From assembly GCF_963921235.1 (NCBI RefSeq), contig NC_086097.1, positions 12,400,001 to 12,464,000 on the forward strand: DNA of 64,000 bases. The letters run 5' to 3'. The notes below the pieces were generated by a model, which was given only the letters and a program-made list of their open reading frames with translations, searched no databases and was not told the origin of the DNA. Each line of letters opens with the position of its first letter. Within the stretch, counting starts at the first letter, position 1. This document shows positions 1-64,000 of this stretch, piece after piece. The DNA comes from Mobula hypostoma (Eukaryota). The translations under genes and the position numbers were made by a program.

Positions 1-300
1 CAACAGTCTGTTAGTTTTAAGGTTGGTGTTACAGATGCCAGCTATTTACTCAAAACATACAGCAAAATGCGTTGTTTCCTTCAACAAACAGCACAGCCTG
101 TGAATGTCGTGAGGAAAGCACATACGTGTCGCCATGCTTACGGCACCACCATCAGATGCCCACATCTTAACAACAATAACCCAGATGGGAGAAGCTACAA
201 TCTGCTTATGGACCCCAATCGCCTGATCGCTGTTGCTCTAAAGTGTGGTGCTTACCATCATGCCACCCTTATTTAATCAGCTAAACTTAAATCCTTTCCA

Positions 301-1222
301 ATAGACAATAGACAATAGGTGCAGGAGTAGGCCATTCGGCCCTTTGAGCCAGCCCCGCCATTCACTGTGATCATGGCTGATCATCCACTATCAGTATCCA
401 GTTCCTGCCTTATCCCCATAACCTTTGATTCCACTATCTTTAAGAGCTCTATCCATCTCTTTTTTGAAAGCATCCAGAGACTTGGCCTCCACAGCCTTCT
501 GGGGCAGAGCATTCCATATATCCACCACTCTCTGGGTGAAAAAGATTTTCCTCAACTCCGTTCTAAATGGCCTACCCCTTATTCTTAAACTGTGGCCTCT
601 GGTTCTGGACTCACCCATCAGTGGGAACATGCTTCCTGCCTCCAGCGTGTCCAATCCTTTAATAATCTTATATGTTTCAATAAGATCCCCTCTCAGCCTC
701 CTTCTAAATTCCAGTGTATACAAGCCCAGTCGCTCCAATCTTTCAACATACGACAGTCCCGCCATCCTGGGAATTAACCTTGTGAACCTACGCTGAACTC
801 CCTCAATAGCAAGAATGTCCTTCCTCAAATTTGGAGACCAAAACTGCACACAGTATTCCAGGTGTGGTCTCACCAGGGCCCTGTACAGCTGAAGAAGGAC
901 CTCTTTGCTCTTATACTCAATTTCCCTTGTTATGAAGGCCAGCATGCCATTAGCTTTCTTCACAGCCTGCTGTACTTGCATGCTTGTTTTCAGTGACTGA
1001 TGTACAAGAATACCTAGATCTCGTTGTGCTTCCACTTTTCCTAACTTGACTCCATTTAGATTATAGCCTGCCTTCCCGTTCTTACCACCAAAGTGGATAA
1101 CCTCACATTTATCCAAATTAAACTGCATCTGCCATGCATCTGCCCACTCACCCAGCCTGTCCAAGTCACCCTGCATTCTCATAACATCCTCCTCACATTT
1201 CACACTGCCACCCAGCTTTGTG
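301..1222 (-). mobile_element. CR1 (HER1-like) LINE, 5'-truncated, RT C-terminus plus 3' UTR
   Basis: ORF 391-1230 has CR1 motifs (WQMQFNLDKCEVIHFG, LVRPHLEYCVQFWSP, FFTQRVVDIWNALP). (GTCTATT)n tail at 301-318. Confidence 0.92.
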
Positions 1223-1224
1223 TT

Positions 1225-1440
1225 CTTCAAGATACAGCACAGCCCAATGAGCCGTACTGCCCAATTACACCCATGTGATCAATTTACCTACCAGCCTCTG
1301 GTCTTTGGACTATGGGAGGAAACTGGAGCACGTGGAGGAAACCCACACAGTCATGGGGAGAACATGCAATCTCCTTACAGAGAATGGCTGGAGATGAGCC
1401 CAGGTTGGTGGTGCTGTAACAACATGCTAACTGTGTCACC
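1225..1440 (-). mobile_element. V-SINE (HE1-like) fragment
   Basis: Reverse complement contains the V-domain gtgggtttcctcc..gtgctccagtttcctccca..gtccaaaga. Confidence 0.7.
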
Positions 1441-1654
1441 CTGGGATTTGAAATTGTATTTTTCTAGGTGATATGTTTGAGCTTCTGAATTATAAATCTC
1501 AAAGCCCAGGGAGTAGAATCAACTTTTGCTAACCTCTGATCTTTTTGTAAGGAAGTACAAATCACCTTAGAATATTTGGCTGTATCTTCAGTGTAGCTAT
1601 ATAAATGAAACTGAGGAGGTGTTTGAGCATAAGAAAACCAAATACTGTATCAGG

Positions 1655-1975
1655 AGCTGGTGGAGCAGTGCCAGAAACAGGGGTGGAGGGTACAATTTGT
1701 GCCTCTAGAAGTTGTTGCTCACTCTTGTAGAAGCTACTCTTTCCTTGGCATAATGGGGGCTGCAAAGAAAAGGACCATCAGGGCGGTCACAGAGCCTTCG
1801 GGTGGCTATGGATCAAAAGGTATAACCTGTGAACCAATGCAGCCAAGATCTGACCAATCCTGGCTGGGTCACCTGAGCGAGAGTGTCTGATGTTGAAAGA
1901 CCTGAAGCACCCGATGACCCCAGGTTACTCCACTGACGATGTGTGCCAACTCAACCTAGGATGCATCTCAGCATC
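1655..1975 (+). mobile_element. HERO/R2-group LINE 3' fragment
   Basis: Translates LVEQCQKQGWRVQFVPLEV...WLWIK, followed by a 3' UTR ggctgggtcacctg..gtctgatgttgaaagacc as recalled for HERO elements. Confidence 0.6.
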
Positions 1976-2978
1976 AAAGATGTTGTGGTATCATTATCAA
2001 CCATCGAGCTGGAGAAGAAATATTTACTCCTCCTTTAAAGATTTCCCATCACATTCCAAGCTAGTCCAACAAAGTGGTATGGAGTGTGCACTCATATGAA
2101 TGTCGATGAATTCTGGTATTCCTCACTCCCAAGGTTGCAGACTGTGCAAATTCATTGTTAATGCTGCTGCCAGTTACCTCCTTGTGTTTATTCCTGATAA
2201 CAATGTGGTGCAGTTTGAAAACTTGTGTTTTTTGTTTGTTCTCTCATCAAGGTGATGCATGACAGCTGTGCTGGAGAAGTCTCCTACTTTGCAGGTGGTG
2301 ACAGCCCAGAGCAGCACTTTCAAGTAACTCCATGGGCAGATACGATGTGTGGTTCTGCATTATCCTGACAAACTATCTCAAAAATTGGATCTTCCTCCTG
2401 AAGCCCTGTTCACTGTCGAGGTATGTGTTGTGAACAATAATTGTTGCTTTAAAGCTGTCACCCCTTTAAGGATTGCATCATGTGATTAACTGCTATCTGG
2501 GCTGCCACAATGTTTATGGGATGTTGGAGAGGCCAGCCTGAGAAGTGTCCTTGAATACATTATACAGGGGTTGGTTTGATCTCATTTTGTCTGTATTAGT
2601 CAATACATTCTGCAACAGGCTTCTTTTGAGAATAAGACTCGTCCAAGCCCTCTTACATTGCACTGGAAATGAGGGTAGGAAAATGAAGGATGATAATCAT
2701 CAAAGTGTCAAGGATATCAAGTGACTACTTACCTGTGCCTGTAAAAACCTTCTAATTAATTGAATCAAGTCTAATATATGACTAAAAAAGAAAGCCCTGT
2801 AACTGCCTAAGTCGAAGACAGCACAAAATGCCAGTCTGGTTACATTGGAAATTTTAGTAGATATGGCAAAATTCAGAATGCCTTTTATTTGTACCTCTGG
2901 AGATGGTATTATTTTTGAAGAGGAATACCCCCAGAGTGAGGCCACACAAGGTCATCATAATCAATAAAAATAGGCCAG

Positions 2979-3402
2979 CTTTCACAAGAGGACCATAACC
3001 TTGGCACTTGGGTATGGAGGTTTGTGTGCCTCAAAGGCCCAGAGAGCTGTACTGGCTGGAGTCAGGGCTTTATGCTTTGGCTCTTGGTAGGATCACCCAT
3101 GCCAAACAGGTCAATGGGTAGAGGACAGACTAAGAGTTGTTCACTGGTCCTCCAGGCTTCGGGGTTCAGCTCAGGGCTAACAACCCTGACTGGTGAAACA
3201 AAATTGTTATGGAAACAGAAATGAAGAATCCTTCTACATCTGAGTGTAATAATATTCCTGGGTCTCCACCCGGGACTTCCATGACTGACTGTATGAAACC
3301 CAAGACGAAGTTACTGACATGATGAAGGAAGCCCTGAACACTGACCAAAATGGAGGACCTTCTTTGCTGTGGTAAACACCAGTGGTGTAATGGGCAGCAA
3401 GT
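2979..3402 (+). mobile_element. RTE-derived non-autonomous retroelement (family A, copy 1)
   Basis: 11-bp TSD AAATAGGCCAG (2968-2978, 3403-3413). Colinear with 47990-48410. RTE/Expander-like 5' region. Confidence 0.75.
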
Positions 3403-3429
3403 AAATAGGCCAGTTACTGAAGTGAAATA

Positions 3430-3780
3430 CCTGATGAAGGGTCGTGCCCCAAAATAAACACAAAATACTCTGCAGATGCTGGGGTCAAAGCAACACTCAC
3501 AACATGCTGGAGGAACTCAGCAGGTCGGGCAGCATCCGTGGAAACGATCAGTCAACGTTTCGGGCCGGAAATCAGGATTCTGACCTGAAACATTGACTGA
3601 TCGTTTCCACAGATGCTGCCCAACCTGCTGAGTTCCTTCAGCGTGTTGTAAGTGTTGCCTTGCCCCAAAATGTTGACTGTTTATACCTCTCTATAAAGCT
3701 GCCTGACCTGCTGAGTTTCTCAAGCATATTGAGTGTCTTGCTCTGGACTTCCATCATTTGCAGAATCTCTTGTGCTTATT
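3430..3780. mobile_element. Penelope pLTR with a nested fold-back pLTR derivative
   Basis: pLTR motifs (ctgatgaaggg, gatgctgcc..acctgctgag). Inverted arms ~3491-3565 and ~3584-3657. Direct repeat TGCCCCAAAAT at 3445-3455 and 3661-3671. Confidence 0.75.
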
Positions 3781-3947
3781 AAGTAGTTAGACAACATCCA
3801 CTTAACAGAGTAATGAAACATTTTAAGAATTATTTCAACCAAGCTCCTCCTACAAGCAAGCTTCAGGAGGGATGATACATAATTACAGAACCACCATATA
3901 CTGTAAATGCTGAGACAAGTTCAAACATTGAAGGTGAGGTATGTCAT

Positions 3948-4145
3948 AAACACAAGAGATTCTGCAGATGCTGGAAGTCCAGAGCAACACACACACAATG
4001 TTGGAGGAATTCAGCAAGTCAGGCAGCATCTATGGCATTGAAAAACCAGTCGATGTTTCAGAGACCCTTCACCAAAACGTCGACTGTTTATTCCTTTCCA
4101 TAGATGCTGCCTGACCTACTAAGGTGCTTCAGCACTTTGTGTGCG
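3948..4145. mobile_element. Fold-back Penelope pLTR derivative
   Basis: Minus-strand pLTR joined to a plus-strand pLTR at the hammerhead region (gtcgatgtttc...aaacgtcgactg). Confidence 0.7.
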
Positions 4146-4254
4146 CAGCCCTGTGAGGTAAGTTTTTGCGTAGACTGATTGGTCCAGTCATGTTATTAAA
4201 CATGATTAATCTGATTTTTGGAATGCCGTGCAAACTAACGACAGCTACTGTCAC

Positions 4255-4530
4255 TTATTTAGAGATACAGTGTGGAACAGGCCATTCTGTCCCAATCAGT
4301 TGCATAGCCCAGCAACCCCTCCCCCCATTTAACCCTAGCCTAACCACAGGACAATTTGCAATGAACAATTAACCTACTAACCAGTATGACTTTGGAAAAT
4401 GGCAGGAAACCAGAGCACCCAGAGGAAACCCACGCGCTCACGGGGAGGACGTACAGATGGCATCGGAATTGGTCTGATGCCATCAGCTATAATAGCATTG
4501 AGCTGACCGCTATGCTGCCGTGACACCCTC
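4255..4530 (-). mobile_element. V-SINE (HE1-like)
   Basis: V-domain and a degraded tRNA-like head on the minus strand. Confidence 0.7.
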
Positions 4531-5339
4531 TATCTCTATGGGAACGTTCTCTGAGAATGTAAGTAGTATAGAGATCAACAGCAGGAGCTCTGACACTGAA
4601 TCTGAGCCGTACGTGCGACAGAGACAAGGAGAATGGTTCTGGTGGGAAAGCACAACTGCCATTGCAATAGGTATCATGTAGCCAAGTCTATCACTTCAGA
4701 GCAGGATGATGATTTAATTGTAGCATGCAAGAGCTTGTAGCTCCTGTACGCAGGGCTAAGCAGAGACTAGCAAGCCAAAGTAGTATCAGCTAGTGGTCCC
4801 CATGGAAGGGAAACAATTACAGTGAAAAATGATAGAAGGGAGTTTTGCACCACATTATGGAGGATGGGCAGAGTGAGGAACATATTTTAATAGCATATCT
4901 ACCTCTTCTGATGATACATAAAAAAAGTTCATAACATCAAAATTAGCAATTAATACAGCTGCAGACTGCTCCAGCGTGGGAAGGCAAGTAAAGTATCTGG
5001 TTTTTAAGAAGGGACCATTAGCAAGAAGCTCAAGTATTCTGGGGAGACCTGAGAATACAAGAACAAATGCAATGTGCAGTGCTCCATTAAGGCAAATAGA
5101 CAAGTGTACTGATTTAGTTGGCTGATTACGCAAACAAATCAATTCCATGATAAGGACAGATTGGCTGAGAGAGTTGAGGAAAAATATATTTAGTCACAGT
5201 CATGATTAAAGGAATGTTTAATTATGAAGGGATGTTTAAGGATTTATGCAGGGCCATTAAAAAAAAGCCCAATTCACATATGTATTGAACTAAATGTCAA
5301 ACTGAGGCATTGTTAAAACTTGACTGGCATTGTACATAC

Positions 5340-5935
5340 TAACCCACGGTAGTGTCACGGTTAGCATAGTGCTATTACAGCGCAGGGTATTTCGGAGTTC
5401 AACTCTGGTGGCATTCTGTAAGGAGCTTGTACATTCTCATGGAATTTGGGTATTAATGGGTGCTGCCGTTTCTGTTCACAATCCGAAGACGTACCGGTTA
5501 CTAGGTTAATTTATAACTTATTGAGATACAGCACAGAGTAGAGCCTTCTGGCTTTTTGAGCTGTGCTGCCCAGCAATCCCTCAGTTTAACCCTAGCCCAA
5601 TCATGGGACAGATTACAATGATGAATTAACCAATCAACAGTTTGGACTGTGGGAGGAAACCGACGCAGTCATGAGGAGAACATACAAGTTTTGTGCTAAC
5701 CATAAAGTTTTGCTAGCACAAAACTTGTACATGAGCACAAACCTTTATGTAACAGGAGACCTGGGTTCAATTCCTGCTGCTGCCTGTACACTACCATACT
5801 ACTCTGGGTCATTGTGAATTGTCCTGTGATTAGGTTGGGATTAATTGGGTTTGTTGAGGGTTGCTGGGGCAGCATGACTCCATGGCTGGAAGACCCTATT
5901 CCATGCCATATTGCTCAATAAAATAAATAAGTAAA
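5340..5935. mobile_element. Cluster of nested V-SINE pieces in both orientations
   Basis: tRNA-like head ~5345-5410, minus-strand copy ~5515-5690, plus-strand 3' end with (ATAA)n at ~5917-5931. Confidence 0.65.
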
Positions 5936-6164
5936 CGTACAGGCAGAGGAGGAGCTAGATCAAGTGGAGTGACTCACTTTATTAGTGAACGTGCTATGGC
6001 AAGTAAGAACATTCAGCTCCTCAATGAATAGCATGCGTTCCTGGTTTCCTTTTTTTTTTGTTGCGATTTTGGTCGGGGCGGCCTGCGGGTACTAAACACT
6101 GAGCTGAACTGAAGATGGACTCTTTCCATTTTGTGTTTTATATTTGGTGGATTTTGCTTGAGGT

Positions 6165-6440
6165 TTTGAGGGCTGTCCTTTTAGAATGGAGACGACGAGG
6201 AATTTCTTTAGCCAGAAAGTGGTGAATCTGTGGAACTTGTAACCACAGGTGGCTGTGGAGTCCAAGTCTTTGGATATATTTAAGGAAGAGGTTGATGGAT
6301 TCTTGATTGGTCAGGGCTTGAAGGGATACAGAGAGAAAGCAGGAGACTCGGGATGAGAGAGTGGATCAGCCATAATGAAATGGTGGTACAGACTCGATGG
6401 GCCAAATAGCCTAATTCTGCTCCTATATCTTATGGTCTTA
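6165..6440 (+). mobile_element. CR1 LINE 3' end
   Basis: aggaatttctttagccaga..gtggtgaatctgtgg and the 3' hairpin/tail tatcttatggtctta. Confidence 0.8.
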
Positions 6441-7149
6441 AAATAAGATAAGTTAAAGACTGCGCCAACTTGTACATTCAACCAGTGAAGAAAAGACAAA
6501 AGTAAGAAATAATAATAGTAAATAAATGAGCAATAAATATTGAGAAATTAGATGGAAAGTCCTTGAAAGTGAATCTATAGTTTGTGAGAACATTTCAATG
6601 ATAGGGCAAGTGAAGTTCAGTAAAGTTATTCCTTTGGTTCAAGAGCCTGATGGTTGAGGGGTAGTACCTGTAATAAATGTGGTTAAATGATTATCTATTG
6701 TCTGCATTAGTCAAAAGAGAATACCTGGCTACCAAATACATAGTTTGTTCTGCAGAACACAAACTCTGAAAGCACTTTTCAAGACAAGAATGGGTCTATC
6801 AAGATTATTGTGAAATGGTTAAAAGACAATTTTTGATATTAATTGGTAGCTATTAAAGTTTTATGATATAAAGCATGGGTCATGTATCAACACAGAATGG
6901 TCTACAGAGAAATTAACATCTGCCTTTGACAGAAACACACTTCTGGAAGAAGTCATATCAGATTAGGATCTACTTATCAGAAGCAATGGAATGAAATGTC
7001 ATTTCTCTTCTACCACCTAACGTCAGATAGGGAAGTGAACAGGTCAGTTAATGCAGAAAAGAAACCATCAAAGAACATGGTTGGATTCTAATGTTTTAAA
7101 TTCAAAATTCTTTTGGAAGTCAGGAAAGAGACACAAAACTCCTGAGAGC

Positions 7150-9010
7150 AAAGGGTTTAGATGTGGTGGAGTTTGTTAGGAGCGTTCAGGAAGGTTTCCT
7201 GACACAATATGTAGATAAGCCAACTAGGGGAGAGGCTGCACTTGATCTGGTATTGGGAAGTGAACCTGGTCAGCTGTCAGATCGCTCGATGGGAGATCAT
7301 TTTGGTGGTAGTGATCACAATGATATCTCCTTTACCATAGCGCTGGAGAGGGATAGGAGCAGAAAATTTGGGAAAGCATTTAATTGGGGTAGAGGGAAAT
7401 ATGACGCTATTAGGCAGGAACTTGGGAACATAAATTGGGAGCAGATGTTCTCAGGGAAATGCACAGCAGAAATGTGGCAAATGTTCAGAGAACACTTACA
7501 TGGCGTTCTGCATAGGTATGTTACATTGAGGCAGGGAAAGGATGGTAGGGTAAAAGAACCATGGTGTACAAAAGATGTAGAAAATCTATTTAAGAAGAAA
7601 AGAAAAGCTTAAGAAAGGTTCAAGAAACTAGGTACTGTTAGAGCTCTAGAAAATTATAAGGGTGTCAGGAGGAAGCTCAAGAATGAAGTTAGGAGAGCTA
7701 GGAAGGGGCCATGAGAAGGTCTTGGTGAACAGGATTAAGGAAAACTCCAAGGCATTCTACAAGTATGTGAAGAGCAAGAGGATGAGACATGTAAAAATAG
7801 GGCTAATTGGAATGAGATTGGAAACATGTGCATGGAGCCAGAGGAGGTAGTGGTGGTATTTATTGAATACTTTGCTTCAGTATTCACCAGTGAAAGGACC
7901 TTGGTAATTGTGAGGATGACTTAGAGAGGACTGAAATGCTTGAGTGTATAGACATTAAGAAAGAAGATGTGCTGGAGCTTTTGAAAGATATTCAGTTAGA
8001 TAAGTCACCAGGACTAGATGAGATATACACCAAGCGACTGTGGGAAGGGAGGAAGGAGATTTCTGAGCCTCAGGTGATGATCCTCGTATCACCAATAGGG
8101 ACGGGAGAAGTACCAGAGGATTTGAAGTTTGCAAACGTTGTTCCCTTGTTCAAGAAAGGGAGTAGAGATAACTCAGGAAATATTAGACTAGTGGATCCTA
8201 CTTCAGTGGTAGGCGAATTGTTGGAGAAAATACTGAGAAGCAGGACTTAGGAGCATTTGGTGAGATATAATCTGATTGGGGATAATCAGCATGACTTTGT
8301 TAAGGGCAGGTCGTGCCTTACAAACCTGATTGAATTATTTGGGGATGTAACAAAACACATTGATGATGGTAGAGCAGTGGATGTAGTGTTTATGGATTTC
8401 AGTAAGACACTTGATAAGGTTCCACATGCAAGGCTCCTTGAGAAAGTAATGAGGCATGGGATCCAAGGAGACCTTGCATTGTGGTTCCAGAATTGGCTTG
8501 TCCACAGAAGGCAAAGCGTGTTTGTGGTTGTTTTTTATTCTGCATGGAGGACGGTGATCAGTGATGTTCCTCAGGGATCTGTTCTGGGACCACTCCTCTT
8601 TGTGATTTTTATAAATGACCTGGATGAGGAAGTAGAAGGGTAGGTTAGTAAGTTTGCTGATGACACAAAAGTTGAGAGTGTTGTAGATAGTCTGGAGGGC
8701 TGTCAGAGGTTACAGTGGGACATCAATAGGATGCAAAACTGGGCTGAGAAGTGGCAGATGGAGTTCCACCCAAATAAATGTGAAGTGTTTCATTTCGGTA
8801 GGTCAAGTTGGAAGACAGAATATAATATTGATGGTAAGACTCTTGGTGGTGTGGAGGATCAGCGAGATCTTGGGGTCCGAGTCCATAGGACGCTCAAAAC
8901 TGCGCAGGTTGACAGTGTGGTTAAGAAGGCATATGGTGTGTTGGCCTTCATCAGCTATGGGATTGAGTTCAAGAGCTGTTACGTAATGTCACAACTACAT
9001 AGAACCTGTA
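7150..9010 (+). mobile_element. CR1 LINE ORF2 (endonuclease end plus RT), frameshifted
   Basis: [65 protein letters not shown] and KFADD, spread across broken ORFs. Confidence 0.92.
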
Positions 9011-9612
9011 AGTGGTGATAAAAGTTCTAGCAGGTAAATTGTTAAATTGCAAATAAAATTGCAACAGTCTCTTTCAAGAACATCAGCCTGGACCATTTCA
9101 GAATTGCATACCAATGGCACACTCTGCCGAATTGTTGATCCATTGACACTCTGGATAGGTTCCTCCAAATGTGGAGGTGAAACAGTTCAGAAAGAGCAAG
9201 AATTTGGAAATTGTGGACTGAAGGGAGTGTTTCTGTGCTTTATGACTCTATCAAAACTTGAGTGGAAAGGAGAAGTCGTTCAGTCTGTATTCTGGAGCTC
9301 ATGCATTGGAGCCTTTGTACAGGCTACAGGTAACTAGATGGAAACGTGGAAATGGTTCTAAGAATTACAGGTGCTATCTGTAAAGAGTATGTATGTTCAT
9401 TGGGCTGGAAGCGCCTGTTCAATGCTGTATCTTTGAATAAATAAATAAAATAAATGCTAATATCATTAACTCTTTGAGCTGTATATCAATGTCAATGTTA
9501 AAGTTGAGCATATTGTCATATGCACAGGTACACGACTGCAATACCGAAAATACTTGCAGCCGAATTAAAGGCACCTAGCACCATATAAACAGCAGTCACA
9601 AGAACAATAGGC

Positions 9613-11800
9613 CACACTGTGCGGAAGTCCGAGGCACATATATACTTTATAGCTAGGGTACCTAAGACCTTTGTACAGTACTGTACAGTGCCTAAAAAAA
9701 GTATTCACCACCCCCTCCCTTGGAAGTTTTCATGTTTTATTGTTTAACAATATTGAATCACAGTGGATTTTAATTTGGCTTTTTTTTGCCACTGATCAAC
9801 AGAAAAAGACTTTTTTGTGTCAAAGTGAAAACAGATTTCTACAAAGGGTTCTAAATTAATTACAAGTATAAAACACAAAGTCATTGATTGCATAAGTATT
9901 CACTCCCTTTGACATGACACAAATAATCACTGGTACAGCCAATTGGTTTTAGAAGTCACATAATTACTTATATGGAGATCACCATGTGCAGTCAAGGTCT
10001 TTAAATTGATTGATAAAAATACACCTGCATCTGGAAAGTCCAACTGCTGGTGAGTCAGTATCCTGGCAAAACTACACTTTGAAGACAAAAGAACACTTCA
10101 AGCAACTCCTTGAAAAGGCTATTTGAAAGCACAAGTCAGGAGATGGATACAAGAAAATTTCCAAGTCACTGAATATTCCTTGGAGTACAGTTAAGTCAAT
10201 CGTCAAGAAGTGGAAAGAATATGGCACAGCTGTAAGTCTACCTAGAGCAGGCCGTCCTCAAAAACTGAGTGACCATGGAAGAGGGAGACTAGTGAGGGAG
10301 GCCGCTAAGAAATCTATGACACCTCTGGTGGAGTTACAAGTTTCAGTGGCTGAGATGGGAGAGACTGCGCATACAACAACTGTTGCCCGGGTGCTTCACC
10401 AGTCGCGGCTTTATGGGAGATTGACAAAGAGAAAGCCACCGTTGAAAAAAACCCATATGAAATCTCGGCTAGAGTTTACCAGAAGGCATATGGGAGACTC
10501 TGAAGTTAGCTGCAAGGTTCTGATAAAACCAAATTTGAGATTTTTGGTCATCAGACTAAATGCTATGTTTGGCATAAGCCAAAAAACGCACATCATCAAA
10601 ACCACACTATTCCTCCCATGAAGCATGGTGGAGGCTGCATCATGCTGTGAGGATGCTTCACTGCGGCAGGTCTTAGAAGGCTTCTGAAGGTAGAGGGTAA
10701 AATGAATGCAGCAAATTACAGGGAAATCCTGGAGGAAAACTTGATGCAATCTGCAAGTGAACTGTGACTTGGGGGAAGAATTGTTTTCCAGCAAGATAAT
10801 GATCCCAAGCATAAAGCCAAAGCGACACAGAAATGGCTTAAAAACAACATAGATAATGTTCTGGAGTGGCCAAGTCAGAGTGCAGGCCTCAATCCAACTC
10901 AGAATTTGTGGCTGGACTTGAAAAGGGCTGATCACTCATGATCCCCATGCAATCTGACAGAGCTTGAGCAGTTTTCTAAAGAAGAATGGGGGAAAATTGC
11001 AGTGGCCTGACGTGCAAAGCTGATAGAGACCTATCCACACAGACTCAAGGCGTTGCTGCCAAAGGTGCATCTACTAAATACTGACTTGAAGAGTGTGAGT
11101 ACTTATGCAATCAATTATTTTATGTTGTATTTGTAATTAATTTAGATCTCTTTGTAGAGGAGTGTTTTCATTTTGACACAAAAAAGGTATTTTTCTGTTG
11201 ATCAGTGTCAAAAAAGGCAAATGAAGTCCATTGTGATTTAATGTTGTAAAACAATAAAACATGAAAACTAACAAGGGGAAGGGGGTGAATACTTTTTATT
11301 GGCACTGTATTTGTCAACATGGAGCAGAGAGTGAGTTTGTAAATCTGACGGGAGCAAAGGATGTTGGGAATGGTGTGGGTGGAGTGCTGCAGGAGGGGTG
11401 TGGGCAGGTAGCAGAGAAGGTATGCCACAGTGGGGAGAAGGGGGTAGCACAGGTGCAGACACACCCAGCCCTGAGACTCCAGATAAGGTTATTTGATTCC
11501 ACACAATTGGTTTATTGATCATTACAGAATGTCTCTCTGGTGCTTCCCGGTCCCTCACCTCTCCTTTCCCCTTTTGTCAACCATGATTCCCCTATCCCTC
11601 TCCTCTTTCCACTCTCAGGCCACAGTAGAGACCCATATCGGAATCAGGTTTATCATAATTCACATACGTCATGAAATTTGTTTTTTTTTCTGGCAGCAAT
11701 ACAGTGCCATACATAAAATTACTACAGTACTGTGCAAAAGTCTTCGGCATCCTAGCTACAGGTGTATGTATATATATATATAGGTATGGGTGCCAAAGAC
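9613..11800. mobile_element. Non-autonomous DNA element with palindromic end modules (host of the Tc1)
   Basis: End motif cagtactgtgcaaaagtctt.ggcac occurs in both orientations at each end. An uninterrupted inverted copy lies at 31972-32397. Confidence 0.65.
9686..11307 (+). mobile_element. Full-length inactive Tc1 transposon (IR/DR type)
   Basis: TA flanks at 9684-85 and 11308-09. ~220-bp TIRs starting CAGTGCC, with inner direct repeats. Transposase motifs GRPQKL, KHGGG.IMLW-like and QQDNDPKH. Stops, frameshifts and LNPTQ (E to Q). Confidence 0.95.
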
Positions 11801-11859
11801 AGATCTGTAAATTTAACATAACTTAAGCATAATTTACAACTCTGAAATTCCCTGAAATA

Positions 11860-14590
11860 CTCTAGAGAGAGTGCAGAAGAGATTTACAAGGATGTTGCCT
11901 GGATTGGAAAGCATGCCTGACGAGAATAGGTTGAGTAAGTTTGGCCTTTTCTCCTTGGAGCGATGAACCTCACTCCTTCCGAACGCTCTGCTCTCCACTC
12001 CCTCCGCACTAATCCTAACCTTACTATAAAACCCACCGATAGGGGGGGTGCTGTTGTAGTCTGGCGTACTGACTTCTACCTTGCCGAGGCACAGTGACAA
12101 CTCGCAGATACCTCCTTTTACTTACCCCTCGATCATGACCCCACTAAGGAGCACCAGGCCATTGTCTCCCACACCATCACCAACTTTATCCGCTCAGGGG
12201 ATCTCCCATCCACTGCTACCAACCTTATAGTTCCCAGACCTCGCACTTCCCGTTTCTACCTCTTACCCAAGATCCACCAACCTGCCTGTCCTGGCCGACC
12301 TATTGTCTCAGCTTGCTCCTGCCCCACTGAACTCGTTTCTGCATACCTTGACACTGTTTTATCCCCCCTTGTTCAATCCCTTCCCACCTATATTTGTGAC
12401 ACTCCTCAAGTTCTGAATTTTTTCAATAATTTTAAGTTCCCTGGCCCCCACTGCTTTATTTTCACCATGGATGTCCATGCCCCACCAGGAAGGTCTCAAA
12501 GCTCTCCGCTTCTTTTTGGATTCCAGAATTCCAGACCTAACCAGTTCCCTTCTACCACCGCTCTCCTCCATCTAGCGGAATTAGTCCTTACTCTTAATAA
12601 TTTCTCCTTTGGTTCCTCCCACTTCCTCCAAACTAAAGGTGTAGTCATGGGCACCTGTATGGGTCCCAGCTATGCCTGCCTTTTTGTTGGCTTTGTGGAA
12701 CAATTCATGTTCCAAGCATATACTGGTATCTGTCCCACACTTTTCCTTCACTCCATCGACGACTGCATTGGTGCTGCTTCCTGGACGCATGCTGAGCTCG
12801 TTGACTTCATTAACTTTGGCTCTAACTTTTACCCTGCCCTCAAGTTTACCTGTTCCATTTCCGACACTTCCCTCCCCTTTCTTGATCTTTCTGTCTCTAT
12901 CTCTGGAGGCAGCTTATCTACTGATGTCTACTGTAAGCCTACGGACTCTCTGTCCTGGACTATTCTTCTTCCCATCCTGTCTCTTGCAAAAATGCCATCC
13001 CCTTCTCGCAATTCCTCCGTCTCCGCTGCATCTGCTCTCAGGATGAGGCCTTTCATTCTAGGACGAAGGAGATGTCCTCCTTTTTTAAAGAAAGGGGCTT
13101 CCCTTCCTCCACCATCAACTCTGCTCTCAAACGCATCACTCCCATTTCACGCACATCTGCTCTCACCCCATCCTTCCGCCACCCCACTAGGAATAGGGTT
13201 CCCCTGGTCCTCACCTACCACCCCACCAGCCTTTGGGTCCAACATATAATTCTCCGTAACTTCCGCCACCTCCAACGGGATCCCACCATTAAGCACATCG
13301 TTCCCTCCCCCGCTCTTTATGCTTTCTGCAGGGATCGCTCCCTACATGACACCCTTGTCCATTTGTCCCCCCCCTTCCCATCCCACTGATCTCCCTCCTG
13401 GCACTTATCCTTGTAAGCGGAACAAGTGCTACACATGGCCTTACACTTCCTCCCTTACCACCATTCAGGGCCGCAGACAGTCCTTCCAGGTGAGGCGACG
13501 CTTCACCTGTGAGTCGGCTGGGGTGATATATTGCGTCTGGTGCTCCCGATGCGGCCTTCTATATATTGGCGAGATCCGACGCAGGCTGGGAGACCATTTC
13601 GCTGAACACCTACGCTCTGTTCGCCAGAGAAAACAGGATCTCCTAGTGGCCACACATTTTAATTCCACATCTCATTCCGATTCTGATATGTCTATCCACG
13701 GCCTCCTCTACTGTAAAGGTGAAGCCACACTCAGGTTGGAGGAACAACACCTTATATTCCGTCTGGGTAGCCTCCAACCTGATGGCATGAACATCGACTT
13801 CTCTAACTTCCGTTAATGCCCCACCTCCCCTTCGTACCCCATCCCTTTCTTATTTATTTATTCTCTTTTTTTTTTCTCCCTCTGTCCCTCTCACTATAAC
13901 TCCTTGCCCATCCTCTGGGTTACCCCCCACTTTCTTTCTCTCTAGGCCTCCCGTCCCATGATCCGCTCCCTTCTCCAGCTCCGTATCCCTTTTGCCAATC
14001 AACTTTCCAGCTCTTAGCTCCATCCCTCCCCCTCTGTCTTCTATCAGTTTGGATCTCCCCCTCCCCCTCCTACTTTCAAATCTCTTACTAGCTCTTCTTT
14101 CAGTTAGTCCTGACGAAGGGTCTCGGTCCGAAACATCGACTGTGCCTCTTTCTAGAGATGCTGCCTAGCCTGTTGCGTTCATCAGCATTTTTTTTGTGTG
14201 TGTTGGAGGATGACAGGTGACCTGATAGAGGCGTATAAAATGATGACAGGCATTGATTGTGTGGATAGCTTTTTCCCAGGACTGAAATAGCTAACATGAG
14301 GGGGCATAGTTTTAACGTGCTTGGAAATAGGTACTAAGGGGATGTCAGGAGTAAGTTTTTCACACGGAGAGTGGTGAGTGCGTGGAATACACTGCTGGCG
14401 GCAGTGATAGAAGCGGGTACAATAGAGTATTTTAGAAGCCTCTTAGAGAGTACATGGAGCTTAGAAAAATCGAAGGCTTTGAGCTAGGGAGTTTCAAGGC
14501 AGTTTCTAGAATGGGTTGCATGGTTGGCACAACATTGTGGGCCAAAGGGCCTGTAATGTGCTGCAGATTTCTATATTCTATGTTCTAAGT
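11860..14590 (+). mobile_element. CR1 3' fragment split by a Penelope insertion
   Basis: CR1 sequence stops at ...ttggagcgatg (11965) and resumes ggaggatgacaggtgacc (~14205). (TTCTATG)n-like tail near 14570-14590. Confidence 0.8.
11966..14204 (+). mobile_element. Penelope-like element: RT, GIY-YIG endonuclease and pLTR, frameshifted
   Basis: IKPTDRGGAVVV, GVVMGTCMGPSYACLF, SIDD (YIDD-like), VIYCVWCSRCGLLYIGE, QPDGMNIDF. pLTR carries a hammerhead core. Confidence 0.92.
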
Positions 14591-14669
14591 TCATATTTTT
14601 GACAAAAAAAAAATCACAATTCGAACAATATAAAAGCAAAGTCTTTTTACTGCAAAGTTATCAGAGTGG

Positions 14670-14930
14670 TCATGACTCTATTACAGCTCCGGAGTTTAGA
14701 GTTCAATTCCAGTGCCATCTGTAAGGAGTTTGTAAATTCTCCATGTGTACACGTGAGTTTCCTCGGTTTCCTCCCACAGTCCATGAATGTTCCAGCTAGT
14801 AGGTTAGTTGGTCATTATAAATTGTCCTGTGACTAGACTAGTGTTAAATAGATTGGCTGCTGGATGGTGTAACTCTCTGAGCCAGAATGGCATGCTCCAC
14901 ATTGTAACTCTAAATATAATAAAATAAAAT
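14670..14930 (+). mobile_element. V-SINE fragment
   Basis: B-box-like gttcaattcc, V-domain, A-rich tail. Confidence 0.65.
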
Positions 14931-15559
14931 AACCTTGTGATGATCAGTAAGAAATTCCAATAAGCCTATAAGTTTCCAGCACACAATACCGAGAAAGTAT
15001 AGAAGATGAATTTCTGAAGAGAATCCCATTATTGTTTTAAGAAAAGGAACCAATGTGCAGTACATCTGATGGTTGTGAAGCTGAACTAATATTTCTGAGC
15101 CAAAGATGGATGTTACTCGAATGACTTAATGAATTTGCAAGTTCAATAAAAGTTACACCAACACTACTGTGAGATCATAGCTAGTACAGAAACCTTTGAG
15201 CAAATTATATTTTTTTAAAAATGGAAGTATTGAATTATTCTGCTTCCTTGAGCTCCTTTAGTATTTTGTGTGCGTTGCCCAAGATTTCCAGCATCTCTAG
15301 ATTCTCTTGTGTGTATGTGGCATCCATAATATTGGTTGTGAACAAGTTTGCCTTAATACTCTCAGCCTTTAAGGACTGTATCATGTGACTAACTGCTCTT
15401 TGTGTTGCAGTAATGTATATTGAAAGTTTCAGAGGTTTTTTGTCAAGAGTTCTTGAATAAAACATAGATGTGTTGAGCTCCTTGTGTTTTACATGTATTG
15501 GCCTGTAGCTTCTACGATGGGCATTGGTAATGTTTGTGACACACTGAGCACACATAGAA

Positions 15560-16300
15560 CCTAGAATCAGAAACAGGTTTAATATCAAAGGCATATGTCA
15601 TGAAATTTGTTGTTTTGAGGCAGGGCATTGCAAAACAAAATAAAAACTATATATTATGATAAGCCCATCCATGCAGATGTCCCCTCAGCCAATGATCTCA
15701 TGTTAAGGACTTTTTATCTTGTTATATCATGTTCTCATTTTTACTGCTATTTGTTTATATTTGCATTTGCACAGTTTGTTGTTTTCTGCACTCTGCTTGA
15801 TCTTTCACTGATCCTGTTATAATTGCTATCCTATAGATTTGATGAATATGCCTGCAGGAAAATGAATCTCATGGTTTTATATGGTGACATATATGTAATT
15901 TAATAATAAAATTTACTTGCAAATTTTTGAACTTTGAATATATATGTCTATATATAGAATACACATATACAGTATATAGTGTATAAGGGTTTGTTGTCCA
16001 TTCAGGGTGGTGGGGAAGAAATTGTTTCTAAAACTTTGAGTGTGCGTCTTCAGGCTCCTGTACCTCCTCCTTGAAGGTAGCAATGAGAAGAGGGCATGTT
16101 CCAGATGGGAGGGTCATTAATAATAGATGCCGCCTTCTTGATGCATCGCCTTTTGGATGCTGGGGAGGTTGGTGCCAATGATGGAGTTGGTTGAGTTTGC
16201 TACTTTCTGCAGCTTTTTATGATCCTGTGCAGTCGCTCCTCCATACCAGATGGTGGTGCAACTAATTTCAACGCTCTGTACGATCTACCTGCAGCTGATG
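15560..16300. mobile_element. Rex1/Babar-like LINE 3' pieces (nested)
   Basis: gaatcag tail and decayed RT C-terminus on the minus strand, with a plus-strand 3' UTR piece (ctttga tail) inside. Confidence 0.55.
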
Positions 16301-16713
16301 AGAATATTACATTTCTTCAGGGATGTGTTGAGAACATCCTTGAATTACTTCCTCAGTCTTCCTTACAGTAACTTCCTGCTGTGAAAGGGTTCAGAGTGGG
16401 TGACCTGGTGATGTCAGGCAGGCAAACAATGTGGCCTACTTACTGAAGCTAGCTGAACATAATGAAGACATTGGAAATAGCCTGGGAGAAGCTCATGATG
16501 GCTACTTTATTTATTCAGCCACTAGATTTGAGGGCGGGGGTGGTTTCTGAAGACAACATCTCTCTGGTACACTGATAAGCCTGCTATAGATATTCCTTTA
16601 GCATGAGCATCCCTCGTACCCAGAAGACCATGAGTTTGTGCCAGTGTTGAACATTGCTCTCTTCCAATGACCAAAGGCTACACTTGAGCAAATCAAGGTA
16701 ACTTTAAAGTTGT

Positions 16714-19700
16714 TCTTTCTTTTTCAATATTTGTATTAATTACTTGCATAAATGAACACAAAATACATTATGATATTATGGAAACAGAAACAAGATTGAA
16801 ATGCCCCATAACTATGTATAGTAAATTAACCATGATATTGAAAAGGTATATTTTATTCTAATCTAAAACAAAAAAAGAGACAAAAAAAGCTGTTTGATTA
16901 AAAGAAAAGAAAAAATATCTCTGACATATAGTTGTTAATTCAAACATATAATAGCCATCATCATTGCTGAACAAATTGAAAATTGTGAAAGTAGTTCCAA
17001 AAAGGTCCCCATAATGTGAAAAAATTTTGTCTAGGTGTAAAAATAGAACACCTAATCTTCTCTAGATTTAATCATGACATAACATCAATCAACCAATGGG
17101 CATGAGCAGGCGGAGTGGCATCTTTCCATTTAAGCAACAAAACTCTTCTGGTTAAAAGAGAAATGAAAGCCAAAATATGAAAATCATTCGGCTTAAGAGT
17201 AAAATCATTTCCTCCAACAATACCAAACAGGGCAGTCAGAGGGCTGGGTTTAAAGTTTACTTTAAAAAGCTCTGAGAAAGTTTGAAATACTTCTTTCCAA
17301 AATTTATCAAGCCACGGGCAGGACTAAAACGTATGAATTAGAGAGGCCTCTTTGGCATTACACCTATTATAGTATGGAGAAAAATCTGAGTAAAAACGAG
17401 AGAGCTTATCTCTAGTCATATAGGCTCTATGAACCACTTTAAATTGTAAAAGAGAGAGGCGCACACATAACTAAGAAATGTGAACAAGTTTTAAAAAAAC
17501 ATTCCAAGTATCCTCATCAATTGAAATCTGTAGGTTTCGTTCCCAGAGGTTTTTAATTTTGTCTAATGGAATGTTTCTCATTGCCAAAAACATACTATAA
17601 ATATTAGAAATAGATCCATTATGAAAAAGTTTCAAAGTAAAAATTGTATTAATTAAATTATTATCTGGACATTTAGGAAATGTATGAAGTTGAGAATGCA
17701 AGAAGTCTCTAATTTGTAAATATCTAAAAAAGTGAGCTTTACAAAGATTATATTTAATAGATAGCTGATCAAATGAGGACAGAAGATCTCCAACAAACAG
17801 ATCCAGAAAACATATAATAACTAGTCTATTCCACTCTTTAAAAGCTACACCAGTCAAAGAAGGTTTAAAAAAAAAACTAGAAAAAATGGGACTAGAGAGT
17901 GAAAAACCAAATAACCCAAAGAATTTTCTAAATTGTAACCAAATACTCAAAGAATGTGTAGCCCCCCAGTATGCCTCAGGATCACTCAACTCACTGTCTA
18001 GGGAAAGCAGCCCTCGGCCCCACCAAACTGGGTAATAAAGTTTCTGTGGATGTTGTGTGATTGTACCCCACCCTGCCAAATAACAGAATAAACACCATAT
18101 ACGATTAATTGATTACAATTTATAATTCTTACTGGGACCATGAGATTAATAGAGATACAATATAAAAGAAAAAGAAAAGGGCGCCAGACTTATGAAAGTT
18201 CAATTTCTTCATGCACACAGTTGGAACTCAAATACCCAGGGTCTCCTCTCTTCACTCTGCGGTCCACTCCGACCCCCTCGACTCACCGCTCGGAACCACC
18301 CAAAGTGATCGACCAGTGCGCTTCCAGCACGTCTGTCTTCTCCCAGGTCTCTCCTGAAAAGCCCCTGGAGCTCAGACTCCTGCTCAGGGTCCGACCCCGT
18401 TAACCAGCTCACAGCACCGTGTCCACTCTCTCTCTCACCATCGCGCCTTCTGCCCAAAAACCAGCACATCACAATAGCTTACAGACACACTAGAAAGAAT
18501 AACATCTATCCCAATTGGTTTGTTTGTTCTCTTATCAATATTATAACCCAAACAAGCTGCTAGCGAGAGAACTTTCTCAGCAGTTAACATAACTAAGAAG
18601 CCATTTTAATTAGCCTACGCAGTAACATAAAAGGAGAAACCCCTTACAAATGTTTAACTGCATAATTATCGGTTAAATTACTTAAAGGTAGAGGAATTGA
18701 AGAACCAAGAAGAGAAATAATAGAAAATTTATTAACAGAATTAACTTCTGAAGAAACCCAAACCGGACAGTATTCACGATTAGTGTAGTATAACCTAAAC
18801 GTAAGGTAGCTGGGTTGACTGCCCAGTAGTAAAACCTAAAATTGGGTAGGGCTAATCCCCCATTTTTTTTTAGTTTTCTGAAGATGAACTTTGTTTAATC
18901 AGGGGGTTTTATTCTTCCATAAGTAAGAAGATATAATCAAATCTAAAGAGTCAAAAAAGGATTTAGGAGTATAAACAGGTAGGGCTTGAAATAAGTATAA
19001 AAATTTAGGCAAAATATTCATTTTAATAGAATTAACACATCCAAACAGCGATAAAGAAAGGGGAGACTAATTTGATAGTACCTTCTTAGCATATTCCAAA
19101 AGAGTGATAAAGTTTTCTTTAAAAAGAAGTTCCTAATTTCTAGTAATTGTTATATCCAAATAAGTAAATTGATTTCTTACAATTTTAACAGGAAGGTCAG
19201 AGTTGACTGATACCAAATTATTCAAAGGAAAAAGTTCACTCTTATGAAGATTAAGTTTATATCCTGAGACCTGACTAAATTCAGAAAGTAAAGAGAGTAT
19301 TGAAGGTAGAGAGGACTCCACATTAGAGGTGTAGGGCAAAAGGTCATCAGCATAAAGTGACAACTTATGAGTGATACTCCTCCATAAAACACCTGATATG
19401 TCAACGGATTTACGAAACACAATGGCTAAAGGCTCTAAAGCTAAATCAAAAAGCAAAGGACTTAAAGGACATCCTTGTCTGGTTCCACATTGGAAATTAA
19501 ATTGTTTAGAACTCTAAGAGTTAGTAAGAACCTGTGCAGTAGGAGATGAATAAAGTAATTTAATCCATTGAATAAAATTGGACCCATATTTAAATTTTTC
19601 TAATATTTAAAATAAATAATTCCATTCAACCCGGTTGAAGGCTTTCTCAGCATCCAAAGAAATCACACATTCCGAAGTTTCTTTAGAGGGAGAATAAATA

Positions 19701-20120
19701 ACATTCAGTAAACGACGAATGTTAAAATGAGAATAACGACTTTTAATAAATCCAGTCTGGTCATCAGAGATAATAAAAGGCAGAATGTTTTCCATCCTAT
19801 AAGCCAAAAGTTTAGATAAAATTTTAGCATCAACATTAATTAAGAAATAGGTCTGTAGGAAGAGTAATCAGTTGGATCTTTATTCTTTTTGAGAGTAAGT
19901 GAAATAGAGGCATCATAAAAAGATTGTGGCAACCTTCCTAATTTAAAAGAGTCAGAAAGGACAGAAAGTAAGTGAGGAATAAGCAAAACAGCAAAAGCCT
20001 TATAGAACTCTCCAGAAAATCAGTCAGGACCAGGAACCTTCCCTGAGCTTAGAGAATGGACAACCCAGGCAATTTCCTCAGAAGAAAAGGTTGATCTAAC
20101 CAGTTTTGATTCACCTCAGA
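16714..20120 (-). mobile_element. L1-clade LINE, 5'-truncated ORF2 (RT and C-terminus)
   Basis: DQTGFIK, ISLDAEKAFNRVEW, LFDLALEPLA, LYADD, SGYKLNLHKS, HFFRYLQIR. A-rich tail at ~16714-16725. Confidence 0.92.
17957..18648. mobile_element. Solo LTR (Gypsy/ERV-type) inserted in the L1
   Basis: TGTA...TACA termini. 4-bp TSD AATG (17953-56, 18649-52). Excision restores L1 DNYAVKHSLSIWLQFRK. Confidence 0.88.
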
Positions 20121-20745
20121 TTGTTTAATGTCATTTCCAGTACTCAAGGGTAAAGAAGAATGAAATAATTCTTACTCCAGACCAGATGCAGCCCAAATAA
20201 AACAAAATGAGATAAAGAACATAATAATTAAAAAACACAATAAATATAGATATATAAGATAAAAGATTGATTTTATGTCCTTAAAGTGATGCTAGGCACA
20301 GGAGAGTCAGGAAATGATAAAGTAGTGGTGGTGGGTGGAGGTGCTGATCAGCCTTACTGCTAGGGGAAAATAACTATGTTTGAGTCTGGTGGTCCCGGTG
20401 TGATGCTATCTAGCTTCCTCCCTGTTGGCAGTGGGACAAATAGACCATAAGCAGGGTAATTGGGATCCTTCATGATGTTACTAGCCCTTTTCTGGCACCT
20501 ATCTGTATATATGTCCTTAAAGATGGGTATGCTGATACCGCTGATGCATTGGGCAGTTTTGACTATCTGTTGTAGAACCTTCTGGTCCACCACAGTGCAG
20601 TTTCCATACCATTCAGTGATGCAGCATGTTAGGATGCTCTCTACTGCTCATCTATACGTAAGCCTCCTCAGAAAGTCGAGACATTGGTGAGCTTTCCTGA
20701 TTATGCAGAATGTTCTCTGACTATGAGAAGTTGTATGAGATGGAG
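20120..20745 (-). mobile_element. Rex1/Babar-like LINE 3' fragment
   Basis: DQKVLQQIVKTAQ...IMKDPNYPAYGLFVPLPTGR. Confidence 0.75.
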
Positions 20746-21254
20746 CATTGGATCTAGTAGTGAATTTTATTATTGATTCTATTCTCTGCAGAGCTGTGGC
20801 TCAAGCTATATGTTGAGCTCATTCTTTCTTCTCTTCAGAAGCCACACCAATTGATTCAATTTGTTTTACAATTTCTCACCCATGGAGGAGGGGTGAGTGG
20901 ATTTACAATGGCTAATGCCCTGAATAAATAGCTTGTTAAGCTGTTTCCAAGGGCATTTATGAGCCTGCTAGATAACATATGGGCTAGACTGTGGTAAAGA
21001 TGACAGATGCCCTTCCCCAAAGGGTGTTAGTGAAGCAGATGGGGTTTTACAACAACACTGTTCTTTTATGGTCACCATCACCGATATTAGCTTTTTATTC
21101 AAGATTTATTTAAAATATTTATTGAAACCAGCTGCTGATTTAAACTTGATTTCCACATTCAATGGTCCATGTGTCTGGGAACTAGTCAAATGACCTACAA
21201 CCACATGACTGTACTTCCTTAGTAAACAATAGATCACACATCAGAGCACATTCG

Positions 21255-22005
21255 CCTGCATCCAGGTGAGACAATATTTCACCTGAAAATCTATTGGGGT
21301 CATCCATTGTATCTAGTTCTCCTGATGTGGCCTCCTCTACATTAGTGAGACCTGAAGTAAATTAGGAAATCGCTTTCTTGAGCACCTCTGCTCCGTCCGT
21401 CAAAAGCGTAATTTCCCAACAGCCAACCATTTAAATTCCTATCCCCATTCCTGTTCCAACATGTCAGTCCATGGCCTCCTCTTATTCCACAGTGAGGCAG
21501 AGTGGAAGAGCAACACCTTGTATTCCATCTAGGTAGCCTCCAACCTGATGGCATGAATGTCGATCTCTCCAAATTCCAGTAATTTTACCCCCTCCCCTTC
21601 CCTCTTCTCCAATTCCCCTCTTGGCCTCTTAATTTTTCTCCTCCCCTACCTATCACCTCCTCCAGATACCACACCTCCTTCCCTTTCTTCCAATGTCCAC
21701 TGCTCTCTCCTATCAGATTCCTTCTTTCACAGACCTGTGTCTTCTTGACCTATCACCTGCCAGCTGCTTTCTTCATCCCTCCTCCCCCACCCATCTGGCT
21801 TCACCTATCACCTTCTAGCTTGTGCTTCTTCCACTCCCCCCACCTTGTGATACTGGCATCTTCCCCCTTCCCTTCCAGTCCCGATGACAGGCCTCAAACA
21901 GAAACACTGACTTTTCATAAACACTGCCTGACCTGCTAAGTTCCTCCAACATTTTATGAGTGTTGCTCTGGATTTCCAGCGTCGGCAGAATCTCTTGTGT
22001 TTATG
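21255..22005 (+). mobile_element. Old Penelope 3' fragment (GIY-YIG end plus pLTR)
   Basis: Decayed homology to 13480-14200, including ggtagcctccaacctgatggcatgaa. Confidence 0.8.
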
Positions 22006-22329
22006 ATTGTTCCACTGGCCACCCACAGAATGGGCAATTCACAATTAATCTACCAATCTGCATGTCTTTGTAGTCAAATGGACCTTTTATAGCATCCCAA
22101 CTTACTTTACAGCGGTGATTTAAAACAAATAAATAATGGAATATAGCAGGAAATAAGGAACAGGGCAGGTGGTCAATAATTTGGTTAAAGAGATCAACTT
22201 TAATCAGCCAAGAATTCTGAATACATTAGAAATTACATTGTTACATGCTATACTTAACAATGTGGCCTGATATGAAAAAATACATTTGTTTTGAAGTTGA
22301 CCATTTCATTCTTCAGTGTGTTTCTTGAT

Positions 22330-22895
22330 AACTTTGCACATCTTCAAGGAGAGATGTCTCAGAAAGGCAGCATTTATCATTAAGGAGCCCCATTACCCAG
22401 GACATGTCTTCTTCTGAAAGGACACTGTATATTCCATTGTACTGCTGCTGCGAAGACAACAAGTGTCACAACATATGCCGGTGATATTAAACCTGATTCT
22501 GATTCTGAACCTGATTCTTCAAGGAGTGAAGCCTCAACAAGGTGGAATCCTTCGTTAAGGACCTGCATCACCCAGGACATGCCCTCTTCTCATTACTATC
22601 ATCAAAGAGGAGGTACAGGAGCCTGAAGGCACAGATTCAACGATTCAAGAACAGCTTCTTCCCCACTGCCATCAAATTTCTGAATGGACAGTCAACCCAT
22701 GAACAATACCTCACTATCTTTTCCTTGTTTTGCTCTTTTGCACTACTATTTAATTTATCTTTTTAAAATGTATATATACTTATGGTAATTCAAAGTTTTT
22801 ATTATTATGTGTTCCAATGTTCTGCTGCTGCATAACAACAAATTTCACAACATATGCCAGTGATATTAAGTCCGATTCTGGTTTTGATTTTGAAC
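22330..22895 (+). mobile_element. Tandem Rex1-like 3' ends
   Basis: KDLHHPGHALFSLL..RRYRSL..RFKNSFFPTAI and (GATTCT)n tails. Confidence 0.7.
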
Positions 22896-22899
22896 CAAT

Positions 22900-24615
22900 G
22901 AACTGGAGGTTGGATTCGTAGTATATCTGGTAATGAACAAAGTCAATTTACCTTTTAAAAAATGTCTATTTAAAAGAGAAGAAGAATCAGAAACTTCTGC
23001 AACTTCTCCCAATTAAAGCAAGGTAAATTCTCCAGTAAAATTAGTTTCACATGGTTTATGTGCATGAAATCAGCTTCTGTAATTTACAGCACCCAACTTG
23101 ATTGACAGAAGAATTACCCAATCATCTCCAATCTGCATTTTCATTATATACAGCTTTTATATTCACAGAAACAGAACTGCTTTATATTTTGTAAAGAACT
23201 TTTAAGTGACATTTACGGTGGGTAGACTTTAGTAGTTAATGAATATCGAGGTGTTAAACTGAGCCATTGAGTTGAGCAATGAACAGATTAACATTTTCAA
23301 AGGTGAGGATGAAGCCATTATTCTGGTGCTTAATTATGCATCGTGTGTATGGACTGCAAAGCTATACACTTAAATGGAAATTAGCCTGACTGTCATACAC
23401 TTAGGGGAATGAAATCACCAGAGATGAAAATGGAGGTGGCTTACCCATTGGCAACTTTATGCACTTAACAGACTTAAACCTCCCTGCCAACGCTTATGGT
23501 TTTATATATATTGTGAAATATAGTCCAACTCAATAGATGGAACTTTGAACATCAGAGCTTTCAGATCTTTACCTAAAGAATGCAGAACAGTCTGTTTTCT
23601 GTTTGGATTTTCATTCGGGTAAGGTAATTGCTATTTCCAAGTCCCTCAACAAGTAGCCTTCTTTTAGAATGCTACAGATTCATCAGCATGCGGAGCGGGA
23701 TCTTCCTGCTACCTGATGCTAAACTGTGATTAAGGATAAAGAGCAAGTGCACTGTATGCATTTCACTCAAGGAATTTCACTCAAATCTGTAATTTTTCTC
23801 TTGTTCTCCTCTGAGAAATTAACGATTCCATTCGCTGCATAAATTTTCAGGTTCTTGGTAGCGCGACACCCTGGGTGTTGAATTTTTTATGAAAAAAAAT
23901 CATGTAATAATTGTTGAACAGATGTATCTGTTGGGAAGTGAGGCAGGACAGACCTCATGAAACCTGTACTTATTAATTTAACCCTGCCAATGTCACACTG
24001 CTGCGCTTTGCTGCCTGCGCTTTGTGGAGTGTAGCAGTCAACTCCAGGAAAAAGCAACAATCACATCCCAAGCATGATTCAAATCTAGACCTTAGATTCC
24101 AACTTGCTTCCTATTCCCTCCCATTAAAACTGAGCCAGGCATAAGATTTAAAGTGTTAGAGCTGTACACCTTTCCCTATTAAATATATTTTTGGATCTCT
24201 GCTAACTGAATAATCATTCCCTTGCAGTGAATGTGTTTTATAAATTATAATGTAATTATATCAAATGAATTATTTTTAAATGTAAATGCTAGCTGAGAGA
24301 TATTTTAGAATTGCTTTTATTATATTTGAAAAAAGAAGAGGGAGGAAGTGTACGACGCAACTGATTGCATGCAGACTGAATTGTAATATCTTCTAAGGCC
24401 AGTATATTACAGCTGGCATTCAATTCTGTTTCACTCTCTGCATCTCATGAATTCAACGGTATTGTTTCCTTTCAATCCCAATCAGTTTTGACAAAGAAAA
24501 CATACCATTCAGTCTTGCAGGCTTCCAGACTCTTACATACCGATGAAAAGCATGTCAAATTTTCAGGTCAAATAAAATGAGGGTTTCTGAAATCCTGATA
24601 AACCCATCAATCAAA
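22900..24615. promoter_or_regulatory. Repeat-free island, candidate conserved enhancer cluster
   Basis: ~1.7 kb with no recognisable transposon. TGATTGACAG at 23099-23108 and TGATTGATGG (minus) at 24604-24613. Confidence 0.4.
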
Positions 24616-24869
24616 TAACGTAAATGGTGGAAATACTCAGCAGGACAGGTAGCATCTGTGGAAAGTGAAGCAGAGTTAATGATTCCGGTGGATGACCATT
24701 TCTCAGAAGTTTCTATGACTTATTAGCATTCATTGTCTCAAAAAGTTCCAAACATGTTGCAGGCAATAAAGTATTGTTTTAAGATGGTCACTCTTACAAC
24801 ATTGAATACACATCATCCAAGTCACATACAGTAAGTTTCCTCAGAAAGACTATGAAAACCATCATAAAT

Positions 24870-25470
24870 ATTCCTGGTTATCAACATCTCTGAAGATCTA
24901 TCCTGGGCCCAACATATTGAAGGCACAACAGCGGATATATTTCGTTTGGAGTTTATTTGATTTGTCACCAAAGATTTCAGCAAATGTCTACAGATCTACT
25001 TGGAGAGCATTCTAACTGGTTGCATTACAGTCTGGTATGGAGGGGCCACTGCACAGGATCGGAAAAAGCTGCAGAGAGTTATAAACTCACCCAGCTATAT
25101 AGTTGGCACTATCCTCCCCAGCATCAAGGACATCCTCAAAAGGCAATGTCTCAAAAAAGCTACATTCATCATTAAGGACTACCATCACCCAGAACATGCT
25201 ACCATCAGGGAGGAGGTACAGGAGCATGAAGACACACACTCAACGATTCAGGAATTGCTTCTTCCCTTTGCCTCATTGCCAGTATCAGGGAAGAGGTACA
25301 TGAGCCTGGAGACACACACTCAATGTCTTCTTCCATCTACCATCAGATTTCTGAATGGACAATAAATCGACCCATGAACATATTTTTTTTTCTCTCTGTA
25401 TTGCCCTGTACTGCTGCTAGAAAACAAAAAAAAAGCAAAATTCATGGCACATACCAGTGATGTTAAACTT
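24870..25470 (+). mobile_element. Rex1/Babar-like 3' fragment
   Basis: ESILTGCITVWYG..DRKKLQRVI. Confidence 0.75.
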
Positions 25471-25586
25471 TATCTCATATGATGCTGTCTGAGGGGTAAA
25501 TAGCAGTAAGCATCCCCACCCAGGCAACTGTTTGTATCTTTCACATTGATTAGATTAAGGGTCTCACCAAAAATCAATAATTCAGT

Positions 25587-26182
25587 GGCAGATGATGATT
25601 TGGGTTTAAATGCAAGCCAGTCGGATATCATCGCTATTGGCCCGTAGGAGAATTTTGCTGGTTTGGAAATCTGCCACTCCCCCAACTGCTGCTGCTTGGT
25701 TAGAAGATGTAATGTGTTTTCTGAAATTAGAAAAGATTAAATTCACTTTGAGGGGGTCTGTGAAAAAGTTCTATTCAAAATGGGGACCTTTCTTATCATA
25801 TTTTGGGAGTCTTAAGGAATTACCTACTAGTTGAGGGCATTTGATTGTACTTAGGAAGTTGCCTCCCATTTAACACACTTATACTTTACCTCACAGGGTG
25901 GTTGATGAATTGTAAATATGAGTGTATTTTGGATCATCTGACATGTTGCAGATGTGTATGAGCCGTCGTATTGAAGTAGTGTGGGGGTACGGTTGTGAAA
26001 TGTCCATACTTGTATTTGTGAATTGTGTTGTAGATATATTAGCTGCCATAATATGTTTGGGGAGGGCGGTTGGGGGGGAGGTTTGTTTTGGGGGTACGAT
26101 ACTAAAGCAAAATGGAGGAAAATGTAATCCATTATATATTCTGTATTGTGTCATTCCTTCAATAAAAATAAATATATTAAAA
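25587..26182 (+). mobile_element. 5'-truncated L1 with poly(A) and an 18-bp TSD
   Basis: LLARRRILLVWK...LKLEKIK...KW.PF. AATAAA at 26161. TSD AAAAATCAATAATTCAGT at 25569-25586 and 26183-26200. Confidence 0.9.
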
Positions 26183-26300
26183 AAAAATCAATAATTCAGT
26201 ATCCCTACAATACTACACTGAGGACTGGAATTCTAAGAAATCATTGTTTCAATGCTTTGGTGATTGACAGCTTCACTGAAACATGCTTGTTAGACGTATA

Positions 26301-28806
26301 CAGTGGCATACAAAAGTTTGGGCACCCCTGGTCAAAATTTCTGTTACTGTGAATAGATAAGTGAGTAGAAGATGAACTATCTCCAAAAATCATAAAGTTA
26401 AAGATGAAACATTCTTTTCAACATTTTAAGCAAGATTAGTGTATTATTTTTGTTTTCTACATTTTTAGAGTGAAAAAAAGGGAAGGAGCACCATGCAAAA
26501 GTTTGGGCACCCCAAGAGATTTGAGCTCTCAGATAACCTTTACCAAGGACTCAGATCTTAATTTGCTTGTTATGGCTTGTTCACAGTCATCGTTACAAAA
26601 AGCCAGGTGATGCAAATTTCAAAGCTTTATAAATACCCTGACTCCTCAAACCTTGTTCCAACAATCAGCAGCCATGGGCTCCTCTAAGCAGCTGCCTAGC
26701 ACTCTGAAAATTAAAATAAATGATACCCACAAAGCAGGAGAAGGTGAGAAGAAGATAGCAAAGTGTTTTCAGGTAGCCGTTTCCTCAGTTCGTCATGTAA
26801 TTAAGAAATGGCATTTAACAGGAACGGTGAAGGTCAAGTTGAAGTCTGGAAGACCAAGAAAACTTTCCCGGAGAACTGCTCGTAGGATTGCTAGAAAGGC
26901 AAATCAAAACCCCCGTTTGACTGCAAAAGACCTTCAGGAAGATTTAGCAGACTCTGGAGTGGTGGTGCACTGTTCTACTGTGCAGCGACGCCTGCACAAA
27001 TATGACCTTCATGGAAGAGTCATCAGAAGAAAACCTTTCCTGCGTTCTGTTACGAGAATACACATAAAATTAAGATGTTTGCTGGCCTGGGCTAGCATCA
27101 GTGGCATCAGCAGTTGGTCTGCCACCTGCCCTCAGGGGAAGGAGAGATAAGGAACAATGGAGCAGCGTCTGGAGATGTGTAATGAAGGGATGTGGGAGGA
27201 AGAGCTGTCTGGAGCGGCTCCCCCCCTTTGAACCCTGAACTGTTTGAAGTGATGGACAGGCGATACCCCAGCAGGGGGATAAAAAGGGACAGGTTCGCTA
27301 AGACAGACACACACGCCACCCGAGGTAACGAGACCCTGGAAGCGGTGCGCTTCTCACGAGTGGGTGAGAAGTACCGGACAACGACAAGGGTGGAAAGGTA
27401 CGATCAGCGGGAACCCGGTGTGTGTCCGCCCTTGCCTGGGTGCCGGGTTCACTGCAGAGGATCGACCGCATCTGGAGGAGGGGTCACAGTCGGTGACCTC
27501 AGGTGACATCACCAAGGACCTGCCCAAAAGCTGTTTGTGAGCCATCTCGCTGGTCTGTGAGCCATCCCGCTGGTCTGTGAGTGAAGCAGTGTTCTGAATG
27601 ATCAGTTGTTCCTATTCTGTCTCTCTTCCCCCACCTTGTCCATCGCCATGGCAACGATTACTGCGAACTGAACTACAAACTGGACTGAACTTTGAGTCAT
27701 TTTGAAATTGGTCATTTACCCCTAGACAACGATAGAGCTTGATTGATGCTGTTATCTTAATTCTGTGCACATGTGTGGTTATCATTGTTGAATTGTTGCA
27801 TTTATTATCCTTTCGATTACTGTGTTGCTTGTTTCTTTAATAAAACTTCCTTAGTTCTAGTACTCCAGACTCCAACTGAGTGATCCATTTCTGCTGGTTT
27901 GGCAACCCAGTTACGGGGTACGTAACAGTTCTCACCACAAAATTCAGCGTCAGAAGTTTGCAAAGGAACATCTAAACAAGCCTGATACATTTTGGAAACA
28001 AATCCTGTGGACTGCTGAAGTTAAAATAGAACCTTTTGACCACAATGAGCAAAGGTATGTTTGGAGAAAAAAGGGTGCAGAATTTCATAAAAAGAACACC
28101 TCCTAGAACTGTTAAGCACGGGGGTGGATCGATCATGCTTTGGGCTTGTGTTGCAGCCAGTGGCACGGGGAGCATTTCACTGGTAGAGGGAAGAACGAAT
28201 TCAATTTAATACCAGCAAATTCTGGAAGCAAACATCACACTGTCTGTAAAAAAAAAAAGCTGAAGATGAAAAGAGGATGGCTTCTACAACAGGATAATGA
28301 TCCTAAACACACCTCAAAATCCACAATGGACTACCTCAAGAGGTGCAAGCTGAAGGTTTTGCCATCGCCCTCACAGTTCCCTGACCTAAACGTCATTGAA
28401 AATCTGTGGATAGACCTCAAAAGAGCAGTGCATGCAAGATGGCCCAAGAATTTCACAGAATTAGAAGCCTTTTGCAATGCAATGCATTGGTGAAAATCCC
28501 CCAAACAAGTATTGAAAGGCTCTTAGCTGGCTACAGAAAGCATTTACAAGCTGTGATACTTGCCAAAGGAGGTGTTACTAACTACTGACCATGCAGGGTG
28601 CCCAAACTTTTGCTTCCAGCCATTTTCCTTTTTTGTTATTTTGTAACTGTAAAAGATGGAAATAAAGAAGTAATCTTGCTTAAAATATTAAAGAAATGTG
28701 CCACCTTTAACTTTGTGTTTTGGAAATCAGGTCATCATTTAGTCACTTAGCTATTCACAGCAACAGAAATTTGGAACAGGGGTGCCCAAACTTTTGCATG
28801 CCACAG
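26301..28806 (+). mobile_element. Full-length inactive Tc1 transposon (DD34E, IR/DR), interrupted by a solo LTR
   Basis: TA flanks. TIR CAGTGGCATACAAAAGTTTGGGCACCCC with inner DRs at ~26490 and ~28596. [15 protein letters not shown]...LNVIE (D34E). First catalytic D reads WTAE. Confidence 0.95.
27048..27927 (+). mobile_element. Solo LTR (880 bp)
   Basis: TGTTACG...CGTAACA termini. 4-bp TSD GTTC (27044-47, 27928-31). TATA-like gataaaa ~27278 and AATAAA ~27839. Confidence 0.9.
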
Positions 28807-29051
28807 TAAGCATAATTTGCATTAAAGAGGCAGATTGAGCTGTGAGCCCTCAACATTTTCCATTTCTGTGAGCTAGCTCCATTGACGTTAACCACTGCTT
28901 AGGAGCATGCAACCAAGGATGATTATTAATTTATTTTTTTTTGCTGTTTGTTAGTCTTATTTTATGTATAGTTTTCCAGAAATTCTACTGTATTTTTTCC
29001 TGTAAATGCCTGCAAGAAAATGAATCTCAAGGTGGTATATGGGAACATGTA

Positions 29052-29638
29052 CACTCAGTGGCCACGTCATTAGGTTCATAGGTTCATTTATTATTATCAA
29101 AGCAAGTATCTATTTTATCTCCTGTACTTCCCAACATGGTCACTGAATATATCTTTGTAGTCTTCTGCCGTAGTAACCTATTCACTTCAAGGTTCGACCT
29201 GTTGTGCATTCAGAGATGCTCTTTTGCACACCGCTGTTGTAATGTGTGGTTATTTGAGTTACTGTTATCTTCCTGTCAGCTTGAACCAGTCTGGCCATTT
29301 TCTTCTGACCTCTCTCAATAACAAGGCATTTTTGCTCACAGAATTACAGATCTCTGGATGTTCTGTTTTGTTCTTGCATCATTCCCTGTAACCTTTCGTG
29401 ACTGTTGTGCATGGAAATCTCAGGAGATCAGCAGTTTCTCAGCTACTCAAACCAATCTGTCTGGCAGTAACAATCACTGCACTGTCAAAGTCACTAAGAT
29501 CACATTTCTTCCCCATTCTGATGTTCAGTCTGAACAACAACTGAACCTCTTGACCATGTCTGCATGCTTTTATGCGTTGAGTTGCTGCCACATGATTGGC
29601 AGGGGTACAGATGTACCTAATAAATTGGCCACTGATAT
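29052..29638 (-). mobile_element. Tc1-like internal-deletion derivative
   Basis: Ends cactcagtggcca / tggccactga. Minus strand encodes a decayed N-terminal transposase (GQ..MARLVQADRK.TVTQIT). Confidence 0.75.
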
Positions 29639-29662
29639 TATGTACTTCAATAGTAATTTTTA

Positions 29663-30340
29663 GATGAGATTAGATTATGAGAACACTCAGTCCTCTTTTA
29701 TTGTCATTTAGAAATGCATACATGAATTAAGAAATGATTCAATGTTTCTCCGGAGTGATATCACAGAAAACAGGACAAACCAAAGAGTAACACTGACAGA
29801 ACATAAATATAACATATAGTTACAGCAGTGCAAAGCAATACCATAATTTGATGAAGAACAAACCATGGACAAGGTAAAAATAGTCTCAAAGTCCCAAGTC
29901 GATTGACTCCCAAGTCCCCGATAGCAGGCGGCAAAAGTAAGAAACTCCCTGCCATAAACCTCCAGGCACCATCAACTTGCCGATGCCTTGGAAGCAGCCA
30001 ATCACAACCGACACTGAGTCCGTCCGTCTGAAAACTTCGAGCCTCCGACTAGCCCCCCCATACAGCCTCCCAAGCGCCATCCTCTGCCGAGCGCCTTCGA
30101 CCTAGCCCGGCTGCTGAAACAAGCAAAACTGAGGATTTCTGGGCCTTCTGCTCCGGAGATTCCGGTTACCACACAGTAGCAGCGGCAGCGAAGTGGGCAT
30201 TTCAGAAGTTTTCCAGATGTTCCTCCGTACTCTCACATCCGTCTCCATTAAATCAGAATTGTGCACGGTCCCCTACTTGACAGATTACAGATATCAATCA
30301 TCGGAGAGGCTGCGCACGCTACCGTCGCGTTGCCATCTTC
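29663..30340 (-). mobile_element. Non-autonomous LINE derivative with (TAATC)n tail
   Basis: Minus strand starts AAGATGGC and is CpG-rich. The 3' part is shared with 45735-45950 and 52572-52808. Confidence 0.6.
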
Positions 30341-31491
30341 TGTCTCACACAAATTTTACTTTGATTTTGACTACTTTGACCTTGAGTTTTGTGTTTGCAT
30401 CTGCCATGGTATTAGCATTGGTTTATTATTGTCACACATACCAAGAATTGGCATCATAATATATATAACTAGCCTACTAGGCCGATAAGGAACTTCGCAC
30501 AACCATGCTATCCAGCACCGATACCATACTCGTGAAAATCTTTCCTCACCATGTGACTAGCATAGTGCAAATAAATAAGAAGTTCAAAAATAGAAAGAGG
30601 GGAAAGACATAAACTTACTATAAGTTACAAAATTAAATAAATAACGTACAAAACAGGGAATAATGAGTTAGAGTTAATGGGTTCATTGTAGATCATTCAG
30701 AAATTTGATGGTAGAGAAAAATCTTTCTCTGAATTGTTCCGTGTGGGTCCTCGTGCTCCATAGGTAATAATGAGTAGAGGGCACGTACTGGATGGAGAAA
30801 GTCCTTAGTGATTGATGCCACTTTCTTGCGGTACTATCTCTTGTCCTCGATGGTGGGAAGGATTATGCTAGCTGAGTCTCTGTGATCCTGCTCATTGGAA
30901 ACTCCATACCAGTCTGTGATGCATAAAATGTACAAAGTGTTACATAAATCCAAATCCCCCATCTTCTTTTGACACTGACAAACTGGTGTCACAACAGCAA
31001 CCTTGCACTCCACGTCAATAAAACCAAGGGATTGATTGTGGATCTCAGTAAGAGAAAGTCAAGGGAACACTTACCAGTCCTCATCGGGAGATCAGTAGTG
31101 GATGGGGTGAGCAGTTTTAAGTTCATGCATGTCAAAATCTCTGAAGATCTATTCTGGGCCCAACATTTTGATGCAATTACAAAGAAGGCATGACAATGGC
31201 TATATTTCATTAGGAGTTTAAGGAGACTCGTTGTGATACCAAAGACTTTAGCAAATTCCTACAGGTGTACCATGGAGAACATTCTAACAGATCATGTCAC
31301 CGGTTGGTAGGAAGAGGCCAGGATCAGAAAAAGCTGCAGAAAGTTGTAAATGGGGTCAGGTCCATCATGGGCACAAGCCTCCCCAGCACTGAGGACATCG
31401 TCAAAAGGTAATGCCTCAGGAAGTCTGCATCCATCATTAAGGACCCCTGTCACTCAGTACATGCGCTCTTCTCATTGCTATCATCAAGGAG

Positions 31492-31900
31492 CTTCTCCGT
31501 GGATTGTCACCTTGTTGTGGTGGGAAGCTTGTGTGGTCCTGTGATCCCGAAAGTGATGTCGTCTGGAGCTATGCTCCTGCTGGGGTCACCCATAGCGGTA
31601 AGGTTGAGGGTGAGGTCCCTGACAAAGAACAATCGAACCAAGACCTCAACGGTGGAACAGGCGGACGAAGTTACTTCAAACTCAACGGCTGTGAAGGCGG
31701 ATGAAAGCTGCAACAAGTCCATCAGCTCCAATCGTCGTGGTTTCCATGGTCGATTTGTGAAGTATCGCGTGCTTCTTGGAGTGCAACATCAAGTACACGT
31801 TAAACAAATACATGCACAGGCATCTTCACTCTGTGGGCCACTTCTTTGGAACGAAGACCATCATCCTCGACCTCGAGAGATAGCCACGACCGACGTCCGA
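31492..31900 (+). mobile_element. RTE/Expander-derived non-autonomous retroelement (family B)
   Basis: 10-bp TSD CATCAAGGAG (31482-91, 31901-10). 5' region gtcaccttg..gtggtgg...ggtcaccca resembles RTE 5' UTRs. Confidence 0.75.
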
Positions 31901-31971
31901 CATCAAGGAGGTGGTACAGGAGCCTGAAGACACAAACACTCAACATTTATGGAATAGCTTCTTCCCCTCTG

Positions 31972-32397
31972 CATTCTGCAAAATTCTTAGGCACATACAG
32001 TATGTCAAGTTGGGGTACATAAGACATTGGCACAGTACTATAGTATTTTCATGTATTGCTCTGATATGGGTCTCTATTGTGGTCTGAAAGTGCGAAGGGG
32101 ACAGGGAGAGGGTAATCATGGTTGTGAAAAGGGGAGAGCGGAGGGTGTGGGAAGCACCCCAGACTGACATTCTGTAATGGTCAATCAAACAATTGTCGGG
32201 AATCAAGTGACCTTGCCTGGAGTCTCAGAGCTGGGTGTGTCTCTGCCACTGCTTCCACGGCACTCCATCCCCAACATCCTTTCCCCAAAATCCCAGATTT
32301 ACAAGCTTGTTCTCTGCTCCACATTGACAGATATATTACTGTGCCAAATTCTATGGCACCCTAGCAAAATTTATGTGCCTAAGAATTCTGCACAATG
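31972..32397. mobile_element. MITE-like DNA element, uninterrupted copy of the 9613-11800 family
   Basis: 26-bp imperfect TIRs (31972-31997, 32372-32397). Core is the reverse complement of ~11310-11640. Confidence 0.7.
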
Positions 32398-33196
32398 TTG
32401 TATGTATATACAGTATATATTTGAAGTTCTTTTGTATTATGTTTTGCAATGTACTACTGCCACAAAACAACAAATTTCATGACATATGCCAGTGATATTA
32501 AACCTGATTCTGGTCATAGAGTCAGCTTGATAGTGCAGAACCGTTGCCTTTTATCATCCTCACCTGTGACATACCGCTGCCTGGAAGGTAGATTCTGCTT
32601 TTACTTTTAACATTCACTCCTATGAGCACAGCTGAGCTTTTGCACTAATTAAAAGTTTGACATGCGAGGGAATGCATCTTTTAGCTAGTAGCTGATAATT
32701 AAAATTTTCTCCCCCTACATTCATTTATTGGAATGGAAAACATGTGTTTATTGCTTCGTTTATGTGGTTTTATTTAGGCAGGAATGGAACACACCTTCAG
32801 TGGCAATCTCCTACTTCTCTTTTGCCTTATCTTGATTTGTTTTTTGTCTTTTATCAATGGAATTATCTCGAGCTTGAGTAGGTTTCTCTAAATGAAAGAT
32901 CTACCAGTTTGACAATACTATTTGTTTGTAACTTTAAGGTTACAATGGACAACAAAGATTTTGCTTCCTTATTGCTTTTGGGTGTACTTTATGGACTTCA
33001 GGATGCTGATCTTGAAAATCAGCAAAAAATATCTCTATTAGGCACCATTAAAAAAAAATCAATATTTATTATTTCAATTCTTAATTCAAGTCAATTAAAA
33101 TGTTGTCCACAATATAAGCTGAAAAGTTTACAATCTTCACACATCAAAGTTGCTGGTGAACGCAGCAGGCCAGGCAGCATCTCTAGGAAGAGGTAC

Positions 33197-33232
33197 AGTC
33201 GACGTTTCGGGCCGAGACCCTTCGTCAGGACT
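33197..33232 (-). ncRNA. Minimal type I hammerhead ribozyme (identical to 34421-34456)
   Basis: Exact reverse complement of the 34421-34456 motif. Confidence 0.8.
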
Positions 33233-34420
33233 AACTGAAGGAAGAGCTAGTAAGAAATTTGAAAGTGGGAGGTGGGGCGGAGATCCAAAATTATAGGAGA
33301 AGACAGGAGGGGGAGGGATGGAGCCAAGAGCTGGACAGGTGATTGGTAAAAGGGATATGAGAGGATCATGGGACAGGAGGCCCAGGGAGAAGGAAAAGGG
33401 GGAAGGGACCTGATGGCATGAACATTGACTTTTCTAACTCTTCACTCACCCACCATTCCCATTGGCCATCCCCTCTTAACTCACCCACCATTCCCATAGG
33501 AATAGGGTTCCCCTTGTCCTCACCGACCACCCCACCAGCCTCCGGGTCCAACATATTATTCTCCGTAACTTCTGCCACCTCCAACGGGATCCCACCACGA
33601 AGCACATCTTCCCCTCCCCCATTCTCTGCTTTCCGCAGGGATCACTCCCTACACGACTCCCTTGTCCGTTCGTCCCCCACATCCCTCCCCACTGATCTCC
33701 CTCCTGGCACTTATCCTTGTAAGTGGAACAAGTGCTACACATGCCCTTACACTTCTTCCCTTACCACCATTCAGGGCCCCAGACAGTCCTTCCAGGTGAG
33801 GCGACACTTCACCTGTGAGTCGGCTGAGGTGATATACTGCGTCTGGTGCTCCCGATGTGGCCTTCCATATATTGGCGAGACCCGACACAGACTGGGAGAT
33901 TGTTTCGCTGAACACCTATGCTCTGTCCGCCAGAGAAATCAGCATCTCCCAGTGGCCACACATTTTAATTCCACATCCCATTCCCATTCTGATATGTCTA
34001 TCCACGGCCTCCTCTACTGTCAAGATGAAGCCACACTCAGGTTGGAGGAACAACACCTTATATTCCGTCTGGGTAGCCTCCAACCTGATGGCATGAACAT
34101 TGACTTCTCAAACTTCCGCTAATGCCCCACCTCCCCTTTGTACCCCATCCATTATTTATTTATATACACACATTCTTTTTCTCTCTCTCCTTTTTCTCCT
34201 TCTGTCCCTCTCACTATACCCCTTGCCCATCCTCTAGGCTTCCCCCCCCCCTTTCTTTCTCCCTAGGCCTCCTGTCCCATGATCCTGTCATATCCCTTTT
34301 GCCAATCACCTGTCCAGCTCTTGGCTCCATCCCTCCCCCTCCTGTCTTCTCCTATCATTTTGGATCTCCCCCCCCCTCCTCCTCCCACTTTCAAATCTCT
34401 TACTAGCTCTTCTTTCAGTT

Positions 34421-34456
34421 AGTCCTGACGAAGGGTCTCGGCCCGAAACGTCGACT
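34421..34456 (+). ncRNA. Minimal type I hammerhead ribozyme in a Penelope pLTR
   Basis: AGUC-CUGACGA-A-GGGU(CUCG)GCCC-GAAA-CG-UC-GACU: stem I AGUC/GACU, stem II, palindromic stem III (ACGU), GUC cleavage triplet. Confidence 0.8.
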
Positions 34457-34604
34457 GTACCTCTTCCTAGAGATGCTGCCTGGCCTGCTGCGTTCACCAG
34501 CAACTTTAATGTGTGTTGCTTGAATTTCCAGCATCTGCAGATTTCCTCGTGTTGAAGTTTACAATCTTGTCTAGGCAAGTTTCAGAAAGGCTGTAAATTT
34601 CCAT

Positions 34605-35075
34605 GAAGAATTTCAATATTTGAGACAGATATTTCCCAGAATAACTGATGCCAAGATTAAGTTAGGCAATTTTGTTGGTCCACAAATCAAACTGGTCATC
34701 AATGACAGGTTCGAAGAACTTCTAGTGGGTCTGGAGAAAATTGCATGGAAGGCCTTCAAGGATGTTGTTCAAAACTTTCTTGGCAACTACAGAGCACCAA
34801 ACCACCTGCAGCTGATTAACAACATGCTTCAAACATAGAAAACCATGTCACTAAAGATTCATTTTCTGCATTCCCATTTAGACTTCTGCCCTGCAAATCC
34901 TCGCGCTGTCAGTGACAAGCACGATGAAGGTTTTCACCAGGTCATTGCATTCATGGAGAAACGGTATCAGGGCAACTGGAATGCATTAATGCTGGATGAC
35001 TACTGTCGGACTGTTAAGCCAGAAGCCTCAGACACTGAGTACAAATTAAATTTATCAGCAAAACATTTTTAGCTT
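34605..35075 (+). mobile_element. Chapaev-like (CMC superfamily) transposase C-terminal fragment
   Basis: FPRITDAKIK.G.FVGPQI, AWKAF..VV.NFLGN, MSLKIHFLHSHLDF, AVSD....FHQ....MEKRYQG.W. Confidence 0.7.
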
Positions 35076-35096
35076 AGTTGAGCTGTTGCAAAGCAT

Positions 35097-37440
35097 CATG
35101 CAATCCAATGCATTATGAGGCTGCTTATCAAGTTAAGAGCCCATGGTATTACAGGAAAGTTACTAGCATGTTTAGAGCATTGGCTGATTGGTAGAAGGCA
35201 GCAAGTGGGAATAAAAGGATCCTTGTAAGGTTGGCTGCCAGTGACCGATGGTTTTCCGCATGGGTCGGTGTTGGGATCTCTTCTTATTATGCTGTATATC
35301 AATGATTTAGATGATGGAATAGATGGCTTTATTGCCAAATTTGCAGATGATACAAAGATTGGTGGAGGAACCGGTAATGTTGAGGAAACAGGTCGGCTGC
35401 AGGAGGACTGAGACAGATTAGGATAATGGCAAGAAAGTAGCAAATGAAATACAATGTTGGAAAATGTGTGGCCATGCACTTTGGTGGTAGAAAAAATGAG
35501 CAGACTAATTTTTAAACGGGAAGAAAATCCAAACAACCTGAGATGCAAAGGGACTTGGGAGTCCTTCTGCAGAACACCCTAAAGGTTAACTTGTAGGTAG
35601 TCAGTGGTGAGGAAGGCAAATGCAATGTTAGCTTTCATTTCAAGAGGTCTTGAATACAAGAGCAGAGATGTGATGCTGAGGCTTTATAAGGCACTGGTGA
35701 AGCCTCACCTTGAGTATTGTGAACAGTTTTAAGACCATAAGACCGTAAGACAAAGGAGCAGAAGTCGGCCATTCGGTCCATCGAGTCTGCTCTGCCATTT
35801 TATCATGAACTGATCCATTATCCCATTTAGTCCCACTCCCCTGCCTTCTCCCCATAACCTTTGATGCCCTGGCTACTCAGATACTTATCAATCTCTGCCT
35901 TAAATACACCCAATGACTTGGCCTCCACTGCCGCCCGTGGCAACAAATTCCATAGATTCTCACCCTCTGGCTAAAAAAATTTCTTTGCACCTCTGTTCTG
36001 AATTGGCACCCTTCAATCCTTAACTCATGCCCTCTTGTACTAGACTCCCCCATCATGGGAAACAACTTTGCCACATCCACTTTGTCCATGCCTTTCAACA
36101 TTCGAAATGTTTCTGTGTGGTCTCCCCTCATTCTTCTAAACTCCAAGAAATACAGTCCAAGAGCGGACAAACATTCCTCATATGTTAACCCTCTCATTCC
36201 CGGAATCATTCTAGAGAATCTTCTCTGTACTCTCTCCAACGTCAGCACATCTTTTCTTAAATAGGGAGACCAAAACTGCCCACAGCACTCCAAGTGAGGT
36301 CTCATCAGTGCCTTATAGAGCCTCAACATCACATCCCTGCTCCTATACTCTATTCCTCTAGAAATGAATGCCAATATTGCATTCGCCTTCTTCACCACCG
36401 ACTTAACCTAAAGGTTAACCTTAAGGGTGTCCTGCACGAGGGCTCCCAAGTCCCGTTGCATCTCAGAACTTTGAATTCTTTTCCCATTTAGATAATAGTC
36501 TGCCCATTTATTTCTTCTGCCAAAGTGCATAACCATACACTTTCCAACATTGTATTTCATTTGCCACTTCTTTGCCCATTCTTCCAATCTATCCAAGTCT
36601 CTCTGCAGACTCTCTGTTTCCTCAGCACTACTGGCCCCTCCACCTATCTTCATATCATCAGCAAACTTAGCCACAAAGCCATCTATTCCATAATCCAAAT
36701 CGTTGATGTACAACATAAAAAAAAAGCAGCCCCAACATGGACCCCTGTGGAACACCACAGCCAACCAGAATAGGATCCCTTTATTCCCACTCTCTGTTTC
36801 CTGCCAATCAGCCAACACTCTATCCACTTATGCAACTTCCCCGTAATTCCATGGGCTCTTATCTTGTTAAGTAGTCTCATGTGTGGCACCTTGTCAAAGG
36901 CCTTCTGAAAATGGGCTCGTCATCGAAGAAAAGGTGTGCTGGATTTGGAGAGAGTTCAGAGGAGGTTCACAAGGATGATTTGGGAATGAAAGGGTTATGA
37001 TACAAGGAATATTTGTTGGCTCTGGGACTGTACTCACTGGAATTTAGAACGATGAGGGATGATCTCATAGAAACCTTTCGAGTGTTGAAAAGCCTAGACA
37101 GAGTTGACGTGGAAAGGATGTTTCCCATGATGGGGGAGTCTGGAACAAGAGGACACAGCCTCCATTTAAAACAGAGGTGCAGAGAAATTTCTTTAGCCAG
37201 ACGGTGGTGAATTTGTTGAATTTATTACCACAGGCGGCTTTGGAAGCCAGGTTGTTGGATGTATTTAAGGCAGAGCTTGATAGGTTTTTGAATGAACATG
37301 GCATCAAATGTTACAGGGAGAAGGTTGGGGAATATGGCTGACTAGGAGAAGAAAGGATCGGCCATGATTGAATGGCGGAGCAGACTCAGTTAGCCAAATG
37401 TCCTTATTCTGCTTCTACATCTTATGGTTTTAAGGTCTAT
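35097..37440 (+). mobile_element. CR1 RT/3' fragment split by an antisense CR1
   Basis: KFADDTKIGG and related motifs. Breaks at gaacagtttt (35730) and resumes tgggctc (~36912). Confidence 0.85.
35731..36911 (-). mobile_element. CR1 LINE inserted antisense in a CR1
   Basis: (TGGTCTTA)n tail at 35731-35752. ORFs with KFADD and RPHLECC.QFWSP. Confidence 0.9.
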
Positions 37441-39019
37441 TAAACATGATTCTGATAGTTAGAAGCAGGTGAAAGAGATGGTAGGTAGGTAGGGGAGGGA
37501 GGATGAACGATAAGCTGGGTGGTGATAGGTGGAAAAGATAAAGGACTGAAGAAGAAGTAATGTAATAGAAGAAGTCAACTATTGGAGAAAGGGAAGGAGG
37601 AGGGGTATCTGAGGGAGTGATAGTTTTTTTTCCCTTTTAAAAGTACTGCAAACCTCATCAGTTTCTTTCACCTTACTCGATGCTATTAGAAGCCTCTTCC
37701 CAACATACTGTACAATGCTCCTGTCTTGTAGAAGGCCGTGACCCACAAGGTGAATCGGTAGAGACTACCTGCAGGGATCTCATGCTCACATGATCTAAGG
37801 AACTTCCAGGTGAAGGTGATTGTTCCTGTTGGCAGGTCCATTGTTGAAGCACTAATTGTGATGATGATAACCCCAGCTACCAGACAATTAACAGGCCCAC
37901 CACTCAGTTTTCAGCTGTGACCAGTCGTCACAGTGCCTACGTGCTGTCACTGGACCTGGATGATAGTGTTAGCGGTTAGCATGACGCTTTGCAATACCAG
38001 CAACCTGTGTTTAATTCCCACCGCTGTCTGTAACGACTTCGTATATTCTTCCCGTGACCATTTGGGTTCCCTTCAGGAGCTCGGCTTTCCTCCCACAGTC
38101 CAAAGACATAGGTTAATTGGTCATTGCAAATTAGGCTAGGGTTAAATCAGGGGTTGCTGGGAGATGTGGCTCAAAGTGTCGGAGGGCCTGTTCCACAGAT
38201 AAAAATAATTGGACACTGTGAGAAGATAAAAGCCACTTCAAAATATTCCAGAAATAAAGTCATAATATATTCTGTCCATCAATTAATCAGCCTTTTCTCT
38301 CTACCAATGAATACCTTCCAATGGCTTTCAACTGTTTGAGCATTCCATAGTTTTGACAACATGTCTGAGTTTCAGGGGAGGAACCTAGGAGACCTCTGGG
38401 CATTGCAGGGAGATCATACTAGAACTGTATGAACTATTTAGTTCGGTTCCAGCTCAGATCTATATACAGTTGTGACGGTCACACTGCAGCATGGGTATGC
38501 TGGCAGTGAAAAAGGCGAAAGCAGATGCATGAGGTAGTTTCCCCTGGTGTGGAATTATGGTTATCAGGAGAGATTACCAAGGTTTCTTTGGGACAAAGCA
38601 ACCTGAGGAAGATTTAATTGAGATGTAGAAGATTATGAGTATATCACGTTTTACTCTGGGAGGACTGGAACCAAATGCAGAGGAATGGCTGGCTTTCTCT
38701 GTCATGGGTGTCACTGGCAATGACTCAACCCGGGAGCTGTGGATGGAAGGATCACAACTCAACCCAGGAGTGGAGGAATGGCAGAATCCCCATGAAGAGA
38801 TGAAACGAGAGGGTAGACATCAGATCTTCAGATGAGTAACTAAGTGACACCGCGAGAGCAATCATTCCCTCCGACACAATGACTCTGTGAAGGCACTCAA
38901 CAAGAGTGCTCTTTAGATAATCATAGAATGCAGGAAACCCGTGCCAGTCACAATTAGCGTTCATGATTGAACAGCTCAGAGAATATAAATGGAGAACACC
39001 TATTTTTCTCTTCATAGAG

Positions 39020-39935
39020 AGGTTATAGAGTCCTAGAGCCCTACAGCGCTGAAACAGTCCCTTCAGCCCCTCTAGTCTAGGCTGACCTATTTTACTGCCT
39101 TTTATCATCTATCCACACCCGGCTCATAGACCTCTGTACCCCTCTCATTTTTGTGTCAATCCAAATTTATTTTGAATGTTGCAATTGAACCAGCATTCAC
39201 CACTTCCTCTGGCAGCTCAATCCACACTTGCACCACGTTTGTGTGAAGCTCCTCCTCACGTTCCTCTTAAATATTTTACCTTTCACCCTAAACCTCTGAC
39301 CTCTAGTTCTCAACTATCCCAACTTCAGTGAAAAAAAAACTTGCATGCATTCACCATATCTATACACTCATAATTTTGTATATAAGATCTCCCCTTATTC
39401 TCCTATGCTCCAAGGAACAAAGACCTGACCTATTCCAGCTTTCCCTATAATCTTTTCCCATAGGCAGGTGATCAGTGGAGCACATAATATTCCAAATCAG
39501 GCCTCACCAATGTCTTATGCAACCTCAACATAACATCCCAATCCCTGTACACAAGACATTGATTTATGAAGACCAAGGTGCCAGAAGCTTTCTTTATGAC
39601 TCTGTCTAACTGGGACAACACCTTCAATGAATGATAGATCTGTATTCCCAGATCCCTTTGTTATACCGCACATCTCAGTGCTCTACCATTCACTGTGTAA
39701 GTTATACCCTGGGTTGTCCTACCAAAGTGCAACCCTTCACTCTTATCAGCATAAAGAATTCTGAACCAGCCTCCCATGTAGGTCCTAGTTAAAGACCTCG
39801 CTAAAGTCTATGTAGACATCATCCACTTCCCTTCCTTCATCAAATATCCCCACAACCTCTTCAAAAAAACTGTAAGATTGGTTAGACATGACCTCCTACA
39901 CAGAAAGCCATATTGGCTATCCCTAATCAGGACTT
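39020..39935 (-). mobile_element. Decayed CR1 RT/3' fragment
   Basis: Minus-strand homology to the other CR1 copies (atggactttagc.aggtc, 3' UTR). Confidence 0.7.
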
Positions 39936-42900
39936 GTTTTTTTCCATCCATCACACCCAGTCTGGTCAATGTTATTCATAAGACCATAAGAAATAGGAAA
40001 AATGAGCAGCAGTAGGCCATCTAGCCCATCGAGGATGCTCCGCTATTCAATAAGATTATCACTAATCTGGCCATGGACTCATCTCCACCTTCCTTACTTT
40101 TCCCCATAGCTCTTAATTCCTCTACTATGCAAAAATGTATCCAACCTTGTCTTAAATACACTTACTGACAAGGGACACAGCAGTGCATTGACCCTTAGCA
40201 GCCCTCTGAAATTGACCATGAAGCTTTTCATATTCATATTTTCTGATAATATAGAATGAGATCATTTGGCCCATCGTCAATGTTTTTAGAGCAATCGCAG
40301 CCATTTCCTTCCCTGTCTTATTTCCCTATTGTAAACACTATTCTCGCTCTCTCCTACTCCATCCCTATTTTCTCAGCATTCATCTATACTAAGTGCAATA
40401 TAAAGTTCAAAATTCAAGGTTCAAATTTATCGCTAAGATATGTATACCCTATACAACCTTAAGATTCATCTTCTTGCAGGCAAAGAAACATAATAAAATC
40501 CACAAATGCCACAGGCAACAAAAGAATGACAAACAGCCAATGAGTAGAAAAAAAATGATCCAAATAATAAAAAGAAAACAAATAATGCATAGAACATGAA
40601 CTGCAGAGTCCCTGAAACAGAGTCCGCAGGTGCAGAGTTAGTTCAGCACTGAGGCAACTGAAGCCAGTTCAGGAGCCCAATGGAGCAGGGCGATAACTGC
40701 ACATGGAACTGGCGGTGTGGGACCCAAGTCTCCTGTACCTCCCGCCATATGTGGTGGTGAGGAGAGAGGGAGACAGGTCACACCCAGGAAATGGGGATAG
40801 ACTCAGATGGGGGATCTGGGCAGACACTGGATCTGGGCCAATTACCCAAAAGTGGCCATTGAACTAACTAATTAGCAGGTCTCTGCAACGTGGGAGGAAG
40901 CTGGGGTACCCAGGGCAAATCCTAACTCTGACAAGGAGAGCATGGGAGATGCATTTGGAGTTAGGTGGGGTAGATGATGAAGTCTAGTCTGGCCAGCAAT
41001 GTCCAGTCAGAGGTTAGAAAACAATACTTTGCATTAATTAACTGCTTTGATGTTATAATGCAGGTGAAAGTCAATTCAGCATCCCAGAAAGGATCTGTAC
41101 TCCCTGCATATAAGATTCACTAATACTCAAAGGAAATTAATCTTAGTTTAGGAGGGCTGTCCCATTCTATTATTGAAAGGTCTGTTAAACTGTCTGGACA
41201 CTGTATAGCAGAGAGTTTTTCACAGTAATGACGAAAATCAGGCTAGCACATCTCAGATGCTAATGCCTCTTGAACAAAATTGAATAAAGTCACTATTTTT
41301 TCCCTCAGAATTCAATTATTATTGTAACTGAGTGCTCCCAAATGTTGTATTTATTATAATTTCTGAATTTTGAATTTACTCTACTTTCTCCTACCTGACA
41401 TATTGTTCATCACAATGCTGTCTGCCTGCAATAAGCTCGTATATAAGAAGCAAAACCCTTGAGATTTTCACTTCTCGTCTGCTTTATATATCATTTACAG
41501 TGCGTATCGCCATTTTATGTACCTACAATCAGTCTATAGATTTAAGCTAGTCTTATCTACTGTATTTATATTTATTGTGTTCTTTATGCATATTTTATCT
41601 TTCTATGCTGCATCATATCTGGTGTAACAATCGTTTTGTTAGTGAGGCAGTGTTCACGGATTCAGAAATTGGATGGTAGAGGGGAGAAGCTGTTTCTAAG
41701 TCACTGAGTGTGTGCCTTCAAACTCCAGTAACTCCTCCCTGACAGTAGCATTGAGCAGAGGGCATGTCCTGGGTGATGGGGATCCTTAACGAAGGATGCT
41801 GCCTTTTTTTCTAGGACGTCTTCAAGGAACAATACCTCAAAAAGGTGTTATCCATCATTGAGGACTCCCATCACCCAGGACATGCCCTCTTCTCATAGCT
41901 ACCATCATGGAGGAGGTACCAGATCCCCAGATCCTGAATACACACACTCAATGATCCAGGAGCAGCTTCTTCCTCTCTACCACCTGATTTCTGAGTGGGC
42001 ATTAACCCCACCTCACTACATTTTTGGACTAATTATTTAATTTAACCATTTTACTTCACAGGTATTTTTGTTATTATGTATTGCATTGTAATGCTGCTGC
42101 ATAACAACAAATTTCACAAAACATGCCAGTGGTATTAAAGCTGATTCTGATTCTGACTAGTGTACTGACAAATAGCAAACAATCTTGAAAATAAGATCCA
42201 TATCAACATTATGAGTTTTAAGGTGTTGGCTATGAGGCAAAAGTGGGGAAGGTTGGTCTTTTTGGTTCACATGGGGTAGGCAAATTAGAAGATAAATCAA
42301 GAAGTGGGGATGCAGATTTGAAAATTTCAGGCAAAACATATATGGGCAATACACAGAATGTTTTTCTTGAGCATAGCAAGGATCTGGAATCCACTGACAG
42401 GAAAGCCGGGGGAAACAAAATTGATCATAGCATTCAAACGCAATTTCTTCAGCCAGAGAATGGTGATTCTGTGGAATTTGTTGCCACAGGCAGCTGTGGA
42501 GGCCAACTCATTGGGTATATTTATGGCAGAGGTTGATAGGTTCTTGACTAGTCAGGGTAGGAAGGGATGCGGGGAGAAGGCAGGTGACTGGGGCAGAAAG
42601 AGAAATGGATCAGCCAAGATGAAATGACAGAGCAGGCTTGATGGGCCAAATGGTCTAATTCTGCTCCTGTATCTTATGGTCTTATAAAGTTGGGCCATCA
42701 TTTGACTGGGGACAATTGCAGGTCTATGGGAAGAATAGGGGAATCGGACGAGCAGAATTCCTATAGGAGGAGCAAGCATGGGCACAATGGCCAAAAGATC
42801 TTGTCAATATTGTGACGGCTCTGTGGTCACTTTACAGTGTAAGGAAAAATTAACAGTCAGTTTGTCCACAGTATGCTTTCATAAAGCGACAACGGAGTGA

Positions 42901-44217
42901 TGAACAGACAGCTGAAACACAGAGTCAAAGTTGGGTTTATTTTCGTATGCACACACAAATGTATGCAGATGTGCAACTGAAAATTTACTTTCTGCAGCAC
43001 CACAGGCACATAGTACTAGGGACACAATATTCACAAGAAAAAGATAAGTATAAACATACAAGGTTAAAATCATACACAATTATAGAAATTAAGTGAAAAG
43101 GGAGTCATAGTGTTGTGTCAGTACAGGAGTGGGCCATTTGGCCTATCATGACAGTATTGATCTTATCATTACTAATCCCCTATGCCTACACCAGGTCTAT
43201 ATCCAAGAAATTGTACTGGAGTCAACTTGCTACACTTGATGGGCATAGACTGAAAATTTCCGTAATACCACCAGGTTCAGGAACAGCTATTACCCCTCAG
43301 CCATCAGTCTCTTGAACCACAGGGGATAATTTCACTCAACTTCACTTAACTTCACTCACCCCATCACTGAATTGTTCTCACAACCTATGGGCTCACTTTC
43401 AAGGGCTCTTCATCTCTTGTTCGTGAAATTTATTGCATATTTATTTATTATTATTACATTTTTTTCTCTTTGCATTGGCACCGTTTTGTTGTCTTTTGCA
43501 TGTTGATTTTTGCCTGTCTTGTGTGCAGGTTTTCATTGATTCTGTTGTGTTTCTTTGTATTTGCCATGAATGCCCACAAGAATCTGAATCTCAGGGTTGT
43601 GTGTGGTGACACATATGTGCTTTGATAATAAATTTATTTTGGACTTTGTCCATCTCCTCCTTTTATGTCAACACACTCTAGAATATCAGCATATCCCTCC
43701 TTGATCTCCCCTCCTATCCTTCTCCTTGGTGAATTCCAATGCAAAATTCTCATTTAGTAATTTCCTCTGACTCCAGGCATAAGTTTCTTCCTCAGTTTTG
43801 AAAAGTCTTATATTATCTAAAAGATATCCTCTTTTTATTTAATTAACACCAATTTCTTTCAGTTCCTCATTCTCTCCAACCGCACTATTTTCTATTCTTT
43901 CTCGTCTTTTTAACACCTATTTCCATGAAATCAGACACAAATACCAGTTCAATTACTTTGTCATTTTCTTAATTCACAACATAATTTCTCCTACCTTAGC
44001 CTTTAAGGTCCTACATTAATTATTGCCAATCAGTTTCATCATGGGCACTAACCTCTGTAGTATTAAGGTCATCTTTAAGCAGTGATGCCTCAAAAAGACG
44101 GCATCCATCATTAAGGACCACCAACAACCAGGACATGCTCTCTTCTCATTGTTAATACCAGGGAGGAGGTACAGGAGCCTGAAGGCACACACTCAACAAT
44201 TCAGAAACAGCTTCTTC

Positions 44218-44984
44218 TGTTGGGTAATGTTATTGGTGGAAAGGTACAAAATTCACAGCAACTGACATTAAATTGGGGTTCACTTTAAGAGGCTGGTCTG
44301 ATGTGATGATGTAATTACGTAAAGTATTTTTACCGTACTTTGTGTTCAGTGTTTGGATTACAATAAGTGAGTTGTTATGGACTTTCTTAAACATAAAACG
44401 CCTCCAACATCAAAGTTGCTGGTGAACACATCAGGCCAGGCAGCATCTCTAGGAAGAGGTACAGTCGACGTTTCAGGCCGAGACTCTTCGTCAGGACTAA
44501 CTGAAAGACGAGCTAGTAAGAGATTTAAAAGTGGGAGGGGGAGGGGGAGATCCAAAATGATAGGAGAAGACAGGAGGGGGAGGGATGGAGCCAAGAGCTG
44601 GACAGGTGATTGGAAAAAGGGATATGAGAGGATCATAGGACAGGAGGCCCAGGGAGAAGGAGAAGGGCGGGGGGGAAACCCAGAGGATGGGCAAGGGGTA
44701 TAGTCAGAGGGACAGAGGGAGAAAAAGGAGAGAGAGGGAGAGAATGTGTGTATATAAATAAATAAATAACGGATGGGGTACGAGGCGGAGGTGGGGCATT
44801 AGCGGAAGTTAGAGAAGTCAATGTTCATGCGATCAGGTTGGAGGCTACCCAGACAGAATATAAGATGTCGTTCCTCCAACCTGAGTGTGGCTTCATCTTT
44901 ACAGTAGAGGAGGCCGTGGATAAACATATCAGAATGGGAATGGGATGTGGAATTAAAATGTGTTTTTATTTGCGAAAACCTATA
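44218..44984. mobile_element. Short solo-LTR-like element interrupted by Penelope
   Basis: Starts TGT and ends ATA (probably mutated ACA). 4-bp TSD CTTC (44214-17, 44985-88). Splits a Rex-like 3' end at aacagcttcttc|ctct. Confidence 0.55.
44406..44963 (-). mobile_element. Penelope 3' fragment plus pLTR
   Basis: THFNSTSHSHSDM...NIDFSNFR. Hammerhead variant at 44463-44498. Confidence 0.88.
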
Positions 44985-45279
44985 CTTCCTCTCTGCCATT
45001 GAATACTACCTCACCTCTTTTTATTTCTGTTTTTGCATTTAATTTAACTATTATATATATATTTACATTAATTCAGTTTCTCTTTTATATTATCATGTAT
45101 TGCAATGTAACGCTGCAGCCACAATAACAAATTTCATAACATATGTCAATGATATTAAACCTGATTCTGATTCTTTTTGTTACATTTGTAGTGAAGATTT
45201 TATATGATGTTTATGAATCACAGTACATTATTCTTCTGTTCTATTCTTATTTTCCTTATCCATTTCTAGATCCTTTGTA

Positions 45280-45732
45280 AGTGTTGTCCTGGTGGCTGGG
45301 TGGAGATATATCTCTACCAAAGGAAGTGTAAGGCTTCTCCTTCCCTCCGCTGTCTGCAGGTCTCTCTTAGGCATAGTTTAACACCTGCTTAGCCCACCCC
45401 CCCCACCCCGATCAGTATTATGTGAATGTGGTGGATGGTTGTATGAACAGCTGGTGCACATCACAAGTCCTAGTTATGCAATCACTGATGCCAGGCAGAC
45501 AATCTTTGAAGAGTATTGATAAAGGCTGGTGTCACCTGTCTTGTAAAGACACTGCCCAGAAGAAGACAATGGTAAACCACTTCCGTAGAAAACTTTGCCA
45601 GGAACGATCATGGTCACGGATAGAGAAAAGAATAAAAACAACAGCACGAAGGGGGTCTTTCCTACAGGAAAATCCGTTTAAAAACTATGATCGCCCACGT
45701 CAAACGACATGGTACTTAATGATAATGATGTG
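45280..45732 (+). mobile_element. RTE-related SINE-like element
   Basis: aatggtaaaccacttc..tttgcca motif of RTE-derived SINEs and an (ATG)n-like tail. Confidence 0.55.
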
Positions 45733-46225
45733 AATTATGATTATGAGGACACACAGTCCCCTTTTAATGTCATTTAGTAATGCATGCAGTAAGAAATGAT
45801 AAAGATATTTTTCCAGAATGATATCACGAAAACACATGACAAACCGACTTAAAAACTAACAAAAACCACATAATTATAACATATAGTTACAACAGTGCAA
45901 AGCAATACCGTAATTTGATAAGAACAGACCATGGCACAGTAAAAGTCTCAGAGTACCTTTATGTATCTTATGTGATCTTGTTGCATTTTTAAAGTGTTGT
46001 CAAATTAAGTTCCATATGAGAGGATGGTCAACAAGGCCAGAACACACAAAAGCAGGGAGTGGGGTGGAGGGGTTTTGGAAAAAGGTTTAATATATTAATA
46101 TGAATGAAGTATTCATTATCAGACAGAAAGCAAAAAGTAAGAATGAAAACAGTTGGGAAGCAGTAGCTGGGGATTAATGCCTGGGTCTCAGCCTTTCACA
46201 TATCTGCATATTAATGGTTTAAAAT

Positions 46226-46447
46226 AGCCGGCTGGTGGCGTAGTGGCATCAGTGCCAGACTTCGGAGCGAAGGCTCCCGAGTTCGAATCCAGCCGGCTCC
46301 CTTGCACGCTTTCCATCTCTGCTGGGTTGAGAATCAAGCTAGCAACTCGGCCTCGTAAAAATAAGAAAGCCTGCTTAAAAAAATGCCATCACAACGGCGT
46401 CCCAATGACTCCACTCGAAGTTAAGGGCTTTCTTCTTCTTCTTCTTC
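46226..46447 (+). mobile_element. tRNA-derived SINE with (CTT)n tail
   Basis: A box TGGCGTAGTGG, B box GTTCGAATCC, AGCCGGCTGG/CCAGCCGGCT stem, imperfect TSD aatg.tttaaa. Confidence 0.8.
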
Positions 46448-46930
46448 AATGATTTAAATAAGGTGATTCAACATCTTATTTTTTAAGTTTACTGATAATA
46501 TTAAACTTGGTAGTATTGTGAGGAGGATGTAAAGAGGCTTCAGAGGGATATGGGTGAGTTGAGCGAGCTGACAGATGGAACATAATATGGAAGAATAGGA
46601 GATCATCCCAATTGCTGAACATTTCATAAAATCGGAGTATTTGTTAAATGATGACATATTGGATGGTGTTAAAGTTCAGAGGAAATTGGCTGTACTTGTA
46701 CACGAATTACAGAAGGCCAACAATGAAACAAAGCAGAAGATTCAGAGGACGTATAGTATGTTAGCTTGCTTATTAAGAGAGTTTGAAAAAGGAGTAAGAA
46801 AGTCTTACTGCAATTATATAGCATATTGGTGAGACTGAACCTGAAGTGCTGTAATCAGTTATATATCCTTACCCAAAAAATAATCCACTTACTATAGAAG
46901 GGATGTGGTGAATCTTCCAGGTAGAGAAAA

Positions 46931-47482
46931 TGTGAAGGTTCCAGGTATAACAAGTGTGAAGGTTCCAGGTATAACAAGCGTGAAGGTTCCAGGTATAACA
47001 AGGGTGAAGGTTCCAGGTATAACAAGTGTGAAGATTCCAGTTATAACAAGTGTGAAGATTCCAGTTATGACAAGTGTGAAGGTTCCAGGTATAACAAGCG
47101 TGAAGGTTCCAGGTATAACAAGGGTGAAGGTTCCAGTTATAACAAGTGTGAAGATTCCAGTTATGACAAGTCTGAAGGTTCCAGGTATAACAAGTGTGAA
47201 GGTTCCAGGTAAAACAAGTGTGAAGGTTCCAGGTATAACAAGTGTGAAAGTTCCAGGTAAAACAAGTGTGCAGGTTCCAGGTATAACAAGTGTGAAGATT
47301 CCAGGTATAACAAGTCTGAAGATTCCGGGTATAACAAGTCTGAAGATTTCAGGTATAACAAGTGTGAAGGTTCCAGGTAAAACAAGTCTGAAGGTTCCAG
47401 GTATAACAAGTGTGAAGATTCCAGGTATAACAAGTGTGAAGATTCCAGGTATAACAAGTGTGAAGGTTCCAGTTATAAAAAG
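46931..47482. repeat. 24-bp minisatellite (~23 units) inside a decayed CR1
   Basis: Unit GTGAAGGTTCCAGGTATAACAAGT, with CR1 homology on both flanks. Confidence 0.97.
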
Positions 47483-47989
47483 TAGAAGGTTCCAAGTATA
47501 GTAAGTTTGCATTGTGAAGAGAGTCTGAGTAGACTAGGACTATGTGTTTAGAGGAAGAGAGAAGGAGATTTCATCTAAGTATATAAAATTCCTAGTTGTC
47601 TTGGCAGGGAGGATGTTTCCCCCAACTACAACCAGGAGGCATATTTTTAAGCCTGATAGAGCCAGTTGAACTATTCCTGTATACACGTCTTATATCATCT
47701 AAATGTTAGCTATTCTTTATCTACTTTCATACTTTTTAATAAAGTCTTCCAAGCTACCATAACTAATTTGTGTCTCAGTCTCATTGTTTGCTTAGCTTAG
47801 ATTTATGGCCTGACTTGGATTTTGGAAGCTAACTCAAAAAACAGTTACTTTTTCAATGCAGTAAAACTGATCAACACCTCCATCCACTAACTCCACAAAG
47901 ACTTTATTATTTCTTGTCAGTCACCTTATGCATCACTTTATGGACATACAATCAATCTATGTATATTAACGATCTTATGTATTATATTT

Positions 47990-48410
47990 CTTCCTAGAGG
48001 ACCACAACCTTGCCATGGTTTGGAGACTTATGTGTCTCAGTGACCCAGAGAGTTGTGTTGAGAGGAGTCAAAGTTTTATGCTTTGGTTCTTGGTAGGGTC
48101 ACCCATGCCAAATAGGTCAAAGGGTAGAGGTCAGATTATGAGTGGTCTACTGGATCTCCAGGTTTGGGGGTTCAGCTCAGGGCTAACAACCCTGACTGGT
48201 AAAACAAAATTGTTATGGAAACAGCAATGAAGAATCCTTCTACATCTGAGTGTGATGGTTTTCCTGAGTCTCCACCTGGGACTTGCATGACTGACAGTTG
48301 TGAAAATCGAGAGGAGGCTACTGACATGACGAAGGAAGCCCTGAACACCGCCAGAGTTGGGGGACCTTTATTGCTGCTGTAGATGCCCGTGGCGTAACGG
48401 GCAGTAATAC
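47990..48410 (+). mobile_element. RTE-derived non-autonomous retroelement (family A, copy 2)
   Basis: 9-bp TSD ATTATATTT (47981-89, 48411-19). Same ends as 2979-3402. Confidence 0.75.
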
Positions 48411-49499
48411 ATTATATTTATTGTGTATTTATTATTGTTATTGTGTTATTTATCTTTTGTGGATTTTATTGTGATGCATCAGATCTGGAGTAACAATTAT
48501 TACATTCTCCTTTACACTTGTGCAGAGGAAATTACATTAAACAATCTTGAATCTTGATTGAATTAAGTTACGTTCAATATTCACATACAATTTCATCATA
48601 TTATAGTCAGTCTTCCCCAAAGGCTCCTTAACTTTAAGATTATTAATTAACCCTGTCTCATTGCAGTATACTAGATCTAAAATAGACCCTTCCCTCACTA
48701 GTTCCTTGACATACAGTACCCATTCAGGAAATCATCCCATATTCACTTCATGAATTTGTTGATTGATTTATTGATAAGTCTCCTATGATTACTGTGTGAT
48801 TTCAGTAGACATTCTTGATGCTTAGAAAGGCCAACTTCTCATTGCCCTGGCATGAGAGAACATAAAGGGAAAACTGCAATTTACATCAATATTGCAGTTT
48901 TAATTTAAATACAAATGTACCAAGGGGGTTTACACAAGCCAGAAGAAAATCCATACAAGAAAAAGAGGAATTGGATTTTATAAAACTTCAACTATTCCTG
49001 ACACTTCTGGGAGATTAAAGGATAACCTGCGGAAACTAAGATTATTCTCAATTTAGCAAAGAATGGTGGGAGAAATTTGATATAATGGTGCAAAATCATC
49101 TCTGAGTGAGATAGGTAAATATAGGGAACTTCTTGCCTTTGGTAGATGGTTCAGGCATCAGAGGGCACCAAGGCACCATCTGCACCTGGTACTGGTCAGA
49201 CGTCCAGTGATCTTGTTTCAAAAAACAACATGATTGGAAGATCACAGGGGCACTTTTGTCTGCTTTCATCTGGTGGTCATCATCAGTACCTGCAGTGAAG
49301 AAAAGGATGTTACTGTGACTAACGCAAGGTATCTAAGGTAAATTGAAGAGAAACTAGCATGTTCTGTACCTGTTGCAGAAAGAAAGAATTAACTTTGCTG
49401 TCCCTTGAAGAGTCTTGTTCTCAAGTACTTTTTTTTTGTTTACCTGAGGACTGGCAGCCCATTCAGAGCTCGCAGTCATAGCACCAAGGATTCTCTGAT

Positions 49500-49790
49500 G
49501 AAGTAAATGTAAGCCGTCCTTTTTTCCCACTGAGGTTGGGTGAGACTAAAACTGGAGGTCTTGGATTGAGGGTGAAAGATGAAATATTTAAGGGGAATAT
49601 GAACAGGAACTTCTTCACACAGAGTATGGTGAGAGTGTGGAATGAGCTGCTAGCGCAAGTGGTGGATGTGGGTTTCAACGTTTAAGAGAAATTTGGAAAG
49701 GTACCTAGATAGGAGGGGTCGGAGGGCTATGGTCCAGGATGGGAGTAAACGGATTAATAATAGGCATGGACTAAATGGGCTGAATGGCAT
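49500..49790 (+). mobile_element. CR1 3' end
   Basis: aacttcttcacacagag..gtgtggaatgagctgc. Confidence 0.75.
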
Positions 49791-50174
49791 TGAGAGTTGT
49801 GGGTTGCCTCCAGGTCCGGTAGTTGAGTCCCAGTGATGTGCTCATCAGTCTTAATCACCTGTTGGAGCGCTTTGTGATCTCCTTAACCACCTCAGGTACT
49901 ATGGTCACTGTTGTGCCTTCCCTACTATCGAGATTGTTTTGACGGACCAAGTGAGCTCCTTCATAGATAATCTCATGTGCTTCAATTCCAGTTGTATGTC
50001 AGGACTGACCACTGATCTCCCTTCATTTTATTGTTTGACATGAGTCAGTAGATCATTACAAGAAATCAAAATAGTCCTTCTTTCCATAGTGTAACAAACC
50101 CATGTAACATAGTGTTAATAGAACACTTTCCACATACTAAGAAATAGTCTCACATTATTTTCAATTTGCATACA

Positions 50175-51840
50175 TAGTTATAGTCATAGTCATACTTTAT
50201 TGATCCCGGGGGAAATTGGTTTTTGTTACAGTTGCACCATAAATAATAAATAGTAATAGAACCATAAGTAGTTAAATAGTAATATGTAACTTATGCCAGT
50301 AAATTATGAAATAAGTCCAGGACCAGCCTATTGGCTCAGGGTGTCTGACCCTCCAAGGGAGGAGTTGTAAAGTTTGATGGCCACAGGCAGGAATGACTTC
50401 CTATGACGCTCTGTGCTGCATCTCGGAGGAATGAGTCTCTGGCTGAATGTACTCCTGTGCCCAACCAGTACATTATGTAGTGGATGGGAGACATTGACCA
50501 AGATGGCATGCAACTTAGACAACATCCTCTTTTCAGACACCACCGTCAGAGAGTCCAGTTCCGTCCCCACAACATCACTGGCCTTATGAATGAGTTTGTT
50601 GATTCTGTTGGTGTCTGCTACCCTCAGCCTGCTGCCCCAGCACACAACAGCAAACATGATCGCACTGGCCACCACAGACTCGTAGAACATCCTCAGCATC
50701 GTCCGGCAGATGTTAAAGGACCTCAGTCTCCTCAGGAAATAGAGATGGCTCTGACCCTTCTTGTAGACAGCCTCAGTGTTCTTAGACCAGTCCAGTTTAT
50801 TGTCAATTCGTATCCCCTGGTATTTGTAATCCTCCACCATGTCCACACTGACCCCCTGGATGGAAACAGGGGTCACCGGTACCTTAGCTCTCCTCAGGTC
50901 TACCACCAGCTCCTTAGTCTTTTTCACATTAAGCAGCAGATAATTCTGCTCACACCATGTGACAAAAGTTTCCTACCATAGACCTGTACTCAACCTCATC
51001 TCCCCTGCTGATGCATCCAACTATGGCAGAGTCATCCGAAAACTTCTGAAGATGACAAGACTCTGTGCAGTAGTTGAAATCCGAGGTGTAAATGGTGAAG
51101 AGAAAGGGAGACAAGACAATCCCCTGTGGAGCCCCAGTGCTGCTGATCACTTTGTCGGACACACAGTGTTGCAAGCACACGTACCGTGGTCTGCCAGTCA
51201 GGTAATCAAGAATCCATGACACCAGGAAAGCATCCACCTGCATCGCTGTCAGCTTCTCCCCCAGCAGAGCAGGGCGGATGGTGTTGAACACACTGGAGAA
51301 GTCAAAAAATATGACCCTCACAGTGCTCGCTGGCTTGTCCGGTGGGCGTAGACACGGTTCAGCAGGTAGACGATGGCATCCTCAACTCCTAGTCGGGGCT
51401 GGTAGGAGAACTGGAAAGGATTTAAGTGTGGCCTGACCATAGGCCGGAGCAGCTCCAGAACAAGTCTCTCCAGGGTCTTCATGATGTGGGAGGTCAATGC
51501 CACCGGTCTGTAGTCATTGAGGCCGCTGGGGCGCGGCGTCTTCGGCACAGGGACGAGGCAGGACATCTTCCACAGTACAGGAACCCTCCGGAGCCTCAGG
51601 CTCATGTTGAATACATAGCGAAGTACTCCACATAGCTGAGGGGCACAGGCTTTGAGCACCCTGGTACTGACACCATCCGGTCCTGCAGCCCTGCTTGGGT
51701 TGAGACGTTTCAGCTGCCTTCTCACCTGTTCAGCTGTGAAGCCCACCGTGGTGGTTTCGTGTGGGGAAGGGATATAGTCATGAGAGCAGGGTGGGGAACT
51801 GTGAGGAGGGGTAGGAGGGGAGAGTGGAATATGTGCTGGT
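50175..51840 (-). mobile_element. Rex1/Babar LINE, 5'-truncated, relatively young RT
   Basis: AAGPDGV, LNDYRPVALTS, FFDFSSVFNTI, GAPQG.VLSPFLF, KFSDD, KTKELVVDLRR. Two frameshifts. (TATGAC)n tail. Confidence 0.92.
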
Positions 51841-52344
51841 ATCATGAAAAGCCTTCTTCACTTTAATATACTTGTTTAAAATGTCCAGTGATATAGTCTT
51901 TCTGGCCTAATTCTCCTCAAAGTTCATAGTAAATTTATTATCAAAGTATATACAGTTTACCATACACAATCACTGAGATGCATTTTCTTGCAGGCATTCT
52001 CAATATATCCATAATGGAAGAGTAATCAGAAAAGAATCAATAAAAGAGCACTAAACCAGACACTGTTCATTCTCCTTCCATCCGGTAGGAGATGCAGAAA
52101 CATCTTAGCCCAAGGCAGTAGGACAGAAAAACAGCTTCTTCCCGAGGACTGTTGTGCAGCTGAATAGTGCTATATCCTGGCTTGCCAATGGTCTTTCAGT
52201 ATTATGGACTATCAATTTCACATGTTGCATGTAAATATGTTTTTTTTCAGTTAACCTTGTATTGTAAGTACCTGCTTTGGATGGACTGGAGTAGCACCAC
52301 AATCTCGTTGTCTTGAGCAACGACAATAAAGTTCTGTTCTATTC

Positions 52345-53030
52345 TATTCTATTTGCAGATATTGGAAATGTGGATGAAAACACACAAAATGCTGAAGTAA
52401 CTCAACAAATCAGACAGCATCTATGGAGGGAAATTTGAACAGTTGACGTTTAGGGTTGAGAGTCCAATTAGGAATGGAAAGAAATCGAGCAGAAGGCAGA
52501 ATAAAAGGGTGGGGAAGAGAAGGATGAAGCACGAGCTGGCGAGTGATGGGTGATCCAGATGAGAGGGGGGGAGATTAGATTAGATTATGAGGACACGCAG
52601 TCCTCTTTTATTGTCATTTAGTAATGCACACATTAAGAAATGATACAATATTCCTCCGGTGTGATATCACAGAAACACAGGACAGACCAAGACTGAAAAA
52701 CTGACAAAAACCACATAATTTATAACATATAGTTACAACAGTGCAAGCAATACCGTAACTTGATGAAGAACAGGCCATGGGCACGGTAAAAAAAAGTTCA
52801 AAGTCTCTAGGTAGCTTGGGGATGGGGAAGTGAGGATGATTGGTGGCAGAGGCAAAGGATCAACAAGATGGAGTCTAATAGGAGAGGGTAGTTGGCCATG
52901 AAATAAAGGAAGGAGGTGGGGACAAAAAGGGAGGAGGGTGTGGATGATGGGCAGGTCGTGATGGTGAGGGACGTGAGGGGGTAATGAGGCCAGAGGAATA
53001 AGGGACAATAAAAATTTGGACACAGAATAG
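52345..53030 (-). mobile_element. Old Penelope pLTR interrupted by a (TAATC)n-tailed element (52572-52808)
   Basis: pLTR homology on both sides. The insert matches 29663-29890. Confidence 0.65.
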
Positions 53031-53479
53031 GAATGTGAGATTGTTTCCAGAGTAAGAAAAGTGAAACAATTTGATATTATCACAATGTTCCCAAAGCAAA
53101 ATGGCTTGAAGCTTAGAAAATAAATCCTAAAACTCTCATAGACTAAGCATTCTAAAAACTGGATAAATGATGGAGAAGGCAAGAGAAATGGGCATGGGAC
53201 CAATTGTTCCAGAGCTCCAGCACATAGGGGAGGACAAAACTGAGAATTACACACCGCGTGTTTAATAGCAGCCTTAGGGGAAGATCTTAGAAGCAATAAT
53301 ACAGGAGGAAATTAGCCACTGCTTGGACAAGTATGGACAAATAGAGCAGTTTGTGTTTAAGGGCAAATCGCGTTTGACTAATTTGATTGAATTTCTTGTG
53401 AAGTTAACAGAGAAAGCAGATGAGACCAGTGAAGTTGATCTTGCATAATTAAACGTCCAAAAGGCATTGATTATAGCAG

Positions 53480-53783
53480 GTCGTGCAGCACGGTAGCATT
53501 GTGGCTAGCATAACACTTTACAGTACAGGAGACCCAGTTTCAATTCCCGCCACTGCCTATAAGGGGATTATACGTTCTCTCTGTGACCATGCGGGTTTCC
53601 TTCGGGTGCTCTGGTTTCCTCCGCCAGTACAAAGACTTACCAGTTGGAAGGTTGATTGGTCATTGTAAACTGTCACGTGATTAGGCTAGGATTAAATCGG
53701 GGAATTGATGAATGACGTAGCTCAAAGGCTGAAAGGGCCTGTTCTGTGCAGTATCTTAATAAATAAATAAATAAATAAATAAA
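53480..53783 (+). mobile_element. Near full-length V-SINE (HE1-like)
   Basis: tRNA-like head with gtttcaattcc, V-domain, (AAAT)n tail. Confidence 0.8.
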
Positions 53784-53929
53784 TATTACACGGTAGCAAA
53801 ATTGAAATGTATAGGATAAAAGAGGCTGTAATAACATGGAATAATAAAATGACTAATGGATAAAGATGCAGTGAATAGGTGTTCTGTTTTATTTTTGATT
53901 GGCGGATGTGTACAAGGGTCCCACTAGAT

Positions 53930-54004
53930 CAGGGACTCCCAATACTCAAGACCCCTTGCTTAATGGTTTTGGCCCATGGCATTAAAAAAAGTTGGGAACT
54001 CCTG
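53930..54004. mobile_element. Tiny hAT-like MITE
   Basis: CAGGG..CCCAA / TTGGGAACTCCTG ends. Imperfect 8-bp TSD CACTAGAT/CAGTAGAA. Confidence 0.65.
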
Positions 54005-55129
54005 CAGTAGAAGGAGCAGATGGGCCAGTAAGGAGAAGACAATGGATAAGAGAGAAGCCAGGAGACAGAATGGAAAAAGAAGAGGGAGGTGGAGAAATTA
54101 CCGGAAGTTAGAGAAGTCGATGTTCATGCCATTATATTAGAGGCTATCCAGATGGAATATGAGGTGTTGCTTCTGCAGCCTGAATGAGGCCTCTTCACGA
54201 GGACCATTGCTGTTTTGCATGAAAATTCCAGTTGATTTAGAGCTTGGAAATTTATTAATAAACGTCATGAAGATCTACACAAGGTGATGAAAGGATGATG
54301 CGTGGTTGATAAAATTCAGTCAGAAAGATTTGAAATGACACTTTGTGGTGAAGGAGGAAATATTAGATATAAAATGGAATAGGTTTGATTGTGGGAGAGA
54401 ACAGTGCAGTCAGAGAATATTTCCTCAACACGTTAACAATAAAGATAATAAAAGATTTGGTTCCTGGGACTTCATAAATAAAAACAAAGGATACAAAAAT
54501 GTTATTCTAAACCTATATAACATATTAGTTCTGCTCCATCTAAGGTATTATGTCCAATTAAAGAGAAATTGGAAGGCTCTGGAGAAGGTGCTGAAGAGAT
54601 GCATTGGATAGCTTCCAAAACTGAGAGATTACAGTTACATAGACAGGTTGGAGAAGGTAAAGCCAGGGAACCCAGAAGGATGTTTGAAAGAGGGCTTTAA
54701 AATGTATAAGGCATATAAGGCATTTAGATAGAGTAAATGAAGGTAAGATGTCCCTCATGTCCAAAGTAATACTAATGAGAGGACACAGGTCTAAGATGAT
54801 TGAATCAGAAATGACAGGAGGAATTTATGCTTAAATTAGGAATGCACTGCTTGCGCGATGAGGGATGCAGACCTGAAAATGTTGTTCAAAGGGGAACTGT
54901 GTAAATACGTCAAGGAGAAATAATTGCAAAGATATGAACAAGCAAAGGACAAAGACAGACAAGGTTGCCTTTTGAAAGAGGTGGTGAAGACTTGTTGGAC
55001 CCTGTGGTGTTTTGTGTTACAATTCTCTATGATTTGATGATAGTTCAGGAGCTCTCCACGTTCTGTGTGATTCCAATATTCCATGTAATTTCCACTTAAC
55101 CACACTTACAGTAACTCTGGAATCATAAA

Positions 55130-55730
55130 AAAAAAGAAAATGCTGGAGGAACTCAGCAAGTTAGGTAGCATTTGTAGAAAAAAAACTGTTGTATTAATAG
55201 CAACACACAAAATGCTGGAGGAACTTAGCAGATCAGGCAGCATCTATGGAAAGGAATAAGCAATCCATGCTTTGGGCAGAGAAGTTTTATCAGGACTGGA
55301 AAGGAAGAAGGAAGAAGTCAGAATAAGAATGTAGGGGGAGGGGAAGGAGTACAAACTGGTGGGTGTTGGGTGAAACCAAGTGAGGGGAAAGGTGGGTAGG
55401 TGGGGGATGGAGGATGAAGTAAGAAGCTGAGAGGTGTAAGTGGAAGAGATAAAGGGTTGAAGAAGAAGGAATCTGATAGGAGAGGTCAGTGAACAATGGG
55501 AGAAAGAGGAGGAGTGTTACTAGAGCAGGGTTTCCCAATATGGGGTCCATGGACCCATTGTTTAATGGCATTGGTCCATAGCATTAAAAAAGGTTGAGAA
55601 ACCCTGTACTGGAGAGAGAAGACGGGCAAGTGAGGAGAAGACAATGAGTAAGATGGAAGCCAGAATATGGAATAGAATAAGAAAGAAGAGCGAGGAGGAG
55701 AAATTACTGGAAGTTAGAGAAATCATGCAG
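55130..55730 (-). mobile_element. Old Penelope pLTR, partial tandem
   Basis: Two aaatgctgg.ggaact.agca..t.agg.agcat units and a purine-rich body. Confidence 0.7.
55526..55606. mobile_element. Tiny hAT-like MITE (81 bp)
   Basis: TIR CAGGGTTTCCCAA / TTGAGAAACCCTG. 8-bp TSD TACTAGAG/TACTGGAG. Confidence 0.8.
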
Positions 55731-55854
55731 GCCATGGATCGATCTGTCAGAATAGGAATTGGAAGTCAAATTGAAATTGAAATTCTTGATTGGACAAGGT
55801 GTCAAAGGTTACAGGGAGAAGGCCAGGAAATGGGGTTGAGGAGGAGGAAAAAAA

Positions 55855-57682
55855 AGCCTCAGAATCACATCCTTGCTCTTGTATTCTAGACCTCTTGAAA
55901 TGAATGTTAACATTGCATTTGCCTTCCTCACCACCGACTCAACCTGCAAGTTAGCATCCAGGGTGTTCTGCACAAGGACTCCCAAGTCCCTCTGAATCTC
56001 AGATTCCTGGATTTTCTTCCCATTAAGAAAATAGTCCGCACATTTATTTCTACTACCAAAGTGCATGACCATGCATTTTCCAACATTGTATTTAATTTTC
56101 CAATTTCTTGCCCATTCTCTTAATCTGTCTAAGTCCTTCTGCATCCTACCTGTTTCCTTAACACTACCTGCCCTTCCACCAACCTTTGTATCATCTGCAA
56201 ACTTGGCAACAAAGCGATCTATTCCATCAGCTAAATCATTTATGTACAGCATAAAAACAACATATACAGTATATACAAAACCGACCCCTGCAGAATACCA
56301 CTAGTCACTGGCAGCCAACCAGAAGAGGATCCTTTTATTCCTAACTCACTGCCTCCTACCAATCAGCCAATGCTCTAACCATGTTAGTAACTTTCCTGTA
56401 ATACTATGGGCTCTTAACTTGGTAAGCTGCCTCATGTATGACAGTTTGTCAAAGGCCTTCTGAAAGTTCAATACACAACATCCACTGCATCCCCTTTATC
56501 TAACCTACTTGTAATCTTCTCAAAGAATTCCAACAAGTTCATCAGGCAGGATTTTTCCTGAAGAAAACCATGCTAACTTTGTACTATCTTGTCCTGTACT
56601 CCAGTACTCCATCACCTCATGCTTAACAGTTGACTCTAACATCTTCCCAATCACTGAGGTTAGGCTAACTGGTCTATAATTTCCTTTCTGTTATCTTCCT
56701 CATTTCTTAAAGAGTGGAGTAACATTTGCAGTTTTCCAGTCCTCTGGCACCCCATACCAGAGTCCAATGATTTTTGGAAGATCATTTCTAATGCCACCAC
56801 AATCTCTAACACTACCTCTTTCAGAACCCTGGGGTGCAGCCCATCTGATTTGGGTGCCTTATGTACCTTTAGGTCTTTCAACTTTTTGAGCACCTTCTCT
56901 CTTGTAATAACAACTGTACCCTCTTCTCTTCCTTCACGCACTACAAAAGCAGGCATACTGCTAGTGTCTTCCACAGTGAAGACTGATGCAAAGTACTCAC
57001 TTAGTTCATCAGCCATCTCCTTGACCCCCATTGTTATTTCTCTTGCCTCATTTTCTAGTGGTCCTATATCCACTCTCATTTCTCTTTTATTTTTAACATA
57101 CTTGAAAAAACTTTACTATCGACTTTGATATTATTTGCTCTCCGTAGGTTTTTAAAACTTCCCACTCCTCTATCTTGCCACTAATTTTTGCTTTGTTGTA
57201 TGCCCTTTCTTTTGATTTTACAATAGCTTTGACTTTCCTTGTCAGCCATGGTTCTACTATTTTACCATTTGAGTATTTCTTCATTTTTGGAATATGTACT
57301 GTATGTCCTGCACCTTCTTCATTTTTCCCAGAAGTGCACGCCATTGCTGCTCAGCTGACGTCCCCGCCAGTAACTCCTTCCAATTTACTTTGGCCAACTC
57401 CTCTCTTGTACCTCTGTAATTTCACTTACTCCACTGAAATACTGTTACATCAGACTTTACTTTCTCCCTATCAAATTTCAAGTGGAACTCAATCATATTG
57501 TGATCACTGGTTCCTAAGGATTCTTTTATTTTAAGCTCCCTAATCACCTCTGGTTCATTACAACACCCAATCCAGTATAGCTGATCCCCTAGTAGGCTCA
57601 ACAACAAACTGCTGTGAAAAGCCATCTCATAGGCATTCAACAAACTCATTCTCTTGAGATCCATTACCAACCTGATTTTCCC
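55855..57682 (-). mobile_element. CR1 ORF2 fragment
   Basis: LGTSDHNMIEF, EYFASVFT, DGLHPRVLKE, KFADDTKVGG. Confidence 0.9.
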
Positions 57683-57704
57683 ATATATACTGTATAATAT
57701 GTAA

Positions 57705-59510
57705 GTATTCGAATAGACAGGGACTGACTGGGGATAGTCAACATGATTTTATTCATGAAGGTCATGCCCAACTAAATTTATAGTTTTTCAAAGAAATTAC
57801 CAGGAAAGTTGATAAAGGAAAGGAAGTGGATCTTGTCTATATGGACTTCAGCAAAGCCTTTTGACAGCGTCCCGCATGGGAGGTTGGTCAGGAAGGGTTC
57901 AGTCATTTGGCATTCAGGATGAGGTAGTAAATTCAATTCGACACTAGCTTTGTGGAAGAAGCCAGAGAGTGGCAGTAGTTGGTTGTCACTCTGAATGGAA
58001 GCCCATGACTAGCGGTGTGCCACAGAGATTGGTGCCGAGTCTGTTGTTGTTTGTCATCTATGTCGAAAATCTTGATGATAATGTGATAAACTGGATTAGC
58101 AAATCTTACAGATGACACCGAGACTGGGGGTGCAGCAGACAGGGGAGGAAGTCTATGAAAGCTTGCAGTGGTTTTATACCAGATGGAAAAATGGGCGGAA
58201 AAATCACAGACAGAATTTAATGCCGACAAGTGAGAGGTGTTGCGTTTTGGGAGGCCAAACCAAGGTAGGACTTGCGTGGTGAGCGGCAGGACACTGGAGA
58301 GTGCAGCAGAGCAGTGAGATCTGGCAAGAAAGAACCACAGTTCTTTGAAAATGGCATCACAGGTAGATAGAGTTGTAAAGAGAATTCTTGGCACATTTGC
58401 TTTCATAACTCAAAGTACTGAATACAGAAGTTGGGATGTAATGTTGAAGTTGTATAAGACATTGTTGCAGCCTAATTTGGAATATGATGTCCAATTCTGC
58501 TCACCTACCTACAGGAAAGATATTGATAAGATTGAAGGAGTCCAGAGAAAATTAACAAGGATGTTCAAACTTCCCAAACTTCTCAAACTTCCGCTAATGT
58601 CCCACCTCCCCCTTGTACCCCATCCGTTACTTATTTATTTATACACATACATTATTTTTCTCTCTCTCCTTTTTCTCCCTCTGTCCCTCTCACTATGCCC
58701 CTTGCACATCATCTGGGCTTCCCCCCTTCCCCTTCCTTTCTCCTTAGGCCTCCTGTCCCATGATCCTCTCATATCCCTTTTGCCAATCAACTGTCCAGCT
58801 CCTGGCTCCATCCCTCCCCCTCCTGTCTTCTATCATTTCGGATCTCCCCCTCCCCCTCCCACTTTCAAATCTCTTGCTAGCTCTTCTTTCAGTGAGTCCT
58901 GACGAAGGGTCTTGGCCCGAAACGTGGACGGTGCCTCTTCCTAGAGATGCTGCCTAGCCTGCTGTGTTCACCAGCAACTTTTATGTGTGTTGCTTGAAAT
59001 TCCAGCATCTGAAGATTTCCTCGTGTTTGTGTTAGCAAGGATGTTGCCAGGACTTGAGGACCTGGGTCACAGGGAAAGATTAAATAGTTAAGGACTTTAT
59101 TCCCTAGAGCATAGGAGGATGAGGGGAGCTTTGAAAGGCGTATACAAAATTATGAGGGGCATAGAAAGGGTGAATACAAGCAGGCTTTTTCCACAGAGAT
59201 TGGGTGAGACTAGAATTAGAGGTCATGAGTTAAGGGTGAAAAGTGAAATGTTTAGGGGGAACCTGGGAGAGAACTTCTTCATTCAGAGGGTGGTGAGTGT
59301 GTGGAATGAGCTCCCAGCAGAGGTGGTAGATGTTGATTCAATTTCAACATTTAAGAGAAATTTGGATAGATACACGGGTGGGAGGGCTATGGTCTGGGTG
59401 CAGGTCGATGGGAGCATGCAGATTAATAGTTCGGCACAGACTAAATGGGTCAAAGGGCTTGTGTCTGTGCTGTAGTGTTCTATGATTCTATTTCTCCATG
59501 ACTCTATTCA
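57705..59510 (+). mobile_element. CR1 RT/3' fragment split by a Penelope pLTR
   Basis: YMDFSKAF, QPNLEYDVQF, FFIQRVVSVWNELP. (TTCTATG)-like tail. Confidence 0.85.
58566..59031 (+). mobile_element. Solo Penelope pLTR
   Basis: TSD TTAACAAGGATGTT / TTAGCAAGGATGTT (58552-65, 59032-45). Matches 34110-34554. Confidence 0.88.
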
Positions 59511-60719
59511 GGTGAGGGAATCATCGATGGTACTGGAATGGATACCCTGTTCTTTAGCAAAGTAGGACATCTCAGACTTGAAGACAGTCTACAATTCTTG
59601 ATGCCTACGGTGCAGTCATAACATCATTAAAGACCGATCCCATCCCAGACACTGTCTGTTCAATCTCCCGCCATCTGGTAGAAGATACAGAAACATCTTA
59701 GCCAAGACAGTAAGTCTGAAAAACAGTTTATTCCCAAGGGCTGTTGTGCAGCTGAATACTACTACGTACCAGTTTGACAATGGCCTTTGAGTGTAACGGA
59801 CTACGAAAGTCACTCACTGAGTGTAAATATGGGACTTTAAAAAAAAATTAAGCCATGCCGCATGTATTGTCAATATCTGTTTTACACGGACTGGAGTAGC
59901 ATCGCAATGTCATTGTCTTTAGCACAGATAATAATGTTCGATTCTATCACAGATGTTCTGGAATGGAAAGCCTCATCCTGAGGACAGATGCAGTGGAGAT
60001 GGAGGAACTGAGGAAAGGGAATAGCATTTTTACAAGTGACAGGATGGGGAGAGATATAATCATGATAACTGTGAGAGTCAGTTGGTTATATCAACCTATG
60101 GAATCACTTTGGCTGGAGATAAGAAATAATGAAGTTGAGAATTTGCTGAAGGGCATAATATATAGACAACATAAGACCTGCTGTAATTCAGGAAGAGAAA
60201 AAAATTTAAAAGGGCTAAATGTAAAGTGTTTCTCTTTCCACAGATGTTGCATGACTTGCTAAGTCTTTCTCGCATTTTCAATTGAAGGACTGCAGATCTG
60301 AAATGTTATCTGCTTCTTTTACCACAGATGCTGCCTGTCCCACTGAGTATTTCCAGCATTTTTCAATTATGTTGCAGAATTGTGTGTTCTGCTTTATTTT
60401 TATTTTCTTTTATTCTGAAAGTTATATGAAAGTGGAAAAATAGAAGGCAGTTATAAGGGAAGGTGAACATAAAATAGCAGCATCTAACCACACTGTCAAC
60501 CACTGGAGGGCTACAAAATGTCACAGGTGCTACTCAGCTCATCTTTATAGAATCATAGAGCCATACAACTGAGAAACAAGTCCTCTGTCTGTCTTATTAC
60601 TGCCAGCCAGTACGCTTATTTATACTGACATTTAGTTCATAGCCTTCTACATCTTGGTAATCCATCGGTTGTAAATGGATAATAAGGAAGGGGAACATTA
60701 TTTGTAGCAAGTGATATAC

Positions 60720-61960
60720 AAGCATGTCAGCAACTTTAAATTCCTCATTGTTATTACTTCAGAGGACTTGTCCTGGGCACATAAGTGCCATTATGAAGAA
60801 AGCACAGCAGCACCTCTACTTCCTTAGGAGTTTGCATAGATTTGGCATGCCATCTAAAACTTTGACAAGCTTGTTCAGATGTGTTGTGGAGAATATATTG
60901 ACTGGCTGCATCACAGCCTGGTATGGAAACATCAATGCCCTTGAATGGAAAATCCTACAAAACGTAATGTATACAGCCCAGTACACCATGGGTAAAGCCC
61001 TCCCCAAAACTGAACACTTCTATACCAAGTGTGTTGAACAACATTGAACACATCTATGCCAAGTGGAAGCGAGGCGAGCGGGCAGGAGTCCGTGCCAGGA
61101 AAAAAGCAAGCCCTGGCCGGCTGGCTCTCCCGTCCATTCTGCTCGCCAATGGACATTAAATTGGACTACATCCGATTCCAACCAAATACTTGGCGGGAAT
61201 TACAACTGCTTATTTACGTAACAGTTTTTCCCTCAAGCCATCGGACTACCAACCTACTGCCCTCCGCTGTGCCTATTGTCTTGTTTATTATTTATTGTAA
61301 TGCCTGTACTGTTCTGTGTACTTTATACAGTCCTGGGTAGGTCTGTAGTCCAGTGTAGTTTTTGTATTGTTTCATGCAGAACCATGGTCCTGAAAAATGT
61401 TGTCTTGTTTTTACTGTGTACTGTATCAGCAGTTATGGTCGAAATGACAATAAAAGGTGACTTGATTTGACTTGACTTGCAGGAAAGCCACAACCATCAT
61501 CAGGGACCCCCACCACCCACATCATGCTCTTTTCTCTTTGCTGCCGTAAGGAAGAAGGCACAGGAACCTCAGGACTCACATGACTAGGTTCAGTAACTTT
61601 TATTTCCCCTCAACCATCACCAAGCTCTTGAACCAGAGGGGTTATCTTTACTCAACTTTACTTGCCCCTTCATTGAAATGTTCCTAGAACCTGAGGACTC
61701 ATTTTCAAGGACACATCAACTCATGTTCTTGATATTTATTGCTTATTTATTCATTGCTATTGTTTGTTTCTTTTTGTATCTGCACAGTTTGCTGTTTTTT
61801 GCACTCTGGTTGTACGCTCAAGTTGTTTGGTATGGTCTTTCATTGATTCTATTATTGTTATTATTCTATTATGGATTTATTGTGCATTCCCCCAAGAAAA
61901 TAAATCTTAATGTATAAGGTGACATATTGGTACTTTGGTAAGAAACTTACTTGCAACTAA
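60720..61960 (+). mobile_element. Rex1-like fragment with a nested bipartite Rex derivative (~61040-61478)
   Basis: KKAQQHLYFLRSL, ENILTGCITAWYG. Insert encodes KRGERAGVRAR...LPSILLAN and ends in (ACTTG)n. Confidence 0.7.
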
Positions 61961-61964
61961 ATTT

Positions 61965-62582
61965 TTATAGGGATGTAATATTGAGGCATTACATGTACCT
62001 GTATACATGTAAGACATTGGTCAGTCTGCATCTGCAGTATTTTGAGCAGTTTTGGGCCCTTTATCTAAGAAAAGATATGCTGGCATTGGAGAGGATCTGG
62101 AAGTAGCCCGTGCAAATGATTCCAAGAATGAAAGAGTTAATGTATGAGAAGTATTTGATAGCTTTGAGCCTGTACTCACTGAGGCTTAGAAGAATGAGGG
62201 AAAATCTCATTGAAACCTTTTGAATATTGAAAGGCCTAGATAGAGCGGATGTAGGGAGGATGTTTCCTGTAGTGGGAGATCCCAGGACCGGAAGGCACAG
62301 CCTCAGAATGGAACAACACCCATTTAGAACAGAGATGAGGAGGAATTTTTTTAGCCAGGGCATAGTGATTCTGTGGAATTCATTGCCACAGACAGCTGTG
62401 GAGCCCAACTCATTAAGGTATATTTAAAGCCAAGGTTGAGACGTACTTGAGAAAGTGAAAGGTTATGGGAAGAAGGCAGGAGAATGGAGTTGAGAGGAAT
62501 AGCAAATCAACCATGATAGAATGGTGGAGCAGACTTGATGGACCGAATGGCTTAATTCTGCTCCGATGTCTTATGGACTTAG
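61965..62582 (+). mobile_element. CR1 3' fragment
   Basis: FRTEMRRNFFSQ..VILWNSLP plus the 3' UTR. Confidence 0.85.
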
Positions 62583-63694
62583 AGTCGTCGTGTAAAATAA
62601 CTGTAGAGGTTTCAATGATAACGTGGTGTCAAAGGTTAGAATATGAAGCTCATAGTCTCACATAAGTGCCATGTAAGGTGATACCACAGACCCTGTTCTT
62701 CGTGGAGTGTAAGAATTTATGCTCAAAAAGCTGGTTCAGTGATCACAAGTTTAACACTGCCCATGCAGTTAAATCGGAATCAGAATCAGGTTTAATATCA
62801 CTGGCATACCGTATGTCATAAAATGTGTTGTTTTGTGACACCAATACAGTGCAATACATAATATTAAAAATAAATTACAATAAGAAATATATATGCAATA
62901 TGAAATTAAATTAAATCAGAAGTGCAAAAAGAGAGCAAAAAATATAATGAGGTAGTGTGCATGTGTTCATTGTCCATTCAGAAATCTGATGGTGGAGGGG
63001 AAGAAGCTGTTCCTGAAACATTAAGTGTGTGCCTTCAAGCTCCTGTATCTCCTCCTTGATGCTGTTAAATGGCTGGTAGCAAAAAAATTAATCTTAAAGG
63101 GTCAGTATTTTCTGTTCTCTGTTAGAGGTTATGAGTGTATTATCTATAGTCTTTAACACTAATAATTGTTCACGGTCCTTTCAGCAAACAGAAGCAACAT
63201 TTGTGCAATCTGAAGCTCAGTTGTCCCTGCTTTATAAATTAAACATACTTCAGCTACCTGCAGAAATGAATGCATCAGTATCTTTAGAGACACTGTGACA
63301 TGATATCAATATTTAAAACCATCTTCTGCTTGTATTCTGGGTTGTCTGACTTCATTAACAACATTCATCATCAAACAAGAGGGAAGTATATTGTTTTCCC
63401 CTCACTGACTTAATAGCAGCACTCATTTAGACTGCGCAGTTCCAGACAACTTGTCTGGAATTTGACATTTCGGGAAGACAGGGCAGAAAGAGAAAAAGGA
63501 GGTGTGGTAGATTTGTTGATAAAGGGCAAGATCACTGAAGTTGTGAGGCACAAAAAACTGAGACGTTTCGATGGGGTAAGAAATAGTAAAGATGAGAAGT
63601 CCCTAGATAGCCCCAGAGACAGATGTATTGCAGGGCAGAGAAACGTCATAAAAAAAATAGAGGAAAAAAGAGAGAAAAAAAATTGTCTGGTACC

Positions 63695-64000
63695 TTCAAA
63701 CCTGATGGCATAAATATCAATTGTTTTCTTCCCGTAAACAAACATCCCCACCTTCCTTTTTTCTCCACTCTGACCTTCAACTCTTTCTCACCTGCTTTTT
63801 ACTTCCCCCTGGGTGCCCTCCCCTTTCCTTTTCTCCCATGGCCCTCTCTCCTTTCTTATTGCTTAGCCTTCTTCTCCAGCTCTTGACCTTTCCCGCCCAC
63901 CTGGCTTCACCTATCACCTTCCAGCTATCCTTCCCCCCCCCTTCCCCTATCATTTTATCCTGGCATCTCCCCCCCCCCCTTCCTTCTCAGCCCTGAAGAA
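63695..64000 (+). mobile_element. Penelope pLTR, cut by the window end
   Basis: aacctgatggcat, a pyrimidine-rich body, and an end at the start of the hammerhead core (ctgaagaa). Confidence 0.7.

What the first reader, a model, noticed from the sequence alone, without database searches (positions are those of the whole stretch)
31491..31640. HDV-like ribozyme fold begins exactly at the 5' end of an RTE-derived short element
Seen: the TSD-bounded element opens with GCUUCUC (the G is shared with the TSD), which pairs 7/7 with GGGAAGC. Between them lie GGAUUGU (pairing with ACAAUC near 31629) and ACC-UUGUUGU-GGU. A GAC-AAAG segment precedes the P2 partner. This is the nested P1/P2/P3/L3/long-P4/J4-2 order of HDV-like ribozymes. 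Known: HDV-like ribozymes process the 5' ends of R2 and some RTE retrotransposons. Inference: this is a non-autonomous element whose 5' end is set by self-cleavage rather than by a Pol III promoter. Caveat: L3 lacks the canonical UCC, and P1.1 would be wobble-only.
Basis: partly seen in the sequence, partly recalled or inferred. Interest (0 to 1): 0.72.

Follow-up and report, generated by a model that had tools for sequence, protein, structure and literature searches.

The report
Ribozyme-headed mini RTE retrotransposon copy
This is a worn copy of an abundant 410-base jumping element cut down from an RTE-type retrotransposon; its first 145 bases are predicted to fold into a hepatitis-delta-type self-cutting RNA that likely frees the element from host transcripts, a known strategy, here with two core base pairs turned the other way round.

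Summary
The insert is 31492-31900, with TSD CATCAAGGAG. G31491 is target DNA (G at -1 in 5 of 53 copies). The family (2,802 search candidates, about 4% from its majority) starts at C: 36 of 51 copies found by their 3' end begin exactly there. Family fold: P1 CUUCUCC/GGAGAAG, L3 UUGUCGU, one inverted G-C P1.1 pair, J4/2 CAAA. Four related RTE families keep it with compensatory changes at 4 of 7 P1 pairs, 7 of 7 P2 pairs (hand-set register) and P1.1 (G-C to A-U). The first 340 nt match the 5' UTR of a full-length RTE in this genome; the parent of the 3' tail was not found. This copy is damaged in P1, L3 and P2. Cleavage is untested, Rfam gives no match, and an internal promoter is not excluded. 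Ribozyme-headed two-part non-autonomous LINEs are in print (R2 SIDE, NARTc; Kojima 2018 for RTE), and this scan found the kind before on other DNA (60 findings, at least 12 genomes). New member of a known kind.

The parts
31482..31491 (+).
   Evidence: -1 base random across copies
31492..31900 (+). Whole short element (family A), 409 nt in this copy, about 410-420 nt in others; no RT or endonuclease coding
31492..31498 (+). P1 5' strand CUUCUCC; predicted cleavage immediately 5' of C31492
31501..31507 (+). P2 5' strand GGAUUGU, after a 2-nt J1/2 (31499-31500)
31509..31521 (+). P3 (ACC/GGU) and L3 (31512-31518); L3 is UUGUCGU in the family, C changed to U at 31516 in this copy; G31514 is the P1.1 partner
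31522..31527 (+). P1 3' strand, 6 nt here (one A lost) against GGAGAAG in the family
31528..31529 (+). J1/4 (C-U); C31528 is predicted to pair with G31514 as the single P1.1 pair
   Evidence: G-C in families A-D, A-U in family E
31530..31622 (+). Long branched P4 (93 nt) with four helices that covary between families
   Evidence: helices 5-8
31623..31626 (+). J4/2 C-A-A-A; C31623 is the predicted catalytic cytosine
   Evidence: C in 52 of 53 copies; C-N-A-A in all five families
31629..31635 (+). P2 3' strand, ACAAUCC in the family, last C changed to G in this copy
31636..31828 (+). Rest of the RTE 5'-UTR-derived part (this copy has a 16-nt deletion after 31746)
   Evidence: aligns to the 5' UTR of full-length RTE L275
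31829..31900 (+). 3' tail: short stem-loop (31865-31878) and degenerate (GAC)n; RTE-like in layout, parent LINE not found
31901..31910 (+). Right target-site duplication
30951..31975 (+). Host repeat interrupted by the insert: a decayed LINE 3' end (Rex1/Babar-like by recall; Pfam gave no hit)
   Evidence: empty-site form matches other window copies across the junction

Best explanation
[quoted passage not shown] Shown: TSD, copy family, sharp 5' end at P1 base 1, homology to a full-length RTE, covariation of the fold. Inferred: source copies are read through by host Pol II transcription (or from an internal promoter); P1 and P3 fold first, P2 and the single G-C P1.1 close the double pseudoknot, C31623 acts as the catalytic cytosine; the 3' stem-loop and (GAC)n tail recruit an RTE protein in trans for target-primed reverse transcription. 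This particular copy is probably weak or dead (6-bp P1, L3 C lost, P2 end broken, and G at -1 able to capture the P1.1 cytosine).
For: 5' ends: 36 of 51 distinct copies found by the 3' end start at +1, 5 at +2/+3, 10 are scattered truncations; 18 of 20 aligned copies of autonomous family E also start at P1 base 1. Covariation: family majorities pair in 35 of 35 P1 cells and 35 of 35 P2 cells, with both-side changes at 4 of 7 and 7 of 7 positions, and P1.1 G-C to A-U; on a MAFFT alignment of 12 natural copies 91.6% of 440 cells pair against 35-56% for slid partners. Families D and E were reached through RTE protein homology, not through a ribozyme pattern. Core residues match the published descriptor in L3 (U..CG) and J4/2 (CRRA) (PMC6326823, passages). 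RTE origin: element positions 1-349 align to the 5' UTR of a full-length RTE (L275; BLAST 72% over 11-219). No tRNA or strict Pol III box. TSDs of 10-15 nt in 18 of 30 copies. Precedent: active ribozymes that start with C in trypanosomatid elements (PMC4035085, passages), and in non-autonomous NARTc and R2 SIDEs.
Against: No cleavage or RNA-end data. Two fixed features of the canonical descriptor are not met: G1-Y (here C1-G) and C-G pairs in P1.1 (here one inverted pair). No Rfam ribozyme model reaches significance (best was drz-agam-1 at E 5.2 on a family E copy). J1/2 is only 2 nt, and 0-1 nt spacers gave no or little activity in the Agam-2-1 background (PMC4908430, Results). The P1.1 covariation is a single event. 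Family E has U-U at one P3 pair and family D a 9-nt L3. Only 26 of 53 family A copies pass the strict descriptor. No LINE bearing the family A tail was found among 60 tail-anchored loci or 30 RTE 3' ends.
Confidence: 0.76

Rival explanations
1. An internal Pol II promoter sets the 5' end at +1, and the conserved HDV-like fold serves mainly another role (protecting the RNA end, being bound by the RTE protein, or translation in the parent), cutting little or not at all.
For: In L1Tc the same 77 nt are both promoter and ribozyme and give the same +1 (PMC3185411, Discussion part 1). All five families start with C in a pyrimidine run, which resembles a TCT-type initiator (recalled, not tested). Short J1/2 and non-canonical C1-G may lower activity.
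Against: The catalytic-site pattern (L3 U and G, J4/2 C-N-A-A) is kept in all five families while the helices change, which a promoter or a merely protective fold does not need. The two roles can also coexist.
Confidence: 0.15
2. The ribozyme worked in the autonomous RTE ancestor but is only a passenger in the short family, whose RNA end is set otherwise.
For: The short family inherited its whole 5' part from an RTE UTR; half the copies are damaged.
Against: The family A majority is intact in every core helix although it is only about 72-77% identical to family B and L275, and it differs from B by a compensatory P2 change. Damage in copies is the expected neutral decay after insertion.
Confidence: 0.06
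3. It is an ordinary Pol III SINE, or the fold is a chance arrangement.
For: Folding z-score 0.42; no Rfam hit; four one-mismatch A-box-like strings.
Against: No tRNA, no strict A box and no B box even with one mismatch; head is RTE 5' UTR; 0 of 3000 shuffles pass the descriptor; covariation.
Confidence: 0.03

Closest known systems
Bipartite ORF-absent non-autonomous RTE LINEs (RTESINE1/2, Bov-A unit, RTE-N2_Lch; Kojima 2018, PMC5786205; parts 1-2 of 5, section 23 and passages read)
   Same: 5' UTR plus 3' end of RTE, no ORF, no small-RNA head; the paper says such elements usually keep the LINE's 5' end and suggests the ribozyme as the cause.
   Different: The paper gives no fold for them in the text read; here the tail does not match the RTE lineage that supplied the head, so it may be a tail exchange.
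HDV-like ribozymes at RTE 5' ends (Ruminski et al. 2011; not held; known here only through PMC6765202, PMC5786205 and PMC3774820 passages)
   Same: Same element clade, cleavage site coinciding with the 5' junction.
   Different: Could not check whether the C1-G pair, inverted P1.1 or the long branched P4 were already drawn there.
L1Tc/NARTc and SIDER ribozymes of trypanosomatids (PMC3185411 passages and Discussion part 1; PMC4035085 passages and section 5; PMC3383444 passages)
   Same: Ribozyme starts with C at element +1, single-pair P1.1, shared by autonomous and non-autonomous elements, shown to cleave; G at -1 extends P1 and disrupts P1.1, as the window copy would.
   Different: Ingi clade, 77-nt compact ribozyme with promoter activity; here RTE clade, 145 nt with a 93-nt P4, activity untested.
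[quoted passage not shown]
   Same: Ribozyme head plus LINE tail, non-coding, head and tail can come from different elements, shown to cleave.
   Different: They insert at fixed 28S rDNA sites and are rare; this family is dispersed over many contigs in thousands of copies.

Membership tests
HDV-like ribozyme | Nested double pseudoknot P1, P2, P3, P1.1, P4 in the HDV order | tested here: met
HDV-like ribozyme | 6-7 bp P1 whose first base is the cleavage site and the element's 5' end | tested here: met
   P1 7 bp in five families; 36 of 51 copies start there; the cut itself is inferred
HDV-like ribozyme | First pair G1-Y (canonical descriptor, PMC6326823) | tested here: not met
   C1-G in all five family majorities; active C1 ribozymes exist in trypanosomatids, so this is not a family-wide requirement
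HDV-like ribozyme | P1.1 of C-G pairs, C in L3 (canonical descriptor) | tested here: not met
   One inverted pair, G-C in A-D and A-U in E, plus U-U; PMC4035085 notes variable P1.1 bases
HDV-like ribozyme | L3 U...C-G with U-G reverse wobble | tested here: met
   U 51, C 45, G 48 of 53 copies; window copy has lost the C
HDV-like ribozyme | J4/2 C-R-R-A with catalytic C | tested here: met
   CAAA in family A, C in 52 of 53; CAAA, CAAA, CUAA, CGAA in B-E
HDV-like ribozyme | Match to an Rfam HDV-clan model | tested here: not met
HDV-like ribozyme | Mg-dependent self-cleavage leaving 5'-OH | not testable with these tools
   needs a bench assay
Bipartite non-autonomous RTE LINE | 5' part is the extreme 5' end of an RTE LINE | tested here: met
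   L275; relatives upstream of an endonuclease frame; Pfam E 0.0086, below cut-off
Bipartite non-autonomous RTE LINE | 3' part is the 3' end of an RTE LINE | tested here: inconclusive
   Met for sister family B; for family A only the layout fits, parent not found
Bipartite non-autonomous RTE LINE | No RT/endonuclease ORF; TSD; microsatellite tail; 5' truncated copies | tested here: met
Pol III SINE (tRNA, 5S or 7SL head) | Small-RNA-derived head with A and B boxes | tested here: not met
R2 SIDE | Site-specific insertion in 28S rDNA | tested here: not met
   unrelated flanks on many contigs

The most novel reading that the evidence does not exclude
Vertebrate RTE retrotransposons and their miniatures carry an active, so far undescribed subclass of HDV-like ribozyme (C1-G first pair, one purine-first P1.1 pair that flips between G-C and A-U, 2-nt J1/2, branched P4 of about 95 nt) that canonical descriptors and Rfam miss, and family A is a head-tail hybrid in which this ribozyme leader was joined to the tail of a different RTE lineage.
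Probability: 0.3. Interest if true: 0.5.

Novelty: new member of a known kind. Interest (0 to 1): 0.3.

Why it matters
It gives direct comparative support for a suggestion in print (Kojima 2018) that two-part RTE miniatures keep their exact 5' end because a ribozyme makes it, and it supplies natural compensatory variants for testing how far the HDV fold tolerates an inverted first pair and an inverted P1.1. With about half of the sampled copies still intact, a thousand or more potential self-cleavage sites may lie in this genome's introns and could affect host transcripts (inference). The concept itself is known, and the scan has met it many times.

Tried and rejected
Free-energy folding of the window stretch: z 0.42, uninformative for a pseudoknot; nested folding of the family majority recovers P2 and P3 but not P1 (probability 0.001), while the first 45 nt alone fold into P1 and P3. 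Rfam: nothing significant. 'End-joining helix' between head and tail, a lead from earlier scan notes: hairpins can be drawn across the junction in A and B (16 of 200 shuffles as good for A), but the duplexes are no better than shuffled tails (634 and 696 of 2000) or than other windows (52 of 65, 24 of 41); not supported here. Search for the LINE that carries the family A tail: none among 60 tail-anchored loci, 40 RTE loci from two protein queries or 30 from a third; these are only top hits, so absence is not shown. Expression: two runs guessed to be RNA hold the element as contigs, but contigs show no ends, strand or level, and the flank laid was itself a repeat; no evidence either way. Pattern scans: viral contigs 0; prokaryote genomes 1 match that did not align to the element, taken as chance. 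G depletion at -1 (P 0.03 against flank composition) is more simply a target-site bias and was not used. Pfam did not name the host repeat. Ruminski 2011 could not be read, so whether the inverted pairs are already published for RTE stays open; supplements of the papers were not opened and their figures are not held.

Full report
Observation. The insert is bounded by a 10-nt duplication, CATCAAGGAG at 31482-31491 and 31901-31910, and interrupts a decayed LINE 3' end whose uninterrupted form matches other places in the window across the junction. The window lies in a 3.48-Gb genome; its repeats look like those of a shark or ray, which is recall and comes from no call.

Family. A search of the own genome gave 2,802 candidates, 40 scored, at 88-91% identity. 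Thirty aligned copies are on average 3.8% from their majority, the window copy 6.9% (these are top hits, so biased to well-kept copies). They end in a short stem-loop and (GAC)n, and 18 of 30 have TSDs of 10-15 nt allowing one mismatch. Sixteen public runs from seven coded organisms hold half or more of its words.

5' end. To avoid bias from a full-length query I searched with the last 101 and 61 bases. Of 60 loci, 51 are distinct after removing duplicates and the window copy: 36 start at +1, 5 at +2 or +3, and 10 are truncated at scattered places. Position +1 is C31492. The base before it is A 20, T 20, C 8, G 5 of 53 copies. So G31491 is target DNA.

Corrected fold. In the family majority: P1 CUUCUCC/GGAGAAG, J1/2 GU, P2 GGAUUGU/ACAAUCC, P3 ACC/GGU, L3 UUGUCGU, J1/4 CU, P4 93 nt, J4/2 CAAA. 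The third base of L3 (G) faces the first base of J1/4 (C), giving one Watson-Crick P1.1 pair in inverted orientation next to U-U. The window copy has lost one A in the P1 3' strand, the L3 C (31516) and the last P2 pair (31635). The L1Tc paper describes the same thing: a G at -1 extends P1 and disrupts the single P1.1 pair (PMC3185411, Discussion part 1).

Relatives. Family B: an older short family in the same genome (13 copies from a pattern search, 16 from a 3'-anchored search). Family C: 8 metagenome matches, 4 distinct loci since 5 share one flank, two of them showing RTE-type endonuclease or C-terminal frames used as later queries. Family D: 11 leaders among 20 loci found with an RTE endonuclease query (one more candidate was dropped as too decayed). 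Family E: a younger autonomous family reached from one of those loci, 25 matches, 20 aligned, 18 used; all 18 start at P1 base 1, the two left out have altered 5' ends. The patterns that found C and part of B fix P3, part of L3 and J4/2, so those positions are not independent there; D and E are free of that bias.

Covariation. With the register set by hand on the five majorities, 35 of 35 P1 cells and 35 of 35 P2 cells pair; both sides change at 4 of 7 P1 and 7 of 7 P2 positions; P1.1 is G-C in A-D and A-U in E; P3 is invariant except U-U in E; D has a 9-nt L3. On an unedited MAFFT alignment of 12 natural copies, 91.6% of 440 cells pair, 21 of 37 pairs change on both sides (shuffle mean 11.7, 0 of 500 as high), and slid partners pair at 35-56%. 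P2 scores only 81% there because MAFFT shifts the three E rows by one column. Relatedness inflates the shuffle test, and the P1.1 change is one event. A descriptor written from family A accepts the majorities of A, B, C strictly and D, E with relaxed P3/L3, 26 of 53 A copies strictly, and 0 of 3000 shuffles. Rfam finds nothing significant.

Origin. A full-length RTE of about 4.5 kb (L275, G000:C40) starts with the same leader; element positions 1-349 align to its 5' UTR (BLAST 72% over 11-219), and its 3' end matches the tail of family B. B is therefore a plain head-plus-tail deletion product of this lineage, its tail holding the last codons of the ORF. Family A shares the head but has a different 70-nt tail that did not align to L275; no LINE with that tail was found. 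Tail exchange is the simplest reading (inference). No tRNA, no strict A box and no B box.

Mechanism. Shown: boundaries, copy family, end at P1 base 1, RTE homology, conserved fold. Inferred: read-through or internally started Pol II RNA self-cleaves before C1; an RTE protein acting in trans binds the tail and reverse-transcribes the RNA at a nicked target, giving TSDs, full-length copies with one 5' end and some truncated ones. Against: cleavage is untested; C1-G and the inverted P1.1 depart from the canonical descriptor (PMC6326823, passages); J1/2 is 2 nt, and very short spacers cut poorly in one tested background (PMC4908430, Results); L1Tc shows that a promoter can give the same +1. Active ribozymes with C1 and variable P1.1 are known (PMC4035085, passages), and R2 ribozymes keep little beyond the catalytic C and four other positions (PMC3774820, section 16).

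Comparison and novelty. Ribozymes at RTE 5' ends are reported (PMC6765202 passages; PMC3774820 passage). Kojima 2018 describes bipartite non-autonomous RTEs and proposes the ribozyme as the reason they keep the 5' end. NARTc and R2 SIDEs are non-autonomous elements with tested ribozymes. Eight searches of the open library listed no paper whose title or abstract start deals with this family or with an inverted P1.1 in RTE, but the key paper (Ruminski 2011) is not held, figures and supplements were not seen, and Repbase was not available. The scan's own notes hold 60 similar findings in at least 12 genomes, several in this genome on other families; a sequence look-up for this element found none. 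Their head-tail helix idea was tested here and not supported. Verdict: real feature, reading essentially right after a one-base correction, new member of a known kind, interest 0.3.

Noticed in passing
window 2980-3300 and 47990-48300 (+): Two more decayed ribozyme-type RTE leaders, resembling family D, lie in this window.
   Followed up: partly
L113:2222-2394 (-), L116, L118: Family D leaders have a 9-nt L3 (two extra bases) in the simplest parse, otherwise the same core.
   Followed up: partly
L171-L188: A young autonomous RTE family (E, about 25 matches, mostly 89-95% identical to the query copy) with A-U P1.1, U-U at the base of P3 and very sharp 5' ends; a good construct for a cleavage test.
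   Followed up: partly
L275:554-5000 (G000:C40:88998000-89003300): Decayed full-length RTE LINE of about 4.5 kb, parent lineage of short family B.
   Followed up: yes
L062:1608-2581: Metagenome RTE copy in which the C-terminal reading frame begins about 480 nt after the ribozyme core, so probably an internally deleted element.
   Followed up: no
window 31555-31815: The family A majority has one open frame of about 90 codons from an ATG inside P4; no RTE protein similarity and a stop in the matching part of family B, so probably chance.
   Followed up: partly
window 31972-32042 and 32332-32397: Two inverted-repeat pairs (33 nt at 85%, 30 nt at 77%) enclosing about 290-360 nt, like a small DNA-transposon remnant.
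   Followed up: no
L232: A family A copy whose 3' part lies inverted relative to its 5' part.
   Followed up: no
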